Below, piece by piece: positions 1 through 64,000 of a DNA stretch of 64,000 nt; position 1 is the first letter of the stretch; each line of letters opens with the position of its first letter. The notes below the pieces were generated by a model. The model had not been told where the DNA came from, made no database searches, and saw nothing but the letters and a program-made list of their open reading frames with translations. The translations under genes were made by a program, and so were the position numbers. This DNA comes from a bacterium UBP13_UBA5359 (lineage in GTDB: Bacteria; UBP13; UBA5359): the NCBI GenBank assembly GCA_002410925.1, contig DHPR01000012.1:270643-334642 (forward strand), in the 5' to 3' direction.

Positions 1-144
1 CAGTTCCTGCCGACGACACCCGGTATGCTGCCGCCGGCAGGACAGATAATTTATATAGCAATTTTATATTATAAAGGAGAGCCTTTATTGTTCCTAGTTT
101 GACAGGGAGATAAAGGAGCTTGGCGCTGTTAAAATCAGGATTAT

Positions 145-1137
145 CTATAGCAAGTCCAATGCCACGCCACTCAACATCTCATGACCACCCTCAAAAATGA
201 CTATCTGTATATTTTCATACGTTTTTCTATAATGAATAGCCCGTCCGCCGATACTGTCCAACATATCTGTTTTCAGCGGTGATCTTCTGGTTTCCAGCAT
301 ATATAGCATCTCTTCTAATGATACAAACGCTGCCTTATCTTTGCAGCCTAAATCGCCGATAACTTTATTGTAGAATTTCAAAGATTGCGTTATCGGGATT
401 GCGCCGGTATATCCGTCGTGTATGCCGGCATATATCCGTAGAGCAGTATTATTCTTTCTATCCATCGGCGTCTTCCAGTAATACGGAGAACGATCTCTGG
501 CCTGCCGTAAATCCAATGTTTTCGTAGAGCCGATACATTGCAGGATGTCCTTATAATATTGTAAGCCCCTTCCCCTAGTTTCTTCATACATAGCCGCCAG
601 GTTGCTGATCGGGACCCAGGCTTCTATAGACCGGATTCTATGCCTGGATTTCATAAATACACCCAAAGCAGCCATTCCTCCCCCACTAGCTCCGATCACG
701 TATACCTGCTCTGGGTCTACTGCCGCGTTTTTCATTGCATAATCGATAGCATCATCTATATCAGTCAGAACAAGATTGCTAAGACATGCTTCCGATCTCT
801 TGTTCGGACCCCGAAAATCCGGATGAATATAGTTCCAGTTCCTGCTTTTGGCTTGGGCTGCAAGCGGGCACTTCTGCTTGTAATCGCCGCTCCAGGTATG
901 TAAGCTGACAAGCAACGGTTGCTTCTCTACAGTCTGAGACTTGAAGAAATATGCCCGTTGCATCATGCCGTCCCCGGAAGAATTTATCTCTACCTCCTTG
1001 AATTCCCGTCCCCAGAAGGCAGGCCGATTATCATCCCATTCATTTGCTGAAGGCTCCTCCGCCTCTGCAGCAGAGCAAGCAAGCGTACTCAGAGTAAGAA
1101 GTCTTCCACATAACAGAAACAGCTTTCCAAACTTCAT
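145..1137 (-). CDS. Secreted alpha/beta-hydrolase (esterase / S9-peptidase-like)
   Basis: Signal-peptide-like N-terminus, SLHTWSG, PDFRG, nucleophile motif GASGGG, C-terminal FEGGHE histidine motif. Confidence 0.75.
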   Translation of the reverse strand: MKFGKLFLLCGRLLTLSTLACSAAEAEEPSANEWDDNRPAFWGREFKEVEINSSGDGMMQRAYFFKSQTVEKQPLLVSLHTWSGDYKQKCPLAAQAKSRNWNYIHPDFRGPNKRSEACLSNLVLTDIDDAIDYAMKNAAVDPEQVYVIGASGGGMAALGVFMKSRHRIRSIEAWVPISNLAAMYEETRGRGLQYYKDILQCIGSTKTLDLRQARDRSPYYWKTPMDRKNNTALRIYAGIHDGYTGAIPITQSLKFYNKVIGDLGCKDKAAFVSLEEMLYMLETRRSPLKTDMLDSIGGRAIHYRKTYENIQIVIFEGGHEMLSGVALDLL

Positions 1138-1249
1138 CTTGCAATACCTTCTTCCTTATATCGATCAATATATTGCTTCGCCGTCAATACTCTTTGCAGA
1201 TTCGATTATCACACTAAGATATCCGCTGCCATCAGCTTTACTTTTGGCA

Positions 1250-2289
1250 TTATTTTAAAACCACCACCGTGGCGGTGCTGTGTTCAGGTATGGTTAGAAG
1301 CAAACCATCCTTTTCTTTCACCAAAAGGACTTCTCTCTTATTCCGATAATGCGTTCCTAGAGTGTAGACACTTCCTACCTCCGGCCAGCCGGCAAAACAA
1401 ACTTTCAGACTCAGCGACCGCTTGATGCTGTCTCTTTCCGATATACTGCGGCGACCGCCGATCAAAGATATCACTACCTCGCCGTTGCCGACCCGGAAGA
1501 TGTTTCCTCGGCAATCTCCAGGCAGCTTGATGGGGTGGAGTTCAAGTATCCATTTTCTCCCTTTCAGCTTGCTCAGAAGTGGCAGATAAGCTTCAAAGAT
1601 CTTTTTTATCTCTTCGGAAGGATGCGGCATTACCGAGTATGAGGCTCCATAAAGGACACATTGCTGTAGCATGTCTTCTACCGCTCCAGCATCTTTGTAA
1701 TAGGTATGAAAGAGTAGCGGCTTGGCGATACAAAGGTATTTAAGCCATCGGCCACCCAGGAGGGAGGAGCCTTCGGCCATATGGCCATCAACATCCTTTT
1801 GCACCTCAATGTTGACAGGGCTGTTGCTGAAGATCAATTTGCCCTGATGATGAATCTTCTCGGTCAGCTTGCTTACAGGTGCTTCGTAACAATGCCGGAG
1901 CATATAAGCCGCTTTGTTACGATACATGGTTACTCCATCGTCGTGGACAGTGTCTACAGCATCGTAACACAACTGGTCAAGAAATATACCGTCTATCTCC
2001 GGGTACCTTTCCAGCAGCTTGTCTATCATGGACAAAACTTCTCTGCCGTAAGAAGGTGCAGGGTCAGAGTTCATCAGGCAACAGCCAATCCAGACCGGTG
2101 GATGCGTTGCGTCAGGCTGAAGGGATGCTCCGTATCGGTGAATGTCCGCCCGCATAGCTCGTCGCTGATCGAGCTATAGCCGGCACAAGCATTCCATCGG
2201 CTACCTTGACTGCCGGCCTGAGACTGGACCACCGACAGAAGAATCAACAGTATCACACCTATGATAGTTCTCGGAACTTCCAAACACAT
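1250..2289 (-). pseudogene. Probably disrupted secreted glycoside-hydrolase-like protein
   Basis: Strong RBS (AGAGGAGG) and ATG at 2289 give a signal peptide (RTIIGVILLILLSVVQSQA) in a different frame from the 1250-2155 ORF. That ORF starts mid-domain and has a TIM-barrel-like IDGIFLDQ motif; its frame is closed by TAG at 2174-2176. Confidence 0.45.
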
Positions 2290-2572
2290 CTCTTTGTTCC
2301 TCCTCTATTAGCTTATTGAACTTTATTATTAATGCGGCAATCCCATCGTCTGAAGATGCTCCTTGGTCAAAACTACTTTGCTCCTTTAGCATATCTGCCA
2401 AGGAAGAAAAAACCTTGTCCGCTCCCAGCGCCCCAGCTTGTTTCCTTATCTCTTCTGCCGAGAACTTGGTAATTTTTCCCTAAAGACCTGCCTTCTGCCC
2501 GCTTTTCATTATTACTGAAAAGCTGTTCGCTATACTTGCGTGTTGCTGATCGGCACTATAGCCGCCAAGCTG

Positions 2573-4516
2573 TTATCGGTGATAATTTAATACACAAACA
2601 GCATAGGTGTGCAATCTATCAATATGTACATGAGTTGTCTCGCGATCAAGACTTACTACCGACTTGCCGCCGACGGGGCCCAGCCCACTTGGGGAAAGAA
2701 CTTCCGCTTTTTCGATTTTACCTTTGATAGCTATCTTTACGTCTTTTGGCCTGGTATTATCATAATTGAGTAAATGAATGAATATTTCGCCATTGCTATT
2801 CTCATACGTGTCTACTGCAACAAAAGGATGCGCTTCAATATGGATAGTAGGAATGTAAATCCTATACAATACTTCCGTGATGATACCTGAGACCACAGGT
2901 ATATTCGTCTCATTTTCAAATCTGTTGGCCTTTTCATTCCTTTCATTATGCTTTTCAGGAGTTCCTTTCAGATGGACAACATTAGCCTGTGCAAAGAATT
3001 TTTTCAGAAGCCCTTGGCTGTGGCTAAGAAAATGCTCGTCATAACGGCAGGCTTCTCCGGTAGCGATAATATGCCCTCTCTCCAGAAAACGTTCAAAACA
3101 TTCCATCTGCCTTCTGCTTACCAATCGCATGTTAGGCACAAGCAGAACCTCGATATCATTCATAAGCTCCTCTTCATCCCGATCAATAAATCGAAACGGC
3201 ACTTTATTGGTCAGGAGAATCTGTACAAGGCCGTGCAAAGAGGCTCCGCTTTCCTGGCAATCAGATATAAGAGACGACCTGTTAATATATATGCCTACTC
3301 GCGCATTGCTTTTTGCTTCCCGGTAAATTCTGCCTTCATAACGCTTTAGAAAATCGCTAACGTTACGGAGAGCTTCCAGAAAGTGAGGACGCTCGTAAAG
3401 AGCCCTCTTCCCATCTATTCGCATGCCCCAAGTAGTACAGACCACATTGCCGCCAAAACAGAGGGCTTCGCACATTGACAGGGCACATTCCTCCAGGCTG
3501 CTCGGCCAACGCATGCTTCCATCCTCATTATGTAGATGATGAGAAGGGTAGACCCTGAAAGCATTGGCTTGCGCATGCTTGTAAAGAATAACCTGATGCC
3601 GGATACTATTATCGACAATAGCAGGAAACATCGGATTCTCAGCGCATACCAGATGATGCGTTTCGCCCAGATCCGGTGGGTAGACATGACGTATAGATAG
3701 TTCCTCCAAGCTTCTTCCCAGGGCGGGATTACCGCCCAAAACGGCATCCGGTTTTATGGAGAGCACCTTTCTTGATATCTCTCGCATAATCTCCTGACGC
3801 TGTTCTTGCCTGAACCGAACCATAGACGCCCAGAGAGGATCTCGATGATATGCATTAGGATTATTAGGAACAAATGATATTCCTTCCAGAGTAGGAATAC
3901 CAAAAATCCGGCGTACATCCTTCTCATCAAAGTTGCTCTTCAAATAATTACGAAATAACTTTAGACAATTCTCGCAATAGCATCCTTTATAGTAATCATT
4001 ATCCAGGCGTATGCCGTCCAAATCACAGTAAGATAAGCCTAATTCCACCCCGTCAAGATAATATTGTCTAACTTTATCATATGAAAAACAGAGAGAAGGA
4101 CGGTTGTAATAGTATTTTCTGACATTTCCATTACTATCTATCTGCAGGCAATCCTTAGCCCAGGGATTCTCAAGAAAGAACAACTCTGATTGTACGGAAA
4201 AAAACTGAAAATAGCCCAAAACCTTCAAGCCCACTGCATGGGCATTTTCTACCAGTTTTTTTGTAAGTTCAATCTCCTCTCGTTCTCCCTTAAAACCAAA
4301 CCCATAAATAAAATGTGTTTCCAGGAGCGTATATCCGGCTTCGGCTATTCGCGCAAGAGCTTCTCTTTCATGCATACTCTCATACCAACGCTGCCACTCC
4401 GCAGTTGATTGGTCTACAAGCCCCATGACATTAACACGAGACCTTCTGCTGTATTGGCCGGTATAATGGAATCCCATTATCATAACCGGTGGAACTTCAA
4501 GCAGACGCGCTTTCAT
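2573..4516 (-). CDS. Putative glycoside hydrolase (GH42/GHL-like TIM barrel plus class I glutamine-amidotransferase-like trimerisation domain)
   Basis: LVENAHAVGLKVLGYF, DGIRLDND, CYCENC metal motif, VPFRFID...VLLVPN...IIATGE domain, C-terminal IHLLNYD beta domain. Confidence 0.6.
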   Translation of the reverse strand: MKARLLEVPPVMIMGFHYTGQYSRRSRVNVMGLVDQSTAEWQRWYESMHEREALARIAEAGYTLLETHFIYGFGFKGEREEIELTKKLVENAHAVGLKVLGYFQFFSVQSELFFLENPWAKDCLQIDSNGNVRKYYYNRPSLCFSYDKVRQYYLDGVELGLSYCDLDGIRLDNDYYKGCYCENCLKLFRNYLKSNFDEKDVRRIFGIPTLEGISFVPNNPNAYHRDPLWASMVRFRQEQRQEIMREISRKVLSIKPDAVLGGNPALGRSLEELSIRHVYPPDLGETHHLVCAENPMFPAIVDNSIRHQVILYKHAQANAFRVYPSHHLHNEDGSMRWPSSLEECALSMCEALCFGGNVVCTTWGMRIDGKRALYERPHFLEALRNVSDFLKRYEGRIYREAKSNARVGIYINRSSLISDCQESGASLHGLVQILLTNKVPFRFIDRDEEELMNDIEVLLVPNMRLVSRRQMECFERFLERGHIIATGEACRYDEHFLSHSQGLLKKFFAQANVVHLKGTPEKHNERNEKANRFENETNIPVVSGIITEVLYRIYIPTIHIEAHPFVAVDTYENSNGEIFIHLLNYDNTRPKDVKIAIKGKIEKAEVLSPSGLGPVGGKSVVSLDRETTHVHIDRLHTYAVCVLNYHR

Positions 4517-5675
4517 TATTACCCTCCCACAAAGACTTAAGATTGATTATGTGGAGAGACGGAGAAAAGCCATCCGTTTCTCCCAAATATAGCCGGCCTT
4601 CAAAACAACACGAGGCATGAAAGTAACATCTCTCGTAAGTATTATTGACCTGGCCGTAATCCGTGACGCTTCCGGTACCGGGGTCTAACCGGAATAGGCG
4701 CATATGCGGATAACCTGCGCCTATCCAGATATATCCCTCCTCATCCTCATCCATAGAAGTAATCCTGCCGCCATATCCCATTTTCGCTATGAGCTCAAAC
4801 TCTTCCCCCAAATAATGAAAATGAAACAAGCGGCCGTCACATGTTCCCATATACATTCGGCCTTCACGAGTTACTATCCACTGATCTATTCCCTGATTGC
4901 CGGCTATCTTGGATCCTATATCCGGGAGAATAATCTTTTCCAGATGTTCCAATCGATTTCTATCAGGATCAAACCTGAGCAATTTCAGAGAACCGTCTGA
5001 TTTATCCTGCCAGCCACCATAACATATTCCCTCCGGCGTGATCGTCATATTATGGTGAGCGTAATCGGAAATACGCCCGAAATCCTTAAGGATACCACTG
5101 TCCACATCTAGAAAGAAAAAATGGTTATCGGGAAGCGTATGCCCAAAGGCCCTGTGTCTGACACCATCAACAATCATCGATTGTACGTAAAGGTACTGCG
5201 GCAACAGAGAGATGATCTTTTGGGTCCCGTCGTGCGGTTGATAGCGAACAATCCTTCCTCCGATATCTCTTGCCGTTCTATCCCAATGCTCCAGGCTTTC
5301 AAGGCAATAATCCGTATATTTTGCTTCAGGAAAACCCTGTGCCCTCTTTCTTGCCAGCATGCGCTCTGGAAGCTCTCTATTAAAGTAGCTGACCGTTACA
5401 GGCAGACCATCCCAGGTAAAATGATTCCCTTCACCCAGAAGCAGACTGCCGTCGTCTAGCATGCCCATAGCATTATGGATCTTAGTACAATATCCTTTGC
5501 CGGCAACCCAGGGAAAAAGCTTATCCATAACCGTTATTTCATTCCTGTCGATATCATAAACAGCTAATGCATTAGGACCGCCGGTAAGTCCCAAGTATAT
5601 CCTCCGGCCTGCTCTGACCATAGATGTAATTGCAATAGCGTACCTTTCCCTAACATATAATTCACAACTCTCCAC
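4497..5675 (-). CDS. Beta-propeller repeat protein of unknown function
   Basis: Repeated blade-like motifs (GRRIYLG, GSLLLG, GRMYMGT, GYIWIG, GRLYLG); GTG start with AGGAG RBS; overlaps the next gene. Confidence 0.6.
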   Translation of the reverse strand: MESCELYVRERYAIAITSMVRAGRRIYLGLTGGPNALAVYDIDRNEITVMDKLFPWVAGKGYCTKIHNAMGMLDDGSLLLGEGNHFTWDGLPVTVSYFNRELPERMLARKRAQGFPEAKYTDYCLESLEHWDRTARDIGGRIVRYQPHDGTQKIISLLPQYLYVQSMIVDGVRHRAFGHTLPDNHFFFLDVDSGILKDFGRISDYAHHNMTITPEGICYGGWQDKSDGSLKLLRFDPDRNRLEHLEKIILPDIGSKIAGNQGIDQWIVTREGRMYMGTCDGRLFHFHYLGEEFELIAKMGYGGRITSMDEDEEGYIWIGAGYPHMRLFRLDPGTGSVTDYGQVNNTYERCYFHASCCFEGRLYLGETDGFSPSLHIINLKSLWEGNNESASA

Positions 5676-5746
5676 GTCGCCACGCTCCTAGTTCACGGTG
5701 ATCACTCTACCATAATAACGTTTCGCCAAGGCCGATCACAGCACCT

Positions 5747-5767
5747 TTTTACATCAATGATGTAAAA
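5747..5767. promoter_or_regulatory. Perfect palindromic operator TTTTACATCA-A-TGATGTAAAA
   Basis: 10-1-10 inverted repeat just downstream of a leftward promoter. Confidence 0.65.
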
Positions 5768-5784
5768 TTATATTATATAGCTGT

Positions 5785-5813
5785 ATTTTATTACTCGCAT
5801 GCCTCTTTGTCAA
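5785..5813 (-). promoter_or_regulatory. Sigma70/SigA promoter for the leftward carbohydrate operon
   Basis: TTGACA-N17-TAAAAT on the minus strand. Confidence 0.7.
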
Positions 5814-6009
5814 GCTTGTAACGCTTAACATAGCAGCCCTTCTGAAGATTGCCGTAGCAATCATAAAAACACGGAAAGGATTAACAGTCTTGTATTTACT
5901 CCCTTGTCTATGCTATTTTATACCAATAGTGTCCTGTTCTTCTTTGGCGAATGGTAACCTTATTTGGCAGGCATTATCCGAACATTTCATATGGAGGTTG
6001 GCAATCATC

Positions 6010-7227
6010 ATGGATAAATTACGAATAGGCATTGTGGGCGTCGGCTTCAGAGGCAAGGATGCCTTCGGGCGAATGCTGTCCGAAAGAACCGATGCGGAGA
6101 TAGCTGCCCTGTGCGATACCAACTCTTTGCGAATGGGCGCTGCCAAGGCGCTTCTGGGCTGTGACTGCAACTGCTACACCTCCGTCGAACAGATACTTGG
6201 CGATACGGCTCTGGACGGCATCATCATCACCACCCCTGATCATACGCATGAAGCCATAGCCATGGCGGCCATAGAGAGCGGCAAACATATCCTGGTAGAC
6301 AAACCTCTGGCTATCACTGCCGCCGGTTGCCTGCGCATCATAAATGCCGCCCGCAGCCGCAACCTGGAGGTAACGGTAGGCTTCAATCTGAGGCATGTGC
6401 CGGTGCTGAAGAAGATCAAGGATATTATCGACAATGGTGATCTCGGAGAACTCATGGCCATTGAGAATCGGGAGTTCTATGACGGCGGGCGTACTTACAT
6501 GTCCCGCTGGAACAGGCGCTCGGAGTTGTCCGGCGGTCTGTGGATACACAAAGGCTCTCACGATTTCGATATTATGAACTGGTGGAACCCCGGCGGACTT
6601 CCGGTGCGTGTCAGCGCCTTTGCCGGCCTGAACGCTTTGAGAGAGGATAAGCTGCCGTTTGAAGTCAGGGAAGACGTTCCCGTCGGGCCATATTGCTCTA
6701 ATTGCGCTTACAGTGAAAAATGCCCGGATTGCTTTCCCCGGCAAGCGGAAACCTATAACAGCCAAACAGCGGAGATCGACGGCTATCTGCCGGACCTCTG
6801 CATGTTCACCTCTGATAAGGATACGCACGATAACGGCATAGCTTTGGTGGAGTATGACAACAACGTTCGTGTCAGCCATCTGGAGTGTTTTGTTTCCAAC
6901 TTCAGTGACCGTCTATATACGATCATCGGTGATAAAGGCGTGTTGACTGCCTCCCTGAACAATCCTACGGCCGTGGAACTGCGGCCCAGATGGGGCTCTG
7001 AAGACAAATTGATTCACGTTCCGCCTGCCGGAGAGGGTGGACATGGAGGTTCCGATCCTTCCCTGCTGGCTGATTTTCTGAATAGCATAAGAACCGGCGC
7101 CAGGACCAGGGCCACCGGTCGTGACGGCATTCTGTCCGTAGCTGTAGGCCAAGCGGCCGAAGTCTCCTGGCGGGAGCACCGCACCGTAGAGATCAGTGAA
7201 TTGGTGGATTTAACAGCGCTGCTTTAA
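6010..7227 (+). CDS. Gfo/Idh/MocA family oxidoreductase
   Basis: IGIVGVGFRG Rossmann motif, DKP, HKGSHDFD, GHGGSD; start set at ATG 6010 after GGAGG. Confidence 0.9.
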   Translation: MDKLRIGIVGVGFRGKDAFGRMLSERTDAEIAALCDTNSLRMGAAKALLGCDCNCYTSVEQILGDTALDGIIITTPDHTHEAIAMAAIESGKHILVDKPLAITAAGCLRIINAARSRNLEVTVGFNLRHVPVLKKIKDIIDNGDLGELMAIENREFYDGGRTYMSRWNRRSELSGGLWIHKGSHDFDIMNWWNPGGLPVRVSAFAGLNALREDKLPFEVREDVPVGPYCSNCAYSEKCPDCFPRQAETYNSQTAEIDGYLPDLCMFTSDKDTHDNGIALVEYDNNVRVSHLECFVSNFSDRLYTIIGDKGVLTASLNNPTAVELRPRWGSEDKLIHVPPAGEGGHGGSDPSLLADFLNSIRTGARTRATGRDGILSVAVGQAAEVSWREHRTVEISELVDLTALL

Positions 7228-8108
7228 AGCAACTCATCGCTCAATCTGCCGAAGTCTGCGGGTGATAACTCCTCCGGCCGGGCTTTAGATGGTATGCCGA
7301 CTGCCTGCATCGCCTGGGCGATTTGCTCTTTGGCCATATCCAGGTTATCTGCCAGGCTATTGGCCAGTATCTTTCGACGCTGCTGAAAAGCCCCTCTGAC
7401 CACTTTAAAGAAGAACATCTCATCCCTAACCGACACCGAAGGCTGAGGCAGCATGTCCAGGCGAATCACTGCTGAGGAGACTTTTGGCAAGGGCATAAAG
7501 GCTCCGGGGGATACCGTCATGATACGCCGCACAGCGGCACGATAAGCCACGGCCACTGTCAGGGCACCGTAATCCTTCTTTCCAGGTTTTGCCTGCAAAC
7601 GATCGGCAACTTCGCGTTGAATCATCAATACCGCCCGGGGTATCAGGTTATGGTATGCCAACAGCTTAATAATAATGGGAGTAGAGATGTTATAAGGAAT
7701 ATTTCCCAGGACTATAGCCGGATGACCGCTGAATTCCCGCTGCCAAAGCTCTTCCCAATCCAGCCTCAGGATATCTCCCTCCACCAGCACCAGATTTCCA
7801 GCTTCGCCCAGTTCGTGCCGCAGCACCTCCAGCATAGTCCTGTCCAGCTCTACCGCCACCACCCTGGCAGCGCAATCCAACAACTCTGCCGTCAGTGTTC
7901 CCAGCCCGGGTCCTATCTCCATCACCCGGTCTGTTCGATCGATTTCCGCAGCTTCCATTATTTTATGAAGAACGTTGCGGTCTATCAGGAAGTTCTGGCC
8001 GAATCGCTTGCTGGCTCGCAGATTATAATACATTAGCAAGCGCTTTGTTCTGGCTGCAAGAGATTCTCTCCGGACCCTACCGGCTATCTGTCTTCGTCCA
8101 TTATCCAA
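7224..8108 (-). CDS. rsmA: 16S rRNA adenine dimethyltransferase KsgA
   Basis: FGQNFL, EIGPGLG, NIPYNIS, QREVADRL, F-P-PKV-S motifs. Confidence 0.97.
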   Translation of the reverse strand: MDNGRRQIAGRVRRESLAARTKRLLMYYNLRASKRFGQNFLIDRNVLHKIMEAAEIDRTDRVMEIGPGLGTLTAELLDCAARVVAVELDRTMLEVLRHELGEAGNLVLVEGDILRLDWEELWQREFSGHPAIVLGNIPYNISTPIIIKLLAYHNLIPRAVLMIQREVADRLQAKPGKKDYGALTVAVAYRAAVRRIMTVSPGAFMPLPKVSSAVIRLDMLPQPSVSVRDEMFFFKVVRGAFQQRRKILANSLADNLDMAKEQIAQAMQAVGIPSKARPEELSPADFGRLSDELL

Positions 8109-8145
8109 TTACAATCAGCCCGCCTTCCCGGCACAGCCTTTTCAA

Positions 8146-8180
8146 GACAAAGACCCCCGCAGAGAGCGGAGGTCTTTGTC
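8146..8180 (-). terminator. Probable intrinsic terminator / stem-loop after the yabE-like gene
   Basis: 15-bp stem GACAAAGACCTCCGC/GCGGGGGTCTTTGTC (one G-U pair on the minus strand), 5-nt loop; the U-tract is weak. Confidence 0.6.
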
Positions 8181-8200
8181 AGTGCTTGTAAAGAACCCTT

Positions 8201-9220
8201 TCACTCTATGATGTAGACCTTTACCTTACGCCGGCCAAAATTGAGCGCCTCACGACGGGTATCGAATCCCAGATCTATGCGTCTCCCTTTAATGGCGCCG
8301 CCGACATCGCCGGCAGTGGCGTAGCCATAGCCTTCTATATAGAGGCGGCTGCGCATCGGTATAACGTTGGGATCAACGGCTACTACGCCGTATCCGGCCT
8401 TCAACCCGATAGAGGTATACCCGTCGGCATAACGGCCGCAACTACCGGGACCGGGATCATATCCCGTAGCCTGCATGACCATCATGCGGCCTTCTCCGGT
8501 ATATCCTCTGGTAGAGCGGGAGGAGCGTGAAGCTCTCGTGCCGATGGCCATAACCCTCTTTTGGGGTTGCACTGCTACCTTGCGTGAGACCAGCTTGCGT
8601 AAAGTTTCTACTCCGTCACGCGTATAGACTATATAACTCTTCTCCATTACGCCATCGGCCCCCTGGCTGATAACCTTGCTTTGACCTCGCACCAAGCTGC
8701 TGTCACGCTTGAAAATAGTTTGCGCCTTGATAGGCGTGGTAGAGATAACGGTCTTCTTATCTACGCGGACGATACGCACCAACAGCCCTGTTTTCAGCGG
8801 CTCTGAGGGTGCAGGGCAGACCCTATCATATTTACCCAGCTCAATGTTCTGTTCCGCCAACAGCTCTCTTACCGTTCTGCCGTCGGTCAGCAAGCTTTTT
8901 TCCTTACCGTCAACGCTTATCGTTACCGGCAGAGCTACTCGCCCCAGGGCCTCTTCCAGAGCTACTGGAAGAGCTTCGATTAATTTTGTGGATCCTGTAT
9001 CGGCATTTGCAATATCGATTACAAACAGCCCGAGCATTCTTTCGGCCTTACAATGCCCGTGCTCTTCAAAAGTCTTCTTTTCCGCTATATCACTTACCGT
9101 TCCCTGGACCCAGATTCGTCCGGCCATAAAAAGCACTACACTTAGCACCATTAGACAGGCTGCAGCGCTCTGATGCAGCTGCCTAATAGTATCGTGGCCG
9201 GGAGTGGGTTCCACTTTCAT
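8201..9220 (-). CDS. YabE/Sps-like cell-wall protein (DUF348 + G5 + 3D domain)
   Basis: N-terminal TM segment, TVRELL...D-V-P DUF348 repeat, G5 region (QGADG), 3D domain ATGY, VAVDPNVIP, GDVGGAIKG-RIDL; sits upstream of rsmA. Confidence 0.88.
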   Translation of the reverse strand: MKVEPTPGHDTIRQLHQSAAACLMVLSVVLFMAGRIWVQGTVSDIAEKKTFEEHGHCKAERMLGLFVIDIANADTGSTKLIEALPVALEEALGRVALPVTISVDGKEKSLLTDGRTVRELLAEQNIELGKYDRVCPAPSEPLKTGLLVRIVRVDKKTVISTTPIKAQTIFKRDSSLVRGQSKVISQGADGVMEKSYIVYTRDGVETLRKLVSRKVAVQPQKRVMAIGTRASRSSRSTRGYTGEGRMMVMQATGYDPGPGSCGRYADGYTSIGLKAGYGVVAVDPNVIPMRSRLYIEGYGYATAGDVGGAIKGRRIDLGFDTRREALNFGRRKVKVYIIE

Positions 9221-9275
9221 CGGATCACCCCCCTGAATTTTTAATTGTGCCCTCACCAGGGCACAATTTATATAA

Positions 9276-9302
9276 CTTCGACATCTTCGCCAGGAATCCT
9301 GC
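9276..9302 (-). promoter_or_regulatory. SigH-like promoter of the yabE-like gene
   Basis: GCAGGA-N17-GAAG (GCAGGATTCCTGGCGAAGATGTCGAAG), matching the AGGA-N17-GAAT SigH consensus spacing. Confidence 0.5.
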
Positions 9303-9574
9303 CTGGAAAGCGATTTTGCTTCTGCTATGGGAGTGTACGAGCATGTATTCGCCGGTGTGCAAAGCTGCAGAATTCATACCGAATCAGCATCATATATGCC
9401 TGTTGCCCGCGAAAAAGAGCACCCTTCAGCTGTGATGGAAGAGCTTATCCATATTTGACATTTCTAGATTTTCTTCAGCCTGCAGGCAGGCGTCCGGCAG
9501 TTCTACTCTCCAGAGATGGCTGAAATAGCTTCGGCTGCCCGATTTGCCCTTGCTTTATAAGGAGAGTGCCTTTA

Positions 9575-10393
9575 TCAAGGAAATATAAAGCCATCGACAT
9601 CAACGGTATTAAACTTATTCCATGGCATAGCTTTTTCATACAACATGAAGGCTTCGCTGATATTGTCGGCGGTTACAGGTTCGCCTATTTTCCGCAGCGG
9701 GGGACAGTGATCGGGGGAATCAAGCAATACTAATTCCACCGGACCTTGAATTTTATAAGGCTCTATTCTGTCATAACCAACAACGGCTTCTTTCACGTTT
9801 TCGTAAATCATTTGGCATGCCTGAGCGGGGATCATCGAACAAGCCTGATATGGCGAAAGAGCTTCTTTGACTACCACAGCCTTGATTCCGGAAATTTTGG
9901 CCGAAACTTCTGCCACCGTCTTGTCATCTCCACTAACAAAAACGGCCGGTACTCCGTAATCCCCGGCGATAGCCGCTGCCATTGAACATTCGCTCATATA
10001 AATATCGCCCCCATTCACCTGCCAGCGCGAATGGGGCGTAATGGCCGCGGGTGTTCCTCCCATTGCATGCATACCAACCATTATGACAGCATCAAAAGAG
10101 CTGTCCAGCAATGGAAGCCAATGAGGACCGCTGCAATTGCGCCCATGAATAATTCGGCATCGCGGATCGAGCTGTTCAAATAAAATATTATACCCGCTGC
10201 CATGACTGTCATTGACGATGACCTCTTTGGCACCGCTATCAAAGGCTGCCCGCACTGCTGCATTTACCTCGTTGGTCAGCAGCTGGCACATCCGATGACG
10301 GTGCCTTATGTTCTCAATCCCGGCATCCCGGCGGTTTTCAAAAAAACAGAACCCGGCAATGCCCTCCAGATCGGTCTGGATATAAATTTTCAT
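9575..10393 (-). CDS. M55 family metallopeptidase (DppA-like D-aminopeptidase)
   Basis: MKIYIQTDLEG, VNDSHG, VGMHA, VFVSGDD, VKE motifs. Confidence 0.9.
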   Translation of the reverse strand: MKIYIQTDLEGIAGFCFFENRRDAGIENIRHRHRMCQLLTNEVNAAVRAAFDSGAKEVIVNDSHGSGYNILFEQLDPRCRIIHGRNCSGPHWLPLLDSSFDAVIMVGMHAMGGTPAAITPHSRWQVNGGDIYMSECSMAAAIAGDYGVPAVFVSGDDKTVAEVSAKISGIKAVVVKEALSPYQACSMIPAQACQMIYENVKEAVVGYDRIEPYKIQGPVELVLLDSPDHCPPLRKIGEPVTADNISEAFMLYEKAMPWNKFNTVDVDGFIFP

Positions 10394-10548
10394 AAAATAC
10401 TCCTCAACAGCAAAGAGATATTAGGTTGCTGAAACCTCGATTCATTATCCCATACTTTGGTTAACTATGCCACAAGGCAAGCGGTGTTTGCCAACAAGAA
10501 TTCCTTAAAACAAAAAAGCCTTTTTACCGGAGAACACAAAGAATCGTA

Positions 10549-10830
10549 TTGTTCGATCTGGTAGCCGCTGTTATTCCGGAGTTTCACTGCACCGATGAAT
10601 ACATAGAGAAAACATATTATTATCGCCATTATGTACTTAGAAAGAACCTTTCTGTGCCTGACACAGGGCATTTGAAGCCTTCTGTCTTTTATAAAGGGAA
10701 ACAAGGAGGGTATGCCAGACTAATAACTGCCAGCGCTTCTCTTATCTTGGATGAATGTCGTTGGTGGAGAGATCCGCGATATGGCTATGGGTACAATATC
10801 CAGAAAAATTTTTATGCTAATACTTTCGCT
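10549..10830 (+). pseudogene. Fragment of an MGH1-like / six-hairpin glycoside hydrolase gene
   Basis: IPEFHCTDEYIEKTYYYR and ECRWWRDPRY resemble that family's N-terminal motifs; the ORF then runs into the antisense of the TPR gene; end coordinate is approximate. Confidence 0.45.
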
Positions 10831-10848
10831 CATCGCTTCTCTGTCCTG

Positions 10849-11418
10849 TTAAAAATCTTTTGTGCCTTTCTTTGTCCCAATAAAGGAATCGTAAATGCTG
10901 AAACCCCAGAGGGCGATAGCCGCCAGCAGCAACGGCAGCCAGGCGGGGGAGAGGTTGAACGTGCCGGTACGGGTGTAACCGGTGAACATATAGGCCGTCA
11001 GTAGCAGCAGTTTAAAAAACACCAGAAGGTAAAAGAGCAGAATGACGGAACCCTTGATAAATTGCTGATTATAAAGCTCTCCCATGCCAGGCAGAAGCGC
11101 GGATAGAAGAATGGCGGTAAGAGGGTGCCGCCCCGAAGAAGCATCCTCGGATTGCATGGAAGCCTGTCGCAACGCCAGCCTTCCAATATGATCTTCGGCT
11201 TTGATATTGGCAGGGTCCAATTCCAGCGCCCTGCGATACTCCTGCAAAGCCTGGGTCAGGTTTCCGCAGGCTTCCGTTACCTCTCCCAGCAGAACCATTC
11301 CCTTCGAGGTCTCTTCCAGGGACAGGGCCTGCCGGCAAACCTTGACGGCATTGGCATAATCGCCTTTCAAATAAAGAAGATTCGCCTGCTTGAGAAGCTC
11401 TTCAGCCTGATTCACCAT
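10849..11418 (-). CDS. TPR-repeat membrane protein with TM2-like C-terminus
   Basis: TPR consensus (A...YRRALELDP), LLSALLPGMGELY followed by hydrophobic helices. Confidence 0.75.
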   Translation of the reverse strand: MVNQAEELLKQANLLYLKGDYANAVKVCRQALSLEETSKGMVLLGEVTEACGNLTQALQEYRRALELDPANIKAEDHIGRLALRQASMQSEDASSGRHPLTAILLSALLPGMGELYNQQFIKGSVILLFYLLVFFKLLLLTAYMFTGYTRTGTFNLSPAWLPLLLAAIALWGFSIYDSFIGTKKGTKDF

Positions 11419-11435
11419 AGGACCACTCCTAAGTT

Positions 11436-12197
11436 TTAAATCCTGAAAAGCGCCGCGGCATTGGCCGATGTAACTTCGGCTATCGTTTCAGCATCCGTTC
11501 CTTTTATCTCCGCTACCCTGGTGGCGATGGTCGCCGTCCAGGCCGGTTCATTGCGCCGCCCCCTGTAGGGCACCGGGGCCAGATAGGGGGCATCCGTTTC
11601 CAGGACGATCCTCTCCAGCGGGAGCTGCCGTACTATCTCTGCCAACTCTTTGGAAAAGGTGACTATGCCGCCAATGCCCAGATACCAGCCTTTAGCCATA
11701 ATCTTTTCAGCCAGCAGCAGATCGCCGGAAAAGCAATGCCAGACGCCGCCCAGGCGGTTTACGGGGAAACCTTCCAGCGCCGTCAGCATGTCATCATGTG
11801 CTTCACGATCATGTATTATTATCGGCTTGCCCTGTCGTTCACATAACTCCAGGTGTGCTTCCAAAGAGGCAAGCTGTGCCGCTTTGGAAGAATGCATGTA
11901 GTGATAGTCCAGACCGGTTTCACCTACCGCCGCCACTCGAGACGAGGAAGCCAGCCTTTCCAATTCCTCCATCATTTCCCTGGAAACGTCTTTAGCTGCG
12001 TGAGGATGTATCCCTACCGTGGCATAGCACGCTTCAACCTCTTCAGCTATCTTTACGGCTTCCCGGCTGGAAGGAAGATCATAACCGGCCACCACCATTT
12101 TCTCCACACCGGCTATAGCTGCACGTGCCAAAATGGCATGAAGTTCATTACCGTATTCAGGATGCTGCAGATGAACGTGTGTATCTATCAGCATCAT
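11436..12197 (-). CDS. tatD: TatD family deoxyribonuclease
   Basis: DTHVH, GIHPH, GETGLD, HCFSG, ETDAPY. Confidence 0.95.
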   Translation of the reverse strand: MMLIDTHVHLQHPEYGNELHAILARAAIAGVEKMVVAGYDLPSSREAVKIAEEVEACYATVGIHPHAAKDVSREMMEELERLASSSRVAAVGETGLDYHYMHSSKAAQLASLEAHLELCERQGKPIIIHDREAHDDMLTALEGFPVNRLGGVWHCFSGDLLLAEKIMAKGWYLGIGGIVTFSKELAEIVRQLPLERIVLETDAPYLAPVPYRGRRNEPAWTATIATRVAEIKGTDAETIAEVTSANAAALFRI

Positions 12198-14176
12198 TTT
12201 ACCTTGCTGCCGGGCGTCATCATCAGGTCAGGCGCCAGCAAAGCCAGCTTATCCTTATCGGAAGCTGCCAGCAACATACCGTTTGAGGCCACACCGCGGA
12301 TCACAGCCGGTTCAAGGTTAGCCACCACTACGATCTGTCGTCCGATTATCTCTTCGGGCGCATAATGCTCTGCCACACCGGCCACTATAGTGCGCGTGCT
12401 CTCTTCACCAAGGTCTATTTCCAGCTTCAAGAGCTTATCCGTTCCGGCTACCTTCTCAGCGGCAACTACTCTAGCCACTTGCAGGTCTATTTTGGCGAAA
12501 TCTTCATAGCTTATAGTTTCCTTCACAGGGTTTGCTCCCTTCTTTTCGGCCGGCACGGCCGCCGTCTTCCTCTCTTCCTTCTGCTTGCCGGCTTTTCGCT
12601 TCTTCCCGATCTCTTCCAGACGAGGAAAGAGCGGCGCCGCTTTGGCAGTGATCAGACCGGGTGCCAGAATATCCCATCCGCCCAGACCCTGCCAGTCTTC
12701 GATGGTAATTTCCGGAGCCAGCCCCAGCTGTTCCTGAATGCTCCCGGATGTAGCCGGCATATACGGCGCTAGAGCGATAGCTATCTGACGCAATGCTTCC
12801 AATACGTTATACATGACACGAGCCAATCTTTGCTCCTTGCCCTCCCGCTTCAATGCCCAGGGGGCCTGTTCATCTATATATTTATTCATACGCCCGATAA
12901 AACGCCAGAGTTCGGCCAAAGCCAGGCTATAAGCCAGCTTCTCCGTATGCAGAGCAAAGGCGGCCAGCGTTTCGCGACATACTGCCTGTATGTCGGCATC
13001 CGCCTCGGCATCAGGCAGAGAAGAGGGCACCTGCCCGTTAAAATATTTCTCCAGCATAGAAAGGGTACGATAAAGTAAATTACCGATATCGTTAGCCAGG
13101 TCGGCATTTATCCTGGCTTTAAGCGCCGTCCTGGAGAAATCTCCATCGTTTCCAAAGGGGACCTCCCGCAGCAGGAAATATCTTAGCGCCTCCACCGCCA
13201 GATTATGTGACAGGCCAAACTCTTGCTTCAGCTCGCTTATAACTTCGACCGGGTCCACTTTATTGCCTTTGGATTTGGAAATTTTCTCCCCCTCGGAAGT
13301 CCAGAAGCCGTGAGCAAAGATTTTACCCGGCAAGGGAAGGCCTACGGACATGAGCATAGCCGGCCAGAGTACGGCATGGAAACGAAGAATATCCTTGCCT
13401 ATAAGGTGGACATCAGCAGGCCAAAAGCGGCTGAACTTAGCTTCGTCAGAGAGATATCCGGCTACTGTAACGTAGTTTATCAGAGCATCAAACCAAACAT
13501 ATGCCACATGCGCGGGCTCCTGAGGCAGCTCAATACCCCAGGAGAACGATGTTCGGGAAACACAGGTATCCTGCAATCCGCTTTTTACAAAGCTTATAAC
13601 CTCATTCCTCCGCCACTCCGGCTGAATGAAATCAGGATAGGTTTCATAATACTTCAGCAGCGCCTCCTGATACCGTGAGAGCCGGAAGAAATAGCTCTCT
13701 TCTTTCAAGACATGCACCGGGCGGCGGCATTCGGGATTGGGGCAACAACCATCCGCCAGTTGGGATTCCAGCCAAAAGGTTTCGCACGGCGTACAGTACC
13801 AGCCTGAATACTCCCCCTTATAGATATCGCCGCTGGCCATCATTTTTTCAAAGAAGTGCCTGACCACCTGAATATGCCGGGGCTGGGTAGTACGAATAAA
13901 ATCGGTGTTGCTTATATCCAGGTCTTTCCATAGTCGTTGCCAGGCTACCGACATCTCATCCACATAGGTTTGCGGATCCTCCCCACGCTCTTGAGCGGCA
14001 AGTTCCACTTTCTGGCCGTGTTCATCGGTTCCGGTGGAGAATAAAACCTCCCGGCCCAGTAATCTATGGTACCGAGCCAGAGTATCTGCCGCCATCGTTG
14101 CATAAGTATGACCTATATGCGGAACATCGTTGATATAATAGATTGGTGTCGTCACCATGAACTTATCCATGCGCAT
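12194..14176 (-). CDS. metG: Methionine--tRNA ligase with C-terminal tRNA-binding domain
   Basis: HIGH, GTDEHGQK, Zn knuckle, YVWFDAL, KISKS, C-terminal OB/Trbp domain. Confidence 0.98.
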   Translation of the reverse strand: MRMDKFMVTTPIYYINDVPHIGHTYATMAADTLARYHRLLGREVLFSTGTDEHGQKVELAAQERGEDPQTYVDEMSVAWQRLWKDLDISNTDFIRTTQPRHIQVVRHFFEKMMASGDIYKGEYSGWYCTPCETFWLESQLADGCCPNPECRRPVHVLKEESYFFRLSRYQEALLKYYETYPDFIQPEWRRNEVISFVKSGLQDTCVSRTSFSWGIELPQEPAHVAYVWFDALINYVTVAGYLSDEAKFSRFWPADVHLIGKDILRFHAVLWPAMLMSVGLPLPGKIFAHGFWTSEGEKISKSKGNKVDPVEVISELKQEFGLSHNLAVEALRYFLLREVPFGNDGDFSRTALKARINADLANDIGNLLYRTLSMLEKYFNGQVPSSLPDAEADADIQAVCRETLAAFALHTEKLAYSLALAELWRFIGRMNKYIDEQAPWALKREGKEQRLARVMYNVLEALRQIAIALAPYMPATSGSIQEQLGLAPEITIEDWQGLGGWDILAPGLITAKAAPLFPRLEEIGKKRKAGKQKEERKTAAVPAEKKGANPVKETISYEDFAKIDLQVARVVAAEKVAGTDKLLKLEIDLGEESTRTIVAGVAEHYAPEEIIGRQIVVVANLEPAVIRGVASNGMLLAASDKDKLALLAPDLMMTPGSKVK

Positions 14177-14196
14177 GTACTCCCGTATACCTCTTT

Positions 14197-16629
14197 TTAT
14201 TCCTCTTCTTTGATCACGATTCTCTCCGAATCGACGACTTTATCATCCTGATCCAGCCGAATCAGGCGTACGCCCTGCGTACTGCGTCCATACTGGTTTA
14301 TATCTCGCATGCGCAAGCGAATAATAATGCCCTTGGCAGTGATAATAATCAGCCTGTCGCTGCTATCTACTACCTTAATGCCTTCTACCGGTCCATTGCG
14401 CGGCACCCTCTTTATCGTTTGGATACCACTGCCGCCGCGCCCCTGAACCCTATATTCGGATAACGGGGTCCGTTTGCCGTAACCATTGGCCGTTACTACC
14501 AGCAGATCCTTATCCGGTTCAACTATGTCCATGCCGATCACTTTGTCACCCTTACCCAGACGTATGCCACGCACTCCGGCAGCTGTCCTGCCCATGCTGC
14601 GAACATCTGATTCGTGGAAGCGAATGGAGAGACCCTTGCTGCTGGCCAGGATAATATCCTGCTCGCCGTTGGTGGAAGCCACCCAGCAAAGATCATCGCC
14701 CTCTTTGATTGTAATAGCTATCAGTCCGCCTTTACGAGGCGTATTGAAGGCTGCCAGTGGCGTCTTCTTCACCACCCCTTTTCGAGTAGCCATGAAGAGG
14801 TAGCCCTCCTCGCGTAAGTCCTTGACCGCCACCGTAGCCGTAACCTTTTCACCCGGTTCGATCTGAATAAGATTGATTATAGCTGTTCCTCGTGCCTGTC
14901 GGCTGGCCATAGGGACTTCATAAGCTTTTAGCCGATATACCTTGCCCTTGTCAGTGAAGAAAAGCAGATGATGATGCGTCGTAGCCACAAAGAGATGAGC
15001 GACGGAGTCCTCTTCCCTGGTAGTCAAAGCAATAATGCCCTTGCCGCCGCGCCCCTGGCTGTGGTATGTCACGGAAGGCAGCCTCTTGATATAGCCATCA
15101 CGCGTGATGGTGATGATCATCTCTTCCTCCGCTATCAGATCCTCCGCTGTAAGCTCACTGGCCTCGGTCGGCTTGATCTGTGAACGCCTTGCATCGGCAA
15201 AGGTCTTCTTGGCTTCCAGCAATTCATCGCGAATAACGAACATGATCTTGCGTGGGCTCTCCAGCAGATCCTGCAGATAGCTGATAAGTTTCAGCAGTTC
15301 TCTGTATTCAACTTCAATCTTATCCTGCTCGAGGGAGGTAAGCTGATGAAGACGCATATCCAGAATGGCCTGGGCCTGCAGCTGAGATAATTCGAACCGG
15401 GATATCAATTTGGTCCTGGCTTCATCGGAGTTCTTGGAAGCGCGAATCATCCGAACCACCTCATCCAGATTGGCCACCGCTATACGTAATCCTTCCAGAA
15501 TATGAGCCCGGGCCTGAGCCTTGTCCAGATCGAACTGGGTGCGCCTAGTCACTACCTGCCGACGATGCTCCAAATAATGCTCCAGCATCTGCTTCAGGCT
15601 CAATATCTGCGGCCGCCCATTGACCAGAGCCAGCATAATAACACCGAAAGAGGTTCGCAAATTGGTTCGCTTATAGAGCTGATTGAGAACCACATGCGGA
15701 TTGGCATCGCGTTTGAGTTCTATGACAATGCGCATACCATTTCTATCGGATTCGTCTCGTAAATCCGAAATCCCGTCAAGTCTCTTGTCCCGGGTCAAGC
15801 CAGCTATATTCTCTATCAGGCGAGCCTTGTTGACCTGATAGGGCAATTCGGTGACAATGATGGCCGCCCGGCCGTTATCCATCTCTTCTATAACTGCTCT
15901 AGCCTGAAGGGTTATCACTCCGCGCCCCGTCTCGTAGGCACTCTCTATTCCTTTGAGACCAAGAATCAATCCGCCGGTGGGAAAGTCAGGTCCTTTGATA
16001 TGCTGCATAAGCTCCTTAACCGTGATCGAGGGATCTTCAATCAGAGCCGTAATTCCATCAATTAACTCTCCCAGGTTCTGCGGCGGTATATTGGTAGCCA
16101 TTCCCACAGCTATACCTGCCGAACCGTTCATCAGCAGGCAGGGAAGGCCCGACGGCAGCACTGACGGCTCTTCACGCTTTTCATCATAGCTGGGTGAAAA
16201 GTCTACCGTCTCCTTGTCCATATCGCTCAGCAATGCCATGGATAGCTTGGATAGCCGCACCTCGGTGTAACGATAGGCGGCAGCGGAATCGCCGTCTATC
16301 GAGCCAAAGTTTCCTTGTCCTTCCAGCAACGGGTACCGGCTGTTGAAATCTTGAACGAGCCTGACGATAGCATCGTAAACCGCCATATCCCCGTGTGGAT
16401 GGTATTTCTTAAGCACATCTCCCACCGGTCCGGCCGATTTGGATGTAGGCTTATCATTTGTCATGCCTTCCTCATACATAGAGTAAAGGATACGGCGATG
16501 CACCGGCTTTAGGCCGTCACGGACATCCGGAAGAGCCCGGCCGATGATAACGCTCATGGCATAATCCAGGTATGAGGCCTTCATCTCTTCTTCTATATTT
16601 ATTGGTATAATCTGTTTGGCTATTGCCAT
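14197..16629 (-). CDS. gyrA: DNA gyrase subunit A
   Basis: [27 protein letters not shown], GyrA-box QGRGGKG, pinwheel repeats. Confidence 0.98.
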
Positions 16630-16690
16630 ACTATGCTCTCCTTTGTTTATATACAGAGGGTTTCAGAAACCCGAATTCAGAAACCGGATA

Positions 16691-18658
<1,968 letters not shown>

Positions 18659-18667
18659 TTAAAATAT

Positions 18668-18690
18668 CCTGGCCGATATTATCGGCCAGG
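18668..18690. repeat. Perfect 11-1-11 inverted repeat in the gyrB 5' leader
   Basis: CCTGGCCGATA-T-TATCGGCCAGG. Confidence 0.85.
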
Positions 18691-18722
18691 TGAAGTCCCG
18701 AAACATGCCCGGAACGATATAA

Positions 18723-18751
18723 ATTATACCACAAACATTTGTTTTCGTCAC
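18723..18751 (-). promoter_or_regulatory. gyrB promoter with a LexA-box-like site in the spacer
   Basis: GTGACG-N17-TATAAT with an extended TG motif; the spacer contains AAAAC-AAAT-GTTTG. Confidence 0.6.
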
Positions 18752-18806
18752 CCGAAACGCTCCCCGGATGCATTAGTGTCTGAGAGCACGCCAAGATGCG
18801 TATTCA

Positions 18807-19778
18807 TCAATCTAACCTGCCATAACGCGCCATTAGCCATCGCGTATAAAGCCTGACTCCCTCCAGCGTGGTATGCTTCGGGTTCCAGCCAAGGGAGCGA
18901 ATATTGGAAGTATCTGCCAACGTTCTGGTAACGTCGCCCGCCCAGCCTTTGGATCCGCCGGTATATTCAAGACTCACTCCTGAAAGTCCCAATTCATCGA
19001 TCATGGTAGCGGCTATTTCCTTTACCGTAATGCTTTCCGCCGTGCTGATATTGAAAGCAGACATTCCTTTGCCGCCGGAATCGCCGGCCAGTAACGAGGC
19101 TTGTACGCAATCGGATATATAGAGATAAGATTTCTGTTGCATGCCATCTCCGAGAATTTCCAGACGAGATGGATCATGGCGTAATTTAAAGAAAAAATCA
19201 TGCATAACGCCATGAGTGGAGCGAGCACCGAAAATATTGCCGTAGCGCAGCGCTATGCATCTCATTCCTGTCATAGCCGCATAGCTGGAGAGATACATCT
19301 CACAGGCGGCCTTGGAAGCTCCGTAATGGCTTATTGGTTGCAGAGGATGTCCTTCGGGCGTCGGCAGCACTTCAGTATCGCCGTAAATGGTACCGGCGCT
19401 GGAAGCAAATACTATCAGCGGTACTTCCGCTTGTCTCATTTCTTCCAGAATATTCAGCGTAGCCGCAACGTTGATATCAAAATCAAGCAAGGGCTGGGAA
19501 GCACTGAGTCGAACATCCGGCTGTGCGGCCAGATGTATTACTGCATCTTTTTCCGGTATGACGGCATGCAATAGAGCGCGTTCCCTTATATCCCCTTTTA
19601 TAAAGGTAAACCCCTTGTTTTCGCTGTATTTCTCCATATATTCCGTTGTTCCGGCGGAAAGATTATCTATAACTGTTACCCGGCAGCCTCTTTTCATCAA
19701 TTCGTCAACTATGTGACTGCCAATAAATCCACCGCCTCCGGTAACAACTACAGCAGTGCCTTCCATTAAACGTTTCAT
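18807..19778 (-). CDS. NAD-dependent epimerase/dehydratase (UDP-glucose 4-epimerase-like)
   Basis: TGGGGFIG, HLAA, YGASK; adjacent to galK and galT. Confidence 0.88.
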   Translation of the reverse strand: MKRLMEGTAVVVTGGGGFIGSHIVDELMKRGCRVTVIDNLSAGTTEYMEKYSENKGFTFIKGDIRERALLHAVIPEKDAVIHLAAQPDVRLSASQPLLDFDINVAATLNILEEMRQAEVPLIVFASSAGTIYGDTEVLPTPEGHPLQPISHYGASKAACEMYLSSYAAMTGMRCIALRYGNIFGARSTHGVMHDFFFKLRHDPSRLEILGDGMQQKSYLYISDCVQASLLAGDSGGKGMSAFNISTAESITVKEIAATMIDELGLSGVSLEYTGGSKGWAGDVTRTLADTSNIRSLGWNPKHTTLEGVRLYTRWLMARYGRLD

Positions 19779-19805
19779 CTTCCTTCCTCCATCCGAACGC
19801 AGTAT

Positions 19806-20936
19806 TTAATCTCTTCTCACTAATTCTCCAGCTCCATCCGCAGGGTGGCAAAAATAAAATTCCGGCGTTATGCCGGTTTCCGCCGTATATTTTGCCGCCA
19901 CCTGGCGGCAAAAAGTATCGGCACGCTCCTCCCGAACCAGCGAGATGGTGCAGCCGCCAAATCCGCCGCCCGTCATTCGCGATCCTAATACACCCTCTAT
20001 CTCCAACGCTCTCTCCACAAGGATATCTAATTCCGGGCAACTGACCTCATAATCATTCTTAAGGCTGATATGAGAGTCGCTCATCAACTTTCCAAATTGA
20101 AGCAGATCGCCGTTATCCAGAGCTATTGCAGCTTGACGAACTCTGTCTATCTCTGTTATTACATGCCGGCATCGCTTAAAGATAATGCTCCCTAGCATCT
20201 CTTTATACTGTTCCAATATCTTTTCATCAACATCACGCAGGCTGGAAACAGCCGGCACTTTTTCTGCGATCTTCTTGACTCCGGCTATGCATTCCTCCCG
20301 ACGCTTGTTATATTCTGAAGATACCAGGCTATGTTTAACCCGGGAATTACAAGCGATTATTTTATATCCCGAAAGAATCAATGGCACCTGCCGATGCGAC
20401 AAGTCCCGGCAATCTATCAGCAATGCATGATCTCTCTTCCCCATAGCACTGATAAACTGGTCCATTATGCCGCAATTCACACCGACAAACTCATTCTCTG
20501 CCTGCTGGCAGAGAAGAGAAATTTCCACTCTGTTCAGCACAATGCCTGATAATGTCAGCATGGCCAACGCTGTAACAATTTCTAAAGCCGCAGAAGAACT
20601 CATTCCGGCGCCAGCCGGTATATTACCATCGAACTCCAGTTCAACTCCGCTGAGCCGGTATCCGGCGTCTTGTAAAACCTTCATGACTCCTTTAGGATAA
20701 TTTCCCCAGAGCTCTTTCTCTGAAGGCTCTATATTATCAAGGCTGAAAGAACATTTTCCCGAAAAGTTTTTCGAGCTCATTACCACCATTCTATCTGTTC
20801 TGGACAGAGCGGATACTCTTATTTCCTGCTCTATCGCTATCGGCATCACCAGCCCCTGATTGTAATCCGTATGCTCTCCTATTAGATTTACTCTTCCGGG
20901 CGCTCTAAAAAAGCGTTTCTTATCCCTCTGCAGCAC
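19806..20936 (-). CDS. galK: Galactokinase
   Basis: APGRVNLIGEHTDY, GAGMSSSAA, CGIMDQ, GSRMTGGGFGG; start set at GTG 20936 after GAGGAGG. Confidence 0.96.
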   Translation of the reverse strand: MLQRDKKRFFRAPGRVNLIGEHTDYNQGLVMPIAIEQEIRVSALSRTDRMVVMSSKNFSGKCSFSLDNIEPSEKELWGNYPKGVMKVLQDAGYRLSGVELEFDGNIPAGAGMSSSAALEIVTALAMLTLSGIVLNRVEISLLCQQAENEFVGVNCGIMDQFISAMGKRDHALLIDCRDLSHRQVPLILSGYKIIACNSRVKHSLVSSEYNKRREECIAGVKKIAEKVPAVSSLRDVDEKILEQYKEMLGSIIFKRCRHVITEIDRVRQAAIALDNGDLLQFGKLMSDSHISLKNDYEVSCPELDILVERALEIEGVLGSRMTGGGFGGCTISLVREERADTFCRQVAAKYTAETGITPEFYFCHPADGAGELVRRD

Positions 20937-21897
20937 TCTTTCTACCCTCCTCGATGGCCTTACGCAGCTCGGCGGCTTTCTCCTCCGGCCTGGTATCGTT
21001 GATATAAGTTCCCGCACCGGATTCACAGCCCGCCAGATATTTTATCTTGTCCTTGCTGCGTCGTGGAGGATAAAACTCAAAGTGAAAGTGATAGTAAGGA
21101 TATTCTTTGCCATCTGTCGGCCGCTGATGCAGTATCATTATATACGGCATAGAGAACCCAAAGAGATGATCATAGCCTACCAACACATCTTTGAGAATAG
21201 ATGCCAAGGATAAGGCATCAGCCATGCCTAATTCCAGGATGCACTCCATGTGCTTCTTGGGGTAAATATGGACTTCATAAGGCCAGCGGGCAAAGAAGGG
21301 GATAAAGGCAAAAAAACCTTCGTTCTGCGCCACTATCCTGCGCCCGTCTCTAAATTCTTCGGACTGAACCTGGCAGAAAATACAGCCCCCTTTATCTATG
21401 TAGTGCTCACGAGCACTATCCAATTCCTGCTGCGCTTTAGGTGGAATAAAAGGATAGCCATATATCTGTCCATGCGGATGCGGCAAAGTAACCCCTATTT
21501 CCGCTCCCTTGTTTTCAAAAATCATAACGTACTTAATATCTTCTTTGCTTCCTATAAAATCAAAACGCTCGCGCCAGAGCAGTATCAGGTTCAGAATGCG
21601 CCTGGGACTTTGCTGTGCTAGAGTCGTATTATGTTCTGACGAATAAAGCACTACCTCACAATATCCCTTTGCCGGGGCTACGCGATAAAAATCATCGCCT
21701 TCTATATCCGGTGCCGGCGGACATTCGTGCAACGATGGAAACCTGTTGGGCAGGACCAATAAATCGTAATTTTTAGGAACTTCCTCGGCTCCTATGCAAA
21801 AAGGACACGTCTTGGTAGGCATCAAGGGTCTATCCTGTCTATGCGTAGCCACAATAACCCATTCCCTCAATATGGGGTTCCACCTCAATTCCGACAA
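20920..21897 (-). CDS. galT: Galactose-1-phosphate uridylyltransferase
   Basis: SELRWNP, CPFC, FENKG, HPHGQ motif; start set at TTG 21897 after AAGGAGG. Confidence 0.95.
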   Translation of the reverse strand: MSELRWNPILREWVIVATHRQDRPLMPTKTCPFCIGAEEVPKNYDLLVLPNRFPSLHECPPAPDIEGDDFYRVAPAKGYCEVVLYSSEHNTTLAQQSPRRILNLILLWRERFDFIGSKEDIKYVMIFENKGAEIGVTLPHPHGQIYGYPFIPPKAQQELDSAREHYIDKGGCIFCQVQSEEFRDGRRIVAQNEGFFAFIPFFARWPYEVHIYPKKHMECILELGMADALSLASILKDVLVGYDHLFGFSMPYIMILHQRPTDGKEYPYYHFHFEFYPPRRSKDKIKYLAGCESGAGTYINDTRPEEKAAELRKAIEEGRKSAAEG

Positions 21898-21910
21898 AGT
21901 AATAACCTCC

Positions 21911-22498
21911 TTAGCTGCTTTCAATATCTCTATAAGATGGAGATGTTTTTCTGCAAATCACACACATCTCTTCTTTTCCGGCGTGTAACGCTCCACAACA
22001 GTTACATTTTACCCAGCCATGATCACGTCTTATCCTTTGGCGACAAAGTTCATGCTCTAGAAATCTGCCGAATGATTCGGCCACCAATCTATCTTCTATA
22101 ACGGCACTTATTTCCTGTGCCGTTTGCCTTTCTTTCTCCTCCGGATCCGAATATTTTATGGGCGGAGAATTCTCACTCTCCTTATAAAGAGCTCCCGCTC
22201 TAAACCGTATATCTGTGATCAGAGCAAAGCCTATTCTCTCATTAAGGCGCTTTCTTATTTCCTCTTTTTGCAGGGATAATTCCTGCGCCCAGGTAGATCC
22301 GTTTGTGTTTACCGTCATTATACCTGAAATGACCCTTTGTGGCGAAGTATTTCTGCTTACTCCTTTGCCTACAACTTCCTCCCAGACAAATAAAATCAAT
22401 TCCTCTCTCAATCTTCGCTTATCCTTAAGATTTCCCAAAAGACGAGAGATGACTTTTTCAACGGATATAAATCCGCTTCTACTCATTTGTTCCCTCAA
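21911..22498 (-). CDS. DUF721/DciA-like protein with C-terminal Zn ribbon
   Basis: WEEVVG...TWAQEL...RLN KH-like signature; position after recF; CNCC...CVIC tail. Confidence 0.8.
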   Translation of the reverse strand: MREQMSRSGFISVEKVISRLLGNLKDKRRLREELILFVWEEVVGKGVSRNTSPQRVISGIMTVNTNGSTWAQELSLQKEEIRKRLNERIGFALITDIRFRAGALYKESENSPPIKYSDPEEKERQTAQEISAVIEDRLVAESFGRFLEHELCRQRIRRDHGWVKCNCCGALHAGKEEMCVICRKTSPSYRDIESS

Positions 22499-23619
22499 GC
22501 AACATTAAAGATATTTCCCTCTTCCACTCTGTAAATTGCCGCTGTTGTTGATGCTATAAAAGGAATAAATTTTTCCTCTGCCGTAGTTATAAATGTCTGT
22601 ATTCCCTCTTTTGATATCTCTCTTATAAGATATTCTTTTCTCTGATCATCCAATTCGGATAAAACATCATCAAGCAAGAGAACCGGCCATTCTCTCACCT
22701 TTCTTTTCACCATATCCATAGCCGCTAATTTGAAGGCGAGCACTGCTGTACGCTGTTCTCCCTGTGACCCATATATATGGACATCTCTATTTCCTAAAAA
22801 TATTCTTACATCATCTCTATGCGGCCCTACTAACGTTGTTTTGTAAATATCCTCTCTCTTTGCCTCCTGTCTGATCAAATCACCGTAGGCAAGAGATATA
22901 TCCGTTTCACTCAATTCTTCATCCTTACCCACTCTTTCCAATACCCTGTTAACATACGTTATCCTAAATCTGTCATCCCGTTCCGTCAAGAGGCGATGCC
23001 TTTCTGCTGCTAGAATGGATATCTCTTCAAGATATTGCTTGCGTCTTTTTATAATCCGGCTGCCCAAAGTTACCAATTGCTCGCCCCAGACATCCGTTTC
23101 TTCAGAGAAGGCCCCTTTTCTTTTAATCAATATGTTTCTGTTTCTGAGAATCCTGTTATACTGCTGCAGATGATGGCAATGCACTCTGCTTATTTGAGAT
23201 ATCTCTCTGTTTAAAACTATCCTCCTTTCCCCCGGTCCTCCCTTTATCATCTTAAGGTCCTCAGGAATGAAACAGACAGCATTTATCTCTCCTATAAGAT
23301 CAATACACCTTCCTTTATTAGCATTGATTTTAACGTCCTTGCTTTTATCTCTGGCTACAGCTAAAGAAATCTCTATATCACCACGCTCTTCCCTATCTAA
23401 CACAGCTTCCAAAAAAGCGCAGGCTTCCCCTCTTCTTATCATTTCCTGATCTCTCGCCGTTCTGGGAGATTTTGTCGCCGCCGTTACGTATATCGCTTCC
23501 AACAAGTTGCTCTTTCCCTGACCGTTTTTACCGAAAAGAACATTAAGTCCATAGGACGGAGCAAAATCCAGGCGCTGATAGTTTCTGAAATTTACAAGCC
23601 TTATACTCTTCAGATACAA
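22495..23619 (-). CDS. recF: DNA replication/repair protein RecF
   Basis: NFRNY, GKNGQGKSN, GPHRDD, GSQGEQR, LLLDDVLSELD. Confidence 0.97.
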   Translation of the reverse strand: MYLKSIRLVNFRNYQRLDFAPSYGLNVLFGKNGQGKSNLLEAIYVTAATKSPRTARDQEMIRRGEACAFLEAVLDREERGDIEISLAVARDKSKDVKINANKGRCIDLIGEINAVCFIPEDLKMIKGGPGERRIVLNREISQISRVHCHHLQQYNRILRNRNILIKRKGAFSEETDVWGEQLVTLGSRIIKRRKQYLEEISILAAERHRLLTERDDRFRITYVNRVLERVGKDEELSETDISLAYGDLIRQEAKREDIYKTTLVGPHRDDVRIFLGNRDVHIYGSQGEQRTAVLAFKLAAMDMVKRKVREWPVLLLDDVLSELDDQRKEYLIREISKEGIQTFITTAEEKFIPFIASTTAAIYRVEEGNIFNVA

Positions 23620-23623
23620 TATT

Positions 23624-24730
23624 TCATCCTATCTTTACCGGCATAACTACATATGTATACTCTTCTTCTCCCATGGGTCTTATAATAGCCGGACTTAACG
23701 AAGTTCCGCTTTTTATTTGCAACATCTCTTCATCAAGATTACCGAGAATATCCAGCAGGTATTTGGCATTAAAAGCTATATCCTCATCTTCACCGTTATA
23801 CTGCGCACTTATCTCCTCATAAACATCGCCAACATCCTGTGTTCCCGCCGTAACGGCTATTCTTTCTGCCGAAAAACTCATTTTTACTACATGAGAGCCT
23901 TCTTTAGCAAGAATATGCGCCCCCTTGACAGCTTTGCTTATCTCTTCTCTGGAAACAATACTTTCATAAGGAAGATTGGCGGGTATGACCTGCCTGTAAT
24001 TAGGATATTTACCCTCTATAATTCTGGAAACCAAGACTATTTTATTATAAATAAAGGCAACCTGATTGGAGAGAACTCTTATCATAACCTCTCCTTCCCC
24101 TGAAGAAAGAAGGCGGCTTAGCTCATTAAGCGTTCTTCCCGGAATAATCAGGGAAGTCTCTTCTTGAGAAGGTTCGGATAAAGAGAGGTTGCGTAACGCC
24201 AGTCTATGTCCGTCGGTAGCTACAAGCTTGAGATTGCTTCCTTCTACCTCCAGCAAAACGCCGGTCAGTATGCGCCTGCTCTCATCCTGAGAGGAAGCAA
24301 ATATAACCTGCCTGATGGCCTGTTGCAGTATATCTGCGGAAACGGCGCATATATTCCCTTTTTCAAACTCGGGGAAAAGGGGATATTCCGAAGCGGGAAG
24401 TGTCCTTATGCTATATTTTGATCTTCCTTGCTTTATCAGAAGCTCATGTTCTTTTTCCTGATAAAGATCTATCTCTTTGCCGGGAAGGTTGGAGATTATA
24501 TCATAAAGAAGTTTAGCCGGCACAGAAAGACTCCCGCTATCTTCTACCTGTGCTTCTACAGAGGTCTTTAATCCTATCTCCAAATCCGTTCCGGTAAAAG
24601 AAAGACGACCTTCCTCAAATTCTATCAGCGTATTTCCTAAAATGGGCTGTGTGCTTCTGTTAGATACTGCCCTCATTACGGATTGTAATGCAGCTGCTAG
24701 ACAGCTCTTCTCCACTTTACTTTTCAACAC
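23624..24730 (-). CDS. dnaN: DNA polymerase III beta clamp
   Basis: GTDLE, VATDGHRL, GKYPNY, FNAKYL, VVMPV. Confidence 0.97.
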   Translation of the reverse strand: MLKSKVEKSCLAAALQSVMRAVSNRSTQPILGNTLIEFEEGRLSFTGTDLEIGLKTSVEAQVEDSGSLSVPAKLLYDIISNLPGKEIDLYQEKEHELLIKQGRSKYSIRTLPASEYPLFPEFEKGNICAVSADILQQAIRQVIFASSQDESRRILTGVLLEVEGSNLKLVATDGHRLALRNLSLSEPSQEETSLIIPGRTLNELSRLLSSGEGEVMIRVLSNQVAFIYNKIVLVSRIIEGKYPNYRQVIPANLPYESIVSREEISKAVKGAHILAKEGSHVVKMSFSAERIAVTAGTQDVGDVYEEISAQYNGEDEDIAFNAKYLLDILGNLDEEMLQIKSGTSLSPAIIRPMGEEEYTYVVMPVKIG

Positions 24731-24984
24731 TTTACCTCCCCCTACGTAGTACTAGTTTAATAATATACTTTATTAGTAGTAATAGTAGTAGTTACCTTGA
24801 TATTGTTGATATGCTTTCTCTGCGGGCTTGTCACGCTTCTTTCAGCTGTGGGCGTTTTGTTGAAAACACCGTTGATGGATTATGCCTTTATGCTTCTTCG
24901 TCCACAGCTTTTTAGAAGGCCTCTATTATCCCAGCATTACTCACATATTTATCCACAGCCCGGGCTATGAGAAAATTGATATTT
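24731..24984. other. oriC (dnaA-dnaN intergenic unwinding region)
   Basis: Perfect DnaA box TTATCCACA 24949-24957; degenerate boxes 24937-24945, 24898-24906, 24858-24866, 24804-24812; DnaA-trios TAG TAG TAA TAG TAG TAG 24774-24791; AT-rich tract toward dnaN. Confidence 0.9.
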
Positions 24985-26349
24985 TTAATTTCTCATTCTT
25001 TCGGCCAATGCTTTCAATACTTTATTCAGATTCTCGTCAACCAGGCTTAATCTCTTTATTTGGTTGCAGGCATGTATTACGGTAGAATGATCCTTCCCTC
25101 CAAACTGATTACCTATATCCGGCAAGGAAGCTTCCGTCATCTCTCGACATAAGAACATAGCTATCTGCCTTGGAAAGACAATAGCGCGGGTTCTTTTGGA
25201 GGATTTCATATCTGCTATCTTTATATTGAAATGGTCTGCTACAGCCTTTTGTATATTCTGTATGGTCACCTCTTTCGGTCTGTTTTTAGGAAGGATATCT
25301 TTAAGCACTTCAGCTGCTCTTTCTATCGTGATCGGAGTATTGGTTAACGAAGAAAAGGCAGTTATTCTTATAAGTGCACCTTCCAGTTCTCGAATATTAT
25401 TGGAGATGTTGGTAGCTATAAACTCGATAACGGCATCAGGAATATCCAAATTATCCTTGTTTGCCTTTTTTTGCAAAATAGCTATTCTCGTTTCAAGATC
25501 CGGTGGCTGAATATCTATTGTTAATCCCCATTTAAGTCTTGACCGCAATCGTTCATCTGTAAGATGTAGTTCACTTGGAGGACGATCGCTGGTTATAACT
25601 ATCTGTTTGTTTGTTTCATGAAGGGTATTAAAAGTATGGAAGAATTCCTCCTGTGTTCTATCTTTGCCGGCAATGAATTGAATATCATCGACCAACCATA
25701 TATCCACATTTCTATATCTGCTTCTAAACTCTGTCGTTCGTTCCTCTCGGATGGAGGTGATGACATCGTTGGTAAACTTCTCTGCAGAAACATATATCAC
25801 ATGAGAATCATTTTTATCATTATTAATATAATTCCCTATGGCGTGCATAAGATGTGTCTTTCCCAGACCTACTCCTCCGTAAATAAAGAGAGGGTTATAC
25901 ATAGTTGCCGGAGATTTGGCTACTGCCAGCGAGGCTGCCTGGGCAAAGCGATTGCTAGTGCCGACAACAAAAGTATCGAAGTTATATTTAGGATTAATGG
26001 GAATAAATGAAAAATCATCTCTCTCCATGCTTTCAGATGCTCTTCGCGAGCCCTTTTTTTTGGCTCTTTCTGCTACCGTCGGTAGCTCCTCCTCTTCTGT
26101 GACGACGAATTTTAATTTAACATCACTATTGCAAATAGCTTTAAGAGTATCTTCAATCGATCGTGAAGATCTCTTCTCTATCCAGTCTTTAGCAAAATCG
26201 CTGGATACTCCCACAGTAAAAATATCATCCTTAAAGGAGATAGGAGAAATAGTTTTAAGCCAGGTTTCGAACCCTGCCTTGCTTGTTTTTGTTTTAAGCA
26301 GAATAAGGGCTTTATTCCAAATCTCCGTATGAGGGGCATTCTTAGGCAT
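24985..26349 (-). CDS. dnaA: Chromosomal replication initiator DnaA
   Basis: YNPLFIYGGVGLGKTHL, DDIQF, QEEFFHTFN, RELEGA, GGKDHSTV. Confidence 0.99.
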   Translation of the reverse strand: MPKNAPHTEIWNKALILLKTKTSKAGFETWLKTISPISFKDDIFTVGVSSDFAKDWIEKRSSRSIEDTLKAICNSDVKLKFVVTEEEELPTVAERAKKKGSRRASESMERDDFSFIPINPKYNFDTFVVGTSNRFAQAASLAVAKSPATMYNPLFIYGGVGLGKTHLMHAIGNYINNDKNDSHVIYVSAEKFTNDVITSIREERTTEFRSRYRNVDIWLVDDIQFIAGKDRTQEEFFHTFNTLHETNKQIVITSDRPPSELHLTDERLRSRLKWGLTIDIQPPDLETRIAILQKKANKDNLDIPDAVIEFIATNISNNIRELEGALIRITAFSSLTNTPITIERAAEVLKDILPKNRPKEVTIQNIQKAVADHFNIKIADMKSSKRTRAIVFPRQIAMFLCREMTEASLPDIGNQFGGKDHSTVIHACNQIKRLSLVDENLNKVLKALAERMRN

Positions 26350-26388
26350 AGTCTAATAAAACCTCCAGTAATAATTAGGTATAAATAA

Positions 26389-27204
26389 TTATTTCAAAAT
26401 GAGATCAATCTGCATCAAACCCTCCTCTGTTAGAGATCTCTTACCATTCTCATCACAACGCAAAAGATCTATTTTCTCCAAATAAGCCATATCTCTATGC
26501 GCCGTGCTAAGGCTTATATTGAGTTCCTTAGCTACGATGCTCGGGCCTGCAAGACTCAATTCCATAATCAAGAGAAGCACTCTTTTTTGGCGATCTGTAA
26601 GTGAAGGCAACGGTTTTCTTTTTTTTCTGCTCTCTTCTTTTTGCTCTCCACCGGTATCCCGGGGAGAAGCAGCTCCTAAAGATAGAGTTATAACGGTTCC
26701 TTGAGACAGATTATCCTCTATAGTTATGGCACCGCCTATGTAGCTCAGAGCCTCTTTAACAATGGGCAATCCTGAGCCAACACCTTTTATATACTCCTTA
26801 ATCTGGGCATTTGCTGTGGAAAAACCTGGTAGAAAGGCTTTTTCCTTGTTCTTTATTCCTGGGCCTCGGTCAGAGATTCTAATCGTATTACCGTCATCCA
26901 AGACCGTTATAATGGCATCTCGAAAATAAGCATGTATAAGGTTTTCCACTAACTCTTTAATTATAATATAAGGAAGTTTTCCTCCCTTGCTCTGAGAGGC
27001 TTCATAAGTCTTTGTCGCTAGTAAATGTATAAATTCCAGGCAGTTGCTACTGCTAAGCTCTATTACACGTGGCGAGGTTGTAGGAGAATCATATACTGCC
27101 AGGCGAACGCTAGATTCCTTTTCCAGTAAAGGTTGGGCATTTTTATAAAAGGGATGGGAAAGGTTTCCCTCCTTTGCCATAACTTTTCGAGGATACTTCC
27201 GCAT
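26389..27204 (-). CDS. GHKL (HATPase_c) ATPase fused to a C-terminal winged HTH; function unknown
   Basis: N box ELVENLIHA, G1 DRGPGI, F box FLPGFST, G2 GVGSGL, GTVITL; wHTH LTDRQ...VAKELNISLSTAHRDMAYLE; no HisKA segment visible; start could be 27180. Confidence 0.85.
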   Translation of the reverse strand: MRKYPRKVMAKEGNLSHPFYKNAQPLLEKESSVRLAVYDSPTTSPRVIELSSSNCLEFIHLLATKTYEASQSKGGKLPYIIIKELVENLIHAYFRDAIITVLDDGNTIRISDRGPGIKNKEKAFLPGFSTANAQIKEYIKGVGSGLPIVKEALSYIGGAITIEDNLSQGTVITLSLGAASPRDTGGEQKEESRKKRKPLPSLTDRQKRVLLLIMELSLAGPSIVAKELNISLSTAHRDMAYLEKIDLLRCDENGKRSLTEEGLMQIDLILK

Positions 27205-27334
27205 TTTTCAACACCGCATAATACTTTATCTCAACAATAATACATATTCTATGAACAGAAGCGGAATCCTGCCTTTCCAACTTTCTTTCAGGCTTTCCAG
27301 AAGGCATACCAATCAACGAAATATACCGGAAAGC

Positions 27335-27528
27335 TGTGGACAAAAAGAGAGGCAGGAATAGAGGGGAAAGGCTCGGTCTTAAAATATTTTCACCCGGCAA
27401 AGCCCCTTCCTGCGCAGCATAAAGGCCGCTTGTTCTGCTGGTAAGGCAAAGTCAATAGGATCTTTTCCACAAAACTATCCACAGATGTTGATAACTTTTG
27501 ATTGTTTGATAATGATAACAGAGGATAA
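27335..27528. promoter_or_regulatory. Second DnaA-box cluster
   Basis: One-mismatch boxes TGTGGACAA 27335-27343, TTTTCCACA 27463-27471, CTATCCACA 27475-27483, TGTTGATAA 27486-27494; weaker AGAGGATAA 27520-27528. Confidence 0.8.
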
Positions 27529-27646
27529 GCCCTTTTTCAATTAGCAATGATTATCATCAAATATCATCATTGGTAGTTTTGTTTGCTTGCTGTGGCATAG
27601 TGCCTGTGATATAATCCACCTATAATTTTGTAAGGATGAAAAAGAG

Positions 27647-27781
27647 ATGAAAAGGACTTATCAGCCAAAGGTAAGAAGAAGAAAAAGAGTTCACGGCTTT
27701 CTTTCCAGGATGAGCACTCCCGGAGGAAGGGGAGTTATCAGAGCCCGAAGAGCCAAAGGCAGAAAGGTTCTGTCCGCCTAG
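27647..27781 (+). CDS. rpmH: 50S ribosomal protein L34
   Basis: Translated by hand (absent from the ORF track): [44 protein letters not shown], 44 aa. Confidence 0.98.
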
Positions 27782-27792
27782 GACAAGCTTTC

Positions 27793-28137
27793 GTGCGCAG
27801 AGAGAGTCTGAAAAAAAGGCAGGAGTTTACCGATCTCTATCAACGTGGATACAGGTATTCCAATGCCTTGTTGGTTCTCAGAGTCATCCATACCGAAGAG
27901 GATAAACAAGGGTTAGGATTGGCTGTCAGTAAAAAGATAGGAAACGCCGTTACCAGAAACAGGGTTAAGAGATTGCTGAGAGAAGCGGTTCGGCAAGAAG
28001 CGAAAGAAGTGGTTTCAGGAGTAAATATTCTTCTGATCGCCCGAAAGGGTATTGAAAAGGCAACCTGCCAGAGTGTCGAAGCAGCCGTAAAGGAGCTTTT
28101 CGAGCGTGCGCATCTGTATAAAGCTGATGTTGACTAA
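27793..28137 (+). CDS. rnpA: Ribonuclease P protein component
   Basis: VSKKIGNAVTRNRVKRLLRE; follows rpmH. Confidence 0.96.
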   Translation: MRRESLKKRQEFTDLYQRGYRYSNALLVLRVIHTEEDKQGLGLAVSKKIGNAVTRNRVKRLLREAVRQEAKEVVSGVNILLIARKGIEKATCQSVEAAVKELFERAHLYKADVD

Positions 28138-28339
28138 AATAGCTCTGGCGATGATACGGTTATATCAGCGCTTTTTATCTCCTGTTTTTTCTTCGGCCTG
28201 CCGTTTTAGTCCTAGCTGCTCCAATTATGCTTATCAGGCAATAGATAAATATGGATTAGCAAAGGGACTTTTTTTAACTGCCAGGCGTCTTTTAAGATGC
28301 CATCCCTTCAATCCTGGAGGAGAGGATCCCGTTCCTTAA
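28127..28339 (+). CDS. yidD: Membrane protein insertion efficiency factor
   Basis: YQRFLSP, CRFSPSCSNY, RLLRCHPFNPGG.DPVP. Confidence 0.95.
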   Translation: MLTKIALAMIRLYQRFLSPVFSSACRFSPSCSNYAYQAIDKYGLAKGLFLTARRLLRCHPFNPGGEDPVP

Positions 28340-28372
28340 ATTACGCCGCTAAATGGAGGATTGTATAGCAGA

Positions 28373-29020
28373 ATGTGGAGTTTTTTAGTTAATGTTATGA
28401 GGGATGTTCTGTCCCATTTTTATCAATGGACGGGCAATTATGGTGTAGCCGTCATTCTACTTACGGTAGCAGTGAAAGCGGTGCTGTATCCTCTCACTCA
28501 CCAACAATTCAAATCTATGAGAGATATGCAGAAGCTTCAGCCGTTGATGAAAGAATTACAGGATAAATACAAGGACAAGCCGGAGGAGCTTCAGAGAAGG
28601 ATGCTGAATCTCTATAAGGAGAATAAAGTAAATCCACTGGGCGGATGTTTGCCATTGCTAATTCAGATGCCTATTCTTTTCATGCTTTATTCCGCGGTGC
28701 TCTCTTTTAAAACGGCCTTTGCCACAGAGGGTTTTCTTTGGATAAACAATCTTGCTCTTCCTGATATTCCGTTGCTTCTGCTTTATGCCATTAGCCTTTA
28801 CCTGTCATCAAAAATGACGGTTACGGATCCGTCACAGGCACAAACGCAGAATACGATGGCAGTGATGATGCCCTTTGTTTTTACCTTTATGGCCTGGATA
28901 TATAAGTGGCCGGCGGCATTTATACTTTATTGGTTGGTTTTCAATATTTTGAGCACGGTACAACAGTATTTCATCATGCGTGCACCGGATAAGGAGAAGC
29001 AACAGAAGATAGGTTCATGA
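28373..29020 (+). CDS. yidC: Membrane protein insertase YidC/Oxa1 (short form)
   Basis: LYPL, NPLGGCLPLLIQMP, LYW...LS..QQ; synteny. Confidence 0.95.
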   Translation: MWSFLVNVMRDVLSHFYQWTGNYGVAVILLTVAVKAVLYPLTHQQFKSMRDMQKLQPLMKELQDKYKDKPEELQRRMLNLYKENKVNPLGGCLPLLIQMPILFMLYSAVLSFKTAFATEGFLWINNLALPDIPLLLLYAISLYLSSKMTVTDPSQAQTQNTMAVMMPFVFTFMAWIYKWPAAFILYWLVFNILSTVQQYFIMRAPDKEKQQKIGS

Positions 29021-29042
29021 ATCCAAAAAGGAGGAGACTGCA

Positions 29043-29690
29043 ATGGGAAGTATAGAACAGACAGGAAAGACCGTAGAGGAAGCTATACAAGCGGCATTGA
29101 AGGCTCTGGGCGTAAGCAGAGAGGATATTACGGTTGAGGTCTTGGATGAACCTGTAAAAGGAATGTTCGGGCTTGGAACCAAAGAGGCCCGGATAAGAGT
29201 ATCAACTAAGGATGATAAAGGAGAAGCCTTTGGCGGAGCCGATAGTGAAGATCAGCAAAAAGCAAAGGACTCTTTTATACAAGTTATTTCTCGTATGGGA
29301 TTGGCTGCAGAAGTAGAATCCTGGGAGGAAGACGGATATATACATATAAATGCAGAAGGCCCGGACATGGGCATAATAATCGGTCGGCAGGGACAGACTC
29401 TGGATGCCCTTCAATTTATTCTCAATCTTATTCTGAACAAGAACCGCGAGGAGCGGATAAGAGTTATACTGGATGCCGAATTTTATCGCGAGAGAAGGAA
29501 GAAACTTCTGGCAAATATGGCGGAAAAGATGGCCGCAAGAGCCATGGAAACCGGGCAGGAGGTAGTCTTGTCGGCAATGACTCCTTTTGAGCGCCGAGTG
29601 ATACATACCACCCTTCAGGGGAATGAGAATGTCGTAACTTTCAGCGAAGGAGAAGACCCTTACAGACGAGTGATCGTACGCCCAAGATAA
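29043..29690 (+). CDS. jag: RNA-binding protein Jag/KhpB
   Basis: GKTVEEA, KH motif IIGRQGQTL, R3H motif ERRVIH. Confidence 0.95.
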   Translation: MGSIEQTGKTVEEAIQAALKALGVSREDITVEVLDEPVKGMFGLGTKEARIRVSTKDDKGEAFGGADSEDQQKAKDSFIQVISRMGLAAEVESWEEDGYIHINAEGPDMGIIIGRQGQTLDALQFILNLILNKNREERIRVILDAEFYRERRKKLLANMAEKMAARAMETGQEVVLSAMTPFERRVIHTTLQGNENVVTFSEGEDPYRRVIVRPR

Positions 29691-29771
29691 TTCCTGCAAG
29701 CGCCTACTATGCGTAAAAAGATATATACGCTCTTCGAAGAGCTGTCACTTCTGAATTTGGGTATATGATAT

Positions 29772-29803
29772 AATAGCCGGGGAGGTCTTCCCCGGCTATT
29801 TTT
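29772..29803 (+). terminator. Intrinsic terminator after jag
   Basis: 12-bp stem AATAGCCGGGGA/TCCCCGGCTATT followed by a T run. Confidence 0.7.
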
Positions 29804-29842
29804 AAGAGGGAAAAAGCGTATACGGTTTTCCGAAAAGAGGTT

Positions 29843-31228
29843 ATGAATATGGAAAGAGATACCATTGTCGCCGTTTCTACTCCTCCTGGAGAGGGCGCTC
29901 TTGCCATTATCAGGATAAGCGGACAGGGTGCCGTCGAAATAGCCCGGAGCCTCTTCAGAACCGGCAGCGCCGGTATTGTGGAGACTTTTGAAAGCCATAG
30001 AGTTTACTACGGATTTATTCTCGATTTGAAAGACGGCAAGAAGATAGATGAGGTGCTTTTAACGGTCTTGCTGGCGCCACGATCTTATACGCGCGAGGAT
30101 ACGATAGAGATTAGCGCCCACGGCGGGATGCAGCCGGTAAGAGAGATCTTGCGGCAGACGCTCTCCGCCGGTGCCAGATTGGCGGAGCCGGGCGAATTTA
30201 CCAAACGGGCATTTCTTAACGGTCGCCTGGATTTGGCGCAGGCCGAAGCAGTTATGAGCGTCATTAGATCTCGCACAGAGGCCGGATTGAAGAGCGCGGT
30301 CAGCCAGCTCAGAGGGTTTTTGTCACGCAATATTGAGGAGCTGCGCCGGGAGATCATCGGGCTGCTGGCGCTTATGGAAGCAGAGATAGACTTTCCTGAG
30401 GATGTTGAGCTTTCAGCTGTTTATGATGAATCTTTGAAGAAGATTCAAGGGCTTATTAGAAAATTGGATGATCTTATCGCTTCGGCTGATAAAGGGCGCA
30501 TTTTACAGGAAGGAGCTTCTCTGGCTATTGTGGGTAAACCCAATGTTGGAAAATCGAGCCTGTTGAACAGACTTTTACGAGAAGCACGGGCTATTGTTAC
30601 AGAGATACCGGGAACAACCAGGGATGTTTTGGAAGCCATGGTCAACATCGGCGGAGTGCCGGTAAGGGCCTTTGATACAGCTGGAATACGAGCTACGACA
30701 GATAGGGTGGAGCGCATCGGTGTAGAGAGAGCCAGAGAGGTTATCTTGCAGGCCGATATTCTATTGTTGGTTTTGGACGGGTCTCAACCGCTTACCGAGG
30801 AAGATTCCGTTTTGGCCGCCGAATGTGCACAAAAAAGAAGCATTTTGGTGATCAACAAGAGAGATTTACCGCAGGCTATCAATAAAGAGGCGCTGACAGA
30901 AATGGCGCCCGGAAGCTCTCTGCTGCATATCTCATCTCTCACAGGTGAAGGCATGCCGGCATTGGAGGCCGAGATTGCCTCCATGCTTTTAGGCGGCGAA
31001 ATAGTCTTGGAACACATAACCGTAGCTAATATACGTCAAGTTGAAGCGCTGGTTAGAGCTACGGAGGCACTGCGGACAGGAAGAGAGGCCATACTCTGCG
31101 GGCAACCGGCAGAGATCACGGCGGTGGATCTGCATGACGCTGCCGATGCACTGGGTGAAATTACGGGGGAAACTACCACCGATGATGTAGTAGATAGAAT
31201 ATTCTCCGATTTTTGCGTAGGGAAGTAA
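29843..31228 (+). CDS. mnmE: tRNA modification GTPase MnmE
   Basis: GEFTKRAFLNG, GKPNVGKSS, GTTRD, DTAG, NKRD, FCVGK. Confidence 0.98.
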   Translation: MNMERDTIVAVSTPPGEGALAIIRISGQGAVEIARSLFRTGSAGIVETFESHRVYYGFILDLKDGKKIDEVLLTVLLAPRSYTREDTIEISAHGGMQPVREILRQTLSAGARLAEPGEFTKRAFLNGRLDLAQAEAVMSVIRSRTEAGLKSAVSQLRGFLSRNIEELRREIIGLLALMEAEIDFPEDVELSAVYDESLKKIQGLIRKLDDLIASADKGRILQEGASLAIVGKPNVGKSSLLNRLLREARAIVTEIPGTTRDVLEAMVNIGGVPVRAFDTAGIRATTDRVERIGVERAREVILQADILLLVLDGSQPLTEEDSVLAAECAQKRSILVINKRDLPQAINKEALTEMAPGSSLLHISSLTGEGMPALEAEIASMLLGGEIVLEHITVANIRQVEALVRATEALRTGREAILCGQPAEITAVDLHDAADALGEITGETTTDDVVDRIFSDFCVGK

Positions 31229-31230
31229 TT

Positions 31231-33132
31231 ATGATCTATGAAAAAAGATATGATATTATCGTTATAGGTGCCGGCCATGCCGGATGCGAAGCGGCCTTGG
31301 CTTCGGCCAGAATGGGATGTACCACCCTTTTGCTGACCATCAATCTTGACAGTATAGCACTTCTGCCGTGCAACTGCTCCATAGGAGGACCCGCCAAAGC
31401 CCAGCTTGTCAGAGAAATTGATGCTCTGGGCGGCGAAATGGGCCGAAACATAGATAAGAGCTTTACGCATATAAGGATGCTTAATCTCAGCAAAGGACCG
31501 GCGGTGCAGGCTCTGAGAGCGCAGGTGGATAAAAAACATTATCAGATGGAGATGAAGCATACGCTGGAAACCCAAGACAGGCTGGATATAAAGCAGGCTA
31601 TGGTGGAGGAGATCCTCTGTGAAGGATCGGCTGTAACCGGCGTCAGAGTGCAAAGCGGGTTGGAATATCGTAGCCAGGCTGTGATCATTGCCGTCGGAAC
31701 ATTTATGGAGGGGTTGATTCATATCGGCGAGACCTCTTTTCCTGCCGGACGAGCCGGGGAGTTTCCCTCCATCAGCCTGGCACAGAATTTAAAATATCTC
31801 GGTTTCCGTTTGGGACGCCTGAAGACTGGAACGCCTCCTAGAATAGATGCCCGCACGATCGATTTATCCCAGGGGAAAATTCAGGAATCCGAGGATGTGC
31901 CGCTATCCTTCTCTTACACCACCGGCCCAATTTCCGGCCGTGGCCGTCTGTCATGCTGGCTGATGGAAACAAATGAGCAGACACACCGTATGATTCGCGA
32001 TAATCTTCATCGCTCGCCACTTTTCTCCGGGCGCATCAAGGGCATGGGGCCTCGTTACTGCCCCTCCATTGAAGACAAGGTTGTTCGTTTTCCCGATAAA
32101 GAGAGGCATCAGGTCTTTCTGGAGCGGGAAGGATGGAATACCAGTGAGGTTTACTTGCAGGGCCTCTCCTCTTCTCTGCCGGAAGATGTCCAGATTGCTG
32201 TCGTTCATAGCGTAAAAGGCCTGGAAAAGGCAGAGTTGATGCGTCCCGGCTATGCCATAGAGTATGATTTTCTTCTGCCGGTTCAGCTCTTTCCCACATT
32301 GGAAACGAAGCTTATAAAAGGGCTTTACGCTGCTGGGCAGATAAACGGGACATCGGGTTATGAAGAAGCGGCGGCACAGGGTATTATGGCTGGTATAAAC
32401 GCCGCAGCTGCGATCCAGAAGCTGTCACCGTTGATCTTATTACGCTCAGAGGCTTATATAGGTGTTTTGATAGATGATCTTGTTACAAAAGGCACGGAGG
32501 AGCCCTATAGAATGCTTACTTCCAGGGCCGAGTACAGGTTGATTCTGCGACAGGGGAATGCCGATTTGCGTCTGACGGAGAAGGGCTACCGCTATGGCCT
32601 TATACTCGAGGAGCGGTATCAACGATTTGCTATCAGACGAGAGATGATAGAGCTTGAAACCGCTCGCCTCAAAGAGACTCGGCTGCGTCCGACAGAGCAG
32701 GTGCAGCGTTTGTTACGAGATCTGGGCAGCGAGGGGCTTGGAAAGGCCGTTAGCCTGGCGGATATTCTTAAACGTCCGGATATGACCTATCAGAGGATGG
32801 CTGCTCTGGATACAGCTCGTCCTCCGCTTCCGCCGGATGTGATAAGCGAGACAGAAACAGAGATCAAATATGAGGGCTATATAGAGAAGCAACAACATCA
32901 GGTAGAGCAGTATCAGCGCCTTGAAGCCAGGCTTATTCCCGAAGGGATCGACTATGATGCTATCTCCAGCCTATCACGAGAGGGACGGGAGAAATTAAAG
33001 GGCATTCGCCCGGTATCAGTGGGCCAGGCCTCGAGAATTGCCGGCCTTACGCCGGTCGATATAACGATACTCATCGTCCATTTGGAGCAACAACGCCTGC
33101 GGGCTCTAAAACAAAGAGAGAAAAGGTCATGA
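31231..33132 (+). CDS. mnmG: tRNA uridine modification enzyme MnmG (GidA)
   Basis: GAGHAGCEAA, KTGTPPR, GPRYCPSIEDK, GQINGTSGYEEAAAQG. Confidence 0.98.
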   Translation: MIYEKRYDIIVIGAGHAGCEAALASARMGCTTLLLTINLDSIALLPCNCSIGGPAKAQLVREIDALGGEMGRNIDKSFTHIRMLNLSKGPAVQALRAQVDKKHYQMEMKHTLETQDRLDIKQAMVEEILCEGSAVTGVRVQSGLEYRSQAVIIAVGTFMEGLIHIGETSFPAGRAGEFPSISLAQNLKYLGFRLGRLKTGTPPRIDARTIDLSQGKIQESEDVPLSFSYTTGPISGRGRLSCWLMETNEQTHRMIRDNLHRSPLFSGRIKGMGPRYCPSIEDKVVRFPDKERHQVFLEREGWNTSEVYLQGLSSSLPEDVQIAVVHSVKGLEKAELMRPGYAIEYDFLLPVQLFPTLETKLIKGLYAAGQINGTSGYEEAAAQGIMAGINAAAAIQKLSPLILLRSEAYIGVLIDDLVTKGTEEPYRMLTSRAEYRLILRQGNADLRLTEKGYRYGLILEERYQRFAIRREMIELETARLKETRLRPTEQVQRLLRDLGSEGLGKAVSLADILKRPDMTYQRMAALDTARPPLPPDVISETETEIKYEGYIEKQQHQVEQYQRLEARLIPEGIDYDAISSLSREGREKLKGIRPVSVGQASRIAGLTPVDITILIVHLEQQRLRALKQREKRS

Positions 33133-33839
33133 AAGAGCATAAAGATTTATTGATGTCATCGGCCGGTCAACAGGGAATTTCTCTTAACGATAAAGCTGTG
33201 AACAAGCTTCTGCACTATGCCGGCGAGATAGATCGTTGGAGTAGAGTGTATAACTTAACCGGAGCTACCGGCATAGAAAAGATTATCCGAGAGCATATTG
33301 CGGATTCTCTTTCACTATTAACTCTGGAAAGTATTCATCAGGCAAAAAGCATTCTTGATATCGGCACTGGTGCCGGATTGCCGGGAATAGTTCTGGCTAT
33401 CCTTTTGCCGGAAACAGAGATCTCCTTGCTGGAGGCCAACGGAAAAAAGATACGTTTTCTGAAGAATATGGTAATCGATCTGCGCCTAAATGCTTCTGTT
33501 TTGGAAGGACGAGCAGAGGAGCTAGGACATAACGGGCTTTTCAGGGGCCGGTATGATCTGGTAACGGCCAGAGCAGTAGCGCGGATGAATATCCTGCTGG
33601 AGCTGTCAGTGCCCTTTCTTCGCGTGGGAGGGCATGTGGTTGCAATGAAAGGTCCTGATTATGCCGCCGATATAGCGGAGGCAACCCGAGCGCTGAAGCT
33701 TCTTCAGTGTGGAGAGATACATGTAAAAAATATTTCTATAAACGGGAAAGAGCGTTATCTATTGGATATCATCAAGCTTTCCGCCACCCCGGAAACTTAT
33801 CCGCGTCGCACGGGAATACCGGGCAAGAGGCCGTTATAA
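33129..33839 (+). CDS. rsmG: 16S rRNA m7G methyltransferase RsmG (GidB)
   Basis: NLT, HIADS, DIGTGAGLPG, TARAV, YPRR.G.P.K.PL. Confidence 0.96.
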   Translation: MKEHKDLLMSSAGQQGISLNDKAVNKLLHYAGEIDRWSRVYNLTGATGIEKIIREHIADSLSLLTLESIHQAKSILDIGTGAGLPGIVLAILLPETEISLLEANGKKIRFLKNMVIDLRLNASVLEGRAEELGHNGLFRGRYDLVTARAVARMNILLELSVPFLRVGGHVVAMKGPDYAADIAEATRALKLLQCGEIHVKNISINGKERYLLDIIKLSATPETYPRRTGIPGKRPL

Positions 33840-33877
33840 TGCCGAACAGATTGGAAGGTCTCTTAAAGGTGTTAAAA

Positions 33878-33893
33878 TGTTTCACGTGAAACA
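33878..33893. promoter_or_regulatory. parS site 1
   Basis: Perfect TGTTTCACGTGAAACA; the palindrome extends to 33874-33897. Confidence 0.95.
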
Positions 33894-34070
33894 TTTTTCT
33901 TGCCGGGTGTCCGCAGGCCGTTTGACCGCACCGACCCGACTCGATCGCCACGACAGACCTTTTTATGGATTCAAACGGAGCTGACGGTGTGCTGGACTAC
34001 AAGGCAATACAGCATCTGTTCGGCACGGATTGCTGCAACACCTATCTTCGGCAGGAGGCATTTAATGAGT

Positions 34071-34155
34071 TCTTAAGAAGGTAGCACGGTAGCATAACGA
34101 AACTCAAATACGAGCATCGTCGGAGAAAGCCCAGGGTTTCAACAACCGTGGAATC
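34071..34155 (+). mobile_element. Possible decayed IS200/IS605-family (tnpB) right end
   Basis: AGCACGGTAGCATAACGAAACT and AGAAAGCCCAGGGTTTCAACAACCGTGG resemble tnpB 3' end / subterminal hairpin patterns as I recall them; no tnpB ORF present. Confidence 0.3.
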
Positions 34156-34190
34156 TTTTACTTTTTAATTGTAAGAGTCATGTTCAGGAA

Positions 34191-34206
34191 TGTTTCACGT
34201 GAAACA
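34191..34206. promoter_or_regulatory. parS site 2
   Basis: Perfect TGTTTCACGTGAAACA just upstream of the extended -10 TGCTATAAT (34229-34237). Confidence 0.95.
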
Positions 34207-34266
34207 TTATCCCTCCAGGGTTCTTCTGTGCTATAATAAGGTCATTGATTTTAATTGTGGAGCAAC

Positions 34267-35505
34267 ATGGTGGTTATAAAAAACTTTCTTGTTCGTCTTT
34301 CCGCTATCTTTCAAAAGAGAAGCTCTTCTGCCGGCGAGACCGGCGTAGTCTCGGAACTCGAACAGGCGAATATAGCAGAGATAAATGAAGCATCGGCAGA
34401 TGAAAAGCAAGATAATGTTTCACGTGAAACATTGGAAAGCGCCGGCTCAGAAGATATCTCGGGTGCAGAAAAACGGTCGGAGTTAATCAATGGCGTTGCA
34501 GAGCATGGCGATGAGCCGGTTTCCCTTGAAGCGCGGCCTGGAACTATTGACGAAGAGACCGATCATGGCGATGATGGCATAGAGGAATCATCGCCGGAGA
34601 CGAGGCCTGAGAGCTTGTTGCTCACGGAAGATGTTGGCGAAGCCTCTTTACCGGCGGTTCATGTAGAGGATAATTCAGCGGAGGCCTGCAGCATAGAGAG
34701 GGCTTTGAATGAAAACGATGATGCACGTAAGCCTATTATCCTCGATAGCAGAATCATGGTAGTCATCAATCAAAAAGGAGGCGTGGGTAAAACCACGACG
34801 GCTATTAATCTGTCTGCTGCCTTGGCCGAAAGAGGACAGCGAGTTCTGTTGGTAGATGCCGATCCGCAGGGAAATGCCGGCAGCGGCTTAGGTATCGATC
34901 GTAACAAGCTGGAATACTGCCTTTACGATCTGCTTTCAGGAACACTTTCGCTAGCAGAGGTTAAAGTTGAAACAATGATTGAAGGCTTGGATGTTGTGCC
35001 GGCCACCGTTAATTTAGCCGGTGCGGAAATCGAGCTTGTCGCTGTAGATAATCGGGAATATCGTTTGGGAAAGGTCTTGAAGAATGCGGTGAACAGCTAT
35101 GATTTTGTCATTATAGATTGCCCGCCATCTCTAGGGCTACTGACTATCAATGCTTTGGCTATAGCTGATGAGGCTGTTATTCCTGTGCAATGTGAGTTCT
35201 TTGCGTTGGAGGGGCTTAGCCAGCTTTATTCTACCTTGGATCTAATCAGAAAGGAGCTGAACCCTCGACTGAGGCAACAGCATATTCTAATAAATATGTA
35301 TGATGGCCGGGTGAAGCTTCATCAACAAATAAGAGCAGAGATAGAGAGCTTCTTTCGGGCAGACTTATTTAAAACGGAAATTCCCCGTTCAGTAAGATTG
35401 AGCGAGGCGCCGAGTTTTGGCCAACCGATTATGAAATATGATAAGAATGGCCGGCTTAGTGATATCTACAGCCGCTTAGCTGAGGAGGTCGTCAGTTTTG
35501 AGTGA
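34267..35505 (+). CDS. parA: ParA/Soj ATPase with a long acidic N-terminal extension
   Basis: NQKGGVGKTT, DADPQGN, DCPPSLG, QCEFFALEG, EAPSFG; ATG 34267 after GGAG. Confidence 0.93.
   Translation: MVVIKNFLVRLSAIFQKRSSSAGETGVVSELEQANIAEINEASADEKQDNVSRETLESAGSEDISGAEKRSELINGVAEHGDEPVSLEARPGTIDEETDHGDDGIEESSPETRPESLLLTEDVGEASLPAVHVEDNSAEACSIERALNENDDARKPIILDSRIMVVINQKGGVGKTTTAINLSAALAERGQRVLLVDADPQGNAGSGLGIDRNKLEYCLYDLLSGTLSLAEVKVETMIEGLDVVPATVNLAGAEIELVAVDNREYRLGKVLKNAVNSYDFVIIDCPPSLGLLTINALAIADEAVIPVQCEFFALEGLSQLYSTLDLIRKELNPRLRQQHILINMYDGRVKLHQQIRAEIESFFRADLFKTEIPRSVRLSEAPSFGQPIMKYDKNGRLSDIYSRLAEEVVSFE
34416..34431. promoter_or_regulatory. parS site 3 (inside the parA ORF)
   Basis: Perfect TGTTTCACGTGAAACA; translates as NVSRET. 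Confidence 0.93.
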
Positions 35506-36331
35506 AAGGCAGGTTCTTGGCCGAGGGCTTGGAGCGCTTATCCCCGGTGCAGCCTCTTTTGGGAAAGAATCGAGGGATATCCCTTTGCATTTAATAGATC
35601 CCAATCCATATCAGCCGAGGCAGTACTGGGATGAGGATCGTATTGAAGAGTTAGCGGTTTCCATACGGGAGCATGGGCTCATACAGCCTATTGTCTTGCG
35701 TCCGACAGGAGATCGTTACCAGATAGTGGCCGGCGAGCGCCGCTGGAGAGCTTCAAAGAGAGCGGGATTGCAGCGAGTGGCCGCGTTTATTAAAGAGTAT
35801 TCCGATAAAGAAATGTTGGAACTGGCATTGGTGGAGAATATCCAGCGCCAGGATCTCAACCCGGTGGAGACGGCGCGAGCCTATCAAATGTTGATTACAG
35901 AGTTTAGTTATACTCAGGAGGAGCTGGGGCGAAGAGTCGGCCGTAGCCGGTCAAGCGTGGCTAATACCCTTCGTTTGCTCTCTCTTTCCGAGCAACTTCA
36001 AGAAATGCTGGCGAAGGGTACCTTGAATGAGGGGCAGGTTAGACCTTTATTGGCATTGCCTCCTGAAAAACAGTTAAGCATGGCGCAGGAGATTGCGCAC
36101 AGAGGTTTTACGGCCAGGCAGGTAGAAAGGATGACACGGCGCAATGTTTCACGTGAAACATCTATGCGAAGCGTTGACCCTCATCTGGCCGATATAATAG
36201 AACGACTTCAGCATCGTTTGGGGACAGAGATTCGCATATCGGGCGATGCTGCCGGCGAGATGGTCATCAAATTTTTCTCTCCCGAAGATTTAGAGAGGGT
36301 TGTGGATATTATCCTCAACGAACAAGAGTAA
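35498..36331 (+). CDS. parB: ParB/Spo0J partition protein
   Basis: LGRGLGALI, PNPYQPR, GERRWRA, ENIQRQDL, HTH SRSSVANTLRLL. Confidence 0.97.
   Translation: MSERQVLGRGLGALIPGAASFGKESRDIPLHLIDPNPYQPRQYWDEDRIEELAVSIREHGLIQPIVLRPTGDRYQIVAGERRWRASKRAGLQRVAAFIKEYSDKEMLELALVENIQRQDLNPVETARAYQMLITEFSYTQEELGRRVGRSRSSVANTLRLLSLSEQLQEMLAKGTLNEGQVRPLLALPPEKQLSMAQEIAHRGFTARQVERMTRRNVSRETSMRSVDPHLADIIERLQHRLGTEIRISGDAAGEMVIKFFSPEDLERVVDIILNEQE
36145..36160. promoter_or_regulatory. parS site 4 (inside parB)
   Basis: Perfect TGTTTCACGTGAAACA; translates as NVSRET in the ParB linker. Confidence 0.93.
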
Positions 36332-36387
36332 CTCGGCATCTCGTTGTTTGTTGTTTTATTGATGCTAGTAAGTGATGGCGTAAAGAT

Positions 36388-37224
36388 ATGAATTCGTTAT
36401 ATAAAAGATTACTGACAGCTTTTGTGGGTATTCCGCTACTACTCTATCTTGCCAACAAGGGGCACTGGTTCTTCTTCGCTTTAACGCTTTTTATCGCGCT
36501 TGTCTCGACGGGAGAGTTTTTGGCTGCCTGCCAAAGCCGAGGTGTCCGACCTAATGCTGCTCTTGTTTTGTTTGGTGTTGCCGCCGCTTCTCTTTTAGCC
36601 AAAATATGTGCCGGCAAAGGGCAAATACCCTTGGCTGCTTTGTTACCGGTTTCTTTGTGGCTGATCTTTTCTATTGCCTGCGTTTTACGCGCCGATGTAC
36701 ATATTCTCGATCGTATTTCCGCAAGGGTTTTAACCATAATCTACCTTGGCGTTCTACCTGCTCATCTTATTCTGCTGCGAGATCTAACAGGAAGTTTTCA
36801 GCTTCTCGGCAGAGAATGGGATTTAGGGTTCTTTATGGTTATCTGGCTTTATCTTATCGTTTGGGGCACCGATACGGGGGCGTATGCGGTTGGAACTTTA
36901 ATCGGCCGGAGAAGAATCTTTCCAGTTGTCAGCCCTAATAAATCGTTGGAAGGCCTTTTAGGCGGACTGTCGTTAGGCGTTTTGCTGGGCATGGCCTGCG
37001 GGAGCCTTCTTTTTCATGATTCGCTGAAGCTGCTGATCGCCTCTTTGGTAACCAGCCTGGCGGCTGTCTACGGTGATTTATTTGCCTCTCTGCTCAAGCG
37101 AGTGCTGTCGATAAAGGATTTTGGAGAAGTTCTGCCGGGACATGGCGGTATTCTTGATCGGTTTGATAGCTTGATAATGGCGGCGCCGGTCGCTTATATC
37201 TGTATCAGGCTCTTTTTTAGCTGA
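36388..37224 (+). CDS. cdsA: Phosphatidate cytidylyltransferase
   Basis: [30 protein letters not shown]. Confidence 0.95.
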
Positions 37225-37286
37225 CCTTTACATACTGCGATGGTATTGCTAAAATTGCAGTTGCTGAAAGTTGTTTTTAAAGGGTT

Positions 37287-37931
37287 TTGGGGATGTCTTT
37301 TTATAATCGCAGTGAAGCCGGCCGGCTATTGGCAGACCGGTTGATATCCTACAAGCGAGATGCCAGTATTGTTATGGCTGTTCCCAGAGGCGGCGTGGTG
37401 GTTGCTTCTGAAGTTGCTCAAGCGCTTGATATTGAAATGGATATAGTGCTGGCGAAGAAAATAGGTGCTCCATATAACGAGGATTATGCTATAGGGGCTT
37501 TATCTGAATCCGGCTATGAAACTATCGACAGCGAGGCGATAAAAGATCTGAAGGTGGAAGCTTCTTACATGAAGCGAATGCGCCTGCTGGTCTCCAGAGA
37601 GCTGGAGACCCGTCAGTCTCGCCTTCGAAGAGGGTGCTCAAGAGTTTCAACACGTGGACGGACCGTTATTGTTGTTGATGACGGTGTTGCCACGGGGCTG
37701 ACTTTGAAAGCAGCAGCTCTTACCCTTCGCTCGGATTGCCCGCAGGAAATGGTGTTGGCCGTTCCTGTGGCAGCGGCAGATAGCTTGATGCTGTTGCGAC
37801 CGTTCTTTGATGCGATCGTATGCCTGGAGCCATCGGAAATGTTCTTCTCCGTCGGCCAATTTTACGATCTCTTTGAGCCGGTTTCTGATGAAACCGTTAC
37901 TACACTCCTCAAAAGAGGGGTTTGGTCTTAA
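37287..37931 (+). CDS. Phosphoribosyltransferase family protein
   Basis: PRGGV, KKIGAP, VVDDGVATG PRPP-binding loop, VGQFY. Confidence 0.9.
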   Translation: MGMSFYNRSEAGRLLADRLISYKRDASIVMAVPRGGVVVASEVAQALDIEMDIVLAKKIGAPYNEDYAIGALSESGYETIDSEAIKDLKVEASYMKRMRLLVSRELETRQSRLRRGCSRVSTRGRTVIVVDDGVATGLTLKAAALTLRSDCPQEMVLAVPVAAADSLMLLRPFFDAIVCLEPSEMFFSVGQFYDLFEPVSDETVTTLLKRGVWS

Positions 37932-37954
37932 ATCGTTGAGGGGGGTAAATACTC

Positions 37955-38737
37955 ATGTCATCTTTTACCACCATTTTAACCAAAGCAATTACTATATTGC
38001 TGATAGCTATGGCTGCGGAAATAGTCGTTATGCTTGTCGCCAGAGTCATCAGCAACAACATCAATCGTAGTGTCGGGCAGCAGGAACAGCCGACATCCGT
38101 AAAGGCGCGACGGCGGACTACTTTGCAAGGGATGCTGGTGAATTCCGCCAGATATTTCATTTATTTTATAGCATTGTTGATGATTCTCGGACAAATGGGA
38201 GTCAATTGGCAGCCTATACTTGCAGGTGCCGGAGTTGTTGGGTTGGCCATAGGGTTTGGGGCGCAGCGTCTGGTAAGAGATATCATTTCCGGACTCTTCA
38301 TTCTGGTAGAGGATCAATTTGCCATCGGAGATTATATTACTCTGGGAGCGGTATCCGGCGAGGTTGTTGAGTTAGGGCTGAGAGTGACGAAGATACGCGA
38401 TGATAACGGTTGCATCTGTACCGTCGCCAACGGTGATGTTACCGCTACTTGTAATTATTCCCGGGGTCCTTACCGTCTCACCATCAATTTTGCTGTTGCC
38501 GCGGATAGCGATCTTATGGAAATCGGGAAGATTGTCAGCACTCTGGCCGAGAGTTTTTCCGGGCGGGAGGATCTTTTCGGGAAACCCCGCTTACAGGGGC
38601 CGGTGAGTATTAGTGCCGGGAAAATACAAATGCTTGTAACGGCGGAGGTGCTCTCCACTAACAGGCTTTCTCTGGCCGCAGAGATACAAACGGAGCTGCT
38701 TTATCGTCTTCGTGCCGCCGGAATCAATATCTGCTAG
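37955..38737 (+). CDS. Small-conductance mechanosensitive channel (MscS family)
   Basis: AGAGVVGLAIGFGAQ, EDQFAIGD, GEVVELGLRVTKIR. Confidence 0.92.
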   Translation: MSSFTTILTKAITILLIAMAAEIVVMLVARVISNNINRSVGQQEQPTSVKARRRTTLQGMLVNSARYFIYFIALLMILGQMGVNWQPILAGAGVVGLAIGFGAQRLVRDIISGLFILVEDQFAIGDYITLGAVSGEVVELGLRVTKIRDDNGCICTVANGDVTATCNYSRGPYRLTINFAVAADSDLMEIGKIVSTLAESFSGREDLFGKPRLQGPVSISAGKIQMLVTAEVLSTNRLSLAAEIQTELLYRLRAAGINIC

Positions 38738-38749
38738 GAGGATAAATTT

Positions 38750-39586
38750 TTGAACGAAAGTATCGCTGCTGTCCTGGGATTGGTTCAGGGGCTGACGGAA
38801 TTTATTCCGGTTAGCAGTTCTGCTCATTTAGTTCTAATTCCTGAGCTTTTTCGCTGGGAGCCGGCTGGAATGGCCTTCGATACGGCACTGCATTTCGGCA
38901 CGCTGTTAGCCCTGCTGGCCTTTTTCGGGCGAGACATAGCCGTGCTGTTGGCTGCTTTCTATGACAGCCTTAAAGAGATCATGACTGGAAAGAAGTGGCG
39001 ACAGGCTCTCTCTGCCTCCGCAGAGAGGAGGTTGGCCTGGCTGGTGCTGCTGGGCACACTGCCGGCTGCAGTTATCGGCATGAGCTTTAAAAGCACCCTG
39101 GAGAGGCTTTTCGAAACACCGCTGGCAGCAGCGGCTTTTCTGCTGATAACAGGCATCATGATCTGGTATGTTGGAAGTCGAAAATACGAGGGCAGTGCCG
39201 ACCGACAGGTGCCCGTTTCGCCACAGATCGCTTTTTTTGTTGGGTTGGCTCAGGCTTTTGCTATGCTGCCGGGGATATCACGTTCCGGAGCGACCATCTC
39301 TGCCGGACTCTTCTTGGGGCTTGATAGAGAAACAGCTCCGCGCTTCTCCTTTCTGCTGGCTATCCCGGCCATAGCAGGTGCCACTCTTCTACAGCTCAAG
39401 GATTTGCATCAGCTGGCCAATGAGGCCTGGCTGCCTCTGTTGATAGGCGGGATAGTGGCTGCCGTTAGCGGTTATCTGGCTATTTTGCTGGTCTTTCGTT
39501 CTTTGCAAAGCCATAAATTCAAATATTTTGCTTGCTATTGTTGGCTGATAGGTCTTTTCATGCTGGGGCGGATTATGTGGAAATAA
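38750..39586 (+). CDS. uppP: Undecaprenyl-diphosphate phosphatase
   Basis: QGLTEFIPVSSSAHL, PGISRSGAT, FSFLLAIP. Confidence 0.96.
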   Translation: MNESIAAVLGLVQGLTEFIPVSSSAHLVLIPELFRWEPAGMAFDTALHFGTLLALLAFFGRDIAVLLAAFYDSLKEIMTGKKWRQALSASAERRLAWLVLLGTLPAAVIGMSFKSTLERLFETPLAAAAFLLITGIMIWYVGSRKYEGSADRQVPVSPQIAFFVGLAQAFAMLPGISRSGATISAGLFLGLDRETAPRFSFLLAIPAIAGATLLQLKDLHQLANEAWLPLLIGGIVAAVSGYLAILLVFRSLQSHKFKYFACYCWLIGLFMLGRIMWK

Positions 39587-39789
39587 TGATTATTCATTCG
39601 GGGGATCTGTTGGAGCTTAGAAAACCTCATCCTTGCGGCAGCAAAACCTGGGAGGTAACTCGAACCGGTACCGACATAGGTATGATTTGCCAGGGCTGCG
39701 GGCACTATGTTCTGATAGCAAGGCGAAAATTGGAACCTCGGATAAAAAGCATTCGTTCCTCTCCGGCTACGAATAATCGAAGAGAGTAA
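39586..39789 (+). CDS. DUF951 domain protein
   Basis: GD...LRKPHPCGS..WEV.R.G.DI...C.GCG; ATG overlaps the uppP stop. Confidence 0.88.
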   Translation: MIIHSGDLLELRKPHPCGSKTWEVTRTGTDIGMICQGCGHYVLIARRKLEPRIKSIRSSPATNNRRE

Positions 39790-39882
39790 AAGAGATGATA
39801 GGAATCGGCTGAGGCTTTTCGCTCTCTGCCGGTGGAAGGATAAAACGGTTCTTCAGAGTGAATGCAGAAAGAGGTTGGCGGT

Positions 39883-40668
39883 ATGAGCGCGAAAAAACTT
39901 TTAGCCGTCGATATAGGTAATACCAATATTATTCTGGGCATTTATGCCGGGGAAGATATGGTTGCTTCCTGGCGTATAGCCACAGAGAGATGGCGAACAG
40001 CTGATGAGTGGGGCCTTGCGCTCTTGGGTTTGCTCGGGATGCGAAGCATAGCTCCCGGCATAGTGGATGCTGTGGTCATCGGCAGCGTAGTGCCGGCGGT
40101 TACTCAAGCCTGGGTCGAGATGTGCCGGAAAAGTCTGGGCATGGAACCGTTATCGGTCAGCTCTGCCGTAGATTGCGGGCTTATCGTGCTTTATGATCAT
40201 CCCAAGGATGTGGGTGCCGATAGATTGGCTAATGCTCTGGCAGCTTATCGCCGTCGGGGTGCAGCGGTGATTCTGGATTTCGGTACGGCCACCACTCTGG
40301 ATGCTGTCTCTGCTGCAGGTGAGTATCTGGGCGGAGCTATTATGCCGGGGATAAGCATTTCACTCGATGCGCTGTACAGCAAGGCTGCCAGGCTGTCGGG
40401 CGTTGATCTTTTTGCACCGCTGACGTCGATAGGTCGCAATACCGGTGATAGTCTGAGATCGGGAATAATATATGGCTTTGCCGCTCAGGCAGAGGGAATG
40501 ACGCAGCGCTTTCTAAGGGAGATGGGCGAAGAGACAGCTGTGCTGGCTACCGGGGGGCTGGCGGAGCCGGTCTGCAGCCAGATGTGCCTGGCGGTAGAGG
40601 TCGATCCCTTTCTGACACTTGAGGGGCTGAAGGCTATATACGAGATGAATTGTAAGGATAGCGTCTGA
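39883..40668 (+). CDS. coaX: Type III pantothenate kinase
   Basis: DIGNTN, SVVP, VGADR, DFGTATT, GGAIMPG, ATGG. Confidence 0.95.
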   Translation: MSAKKLLAVDIGNTNIILGIYAGEDMVASWRIATERWRTADEWGLALLGLLGMRSIAPGIVDAVVIGSVVPAVTQAWVEMCRKSLGMEPLSVSSAVDCGLIVLYDHPKDVGADRLANALAAYRRRGAAVILDFGTATTLDAVSAAGEYLGGAIMPGISISLDALYSKAARLSGVDLFAPLTSIGRNTGDSLRSGIIYGFAAQAEGMTQRFLREMGEETAVLATGGLAEPVCSQMCLAVEVDPFLTLEGLKAIYEMNCKDSV

Positions 40669-41621
40669 TGGATCTGATCGAGATACTGAAGCATCGGCCT
40701 GTTGTTCTTGCTCCGATGGCCGGCATTACGGATAAGAGCTTTCGGTTGATATGCCGGCGCCTGGGAGCGGATCTTGTCTATACGGAGATGGTCAGCAGCT
40801 GGGGGCTCCATTATCGCAATGCGGCTACTGTGGATATGTTGGATTTTAGCGGGGAGGACCGGCTGGTGGCACAGATATTTGGTGCTGATCCGGCAGTTAT
40901 GGCTGAGGGCGCTCTGATGTTGCAGGAAAGAGGTGCAGGGGCGGTAGATATTAATGCCGGTTGTCCGGTGCCTAAAGTGGTAAAGACCGGAGCCGGTTCC
41001 GAACTGATGCGCGACCCGGAGCTACTTAACCGTATAGTACATAGTGTAGTGCAAGCGGTCGAGCTTCCTGTCACGGTTAAAATTAGAACGGGCTGGAACG
41101 CCAGCAGCATAAATGCTGTCGAGGTTGCTTTGGCGGCTCGGGACGGGGGTGCCGCCGCCATAGCGGTGCATGGTAGAACCTGCCGCCAGATGTACGGCGG
41201 CAGGGCTGATTGGGATGTGATAGCCAGGGTTGTTGATGCGCTGGATATTCCGGTGATCGGTAATGGAGATATTGCTGGTCCTGAGGATGCTGCTCGGCGG
41301 TTGTTCGAAAGCGGCTGCGCTGGAGTGATGCTTGGCCGGGCAGCTCTGGGAAATCCTTGGATCTTTGGCCGAATTGTATCTTTTATCAGGGAGGGGAGGC
41401 TGGCCGCCGAGCCCTCCCGAGAGGAGAAGCTGGCTGTATCTCGGGAGCATCTCTACGATGTGCTGCAGCGTCGAGGAGAAGCACGGGGCATCAGAGAGAT
41501 GCGAAAGCATCTGGCTTGGTATTTCAAAGGAATGCCGGGTGCGGCCAGGTTGCGCGAAAAGATTAATACCATGTCGAGCAAAGAGGATGCCGAAAGGATC
41601 TTTCGGGAGGGATTAAGATGA
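40668..41621 (+). CDS. dusB: tRNA-dihydrouridine synthase DusB
   Basis: LAPMAGITD, DINAGCP, HGRT, GNGDI, GRAALGNPW. Confidence 0.94.
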   Translation: MDLIEILKHRPVVLAPMAGITDKSFRLICRRLGADLVYTEMVSSWGLHYRNAATVDMLDFSGEDRLVAQIFGADPAVMAEGALMLQERGAGAVDINAGCPVPKVVKTGAGSELMRDPELLNRIVHSVVQAVELPVTVKIRTGWNASSINAVEVALAARDGGAAAIAVHGRTCRQMYGGRADWDVIARVVDALDIPVIGNGDIAGPEDAARRLFESGCAGVMLGRAALGNPWIFGRIVSFIREGRLAAEPSREEKLAVSREHLYDVLQRRGEARGIREMRKHLAWYFKGMPGAARLREKINTMSSKEDAERIFREGLR

Positions 41622-42592
41622 AAAAAGTTGTCAGTGTAAGTCTGGGTTCTTCCAAACGGGACCATGCTGTGGAGATAAAGCTGTTTGGCGAACGAATCAA
41701 AGTACGCCGCCTGGGTACAGACGGCAGCTTGCAAAAGGCTATAAAGATGATCGGTGAGCTGGATGGTGAGGTTGATGCCATTGGCTTGGGAGGGATAGAC
41801 CTCTATTTGGTAACAGCGGGAAAAAAATTCGTGGTTCGAGATGCCCTCAAAATGGCCAAAGCCGCCTTTATAACACCGGTAGTGGACGGCAGTGGGTTAA
41901 AGAACACGTTGGAGCGACAGACCGTTGAGTATCTTGTCAGGAAAGGGCTGCTCGCTCTCTCTGGCCGGCGGGTGATGCTGGTAAGCGCCGTTGACCGCTT
42001 CGGCATGGCTGAAGCGGTTGAGGAGATGGGGGCGGAGTGCCTCTTTGGCGATGTGATCTTTGCTCTTGGGCTGCCGGTGCCGATACGCTCGTCGCGGATA
42101 TTGAAAATATTAGCCCTTACGCTGCTGCCTATTATCTGCCGGCTGCCGTTCAAATTAATATACCCTACTGGAGAGAAACAGGAGGTGGAAGATCCTAAAT
42201 ATAGCAGGTATTTCGATTGGGCTGAGGTCATAGCCGGAGATTTTCATTTTATCAAGAGATATATGCCTGCCCGGCTTGACGGCAAGGTAATTATCACCAA
42301 TACTGTTACGGCTGCAGATGTGGAGCTGTTCCGGCAGCGAGGCGTAAAGATGCTGGTGACCACTACTCCTGAACTTAGCGGACGCTCTTTCGGCACCAAT
42401 GTTATGGAAGCTGCACTGGTAGCTGTCAGCGATAAGCCGGCCTCTCAGATTACTCCCGAAGATTATTGGGAAGCATTGAAGAAGCTGGGTTGGTGCCCCA
42501 GAATAGAGCATTTTGATGTGCCGGAGAGGGAGCTTGCAGGGGTTACGGAAGAGAAGAGCAATAGAGATATTGAACAGAGGAATAATAAATGA
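41618..42592 (+). CDS. Conserved protein of unverified function (family often labelled quinate 5-dehydrogenase)
   Basis: VVSVSLGSSKRD, GLGGIDLY, VDGSGLKNTLER, GRSFGTNVMEA; recognised from memory, function not supported by motifs. Confidence 0.6.
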   Translation: MKKVVSVSLGSSKRDHAVEIKLFGERIKVRRLGTDGSLQKAIKMIGELDGEVDAIGLGGIDLYLVTAGKKFVVRDALKMAKAAFITPVVDGSGLKNTLERQTVEYLVRKGLLALSGRRVMLVSAVDRFGMAEAVEEMGAECLFGDVIFALGLPVPIRSSRILKILALTLLPIICRLPFKLIYPTGEKQEVEDPKYSRYFDWAEVIAGDFHFIKRYMPARLDGKVIITNTVTAADVELFRQRGVKMLVTTTPELSGRSFGTNVMEAALVAVSDKPASQITPEDYWEALKKLGWCPRIEHFDVPERELAGVTEEKSNRDIEQRNNK

Positions 42593-42604
42593 GAGTATAA
42601 GAAA

Positions 42605-43624
42605 ATGGAAGGATATTATAAAAAAAGATATTCACGGCAGATGCTATTTCAGGGAATTGGCGACGGCGGCCAGGAACGCTTGGCGAGTTCCAGGGCTGTG
42701 ATTATAGGTTGCGGAGCATTGGGAACCGTTATCGCCAACGGCCTGGCCCGCGCCGGTATAGGCCAACTGGTGCTTATTGACCGGGATGTGGTGGAATGGA
42801 GCAATCTGCCGCGGCAAATGCTTTTTGAAGAGAGAGATATCGGTCTGCCTAAAGCCGTGGCGGCGGAGATGCATCTTAGAGCCGTAAACTCCGGCATAGA
42901 GATTACCGGTCTGGCAAGGGATTTCAACGCAAAGACGGCTGAAAGCCTGGTAGCCGGGGCGGATATAGTTCTGGATGGCACGGATAACTTTGCGGCACGT
43001 TTTTTGATAAACGATATCTGTCTGAAGCTGGGAATTCCCTGGATCTATGGTGCTGTGCTGGGGGCTACGGGTTGCTCTCTTACCATACAGCCGGATTATC
43101 CGCCATGCCTGCGCTGTCTTATACCGGAGCCACCGGAGGCGGGTACTTTTCTCTCCTGCCACCAGGCCGGGGTGATCAATCCTGCGCCTGGTCTGATAGG
43201 CGCGGTGGAAGTGGCTGAGGCGCTGAAGGTTTTGAGTGGAGTGCAAACGGATCAGCGATTGCTGGAAGTGGATTTGTGGCAGAGAAATTACCGGCTGGTG
43301 AATGTAGCGGGTGCGGCCAGATTTGATTGTCCTGCCTGCAACGGCCAGTATGATTATCTTCACACCGAAACCGGAAATCACTCACCGCTTTACGCAGGAG
43401 AGGCATCTGTGCAGCTTTACAATACGGCAAAGGCTGAGCGGGTTGATCTCGATGAACTGGCCGGCCGGTTAGCTGGTCAAGGAAAAGTATGCAACAACGG
43501 TTACGTCCTCAGTTTAAGGCAGGAGAACAGGAGTGTTTACTTTTTTACGGATGGAAGAGTTATCGTCAGAGGTACGGATGATCCTGCTCAGGCCAGGCTG
43601 CTGCTGAAGGAATTGCGGCGGTAG
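42605..43624 (+). CDS. ThiF/MoeB family adenylyltransferase
   Basis: RYSRQ, IGCGALG, DRD.VEWSNLPRQ, DGTDNF, PCLRC, CPAC. Confidence 0.92.
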   Translation: MEGYYKKRYSRQMLFQGIGDGGQERLASSRAVIIGCGALGTVIANGLARAGIGQLVLIDRDVVEWSNLPRQMLFEERDIGLPKAVAAEMHLRAVNSGIEITGLARDFNAKTAESLVAGADIVLDGTDNFAARFLINDICLKLGIPWIYGAVLGATGCSLTIQPDYPPCLRCLIPEPPEAGTFLSCHQAGVINPAPGLIGAVEVAEALKVLSGVQTDQRLLEVDLWQRNYRLVNVAGAARFDCPACNGQYDYLHTETGNHSPLYAGEASVQLYNTAKAERVDLDELAGRLAGQGKVCNNGYVLSLRQENRSVYFFTDGRVIVRGTDDPAQARLLLKELRR

Positions 43625-43666
43625 TTCCCGGCCATAGCAAGAGCTTCAAGAGGAGATAAAGAGAAC

Positions 43667-44563
43667 ATGCAGGATAGAGATAAGGCTACGGAGGCCAAAT
43701 ATAAAAGATTGATAAGCTTGCTGCACGACCTGGGTGGCGTTGTCATAGCCTTTTCCGGAGGAGTGGACAGTACCTTGCTGACCAGGGTGGCCTTTGATGT
43801 TTTAGGAGATCGGGCGCTGGCAGTCACGGCAGTCTCTTCTGTTTATACCGTTGAAGAGAATGAGGCTGCCGTTGCCATGGCTCGGCAGATAGGCATCAGG
43901 CATAGATTGTTGAAGACTGAAGTGATGAGCGATGAGCGTTTTGTCTCCAATGCTCCGGAGCGTTGCTATTACTGTAAGAGGGCGCTTTTTCGCTCTTTGC
44001 GGCAGCTTGCCGATGAAGAGGGTTTGCCCTGGGTTATAGAGGGCAGCAATATAGATGATTTGCAGGATTTTCGTCCTGGCAGCAAGGCGGCAGCCGAAAC
44101 AGGTGTCTGCAGCCCCATGGTGAAAGCCGGCCTGAACAAAGAGGATATTCGCCGCATCTCCCGGAAATTAGGCTTATCTACATGGAAGAAGCTCTCTATG
44201 GCCTGCCTGGCATCACGTATACCTTACGGCACCAGATTGACCGTTGAGAACCTTCAGCGGGTGGCTCAGGCGGAGAAGTTGCTGTGTGGGCTGGGCTTCG
44301 GGCAGGTAAGGGTCCGAGATTACGGTTGTCTGGCCCGGATAGAGGTAGAGAAGGAAAAACTGCCGGAGGCACTGCGGCTTGCTGAAGAGATATTGCCCGG
44401 CTTGATAGCGCTGGGCTATAAATATGTTACTTTGGATCTGGCCGGCTTTCGTAGCGGCAGTATGAATCTGGTGCTGACAAACCGGAAGCGACAGTATATT
44501 TCCAGAACTCTTTCAAAGAGAGGGCAGAGATACAAACTGCTTCCAAGCAGACGAGGTGATTAA
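43667..44563 (+). CDS. larE: LarE family ATP-dependent sulfur transferase
   Basis: PP-loop AFSGGVDS, RCYYCK, DFRPG, ACLASRIPYG, RVR, GFRSGSMN. Confidence 0.92.
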   Translation: MQDRDKATEAKYKRLISLLHDLGGVVIAFSGGVDSTLLTRVAFDVLGDRALAVTAVSSVYTVEENEAAVAMARQIGIRHRLLKTEVMSDERFVSNAPERCYYCKRALFRSLRQLADEEGLPWVIEGSNIDDLQDFRPGSKAAAETGVCSPMVKAGLNKEDIRRISRKLGLSTWKKLSMACLASRIPYGTRLTVENLQRVAQAEKLLCGLGFGQVRVRDYGCLARIEVEKEKLPEALRLAEEILPGLIALGYKYVTLDLAGFRSGSMNLVLTNRKRQYISRTLSKRGQRYKLLPSRRGD

Positions 44564-45605
44564 AATGTCGGTTACAACGGTTTTAGGATCGGTGAAGAGA
44601 GAAGAATTAGGGATCATTTTGCCTCACGAGCATCTCTTTATTGACCTGACAAACCAATTCTCCGAAGTTGATGATCCCGAGGCCAGGCGTCGCAGCCGGG
44701 AAGCAATTTCTTTGCAGAATTATGGGTATCTTAGAAGGAATCCGTATGCTCTTAAAGAGAACCTGATTATGGATGACCCGGCAGTTATGGCAGAGGAAGC
44801 GTTCTATTTCAAGCGTGCCGGCGGCTCTACCATAGTAGATTGCACATCCGTAGGTATAAACCGGTCGCCGCTGAAGCTAAAGGCTCTGGCGGAAGAGACC
44901 GGATTGAATATTATAGCAGGGTGCGGCTATTATACGCAGGATACGCATCCGGATGAAATGGCGGAATGGGCTGAGGAACAAATTGCTGCAAAGATGGTAA
45001 GAGATCTCTGTGAAGGCATTGGAGATACCGGCATCCGTGCCGGAGTCATCGGCGAAATAGGTACCGGTGCTCCAATTCATCCGAACGAGATAAAATCCTT
45101 GCGGGCGGCTGCTCTGGCGCACAGGCAGACCGGTGCTCCAATACAGATACATACATATCCCTGGGGCACCACCGGCCTTGAGGTCCTGGATATTCTGGCA
45201 GCTTTGGACGTAGATCCGGCTCGGGTGGTTATCTGCCATATCGATGTGGTGTTTAACATACCATATATAAAAGAGCTTTTACGGCGAGGTGCTTATGTAG
45301 AGTTCGATAATTTCGGTAAGGAATTCTACATCGACAGCAAAGATCGTCTGGGATTCACCGGTGGTGTCTTTGCTACCGATCTGGAGAGAGTACGAGTCAT
45401 CAAAGAGCTTGTGGCGGCAGGTTTTGAAAAACGTATACTCATTACCAACGACCTTTGTCTTAGACAGATGCTGCATCGTTACGGCGGGTGGGGCTATGAT
45501 CATATCCTTTCCCATATTTTGCCGATGATGATGGACGAGGGCATTGCGGAGGGTATTGCTCGGTCCATGACACAGGATAATCCTGCCGACTGGTTGTGTC
45601 CATAA
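44556..45605 (+). CDS. Phosphotriesterase-related amidohydrolase
   Basis: PHEHL, GGSTIVD, GVIGEIG, IHT, CH, TND. Confidence 0.9.
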   Translation: MIKMSVTTVLGSVKREELGIILPHEHLFIDLTNQFSEVDDPEARRRSREAISLQNYGYLRRNPYALKENLIMDDPAVMAEEAFYFKRAGGSTIVDCTSVGINRSPLKLKALAEETGLNIIAGCGYYTQDTHPDEMAEWAEEQIAAKMVRDLCEGIGDTGIRAGVIGEIGTGAPIHPNEIKSLRAAALAHRQTGAPIQIHTYPWGTTGLEVLDILAALDVDPARVVICHIDVVFNIPYIKELLRRGAYVEFDNFGKEFYIDSKDRLGFTGGVFATDLERVRVIKELVAAGFEKRILITNDLCLRQMLHRYGGWGYDHILSHILPMMMDEGIAEGIARSMTQDNPADWLCP

Positions 45606-45652
45606 AATGAAGACAGCGTTCTCAACAGGGTTTTTCTTCTTTGCCAATCAGG

Positions 45653-45681
45653 TTGACAATATCTGCTTTGCTCGGTAATAT
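45653..45681 (+). promoter_or_regulatory. SigA-type promoter for the PfkB kinase
   Basis: TTGACA-N17-TAATAT. Confidence 0.55.
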
Positions 45682-45818
45682 TTACAAGGGTTAGCCTGCA
45701 GTTTGAATGCACTTTTAAAAGAGCATGTAGGCTGAGGGAGAGCGCCAGAGTATAATTTCTTAACTATCTTCAGCTATAAAAGCAAATAAAAGAAAAAGAA
45801 ATGGAGAGGGATATTATC

Positions 45819-46898
45819 ATGAGTATTGAACTGAAGAAAGATTGCCGGTACAGCCTTGTTGTTCCCACCAGTATAGGTATTCGTCTGACGCCGGCTAACG
45901 GCCAGCCGATGCATTGCAGCAAGAACCTTATTATGCAGGCAACCAGTGCGGAAACAAATGTGGCCAGCATATCGTCATATCTAGGCCTGCCGGTAAAGGT
46001 CCTGACAACATTCGTTAAAGATAGTCCGATAGCAAGATTTATCAAAGATGACCTTGCCAGCCGCCATATGGATTATGAAGGGCCTGAAGTGGAGCAAGGC
46101 GGCCCATGGGGTTATCGCCACCAGTTCAATCTTGCCGATAGCGGCTATGGCAGCCGGGGGCCTCGTGTTCATAATGACCGTGCGGGCGAGGTCGGCAGGA
46201 CTTTGAATGTCAAGGACTTTGATCCGGATCGTATCTTCGGGCAGGAAGGGGTGCAAATAATGCATCTCTCCGGGCTTATCGCAGCCCTATCTCCGGAGAC
46301 CGGTGTCTTCTGTCTGGAGCTGGCCAGGGCAGCCAAAAAATATGGTACGCGTATCTCTTTTGACCTCAATCACCGGGCCTCTTTCTGGATCAATCGTGAG
46401 GAAGAGCTTCATAGGATATTCACGGAGATTGCAGGGATTGCGGATATTCTGATAGGCAATGAAGAGGATTTTCAGCTCTGTTTGGGTATCGATGGGCCTG
46501 AGGCAGGCGGCAAAGATATCAAAGCCAAGATTGAAAATTTCAAAGGCATGATAAACCGTGTCAAAAAGAATTTTTCTAATGCCACGGTTTTTGCCACGAC
46601 ATTACGCCAGGTTATCAGTGCCAACCACCATCTGTGGGGGGCCATTTTGTCTGAAGGTGATGATTGGCATATTGTTGAGCCTCGCGACATAACCGTTTTG
46701 GACCGCATAGGCGGCGGTGATGGTTTTGTGGGTGGTATGCTCTATGCCATTTTGAGAAACTGGGAGCCGCAGAAGTGGGTGCAGTTTGCCTGGGCTACCG
46801 GAGCACTGGCAACCACCATGCTGACCGATTATGCTCAGCCCGCAGATGAAGAACAGGTTTGGAGCATCTGGAAAGGGAACGCACGCGTCAGAAGATAA
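45819..46898 (+). CDS. PfkB family sugar kinase (KDG kinase-like)
   Basis: SFDLNHRASFW, GNEED, DRIGGGDGF. Confidence 0.88.
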   Translation: MSIELKKDCRYSLVVPTSIGIRLTPANGQPMHCSKNLIMQATSAETNVASISSYLGLPVKVLTTFVKDSPIARFIKDDLASRHMDYEGPEVEQGGPWGYRHQFNLADSGYGSRGPRVHNDRAGEVGRTLNVKDFDPDRIFGQEGVQIMHLSGLIAALSPETGVFCLELARAAKKYGTRISFDLNHRASFWINREEELHRIFTEIAGIADILIGNEEDFQLCLGIDGPEAGGKDIKAKIENFKGMINRVKKNFSNATVFATTLRQVISANHHLWGAILSEGDDWHIVEPRDITVLDRIGGGDGFVGGMLYAILRNWEPQKWVQFAWATGALATTMLTDYAQPADEEQVWSIWKGNARVRR

Positions 46899-47217
46899 TG
46901 GCCTATCATCATAGTATCGGCACAGCGGCTGTCTGCGACCGGGGAGGATATGAAAGCGGCGTTAGTACTGCAGGGCTGCAATCGGAAGAGATATTGAAAG
47001 AGGCAAAAGCTCTTTTGTTGCTCAAAGATCGAGCGCCTGAAGATATAGACGAAAAGGCCGGTAGAGCTCTCTCTTGCCTTTGATGAAGAAGCTGAAAAGA
47101 AGACGATAACGAGAAGGAAGATAGCGTTTTGTGCTGCGGAGCAGCACGATGCTTCTGCCTGATAACGGATACTTCTTGTTGTTGGCGGCTACGAGGTATT
47201 TTCTTCTGAGCAGGCGG

Positions 47218-47231
47218 CGAACACCCGTTTG
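47218..47231. promoter_or_regulatory. LexA (Cheo-type) box upstream of lexA
   Basis: CGAAC-ACCC-GTTTG overlapping the -35 region of a promoter whose extended -10 is TGTTATAAT (47250-47258). Confidence 0.75.
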
Positions 47232-47278
47232 TTCTTTTCCGGGCTTTTCTGTTATAATAGGCTCGAGAGGAGCTATAA

Positions 47279-47884
47279 ATGGATAATCTCAGTCAGCGAC
47301 AGCGTCTGATTCTGGACGTTATCAAGCAGAGCATGGAGAAGCGGGGGTATCCACCTACTGTAAGAGAGATAGGAGCGGCCGTTGGCTTGCGTTCCACTTG
47401 TACGGTGCACAAGCATCTGAACTCTTTGGAACAAAAGGGATATATCCGGCGCAACCCGCTGATTTCACGCTCTGTGATGCTGGCTGAAGATTCGCTGACT
47501 CGCAAAGCGGAGGTAGCTGAACTGCCTTTGGTCGGGCGTGTAGCTGCCGGCGTTCCTCTGCTGGCAGCAGAGAATGTGGAGGAGATGGTGCCGCTGCCAT
47601 TGACCATTACCGGGGGGCATGATGCTTTTGTACTTAGAGTAGTGGGCGAAAGCATGATCGGTGACGGTTTGCTGGATGGCGATTATGTAGTTGTGGCTCG
47701 TCAGCAGACGGCTGTGAACGGTGATCTGGTCGTGGCTCTGATAGGGGAGGAAGCTACCATCAAGCGCTTTTACCTGGAAGCCGAGATGGTACGGTTGCAG
47801 CCATCCAACCCGGTGTTTCAGCCGATTCTATTACGGGATGTGACTATTTTGGGAAAGGTGATCGCCTCCTATCGAGTGTATTGA
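47279..47884 (+). CDS. lexA: SOS repressor LexA
   Basis: GYPPTVREI, Ala-Gly cleavage site VAAGVP, GESM, TIKRF. Confidence 0.97.
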   Translation: MDNLSQRQRLILDVIKQSMEKRGYPPTVREIGAAVGLRSTCTVHKHLNSLEQKGYIRRNPLISRSVMLAEDSLTRKAEVAELPLVGRVAAGVPLLAAENVEEMVPLPLTITGGHDAFVLRVVGESMIGDGLLDGDYVVVARQQTAVNGDLVVALIGEEATIKRFYLEAEMVRLQPSNPVFQPILLRDVTILGKVIASYRVY

Positions 47885-47950
47885 TTGCTCGCTGGAGCAG
47901 ACCGCTTCATACTTTCCGGTAAGCATTTTGCAGGGAACAACATCATCTGT

Positions 47951-47983
47951 AACCCTCCTTTGCCAAGGCTACGGAGGGTTTTT
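47951..47983 (+). terminator. Intrinsic terminator after lexA
   Basis: AACCCTCC...GGAGGGTT followed by TTT. Confidence 0.65.
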
Positions 47984-48187
47984 AATTATTATGGCAGCAG
48001 AATTCTTGGAATAAGAATTAGGGAAAGGGAAGTTACTCCCGGGGGTAGAATAAAGTATAGTATCGGAGTTCAGAGGTTCAAGGACGCCCTGCAGGCTGCT
48101 GAAGTCTTCTTCATAACTGGCTTTTACGGTGAACTGTGAATCTGGAACGATAGCTGAAAGGCATAATTTATGGCAGGAGTGGTAAGA

Positions 48188-49066
48188 ATGGGCTTACAGA
48201 TCTATGTGAATGGTCATTATTATGATGAAGAGGAGGCTAAAATCTCTGTGTTTGACCACGGTTTCCTTTATGGAGACGGGGTCTTCGAAGGTATAAGGGC
48301 TTATAACGGTCGGGTTTTCCGTTTAAAAGAGCATATCGTTCGTTTATACCGGTCAGCAAAATCAATTGCTTTGGATATATCTATGTCTATGGAAGAGATG
48401 GAAGCGGCTTTATTGGAAACGTTGCGGCGCAACGAGTTGAAAAATGCCTATATCAGGCTGGTGGTCTCCCGTGGCAAGGGGGATTTGGGCCTCGATCCCC
48501 GAAAATGTTCCAAGCCAACGATAGTTATTATCGCTCATCGGATAACGCTCTATCCGGAGGAAACATATAGGGATGGTCTGGAAGTAAGAACCCTCTGTAC
48601 CAGACGTAGTCTGGCCGAGGCACTGAATCCTGCCATCAAATCGCTGAATTACCTCAACAACATTCTGGCTAAGATAGAGGTTATCAATGCGGGATTGCTG
48701 GAAGGCATTATGTTGAATAATCAGGGATATATCGCTGAAGCTACGGGAGACAATGTTTTCATTTACAAGGACAATGTGCTTCTGACGCCTCCTCCATCGG
48801 TCGGTATTCTGGAAGGAGTGACTCGCGGCGCAGTTATGGAGCTGGCTCGGGAAATGGGAGTGGATGTCAGAGAAGAGCTCTTTACGCAGCATGATATATA
48901 TATTGCCGAGGAGGCTTTTCTTACAGGAACTGCAGCGGAGATTATACCTGTCGTCAAGGTGGATGGTCGCAGTATAGGCAAAGGATGCCCCGGCAGTATA
49001 ACGATGGAGCTTATCTCACGCTACAGGACATTGGCTAACAGTACGGGAACGGAGATATACGCATAG
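48188..49066 (+). CDS. ilvE: Branched-chain amino acid aminotransferase
   Basis: DHGFLYGDGVFEG, KSLNY, EATGDN, ILEGVTR, EAFLTGTAAE. Confidence 0.95.
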   Translation: MGLQIYVNGHYYDEEEAKISVFDHGFLYGDGVFEGIRAYNGRVFRLKEHIVRLYRSAKSIALDISMSMEEMEAALLETLRRNELKNAYIRLVVSRGKGDLGLDPRKCSKPTIVIIAHRITLYPEETYRDGLEVRTLCTRRSLAEALNPAIKSLNYLNNILAKIEVINAGLLEGIMLNNQGYIAEATGDNVFIYKDNVLLTPPPSVGILEGVTRGAVMELAREMGVDVREELFTQHDIYIAEEAFLTGTAAEIIPVVKVDGRSIGKGCPGSITMELISRYRTLANSTGTEIYA

Positions 49067-49079
49067 GGAGGAATGCTAT

Positions 49080-51569
49080 GTGTGGCAGAGGTTCACTGAG
49101 AAGGCTAAGAAAATAATTGTTCTGGCCCAGGATGAAGCACAGAAACTGGGATGTGCCTATGTAGGCACGGAGCATTTATTGTTGGGCATCCTTCGTGAAG
49201 GCGAGAGCCTGGCGGCGAAGATGCTGCTAAGCGGCGGCATGTCGCTGGAAACGACGCGCTTTGAAGTGGAGCATATCGCCGGCAAGGAGCATAATTCGCT
49301 GGAAAAGGAGATGACCTTTACGCCGCGTTCCAAGAAGGTGCTGGAGCTAGCCTTTGATGAAGCTCGTCAGCTAAGCCATAACTACATCGATGCCGAACAC
49401 CTCTTTTTGGGGATACTTCGTGAAAGGGAGGAATCTTTTCGCGAGGGGAAGGGAGAAGGTGTAGCTACAAAGGCATTGGTTAACCTCGGCCAGGATGTGG
49501 ATAGATTGCGCTGGCAGTTGATGCAATTGATGCAGGAGGGCGGAACATCCGTATCGCCGGCGCGGACCAAGGCAAAAACGCCCACTTTGGATGAATTCGG
49601 ACGTGATCTGACGGCTCTGGCTCGGGAGAACAGGTTGGATCCGGTAGTGGGGCGGGAGCGAGAGATAGAGAGAGTTTTGCAGATATTATCCCGCCGGACT
49701 AAGAACAACCCGGCTCTTATAGGCGAGCCGGGGGTGGGAAAAACGGCTATTGCGGAAGGCCTGGCTCAACGTATTATTAAAGAGGAAGTTCCCGATCTTC
49801 TTCATAATAAGCGAGTGGTAACCCTGGATCTGGCGGCCATGGTTGCCGGAACTAAATATAGAGGCGAATTTGAAGAGCGCCTTAAAAAAGTCCTGGATGA
49901 GATACGTAAAGCGGCCGGCGAAGTGATTGTATTCATCGATGAGTTGCATACGCTGGTCGGCGCGGGGGCGGCGGAGGGAGCCATGGATGCAGCTTCCATC
50001 ATCAAACCGATGCTGGCAAGAGGGGAGTTGCAGTGCATAGGGGCCACCACGCTTACCGAGTATCGTAAATATGTGGAAAAGGACAGTGCTCTGGAACGAC
50101 GTTTCCAGCCGGTCAAGGTGGGAGAGCCGACAGTAGAGGAGACTCTTCAAATATTGAGAGGGCTGCGTGATAGATATGAAGCTCATCATCGCTTGAAGAT
50201 CAGTGATGATGCATTAAGCGCTGCAGCTGTCCTGGCTGAAAGATACATTGCCGATAGATTTCTGCCGGATAAGGCCATTGATTTGATGGATGAAGCGGCA
50301 TCTCGCCTGCGGCTCTCTTTCAGTGTAGCACCACCCGAATTACAGCAGATAGATAGGGAGCTGCAACATCTTCAGCAGGAGAAGGAGGCCTCTGTTCGGG
50401 CGCAGGAATTTGAAAAGGCTGCTGAGCTCCGAGATCATGAAGACAAGCTGCGTCTGCGTCGCAGCGAATTGCAGGCAACTTGGAAGAAGAACAAGGGCGT
50501 GGTCAGAGCCACGGTTACGGCTGAGGAGGTTTCTCAGGTTGTAGCTACCTGGACCGGTATACCGGTGACCAAGCTTAATGAAGAGGAATCCCAGCGTTTG
50601 CTGGAAATGGCAGCCGTTCTGAAAAACAGAATCATCGGTCAGGATGAAGCGGTGGATGTTGTCTGCCGAGCGGTGCGTCGCTCCCGGGCCGGGCTACGTG
50701 ATCCCAAACGCCCGGCGGCGTCGCTTATCTTTGTTGGACCCACCGGAGTTGGGAAGACAGAGCTGGCCAGAGCTCTGGCAGAGTATTTATTTGGGAATGA
50801 AGAAGCTATAATCAGAGTAGATATGAGCGAGTATATGGAGAAGCATACCGTCTCCCGTCTGGTGGGATCACCTCCCGGATACGTGGGATATGACGAGGGA
50901 GGCCAGCTTACCGAAGCCGTCAGGAGAAGGCCATATTCCGTAGTGCTCCTGGATGAGATAGAGAAGGCCCATCCCGATGTTTTCAATATCCTGCTGCAGG
51001 TTATGGAGGATGGCAGGCTGACCGATGCTCATGGCAGAGTAGTAAGCTTCAAGAACACCATTGTTATCATGACTTCCAATTTAGGATTGCAGGAAATGCA
51101 TGCTCGCTCTGTAGGCTTCAAGGCGCTTCAAGAGGAGCGGATTATCGATGAAAAACAGCGCTATAATAGTATGAAGCGACATGTTATGGAAGAGGTAAAG
51201 AAGACCTTCCGGCCCGAATTTTTGAATAGAGTGGATGAAACGGTGGTTTTCAATTATCTTTCACCGCTGGAGATAGAGGGTATCGTGGAGCTTATGGTAG
51301 CTGAAGTGGAGACGAGGGTAAAGGCTCATGGCTACGATATATGCATAGGCGAGGAGGTTAAGAAATTAATAGCTCATGAGGGCTTTGATCCTGCCTACGG
51401 TGCCCGCCCGTTACGCAGAGCTATTCAACAATTGCTGGAGGATCCGCTCTCTGAAGAAATCCTTCGCGGTACATTCGCAGATGGCGATATGATAGAGGTT
51501 GAAACGGAGGAAGCAAAGGTGGTATTCAAGAAGGAATGCCGAGAAGGGGCAGGTCTTTCTGCAGGATAA
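49080..51569 (+). CDS. clpC: ATP-dependent Clp protease ATPase subunit ClpC
   Basis: Clp N repeats, [12 protein letters not shown] domain, [16 protein letters not shown]. Confidence 0.97.
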
Positions 51570-52925
51570 ATGGTGAAAATAAATAGCAAATATGTGTGCC
51601 AGGAATGTGGGTATGAAAGTGTGCGCTGGCTGGGACGCTGCCCCGGTTGTCGAACATGGAGCTCTATGGTGGAAGAGTTGCCGCTTAGAGTCGCAGGGAA
51701 TATGGGGAGTGGAGACATTCAGGATCCCTTACCGTTGAGCGATGTCAAGACGGGCGAAGGCTCGCGTTTGCCTACCGGATTATCGGAGTTTGATCGTGTG
51801 CTGGGAGGAGGAATTGTTTCCGGTTCACTGGTTCTTATCGGAGGCGATCCCGGCATAGGCAAATCGACGCTTCTGCTTCAAACCGCCTGGTTGGCCGGCA
51901 CAGGTTGTGGGAGAGTTCTATATGTTTCCGGAGAAGAATCTGCTCAGCAGACCAGAATGAGGGCTGAGCGTCTGGGTGCTTGCTCGGAAAATATTTATAT
52001 ATTACCGGAAAACGATCTGGATAATATCGAGGTGCAAACGAGAAGGGTTACCCCGGGGCTCTTAATGGTGGACTCTATCCAGACCATCTACAATCCCGGT
52101 TTGCCATCTGCACCGGGTAGCGTTTCTCAGGTGCGGGATTGTACCGCACGATTGATGCGCCTGGGAAAGGGATTGGGGATACCTGTTTTTATTGTTGGGC
52201 ATGTCACCAAAGATGGAAGTTTGGCGGGTCCCAGAGTCTTGGAGCATATGGTGGATACGGTGCTCTATTTTGAGGGCGAAAAGTATAATAGTTATCGCCT
52301 GCTCAGGGCTATCAAAAATCGTTTCGGGTCTACCAATGAACTGGGAGTCTTTGAGATGACGGATGGTGGCTTAAGGGAGGTATCCGATGCGGCCGGACTC
52401 TTTCTACCGGAGCGCAAGAGCGGTATACCCGGCTCTTCCGTTGTAGCAGTGATGGAAGGCACCAGGGCTATGTTGGTAGAAGCGCAGGCTCTGGTATGTC
52501 CAACCGGATTTGGAACTCCGCGACGTTTGGCTACAGGGATGGATCATAACCGTCTTTCCATGCTTCTGGCTGTGCTGGAAAAGAGGATAGGCTTTCATAT
52601 GTCGCAGGAGGATGTTTATTTAAATATAGCGGGGGGGATCAAGGTAGATGAGCCGGCTGTAGATCTGGGAGTTGCTCTGGCCGTGGCTTCAAGTCATCGT
52701 GATATTCCTCTGCGCTGTGATAGTGTCTTTATTGGAGAGATAGGCCTTACCGGTGAAATCAGGTCTGTCAGGCAGATTGATATGCGTTTGCGAGAGGCAT
52801 CCAGGTTGGGCTTCAGCAGAGCGATAATTCCGCCCGGAGAGAACCGCTGCGGGCATATCGATAATATAGAGGTGATAGAAACCGGTTATCTGGAAGATGC
52901 GTTGGAGGTAGCTCTTGGTGGATGA
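51570..52925 (+). CDS. radA: DNA repair protein RadA/Sms
   Basis: C4 zinc finger, GDPGIGKST, KNRFG, Lon-like C-terminal domain. Confidence 0.98.
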   Translation: MVKINSKYVCQECGYESVRWLGRCPGCRTWSSMVEELPLRVAGNMGSGDIQDPLPLSDVKTGEGSRLPTGLSEFDRVLGGGIVSGSLVLIGGDPGIGKSTLLLQTAWLAGTGCGRVLYVSGEESAQQTRMRAERLGACSENIYILPENDLDNIEVQTRRVTPGLLMVDSIQTIYNPGLPSAPGSVSQVRDCTARLMRLGKGLGIPVFIVGHVTKDGSLAGPRVLEHMVDTVLYFEGEKYNSYRLLRAIKNRFGSTNELGVFEMTDGGLREVSDAAGLFLPERKSGIPGSSVVAVMEGTRAMLVEAQALVCPTGFGTPRRLATGMDHNRLSMLLAVLEKRIGFHMSQEDVYLNIAGGIKVDEPAVDLGVALAVASSHRDIPLRCDSVFIGEIGLTGEIRSVRQIDMRLREASRLGFSRAIIPPGENRCGHIDNIEVIETGYLEDALEVALGG

Positions 52926-53979
52926 ATTGGTTAAAGTTCTAAAGATGCTGGCGCCGGGAACGTCGGTGCGCGAGGGCCTGGAGAATATTGTCAGGGCCAA
53001 GGCAGGTGCGTTGATAGTGGTGGCGCACGGACCGGAGGTAGAAGCGGTTCTTGACGGTGGCTTTGCCATCAATATAGACTTCAATCCCCACTATCTTTAT
53101 GAATTGGCCAAAATGGACGGTGCTATTGTAGTGGATGACGGCTTTGCCCATATTCTGCGTGTCAATACCCTGCTGATGCCTGATGCCGGTATCTTCTCTC
53201 CGGAGACGGGCAGCCGGCATCGGGCAGCGGACAGAACCGCAAGGCAGACAGGCGCTCTGATTGTAGCCATCTCTGAGCGCAGAGGGTTGATAACCATTTA
53301 CAAGGGGGAAACCAGATATATTCTCAAGGATGTTCCGACAATTCTGACAAAGGCTAATCAGGCACTACAGACTATGGAGAAATATCGTTCAGTTCTGGAT
53401 CAATCGCTGAACAGCCTGAGCATTCTTGAGTTTGAGGATCTGGTGACGCTTTCTGATGTAGTGACCGCCATTCAACGTGCAGAGATGCTGAACCGTGTCA
53501 GCTCTGAAATAGAGCGATACGTTATTGAGTTGGGTAATGAGGGACGCCTGGTGAATATGCAGATGGAAGAGTTGAATGCCGGGGCAGCGGATGAAGAGAA
53601 CCTGATTCTCAGGGATTATGTCCAGGATGAAGATGTGGCAAGCATCAGGCAGGCGTTGCAAGAGCGAAGCTCAGCCGATCTGCTGGATACGGTGGGTATA
53701 GGCAAGGCACTGGGTTTTGTCGGTATGTCGACCAGTCTGGATCTGCCGGTCTCGCCGCGCGGCTATCGCCTGTTAAGCAAAATACCTCGGCTGCCCTTTC
53801 AACTTCCCGGGCATGTAATCGATAATCTGGTCAAATCCTTCGGGACATTGCAGGGTATTATCGAGGCATCTCTTGATGATCTGGATAAGGTTGAGGGAGT
53901 AGGCGAGGTTCGGGCGCACATGATCAAAGACGGGCTTAAGCGCCTACGAGAGGAAGTCTTCCTGGGGCGAAGAGGCTGA
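52915..53979 (+). CDS. disA: DNA integrity scanning diadenylate cyclase DisA
   Basis: ELAKMDGA, ETGSRHR, C-terminal HhH; follows radA. Confidence 0.96.
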   Translation: MVDELVKVLKMLAPGTSVREGLENIVRAKAGALIVVAHGPEVEAVLDGGFAINIDFNPHYLYELAKMDGAIVVDDGFAHILRVNTLLMPDAGIFSPETGSRHRAADRTARQTGALIVAISERRGLITIYKGETRYILKDVPTILTKANQALQTMEKYRSVLDQSLNSLSILEFEDLVTLSDVVTAIQRAEMLNRVSSEIERYVIELGNEGRLVNMQMEELNAGAADEENLILRDYVQDEDVASIRQALQERSSADLLDTVGIGKALGFVGMSTSLDLPVSPRGYRLLSKIPRLPFQLPGHVIDNLVKSFGTLQGIIEASLDDLDKVEGVGEVRAHMIKDGLKRLREEVFLGRRG

Positions 53980-53982
53980 AGA

Positions 53983-54381
53983 TTATTTAAGGCTGTAAAT
54001 CCCCAGGGTTCGGATACGCTCATTCTCTTCACGAATAACCGTATCCAGATCCAGTTCCAGAAGGTTGCAGAGCGCTGCCAGATAAAAGACCGTGGTGCCT
54101 ATTTCATGAGAGATGGTATCTCGGCAGTTATCACAGAGCTTACCATCCATATGGCTTTGCATAAAGGTCCGGATATCGGAGTAGCTGACGTCAGGGGGAA
54201 GGCACTGTTTATCGGCATCGATTTTTATACAGCCGCAGCAGGTAACTGCTTTGGCAATAGCCCGATTAATGCGAGCGCAGTACTCCTGCATTTTGGAAGT
54301 AGCATCAAGAATGCTCTTATGGCGTATGAGAAACTTGCCGGCTGTTCCCTGTATTTCCTGGGGAGTATTTCTGTCTTCCAT
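53983..54381 (-). CDS. Conserved MazG-like helical protein with Cys motifs
   Basis: RHKSILD, VTCCGC, LCDNC, EIG..FYLAALCN; convergent with disA. Confidence 0.65.
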   Translation of the reverse strand: MEDRNTPQEIQGTAGKFLIRHKSILDATSKMQEYCARINRAIAKAVTCCGCIKIDADKQCLPPDVSYSDIRTFMQSHMDGKLCDNCRDTISHEIGTTVFYLAALCNLLELDLDTVIREENERIRTLGIYSLK

Positions 54382-54553
54382 ATAGATGTGATCACTCCAA
54401 TGCAGATTTTATTAACTATTATTGCGTATCCGACTTATATACTATAATATATACCGGTACTTTTTCTTGTCAAGGAATTGCAAGCGATAAGCAGCCGTCT
54501 TTGATTGGTAAAAGATACGGAGTATGCTTAAATAGCATGGGCAAAGAGAGAAG

Positions 54554-55906
54554 ATGTTCAAAATGAAAAAAATGTATGGAAGCCATTTACAGACCCTGGC
54601 GTCAGGAGCCGGACAACGGTATTCAGGAATTCGAGACGGCCATTGCAGAGTATGGTGCCATTATGCCGCTAAGCCTTTATACTATGGTGCAATTCTGGTG
54701 CTATTTCTTCTATGGCTGCTTACCTGTAACGTCTCTGCCGGAGAAATATATCGCATACGGGCAGTCAATCAGAAGGACGGAGCCATAGAGCTGAGCTCCG
54801 ACAGGGGTAAGAAATGGGTCTGCGCAGGCAATGTTCTTGAGCCGGCTACAAGCAATAATCCCAACTCCTTCAGCGCCGGGCGGTGGGTTGAGAACGGTTG
54901 TATAGCCGGAGTGGCGACGCACTCTATTCATATCAAGGTAGGCTCCTTCTTCCCGGCGGCCGCCGGGAAGAAGGAGAGAGCGGTTCTGATCAGCCTGGTG
55001 CCTTGCGATTTCCAGAATATGTCTGTAAGTGTTATGGTTCGGCAGGCATTAACCTCCTGTATAGTTACCGACATACCGGCCGGAGCATCTATTTTTAGAT
55101 CCTTTGCTCCATTTGTAGGCAATCATGTCTTTCTGGAGAGGGAGGGATCGCTTGTTCCAATCCCTGACAATTACCAGCCTGCAACGGGCGATGTATTCTT
55201 GATCGTTGTAGATGCCCCTGTTCGCTATCCCGAAGAGATAATCTTTGAAAACAGAGCCGGGGGTAAGGTTACTTCCGTTTATGCTGACGGCAGTTCTGAG
55301 GATGTGGCCAGGGTTGTTCGTGCCGTGGGCGGCGTAGGCCGCTTTGAAGGAACCTCCTGGGCTGGTCCAGGACGAATAACCTCCAATCATCCCGGCGTTA
55401 TAACGGTATCTACGGCGCCATTTTCGCGGCAGGCTCTTTTAGCGGATGCATTGAGCGATTTTGCGGCGGAGAGCCGGGGCGGGTTTCAAATTGTTCCCTG
55501 GGAACATGCTCGTGATAGCCGGCTGGAGGGCTCTCAGTGGATGACCGTTGCTTCTCTTAATGATGGTGATCCCCCTATCGGTGGACGCTATCCTCTTTTT
55601 AGCCGTTTTATCAGTCTTTCTTATGAGCCGCAGAGGCCTGAACTATCATCTGAAGTTCAGATTCGCCTGGATGACGGACCCTGGGAGAGTATTCCACAGA
55701 TAATAGGCAAGGTGGATAATGCTTTTGAGCCGCCCTACCTCAATGCGTATTATGCAGCCCGAGGACGTCCACGTCATATCTCCGCAGGTATAACGCATAT
55801 AAGAATATTGTTGCCGCGTCTGGAGCACCTTCTTTCCTCGGCACAGATTGAAGCCGGATTGCATCCTGAAGTCGGGCATCCTGCCCGACTTCAGGCAGGG
55901 AGCTAA
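54554..55906 (+). CDS. Exported hypothetical protein with an internal duplication
   Basis: Hydrophobic signal segment ending VSA; two similar beta-rich halves; true start uncertain. Confidence 0.7.
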   Translation: MFKMKKMYGSHLQTLASGAGQRYSGIRDGHCRVWCHYAAKPLYYGAILVLFLLWLLTCNVSAGEIYRIRAVNQKDGAIELSSDRGKKWVCAGNVLEPATSNNPNSFSAGRWVENGCIAGVATHSIHIKVGSFFPAAAGKKERAVLISLVPCDFQNMSVSVMVRQALTSCIVTDIPAGASIFRSFAPFVGNHVFLEREGSLVPIPDNYQPATGDVFLIVVDAPVRYPEEIIFENRAGGKVTSVYADGSSEDVARVVRAVGGVGRFEGTSWAGPGRITSNHPGVITVSTAPFSRQALLADALSDFAAESRGGFQIVPWEHARDSRLEGSQWMTVASLNDGDPPIGGRYPLFSRFISLSYEPQRPELSSEVQIRLDDGPWESIPQIIGKVDNAFEPPYLNAYYAARGRPRHISAGITHIRILLPRLEHLLSSAQIEAGLHPEVGHPARLQAGS

Positions 55907-55908
55907 GC

Positions 55909-56499
55909 ATGGAAGGCAACCAAGCCGTAAGGCGCTCGAAGAGCTCCTTGTCAAAAGCATCTCAATGCAGGGCAAATGAACCTCTGTCCTCCGGGCTTCA
56001 GATTGCCTATCTCGGCCTGGGTTCTAATCTAAATGACAGGGAAGCCTGTTTGTACAGGGCTGTAACCATGCTGTCCAATGTCGGTGTCAGGTGTGTGAAA
56101 GCCTCTTCCATTTATGAGAGTGAGCCTTTTGGCTGCTTAGATCAACCGTTCTTTCTCAATGCTGTTATAAAAGTAAAGACATTCTTATCCGTCCAGGCGC
56201 TTCTGACAGCTGCCAAAGATGTAGAGCGGCGTATGGGCAGGATTTCCGGTCCGCGCTGGGGTCCAAGGCTCATAGATATAGATATATTGTTGTATGATGA
56301 TGTGGCGCTTGATACAAAGGAATTAACGGTGCCGCATCCGGAGCTACGGCATAGAATTTTTGTTCTATTGCCCTTGCACGAGATTGCACCAAGAGTTAAC
56401 ATAAATAGAGATTTGAGCGTGGAAAAAGCCCTGGAAAGCCTGAATACCAGCCGGGGCATAAAAAAATACGCTCCTTGGAGGTACGGTAATGTCCGATAA
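55909..56499 (+). CDS. folK: 2-amino-4-hydroxy-6-hydroxymethyldihydropteridine pyrophosphokinase
   Basis: YLGLGSNL, FLNAV, RWGPRLIDIDIL, VPHP; start uncertain. Confidence 0.94.
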   Translation: MEGNQAVRRSKSSLSKASQCRANEPLSSGLQIAYLGLGSNLNDREACLYRAVTMLSNVGVRCVKASSIYESEPFGCLDQPFFLNAVIKVKTFLSVQALLTAAKDVERRMGRISGPRWGPRLIDIDILLYDDVALDTKELTVPHPELRHRIFVLLPLHEIAPRVNINRDLSVEKALESLNTSRGIKKYAPWRYGNVR

Positions 56500-57319
56500 A
56501 ATTACAACGGCGGTTATAAGGGAGAAAAAGGGAAAAGAAAAAATAGCAGCGCTGACAGCCTACGATATGCCTATGGCCGCTTTGCTGGATGAAGCAGGTA
56601 TCGATATTCTGCTGGTCGGGGATTCTGTAGGCAATGTTGTGCTGGGTTATGAGGATACGGTTCCGGTTACTATGGAGGAGATGCTGCATCATGTCAAAGC
56701 TGCCAGCCGGGGAAGTGCAAGAAGCCTTATTGTAGCCGATATGCCCTTTCTCTCCTATGGAGCTGATAAGGTAACGGCGATGATAAATGCCGGCAGATTT
56801 CTTAAAGAAGGCGGTGCCAATGCAGTCAAGATGGAGGGTGGCACAGGAATAGCGCCGCTGGTGGCGCAGATGGTGGAGATAGGCATTCCCGTTATGGGGC
56901 ATATAGGATTGCAACCGCAATCGATAAATCAACTGGGAAGCTATAAAGCCAGAGGACGGGAACGGGGGGAGGCAGAGGCTCTGCTTGAATCTGCCAGGGC
57001 TCTCGATGAAGCCGGGGTATTTGCATTGGTTCTGGAGTGCATTCCACGTCAGCTGGCTGCACAGATAACCGCTGCTATAAGGGTGCCGACCATAGGTATA
57101 GGCTCTGGAGAATTTTGCGATGGGCAAATACTTGTAACCCATGATATACTTGGTCTGGGCAAAAGCGGTGTGCCGCGTTTTGTCCGTCGTTATCTGGATA
57201 TAAATTCCTTGATGGATGCCGCGGTTAGGGAGTATGTTTCAGATGTCAGAAGCGGTGAATATCCTTCACCGCAGGAGGGATATGATATGCCCGAGAGTGA
57301 GCTGGAAGGATTGAGGTGA
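56489..57319 (+). CDS. panB: 3-methyl-2-oxobutanoate hydroxymethyltransferase
   Basis: LTAYD, LVGDS, ADMPF, VKMEGG, GHIGLQPQ, DGQILV. Confidence 0.97.
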   Translation: MSDKITTAVIREKKGKEKIAALTAYDMPMAALLDEAGIDILLVGDSVGNVVLGYEDTVPVTMEEMLHHVKAASRGSARSLIVADMPFLSYGADKVTAMINAGRFLKEGGANAVKMEGGTGIAPLVAQMVEIGIPVMGHIGLQPQSINQLGSYKARGRERGEAEALLESARALDEAGVFALVLECIPRQLAAQITAAIRVPTIGIGSGEFCDGQILVTHDILGLGKSGVPRFVRRYLDINSLMDAAVREYVSDVRSGEYPSPQEGYDMPESELEGLR

Positions 57320-59001
57320 GCCGCTTGCCAACAAAAAAGAGAATTATAGCCAATATAGATCAATGCGAAACACGAATCGGCATTATGGATGATGAGCGCC
57401 TTGTGGAAATATATGTGGAGAGGGAAGAGCGCAATATAGGCAGCATCTATAAGGGAAAGGTGGCCAACGTTTTACCCGGCATGGCGGCTGCTTTTGTAGA
57501 TATCGGCCTGGAGCGTAATGCTTTTTTATATGTCGGCGATGTTATACCGGGCACGCTCATTGACGAAGAGGAGATAATTTCACCCGAGGCGAGCATTTCC
57601 GAAGCATTGAAGGTCGGCCAGGAGGTCAAAGTTCAGATCACGAAGAGTCCTATCGGAACCAAAGGTGCCAGAGTGACCACACGCATCAGTTTGCCGGGGC
57701 GCTACCTGGTGCTTATGCCGTCCTCTGACATGGTAGGTGTTTCCCGCCGTCTTTCCGATGAAGGAGAGCGAGAACGTTTGCGTCATATAGCTGAGAAGAT
57801 ACGTCCCAAGGATATGGGAATTATCGTCAGGACGGCAGCGGAAGGAAGAAGCGAGAAGGATATTGCCAGAGATCTTAACTTTCTGACCTCTCTTTGGAAA
57901 AGGATAGGAGAGAGTGCCCGTAAAGCAACGGCACCGGCTCTTATTCATAAGGAGTACGGGCTGGTATTTCGTATGGTTCGCGATGTCTTCGCTGCCGATA
58001 TAAGCGAGTTTATTATCGATTCTCTGCCGGAGTATGAGAAAGTGCTCGATCTTGTCGGCCTGCTTTCGCCTCGTTATAAAAACAGGGTGAAGTTATATGA
58101 CGGTAAAATACCGATATTTAGCCATTATGGCCTGGAAGAGCAGATAGATGAAGCGCTGAAGCGTAAGGTATGGCTTAAATCCGGGGGCTATCTGATTATT
58201 GAGGAAGCTGAGGCGCTTACCATTATAGACGTCAATACAGGACGATATGTCGGCACCAGGGATCTGGCGCACACCATTCTGACCAATAATCTGGAGGCCG
58301 TAAAGGAGATAGCCCGGCAGCTTAGGCTACGTGATATCGGAGGCATAATAGTTATCGATCTTATCGATATGGATAATGAATCACACCGGGACAAGGTGAT
58401 AAGAGTTTTTGAAAAGGCCTTGAGCGAGGATAAGACCAAGAGCAGTATCTCATCCATCAGTAAGCTGGGATTGATTGAAATGACACGCAAGCGTGTCAGC
58501 AAAAGCCTGCCGGCGCTTCTTTGTGTCCCCTGCCCTCTTTGCCATGGTCACGGCCATATTATCTCTGCCGAAACGATGTCCGTACGTATTGAGCGTGAAA
58601 TGCGCAAAGCGAGCATTGAATATGAAAGCGGGCGGTTGGTGGTCAGGGCGCATCCGCAGGTGGCTGTCAATCTTATTGGTGCCGATGGAGAGCGTATAGA
58701 CGGTATTGAGAAATATATCGGCAAAGAAGTTTATGTACGCGGCGATCAGCGCCTTCATCCGGAAGTTTTCAAGATGGAGCCGGAAAGCCATGTCAGAGAG
58801 GGATTGTTTCCTCTGGCAGTGGGCGATAGCCTGGCGGTTATCATCGATTCGGTTAATCCTTTTTGTGTAGATGACGGACTGGCTTGGTTTCGCGGCATGA
58901 TGATAGAAGTAGATAAGGCGGGCAAGCGCGTCGGCGAAGATGTCAGGATATATATCCGCCAGTTGGAACGTTCCTTTGCCAGGGCGGATATAACAAAGTA
59001 A
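57316..59001 (+). CDS. Rne/Rng family ribonuclease (RNase G-like) with a possible C-terminal TRAM domain
   Basis: S1 motif AAFVDIG, DVNTG, RQLRLRDIGGII, EMTRKR, CPLC. Confidence 0.93.
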   Translation: MSRLPTKKRIIANIDQCETRIGIMDDERLVEIYVEREERNIGSIYKGKVANVLPGMAAAFVDIGLERNAFLYVGDVIPGTLIDEEEIISPEASISEALKVGQEVKVQITKSPIGTKGARVTTRISLPGRYLVLMPSSDMVGVSRRLSDEGERERLRHIAEKIRPKDMGIIVRTAAEGRSEKDIARDLNFLTSLWKRIGESARKATAPALIHKEYGLVFRMVRDVFAADISEFIIDSLPEYEKVLDLVGLLSPRYKNRVKLYDGKIPIFSHYGLEEQIDEALKRKVWLKSGGYLIIEEAEALTIIDVNTGRYVGTRDLAHTILTNNLEAVKEIARQLRLRDIGGIIVIDLIDMDNESHRDKVIRVFEKALSEDKTKSSISSISKLGLIEMTRKRVSKSLPALLCVPCPLCHGHGHIISAETMSVRIEREMRKASIEYESGRLVVRAHPQVAVNLIGADGERIDGIEKYIGKEVYVRGDQRLHPEVFKMEPESHVREGLFPLAVGDSLAVIIDSVNPFCVDDGLAWFRGMMIEVDKAGKRVGEDVRIYIRQLERSFARADITK

Positions 59002-59017
59002 GAGTAGAGGGGTTAAA

Positions 59018-60787
59018 GTGAAGGTATTGCGCTTTATATTAGGCTATATAAAAGCTGTTTGGGTACAAATACTCATCGCCCTGATCTGTCTTGGCATCGC
59101 TACTTTTTTCAATTTGAAATTGCCCCATATTTTTGGAAAGGAATTGTTGGACAACGTTTTTAGCAATAAAGATAGGGAGCTATTGATGAACGTATGCCTG
59201 TTAATTATTGCCATCTTTCTCATTAAAGGCATATTAACCTGGCTTCAGACCTATCTGACGTCTTTTGCCGGACAGCGCATGATATTGAATATGCGTAATG
59301 ACCTCTACAGCCACCTTCAGGAGCTGCCGATTAATTTTTATGAAAGAAAGCGTACAGGAGAGGTTATCTCCACTCTGACCAATGATATCAACGTAGTTCA
59401 GGGTGCTCTTTCAGGAGGAGTTTTGAATATAATCCAGGCTCTGGCCATGCTGGTGGGCGCATTGGTCCTCATGCTGAGGACTGATTGGCAGCTTACATTG
59501 CTTACCTTGGGAGTAATGCCGGCTATGGCTCTGGTGGTCGGTTTTTTCTCCAACCGTATTCGTGACATTACCGATTCCGTTCAGCGCAAGCTGGCCGACA
59601 TAACCACCATTATCCAAGAAACGGTTTCCGGTATCAGGGTGGTGAAATCGTTCAGCATGGAAAAGCATGAGACAAAGCGTTTCAAGGTGGAAAACGAGAA
59701 GAACTTTCAGTTTGTCATGCGCAGTGCCATGGCCAGTGCCACGCTGACACCGGCTATGGATCTTCTTTTTGCCATTGGCGCTGTTGTTATTCTATGGTTC
59801 GGCGGTCTGAAGGTGCTGCACGGCATTCTCACTACCGGAGAGTTTCTGGCTTTTCTCGGTCTGCTGATGCTGGCAGCCAGTCCTATGTCTATGATGAGCG
59901 GCTATGTTAACAGCCTTAGCCAGGCAGCGGCCGCTCTGTCCAGGCTATATGCTCTTATGCAGGAGCGCCGGGAGATCAAAGATGCACCTGATGCCGTCGA
60001 TATGCAGACTTTAACCGGCGCCGTCGTTTTTGACCGGGTCTCTTTTTCCTACGACCGAACGAACAATGTTCTCAATAATATATCTCTTGATATTAAGCCG
60101 GGCCTGGTGGTCGCTCTTGTTGGGCCGAGCGGCGCGGGAAAGAGCACTCTGGTCAACCTCATACCGCGCTTTTATGGTCATTATGAGGGAAGGATATGCA
60201 TAGATGGCTATGATCTGGATAAGATAAAGCTATTATCGTTGCGCCGGCAGATAGGTATTGTGCCGCAAGATACTATTCTCTTTGGCGGAACAATCAGAGA
60301 GAATATCCGCTATGGCAATCAGGCGGCCACAGATGAAGAGATACTGGCGGCAGCTAAGGCCGCCAATGCCCATGATTTCATCATGGAATTGCCGGAGGGT
60401 TATGAAACAGAAGCGGGAGAGAGAGGCTTGAAGCTTTCCGGCGGCCAGCGCCAGCGTATAGCCGTGGCCAGAGCCATTCTGCGTGACCCGAAGATACTCA
60501 TTCTTGATGAAGCGACCTCTTCCCTTGATACACAAGCAGAGGCATTGGTTCAGGATGCGTTGGAACGTCTTATGAAAGGGCGTACCACCTTTATCATCGC
60601 TCACAGGCTGTCCACTATCAGAAAGGCCGACCTGATAGTGGTCTTGAAGAACGGGCAGATAGCGGAGAAGGGAACGCATGAGCAGCTGCTATCTAAAGAC
60701 GAGATTTATGCCGGGCTGTATAAGGCGCAATTTAAAGATGGCTGGGGAGAAGAGCATATGGCTGTTCCGGCGCAGGAAGGGTTATGA
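59018..60787 (+). CDS. ABC exporter, fused TMD+NBD (MsbA/Sav1866-like)
   Basis: TM helices, GPSGAGKST, LSGGQRQR, DEATS. Confidence 0.92.
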   Translation: MKVLRFILGYIKAVWVQILIALICLGIATFFNLKLPHIFGKELLDNVFSNKDRELLMNVCLLIIAIFLIKGILTWLQTYLTSFAGQRMILNMRNDLYSHLQELPINFYERKRTGEVISTLTNDINVVQGALSGGVLNIIQALAMLVGALVLMLRTDWQLTLLTLGVMPAMALVVGFFSNRIRDITDSVQRKLADITTIIQETVSGIRVVKSFSMEKHETKRFKVENEKNFQFVMRSAMASATLTPAMDLLFAIGAVVILWFGGLKVLHGILTTGEFLAFLGLLMLAASPMSMMSGYVNSLSQAAAALSRLYALMQERREIKDAPDAVDMQTLTGAVVFDRVSFSYDRTNNVLNNISLDIKPGLVVALVGPSGAGKSTLVNLIPRFYGHYEGRICIDGYDLDKIKLLSLRRQIGIVPQDTILFGGTIRENIRYGNQAATDEEILAAAKAANAHDFIMELPEGYETEAGERGLKLSGGQRQRIAVARAILRDPKILILDEATSSLDTQAEALVQDALERLMKGRTTFIIAHRLSTIRKADLIVVLKNGQIAEKGTHEQLLSKDEIYAGLYKAQFKDGWGEEHMAVPAQEGL

Positions 60788-61995
60788 AGGAAAGGATAGA
60801 TGTGACTAAAGTACTCTTTGTAAGCAACGGGTATTCGGAGGATATGATGGCGGCAGCAATTGCCGCGGCAGTACGAAGCAAGACCGGTATGGCCGTAGAG
60901 GGATTGCCGCTGGTAGGGCCTGGTCTCTCTTACACCGGTGCCGGCATTGATATCGAAGGGCCGCATAGGCAGATGCCGCCGGGAGCAGGATTTAGCTTGC
61001 GTGATCGCAATCCGACGGCGATATGGAGGGATATCAAGCACGGTCTGGTTGAGCTAACGCTCAGGCAGATTGCTTATATACGCAGGCAGGCTCGGCTTTA
61101 TCCCGGTCTGAAGACTGTGGCCGTAGGTGATGCCTTTGTCTTGTGGATGGCTGGATACGGGTGCTTGCATCCGGTCTTTGTGGATACTCCCATTTCTGCC
61201 TATATACGCCCGCATCGGTGGCTGGAGAAGATAGTGCTCAAGCGGGCAGAGGTTGTCTTCACCCGTGACGAGGCTACAGCGAGGGAGCTGCAAAGCTCGG
61301 ATATTAACGCCCTCTTTGTCGGCAGCTCCATGCTGGATTGCCTGGAGATATCCGGATTTGATTTTGGTCTGCCAAGCCGGGACTGTGTAGCCTTGCTGCC
61401 CGGCAGCCGTGTTGAAGCCTACGGCAATCTGGCGGTGCTGCTGGATATAGCTGCGGATATGGCGGCGCACTGTGAGAAGGGCTTGGATTTTCTGCTGGCA
61501 GCGGCGCCTACTCTTACGAAGAACCGTTTGGAAGAGGTATTTTACAAAGGAGGCTGGAGGTACCTGCCAACGGATGCGGAGCGAGGCATTATTGCTAAGG
61601 CTGAATGCGGCCAGGCCAGGCTGGCGGTAGTCAGGGGTTACTTTGGAGATCTGTTGCTGGCTTCTATCATGGTTATAGGTCAGGCAGGTACAGCCTGTGA
61701 GCAGGCTGTCGGTCTGGGACGGCCGCTGTTGACCTTTCCCGGGGTAGGGCCGCAGATTAGAGAACGTTTTTTGTTGACGCAGAAGCGTTTGTTGGGAGAG
61801 GCTGTAGAACTTTTGCCGGCAGATAAAGAGATTATAACAAGAAGGGCGTTGCAGCTGCTGAATGATCGCTCGCGTCTGGAACATATGTCCCGGGTAGGGC
61901 AGGAGCGCATGGGCGGTGGCGGCGGTGTTGAAGCTATTGCCGATTATCTGTCCCGATCATGCATGATAAAGGAGCAGGCAGATGCTATCCGATAA
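60784..61995 (+). CDS. Lipid-A-disaccharide synthase-related GT-B protein
   Basis: SNGYSED, PLVG.G..Y, ALLPGSR, AGTACEQAVGLG.P, GPQ, RMG. Confidence 0.75.
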   Translation: MKERIDVTKVLFVSNGYSEDMMAAAIAAAVRSKTGMAVEGLPLVGPGLSYTGAGIDIEGPHRQMPPGAGFSLRDRNPTAIWRDIKHGLVELTLRQIAYIRRQARLYPGLKTVAVGDAFVLWMAGYGCLHPVFVDTPISAYIRPHRWLEKIVLKRAEVVFTRDEATARELQSSDINALFVGSSMLDCLEISGFDFGLPSRDCVALLPGSRVEAYGNLAVLLDIAADMAAHCEKGLDFLLAAAPTLTKNRLEEVFYKGGWRYLPTDAERGIIAKAECGQARLAVVRGYFGDLLLASIMVIGQAGTACEQAVGLGRPLLTFPGVGPQIRERFLLTQKRLLGEAVELLPADKEIITRRALQLLNDRSRLEHMSRVGQERMGGGGGVEAIADYLSRSCMIKEQADAIR

Positions 61996-62935
61996 CAGAG
62001 CGCTGATAAATAAATGGAGCCCGGACAGGGAAGGGGTAAGTGTAATTGTACCTACTTTCAACCGGGCTGCTATTCTGGAAAAGGTGCTTTTTTCGCTTGA
62101 TGACCAATCCTTGCCGGCTAATGAATATGAGGTAATAGTAGTAGATGACGGATCGGAGGATGATACCGCTGCTGCCGTAAGCAGGCTGCAGCAACGGATG
62201 AATTACCGTCTGGGGTATATCCGTAATGAAGAAAGCCGGGGTGTGACCGGCGCTACCAACAGAGGGATAAAGGCAGCAGAGGGAGAAATACTGGTGATTA
62301 TCAATGATGATGCCCTGGCCGATCGGCGATTGCTGGAAGAACATCTGCTGGCTCACTCCCGGACACGGCGGACGGTCTTTTGCGGCCAGGTATTCAACGT
62401 TCCTGCCCCGAAGCGCCTGCGGTTGCATCCGGTAATTTCTTATTTGCACCTGTCCTTTGCTTTCTTTTGCGGCACCAACGTCTCTGTGCGGCGCCGGGAA
62501 TTGCTATCGGTCGGTCTTTTTGATGAGAATATCCGTTACGGCTATGAAGACCTGGAGTTGGGCTTCAGATTGTCCCGGGCCGGATTTCGTTCTCATCTCA
62601 ATCGCCGTTGCCAGGTTTTTCATTATAAGAAGCCGCAAACAGCAGAGGAATATCTTGTCGGTATGAGCAGATATGCCCGTGAACTCGGCCGAGGAGCGGC
62701 TTATTATTATTGGAAGCATCGGTGCCTGAGAGTGATGATGTCGACAGGAATATTTCCCTTTGCAGTGTGTATTCACAAGCGCTTTTTCTCTGGTGGGCAG
62801 ATAGCGGCATTTATGCGCCGTGCTCTGGCCAGTACCCGATGCCCGGTAAAGCTGCGTATTCTGCCGGGGCTTATTCTTTACAGATTGGAATTTTATGATG
62901 CTGTTTGCCAGAGGCTGGATGAATTAGGAGAGTAG
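61982..62935 (+). CDS. Family 2 glycosyltransferase
   Basis: SVIVPTFN, VVDDGS, NDD, YGYEDLELG. Confidence 0.92.
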   Translation: MLSDNRALINKWSPDREGVSVIVPTFNRAAILEKVLFSLDDQSLPANEYEVIVVDDGSEDDTAAAVSRLQQRMNYRLGYIRNEESRGVTGATNRGIKAAEGEILVIINDDALADRRLLEEHLLAHSRTRRTVFCGQVFNVPAPKRLRLHPVISYLHLSFAFFCGTNVSVRRRELLSVGLFDENIRYGYEDLELGFRLSRAGFRSHLNRRCQVFHYKKPQTAEEYLVGMSRYARELGRGAAYYYWKHRCLRVMMSTGIFPFAVCIHKRFFSGGQIAAFMRRALASTRCPVKLRILPGLILYRLEFYDAVCQRLDELGE

Positions 62936-63667
62936 TTTTGCTGCTCTATCTACAATTTGCTTTGCGCCTTTGTCCCAATCATCCTTGTTAACGACGAGCT
63001 TGCTTATGATGGCTTTTAATTCATCCAGAGTATCGTAAGTCAAAGTCGGAAACTCGTTATACCATCCGACCTTTGTGGTAATTACAGGCTTACCCATAGC
63101 GATAGCTTCCTTGATGCACATTGGACCGCCTTCAAGTTCACTTGTAACAAGGATATAATCTATCGATCTGTAGAAATCCGCCAGTTCGTCGTACGTAAGG
63201 GAGCCGTTGGTCCATTTGATGCGGATGCCGGCTATCCTTTCCAGCGCCTTAACCCAGTCCATTCTCTTTCTGTTGCTTCTGTAAGGCCGGCCGCAGACAC
63301 CCAGCACGATCTCTTTTTTGTAGAACTGCTCTCCAACGCCTATTTTTAATTTAGTTGATTTATTTTCCGGAAGCAAGGACATCGTATAATCCGATTGTGC
63401 AAAGCACCAATCGCAATTACGGCTGGCATTGCTAAAAAGCCTTGATAATCTTTTATTCTTCTCCATATGAGTAAAGACGCATATGGATTTGTAATGTCCT
63501 TTGCGGTATAAGGCGTAATTTATGAAAACGTTGACATCTGCTTGCCGGTTCGGAGCCAGGTGAGTAATAGTTGCTTCTGGAATTCGTTTGGCGAACTCTT
63601 CCGCCCAGCGGCCCAGGATCCAGTAAGGCTTTTTCTCGGTAGTAAAATTGATCTTCATATCGGCCAA
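62924..63667 (-). CDS. GT-B (GT4-like) glycosyltransferase
   Basis: TSELEGGP...EAIAMGKPVITT.VG signature; start could be ATG 63658. Confidence 0.8.
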   Translation of the reverse strand: MADMKINFTTEKKPYWILGRWAEEFAKRIPEATITHLAPNRQADVNVFINYALYRKGHYKSICVFTHMEKNKRLSRLFSNASRNCDWCFAQSDYTMSLLPENKSTKLKIGVGEQFYKKEIVLGVCGRPYRSNRKRMDWVKALERIAGIRIKWTNGSLTYDELADFYRSIDYILVTSELEGGPMCIKEAIAMGKPVITTKVGWYNEFPTLTYDTLDELKAIISKLVVNKDDWDKGAKQIVDRAAKLLS

Positions 63668-63868
63668 TCCTCATCCTTTAAGCATATTTGGTTATAACAT
63701 ATTTGTTCAAGTACAGGCAAGGGGCTCTTCATCTCTTCAGGCACCTCCCCTGCATCAGGCATCTTTTCTTTTCGGGGACGTGAGTGGGACGCATAGGGGA
63801 TGTACATTGACCGATTTGATAAGTGAATTATTATAGCGCGACAAAGCAAGTGCTAAGGAGCAGTAACA

Positions 63869-64000
63869 ATGCCCAGGTAGGCCAGACTGGATGCACCAGG
63901 AATACTTCATCATGTAATGGTGAGAGGCATCGAGCAGGGAAAGATTGTAGATGGTCGGAAGGATGGACAGGATAAAGCCTATGTATTATCCGCTGTATCG
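63869..64000 (+). pseudogene. Inactivated Y1 (IS200-like / RAYT-type) transposase, N-terminal part
   Basis: AAGGAG RBS, then MPR*ARLDAPGILHHVMVRGIEQGKI, matching the MPRxARLDAPGxLHHVxxRGI start typical of these enzymes; TAG at 63878-63880. Confidence 0.75.

Follow-up and report, generated by a model that had tools for sequence, protein, structure and literature searches.

DnaA control is the central question of the bacterial cell cycle, and the accessory regulators described so far are each confined to particular lineages and known from a handful of model organisms. In the 64,000-nucleotide stretch of DNA analysed here (the window), a gene of 271 codons lies between rpmH and dnaA, which raises the question of what a protein that joins an ATP-binding module to a winged helix may do at the head of the dnaA operon. 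The analysis below makes this gene a strong, if still putative, candidate regulator of chromosome replication that is both strongly conserved and unstudied. No published work on the family was found in the literature searched (supplements excluded), and the accessible parts of PMC4255298 and PMC13270200 contain nothing on it.

The gene and its place beside dnaA

The locus comprises the following features:
26389..27204, minus strand: gene for the ATP-binding module plus winged helix, 271 aa, ATG start, stop codon at 26389-26391
26350..26388, minus strand: gene-to-dnaA spacer, 39 bp, with GGAGG at 26362-26366, 12 nt ahead of the ATG of dnaA
24985..26349, minus strand: dnaA, 454 aa, Pfam Bac_DnaA at 1e-72
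27647..27781, plus strand: rpmH, the divergent neighbour and head of rpmH-rnpA-yidD-yidC-jag-mnmE-mnmG
23624-24730, minus strand: dnaN, which opens the remainder of the dnaA operon (21911..24730)
22495-23619, minus strand: recF, in the same remainder
21911-22498, minus strand: DciA-domain gene, in the same remainder

The initial annotation had placed a 271-aa open reading frame between rpmH and dnaA, on the strand of dnaA, 39 bp ahead of it and with no evident terminator in between. The coordinates of the frame agree with this, and a terminator scan found no terminator-like site in the 39-bp spacer (26350-26388); the three terminator-like matches recorded all lie within coding sequence and show no excess over the 2.4 expected. 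The GGAGG ribosome site before dnaA is kept in both sister species, nothing else being present in the spacer, and Rfam gave 0 matches over the whole window at the gathering threshold. By direct inference from this layout, the gene appears to be the first of the dnaA operon. Co-expression with dnaA, which had also been proposed, is suggested by several genomic signs, namely, a median gap of 20 bp, stop/start overlaps in 9 of 125 loci, the lack of a terminator-like site and a single conserved promoter-like site upstream. At locus L099 the overlap is 4 bp. A further 54 of the 125 gaps measure 0-20 bp, and three exceed 100 bp, two of which are broken genes.

Homologues scattered away from dnaA, named in advance as the observation that would speak against a link, were not seen in the loci examined, and the conserved adjacency to dnaA found no counter-example. 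Counted with the proviso that related genomes share ancestry, so that the numbers overstate independence, dnaA lies directly downstream on the same strand in 6 of 6 genome loci and in 76 of 80 metagenome loci (72 by tblastn and four more by a DnaA profile), the other four of which end within 106 bp of the gene; the metagenome search reported at least 561 loci. In 73 further genomes dnaA was found downstream in 72 (67 within the locus and five across the junction of a dnaA-numbered chromosome, the remaining locus being L118), and adjacency by coordinates was seen in 53 of the 53 gene-positive genomes of one sample. At every locus examined the gene is flanked by rpmH and dnaA, and in more than 150 loci no family member was found away from dnaA. 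At loci L161 and L162, the gene-dnaA pair is kept despite an inversion that moved dnaN-recF to the other side.

The family comprises ~387 clusters, and 1646 relatives were found at E<=1e-3. It is present in 3 of 3 species of the window's phylum, 146 of 401 Actinomycetota and 79 of 94 genomes of another phylum. In the last of these, all 54 high-quality genomes carry the gene: 53 give a match, and in G859 the gene is truncated where the contig ends, its last 66 residues standing at the contig start. Apparent losses in this near-universal phylum were rejected for the five of the 15 negatives that were examined: three are without an assembled dnaA, in one a contig end interrupts dnaA, and the fifth is the cut gene of G859. 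Cultured carriers include Rubrobacter, Collinsella and Adlercreutzia, where the database name is just 'ATP-binding protein'; the family membership of the proteins from Adlercreutzia and Collinsella bears out the mention, in the initial annotation, of similar proteins beside dnaA in Coriobacteriia.

Within the genus, dN/dS is 0.04-0.11 (0.07 for dnaA), which argues that the gene is real. Median identity to the window copies over the same loci is 50% for the protein, 47% for DnaA and 33-35% for DnaN, RecF, RnpA and YidC. The protein tree and the DnaA tree each separate three phylum groups with the minimum of 2 changes, and the patristic distances of the two correlate at r=0.51, with 0 of 999 permutations as high; mean pairwise tree distance is 3.77 for the protein and 2.90 for DnaA, i.e., the protein is somewhat faster. 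These comparisons point to vertical co-inheritance of the gene with dnaA.

The conservation of the locus might be passive, the rpmH...recF region being among the most syntenic in bacteria, and no functional datum ties the protein to replication. Such a frozen accident, in which a protein unrelated to replication rides the dnaA promoter or origin-proximal gene dosage, is nevertheless considered very improbable. rpmH was anticipated to be usually directly divergent from dnaA, and this is the arrangement in 35 of 40 gene-negative genomes of the same phylum, so that the slot is otherwise empty; a profile search upstream of dnaA in 40 gene-negative genomes likewise gave no match to a cryptic homologue at E<=10. 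The tight coupling, the DnaA-like conservation, the lack of any member away from dnaA in the more than 150 loci and the survival of the pair after inversion also argue against a passenger.

Two modules and their nearest relatives

The protein is divided as follows:
26671..27123, minus strand: Bergerat-fold ATP-binding module, residues 28-178, delimited by invariant columns and models, with a beta-hairpin (31-52), a helix (55-72), the N box (E84/N88/H91), G1 (D112-G116), the lid (117-140) and G2 (G141-G145)
26614..26670, minus strand: charged linker, residues 179-197, of which 179-195 are predicted to be disordered (pLDDT <50)
26392..26613, minus strand: MarR/TrmB-like winged helix-turn-helix (wHTH), residues 198-271, recognition helix ~231-244

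The Pfam model HATPase_c aligns to residues 79-176 with E 4.8e-13 and 50 bits (cut-off 26.4), and 33 of 33 aligned members match it. Invariant in this 33-member alignment are E84, E87 and N88 (ELVEN), D112, G114, P115 and G116 (DRGPG) and G141-G145 (GVGSG), and Y38 in the N-terminal hairpin is invariant as well; of the FST residues, T130 never varies, F128 hardly does, and S129 is not among the conserved columns. H91, within the N box, is the sole conserved His of the family alignment, and Pfam gave no HisKA/DHp match for the window protein, nor is such a family one of the 25 listed for the aligned members. The complete Bergerat boxes, the missing His-phosphoacceptor domain and the charged linker followed by a wHTH, all described in the initial annotation, are thus recovered, with FST less strictly kept than the other three boxes.

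In the structure model, ~27 disordered residues stand ahead of the ATP module, the ~50 residues ahead of the N-box helix fold as a hairpin plus one helix, and the winged helix (198-271) has a pLDDT mostly >90. Modelled alone, the ATP module reaches a pLDDT of 84.4 and a pTM of 0.81; within the modelled fold, confidence is lowest at the ATP lid. The protein is taken to be soluble, single-copy and two-module, and as far as can be observed or directly inferred from the sequence, its ATP-binding residues are intact and invariant and its C-terminus forms a MarR-type DNA-binding winged helix. A genuine fusion to DnaA or to another domain was not found among the forms examined. One candidate (P0340, HATPase_c plus Bac_DnaA) was rejected as a frameshifted gene call, its in-frame pieces being split by Arg/Pro-rich out-of-frame sequence, and a 676-aa open frame at locus L099 was set aside as a high-GC artefact; no extra Pfam domains were found in 15 long representatives and two long homologues, and the N-terminal extensions of other members match no Pfam domain.

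The C-terminal 74 residues superpose on MarR/TrmB wHTH factors (Z 12-14, rmsd ~0.9-2 A over 69-75 residues), including the DNA-bound MarR 5h3r, Rv2887 5hso and CggR 8r3g. Unlike MarR, the window protein has no dimerisation helices flanking the wHTH, and its effector module is an ATPase fold rather than a ligand pocket. Among the 33 members, the Pfam wHTH families matched are HVO_A0261_N (25/33), TrmB (20/33) and HTH_IclR (20/33); the wHTH of the window protein itself falls below the Pfam cut-offs (HTH_11, 14.8 against 25). In Coriobacteriia-type members, the linker is replaced by a Pro/Gln-rich one of 100-250 residues.

The ATP module shares the Bergerat fold and the N/G1/F-region/G2/G3 order with histidine-kinase CA domains (HATPase_c PF02518; WalK 3sl2, KinB 3d36, HK853 3dge, CpxA 4biu, ThkA 3a0t). 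Solved CA domains match it in sequence at 2e-7 to 5e-5 and in structure at Z ~9-10 over 105-122 residues, and the G1/G2/G3 motifs align to those of WalK, KinB and HK853. Kinase-type CA domains ordinarily have a DHp helix as their target. In contrast to histidine kinases, the window protein has no DHp/HisKA, acceptor His, sensor or membrane part, and no response regulator stands beside the gene at the loci examined; an N-terminal beta-hairpin plus helix takes the place of the lead-in common to these kinases, and its C-terminus bears a fused wHTH.

The best structural match of the module is DIP2311 of Corynebacterium diphtheriae (PDB 3lmm), a structural-genomics entry of unknown function, with Z 12.7 and rmsd 3.1 over 153 aligned residues, i.e., the whole module (Z 14.2 in a separate comparison). 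Among solved proteins, it alone has a winged helix behind this module, and a 277-column Foldseek alignment (E 1e-6) runs across both parts. However, identity is only 14-15%, and DIP2311 has a ~225-residue region ahead of the module that the window protein does not have. Among the 25 families listed, the Pfam model of the DIP2311-type ATPase is matched by no member at E<=0.01, and DIP2311-like_C is matched in 1 of 33. The first domain of DIP2311 goes by the name 'AlbA_2/Schlafen-like', and DIP2311 has no known link to dnaA.

The anti-sigma serine kinases SpoIIAB, RsbW and UsfX are likewise HisKA-less GHKL modules, of ~140 residues, and act as ATP-dependent kinases and partner-switching binders. 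A protein of this kind would phosphorylate or sequester DnaA (or itself) in dependence on ATP/ADP and use its winged helix for protein contacts. The window module has the size of SpoIIAB and the same beta-helix-helix lead-in to the N box, it superposes on SpoIIAB (1l0o, Z 9.7 over 128 aa) and UsfX (8ih8, Z 7.5), both Y38 and E84 (at N-4) are invariant, and TIGR01925 gives a weak match (E 4e-4). This match, however, scores 20.3 bits and lies far under the cut-off of 135, while kinase CA domains and DIP2311 match as well as or better than SpoIIAB. No STAS or sigma genes are found in the flanks (rpmH-rnpA-yidD-yidC-jag; dnaA-dnaN-recF), and the fused wHTH superposes on DNA-bound MarR proteins, which leaves this reading unlikely. 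Precedent for a kinase-fold protein that modulates DnaA activity does exist in CcrZ (PMC8387234).

The upstream region and the putative origin

The two intergenic regions that flank the gene-dnaA pair contain the following features:
27205..27646: rpmH-to-gene spacer, with a promoter-like site, DnaA-box-like sites and a genus-conserved leader block by the start codon
27540..27512, minus strand: promoter-like site TTGAAA-17-TATCAT (10/12), its -10 conserved in three species
27335-27343, 27463-27471, 27475-27483 and 27486-27494: DnaA-box-like sites in the rpmH-to-gene spacer
24731..24984: dnaA-dnaN spacer
24774-24791: TAG TAG TAA TAG TAG TAG run, DnaA-trio-like, in the dnaA-dnaN spacer
24795-24812: two tandem TCAACA-type boxes in the dnaA-dnaN spacer
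24949-24957: the window's only perfect TTATCCACA, in the dnaA-dnaN spacer

In the whole window, 36 DnaA-box-like sites were found against 13 expected. The boxes of the upstream spacer sit just downstream of the conserved -10, and at least one TT[ATG]TCCACA box is present in 110 of 118 upstream spacers. The DnaA-trio consensus 3'-GAT-5' adjoins DnaA boxes (PMC6669920), and the dnaA-dnaN spacer is likely the unwinding half of a two-part oriC.

Boxes of the form TT[AT]TCAACA are enriched, with A at position 6 in 32 and 29 of the 118 spacers against 0-5 for G or T. They lie inside DnaA-box arrays, and they flank the trio run in the dnaA-dnaN spacer; the ratio of TCAACA-type to canonical boxes is 3:27 without the gene and 75:305 with it, in sets that also differ in GC (0.62 and 0.51). 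These boxes, considered as a candidate operator of the winged helix, are tentatively read as DnaA-box variants. GCAGGAT(TC) was rejected as a shared operator: in one subclade it stands within the box arrays, at about -600, and in the genus of the window at -68.

It is possible, if on balance doubtful, that the protein is a transcription factor only, i.e., an ATP/ADP-sensing autoregulator whose winged helix would bind an operator to control the dnaA operon (or other genes), with no action on the DnaA protein or on origin unwinding. Its C-terminal domain is a typical MarR/TrmB-type wHTH, regulators often head their own operon, and the leader block beside the start codon stays unchanged within the genus at a divergence that saturates synonymous sites (dS 3.2). 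Once DnaA boxes were masked, no cross-lineage motif and no operator emerged from the 118 upstream spacers, yet the recognition helix is near-invariant across three phyla in the 33-member alignment, which would fit a universal target better than operators particular to each lineage. The helix is different in Coriobacteriia-type members, and this in turn weakens the idea of one universal DNA target. Overlaps or gaps of 0-20 bp in 63 of 125 loci hint at coupled amounts of the two proteins, which would be commoner for partners than for a low-copy regulator.

The gene and dnaA stand between the two DnaA-box regions of the two-part origin, a position that would also suit an origin organiser or tether, in which ATP-driven dimerisation bridges the two box clusters, or serves segregation or compaction, without regulating DnaA. 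MutL/MORC-type members of the GHKL ATPases close around DNA as a clamp when ATP makes them dimerise. In contrast to the GHL ATPases (MutL, GyrB, Hsp90, MORC), the window protein has no transducer (S5-fold) domain, residue 178 being followed by just the disordered linker and the 74-residue wHTH, and its module is of the kinase/DIP2311 type. MutL is matched in sequence at no better than E 0.002 (residues 78-136), and the 50 structural matches listed include no GHL-type ATPase. A DnaA-independent role would, moreover, leave the survival of the pair after the dnaN-recF inversion unexplained, and organising of this kind is regarded as quite unlikely.

A candidate regulator proposed to be made together with DnaA

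The reading that we favour, and to which we give not far short of an even chance, is that the protein is an ATP-gated DNA-binding regulator that acts on DnaA or oriC and is made together with DnaA. The winged helix would anchor the protein on DNA in the region of the origin and the dnaA promoter, and the kinase-type module would serve there as an ATP-dependent switch (or phosphotransferase) that alters the assembly or action of DnaA. Initiation and/or dnaA expression would thereby be tied to the nucleotide state of the cell, and the amounts of the protein and of DnaA may stay coupled because the two would be co-translated. In favour of an ATP-gated regulator count the position by dnaA, the gap coupling, the pair kept after inversion, the constraint, the co-inheritance, the upstream boxes and the modules themselves. 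Against it count the lack of a cross-lineage operator motif, the variable recognition helix, the lack of a DHp helix and, among the forms examined, of fusions, the low-confidence ATP lid and a rate faster than that of DnaA. A prediction of the complex of DnaA with the protein, each given as an alignment, had a score of 0.01 (mark 0.32) and weighs neither way.

A stronger form of this ATP-gated regulator, which we consider unlikely, is an obligate co-initiator, i.e., a DnaA-dedicated, origin-tethered kinase or ATP switch that would gate DnaA filament assembly at the two-part oriC and whose vertical inheritance alongside dnaA would predate the divergence of at least three phyla.

None of the established DnaA regulators YabA, SirA, Soj, Hda, DiaA/HobA and CcrZ is known to head the dnaA operon. 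These proteins have no fold or sequence relation to the window protein and share with it only the presumed role, i.e., control of initiation via DnaA or oriC (reviews: PMC5295017 and PMC5835720).

The gene is about as conserved as dnaA, apparently coupled to it in translation and present in whole classes and phyla, including the human-gut Coriobacteriia (Collinsella, Adlercreutzia) and the radiation-resistant Rubrobacter, and its cultured carriers make the hypothesis directly testable. If the protein regulates initiation, it would represent a new class of regulator, with a kinase-type ATP module on a DNA anchor, and would give a point of access to how little-studied Terrabacteria control their replication. 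Should the co-initiator reading be true, a second nucleotide-sensing component, missing from the model organisms, would be needed for replication initiation in Rubrobacteria, Coriobacteriia, Thermoleophilia, Armatimonadota-type lineages and the candidate phylum of the window.

Conserved coupling of the gene to dnaA

The 271-aa ORF, whose product joins an ATP-binding module to a winged helix, lies between rpmH and dnaA and ends 39 bp ahead of the latter, as the initial annotation had it:

26389-27204, minus strand: the 271-aa ORF, between rpmH and dnaA
27647-27781, plus strand: rpmH
24985-26349, minus strand: dnaA

The 39-bp gap contains a GGAGG motif 12 nt 5' of the dnaA ATG, which is kept in two sister species, and a terminator scan of the gap found no terminator-like site, in line with what had been seen by eye. 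Downstream of dnaA, the operon runs on through dnaN, recF, and a DciA-domain gene, while the opposite flank reads rpmH-rnpA-yidD-yidC-jag-mnmE-mnmG. The DciA-domain gene (21911-22498; Pfam DciA, 2e-18), the last of the dnaA-dnaN-recF operon, overlaps recF by 4 bp, keeps this order in many related loci, and encodes a Cys-rich C-terminal tail (CNCC...CVIC).

Adjacency to dnaA is conserved; homologues in contexts unrelated to dnaA were among the refuting outcomes that the initial annotation had named. All six species loci taken from genome contigs read rpmH, gene, dnaA, dnaN, recF. Of the top 80 metagenome loci (44-59% identity), dnaA was found directly downstream in 72 by tblastn and in four more with a DnaA profile (76/80), and in the remaining four the available DNA stops after 106 bp at most. 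Among 73 individually inspected genomes, 67 (E 1e-128 to 1e-34, long forms included) contain dnaA within the locus and five more have a chromosome numbered from dnaA, with the gene last and dnaA first (72/73); the short locus L118 stops 232 bp past the match. Coordinates compared from two independent searches were adjacent in 53/53 cases. No family member away from dnaA was found in the species, metagenome, and genome locus sets, which partly overlap and include related, non-independent genomes.

The distance from the gene stop to the dnaA start, determined for 125 dereplicated loci with an alignable DnaA N-terminus (long forms in which it did not align being set aside), has a median of 20 bp: 9 loci overlap, 54 fall at 0-20 bp, 48 at 21-60 bp, 11 at 61-100 bp, and 3 lie above 100 bp, among them two broken genes. 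In L099 the overlap is 4 bp. In two Coriobacteriia-type loci, L161 and L162, an inversion relocated dnaN-recF to the opposite flank and strand, and gene and dnaA are still together, which speaks for selection on the pair itself and not just on its neighbourhood; it is highly improbable that the gene is an unrelated passenger. The order in these two genomes is recF<-dnaN<- followed by ->gene->dnaA->rpmH, with dnaA parted from dnaN and rpmH now following dnaA in the same orientation.

Forty same-phylum genomes without the gene served as controls. In 35 of them rpmH directly abuts dnaA (median spacer 423 bp), which bears out the expectation that the two are usually directly divergent, and none of the 40 has a cryptic homologue upstream of dnaA. 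The same-phylum locus L172 lacks the gene; its DnaA is very close to that of carriers (E 2e-211), and dnaA is preceded there by a DtxR-like regulator, secE, and nusG in place of rpmH. This rearranged origin region could be the mark of a loss event.

Distribution and inheritance of the family

Searching 1.84 billion representatives with a profile yielded 387 clusters at E<=1e-30 (589 at <=1e-10), well separated from the generic HATPase_c tail (21,116 at <=1e-3). The gene is present in 3/3 species of the window's phylum in the collection used (three species only, from one genus), in 3/398 genomes of a broad sample outside the genus, and in 146/401 evenly drawn Actinomycetota genomes, a denominator that includes seven genomes flagged as unpublished, all negative. 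In a further phylum it occurs in 79/94 genomes and in 53/54 high-quality ones (77/92 and 51/52 without the flagged unpublished G819 and G827). Five of the 15 negatives there were checked and none showed a true loss: three have no assembled dnaA, in one dnaA is truncated by the end of the contig, and G859, the sole high-quality negative, has the gene's last 66 residues at a contig start, directly before dnaA.

Identical proteins in public records come from Rubrobacter radiotolerans, R. tropicus, Adlercreutzia, Collinsella, Miltoncostaea marina, and Geothermincolales, always named 'ATP-binding protein' or 'histidine kinase'; Armatimonadota and Aquicultor-type names are also found among the relatives. 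NCBIfam holds no specific model of the family, and full-text searches, which reach neither subscription journals nor supplements, found nothing on it.

The gene is under purifying selection, with a dN/dS of 0.04-0.11 vs 0.07 for dnaA. Across 148 loci outside the genus, the gene product shares a median 50% identity with the window's copy, compared to 47% for DnaA and 33-35% for DnaN, RecF, RnpA, and YidC; by tree distance, the protein evolves somewhat faster than DnaA (3.77 vs 2.90). In quick-search trees of 66 rows each, both proteins separate the three phylum groups with the fewest possible changes (two), and their patristic distances correlate (r=0.51; 0/999 permutations as high). Trees and distances are consistent with old vertical co-inheritance and do not by themselves demonstrate co-evolution.

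Domain architecture and nearest folds

The same layout emerges from the model of the whole protein (pLDDT 76.5) and from a separate fold of the ATP module (pLDDT 84.4, pTM 0.81), and the charged linker and wHTH noted earlier behind the ATP module reappear in the predicted structure:

residues 1-27: disordered N-terminus
residues 31-52: beta-hairpin
residues 55-72: helix
residues 79-91: N-box helix, then the remaining Bergerat fold to residue 178
residues 179-195: charged disordered linker
residues 198-271: winged helix

HATPase_c (Pfam) matches residues 79-176 (E 4.8e-13). Of the boxes ELVEN, DRGPG, FST, and GVGSG read initially, conservation held in a 33-member alignment (E84, E87, N88, D112, G114-G116, and G141-G145 invariant), for FST only in part, with T130 invariant and F128 nearly so; the same residues, save E87, stay invariant in 48 members including the most divergent forms. 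Pfam searches gave no HisKA/DHp match for the window protein or among the 25 families listed for 33 family members, and the sole conserved His, H91, lies within the N box; the description as a HisKA-less GHKL module is supported. From the Pfam register and general knowledge of the fold, N88 would be the Mg-binding Asn and H91 would take the place of the kinases' N-box Lys.

Sequence comparison assigns the ATP module to the kinase CA type. In a structural search independent of Foldseek, its closest match is the ATPase-like domain of Corynebacterium diphtheriae DIP2311 (3lmm; Z 12.7, 153 residues), ahead of histidine-kinase CA domains (Z about 9-10, 105-122 residues). SpoIIAB scores Z 9.7 over 128 residues, and a SpoIIAB-like kinase or partner switch acting on DnaA seems distinctly unlikely. 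MarR-type domains, several of them DNA-bound, superpose on the winged helix (Z 12-14, rmsd about 1-2 A). Coriobacteriia-type members keep both modules around a Pro/Gln-rich linker of 100-250 residues; such linkers, low in complexity and also Tyr-rich, occur in L156-L159 and L161-L166, and in L143 a similar stretch sits at the N-terminus instead. No family member examined carries a further Pfam domain.

Origin layout and possible role

Two intergenic features frame the gene and dnaA:

27540..27512, minus strand: promoter-like site TTGAAA-17-TATCAT
24731-24984: dnaA-dnaN spacer

DnaA-box-like sites directly follow the promoter-like site (27463-27494), with another at 27335, and all are kept within the genus. 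At least one TT[ATG]TCCACA box occurs in 110/118 dereplicated upstream spacers, which places the gene between a DnaA-box cluster and dnaA. A second class, TT[AT]TCAACA, is specifically enriched in these 118 spacers (loci L001-L171; window example 27486-27494), with A at position 6 in 32 and 29 spacers vs 0-5 for G or T, and usually stands head-to-tail with canonical boxes (tgtggataaTGTTGATAAc); these could represent low-affinity DnaA boxes characteristic of the lineages concerned.

In the dnaA-dnaN spacer, a TAG TAG TAA TAG TAG TAG run (24774-24791) stands beside a tandem pair of TCAACA-type boxes (24795-24812); TGTTGAAAA lies near 24858, and the window's only perfect TTATCCACA box at 24949-24957. 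Run and boxes match the DnaA-trio arrangement outlined in PMC6669920, and the spacer resembles the half of oriC that is unwound. Together with the upstream box cluster, this trio-like spacer gives the locus the look of a two-part origin that encloses gene and dnaA; that the protein is an origin organiser is very unlikely. No Rfam family matched the 64-kb window at the gathering threshold.

The leader by the gene's start codon (27205-27290) is near-fully conserved in the three genus species, at dS up to 3.2 (saturated); no clear Shine-Dalgarno sequence precedes the ATG, and a TGTTGAAAA box directly adjoins the start codon. The leader might serve as an operator or in the control of translation. 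The main rival reading, by which the protein is purely an ATP-sensing autoregulator, is rather unlikely.

Beyond the observed position, coupling, constraint, and domain make-up of the gene, we tentatively favour, at slightly less than even confidence, a protein whose winged helix would anchor it on origin or promoter DNA and whose ATP module would switch or phosphorylate, thereby modulating DnaA assembly or dnaA expression. Counting against an anchored switch, motif analysis of the upstream spacers found no operator, the recognition helix differs in Coriobacteriia, and no DnaA fusion was seen among the forms examined. In the wider sense, the action of the protein quite probably involves DnaA or the origin in one form or another.
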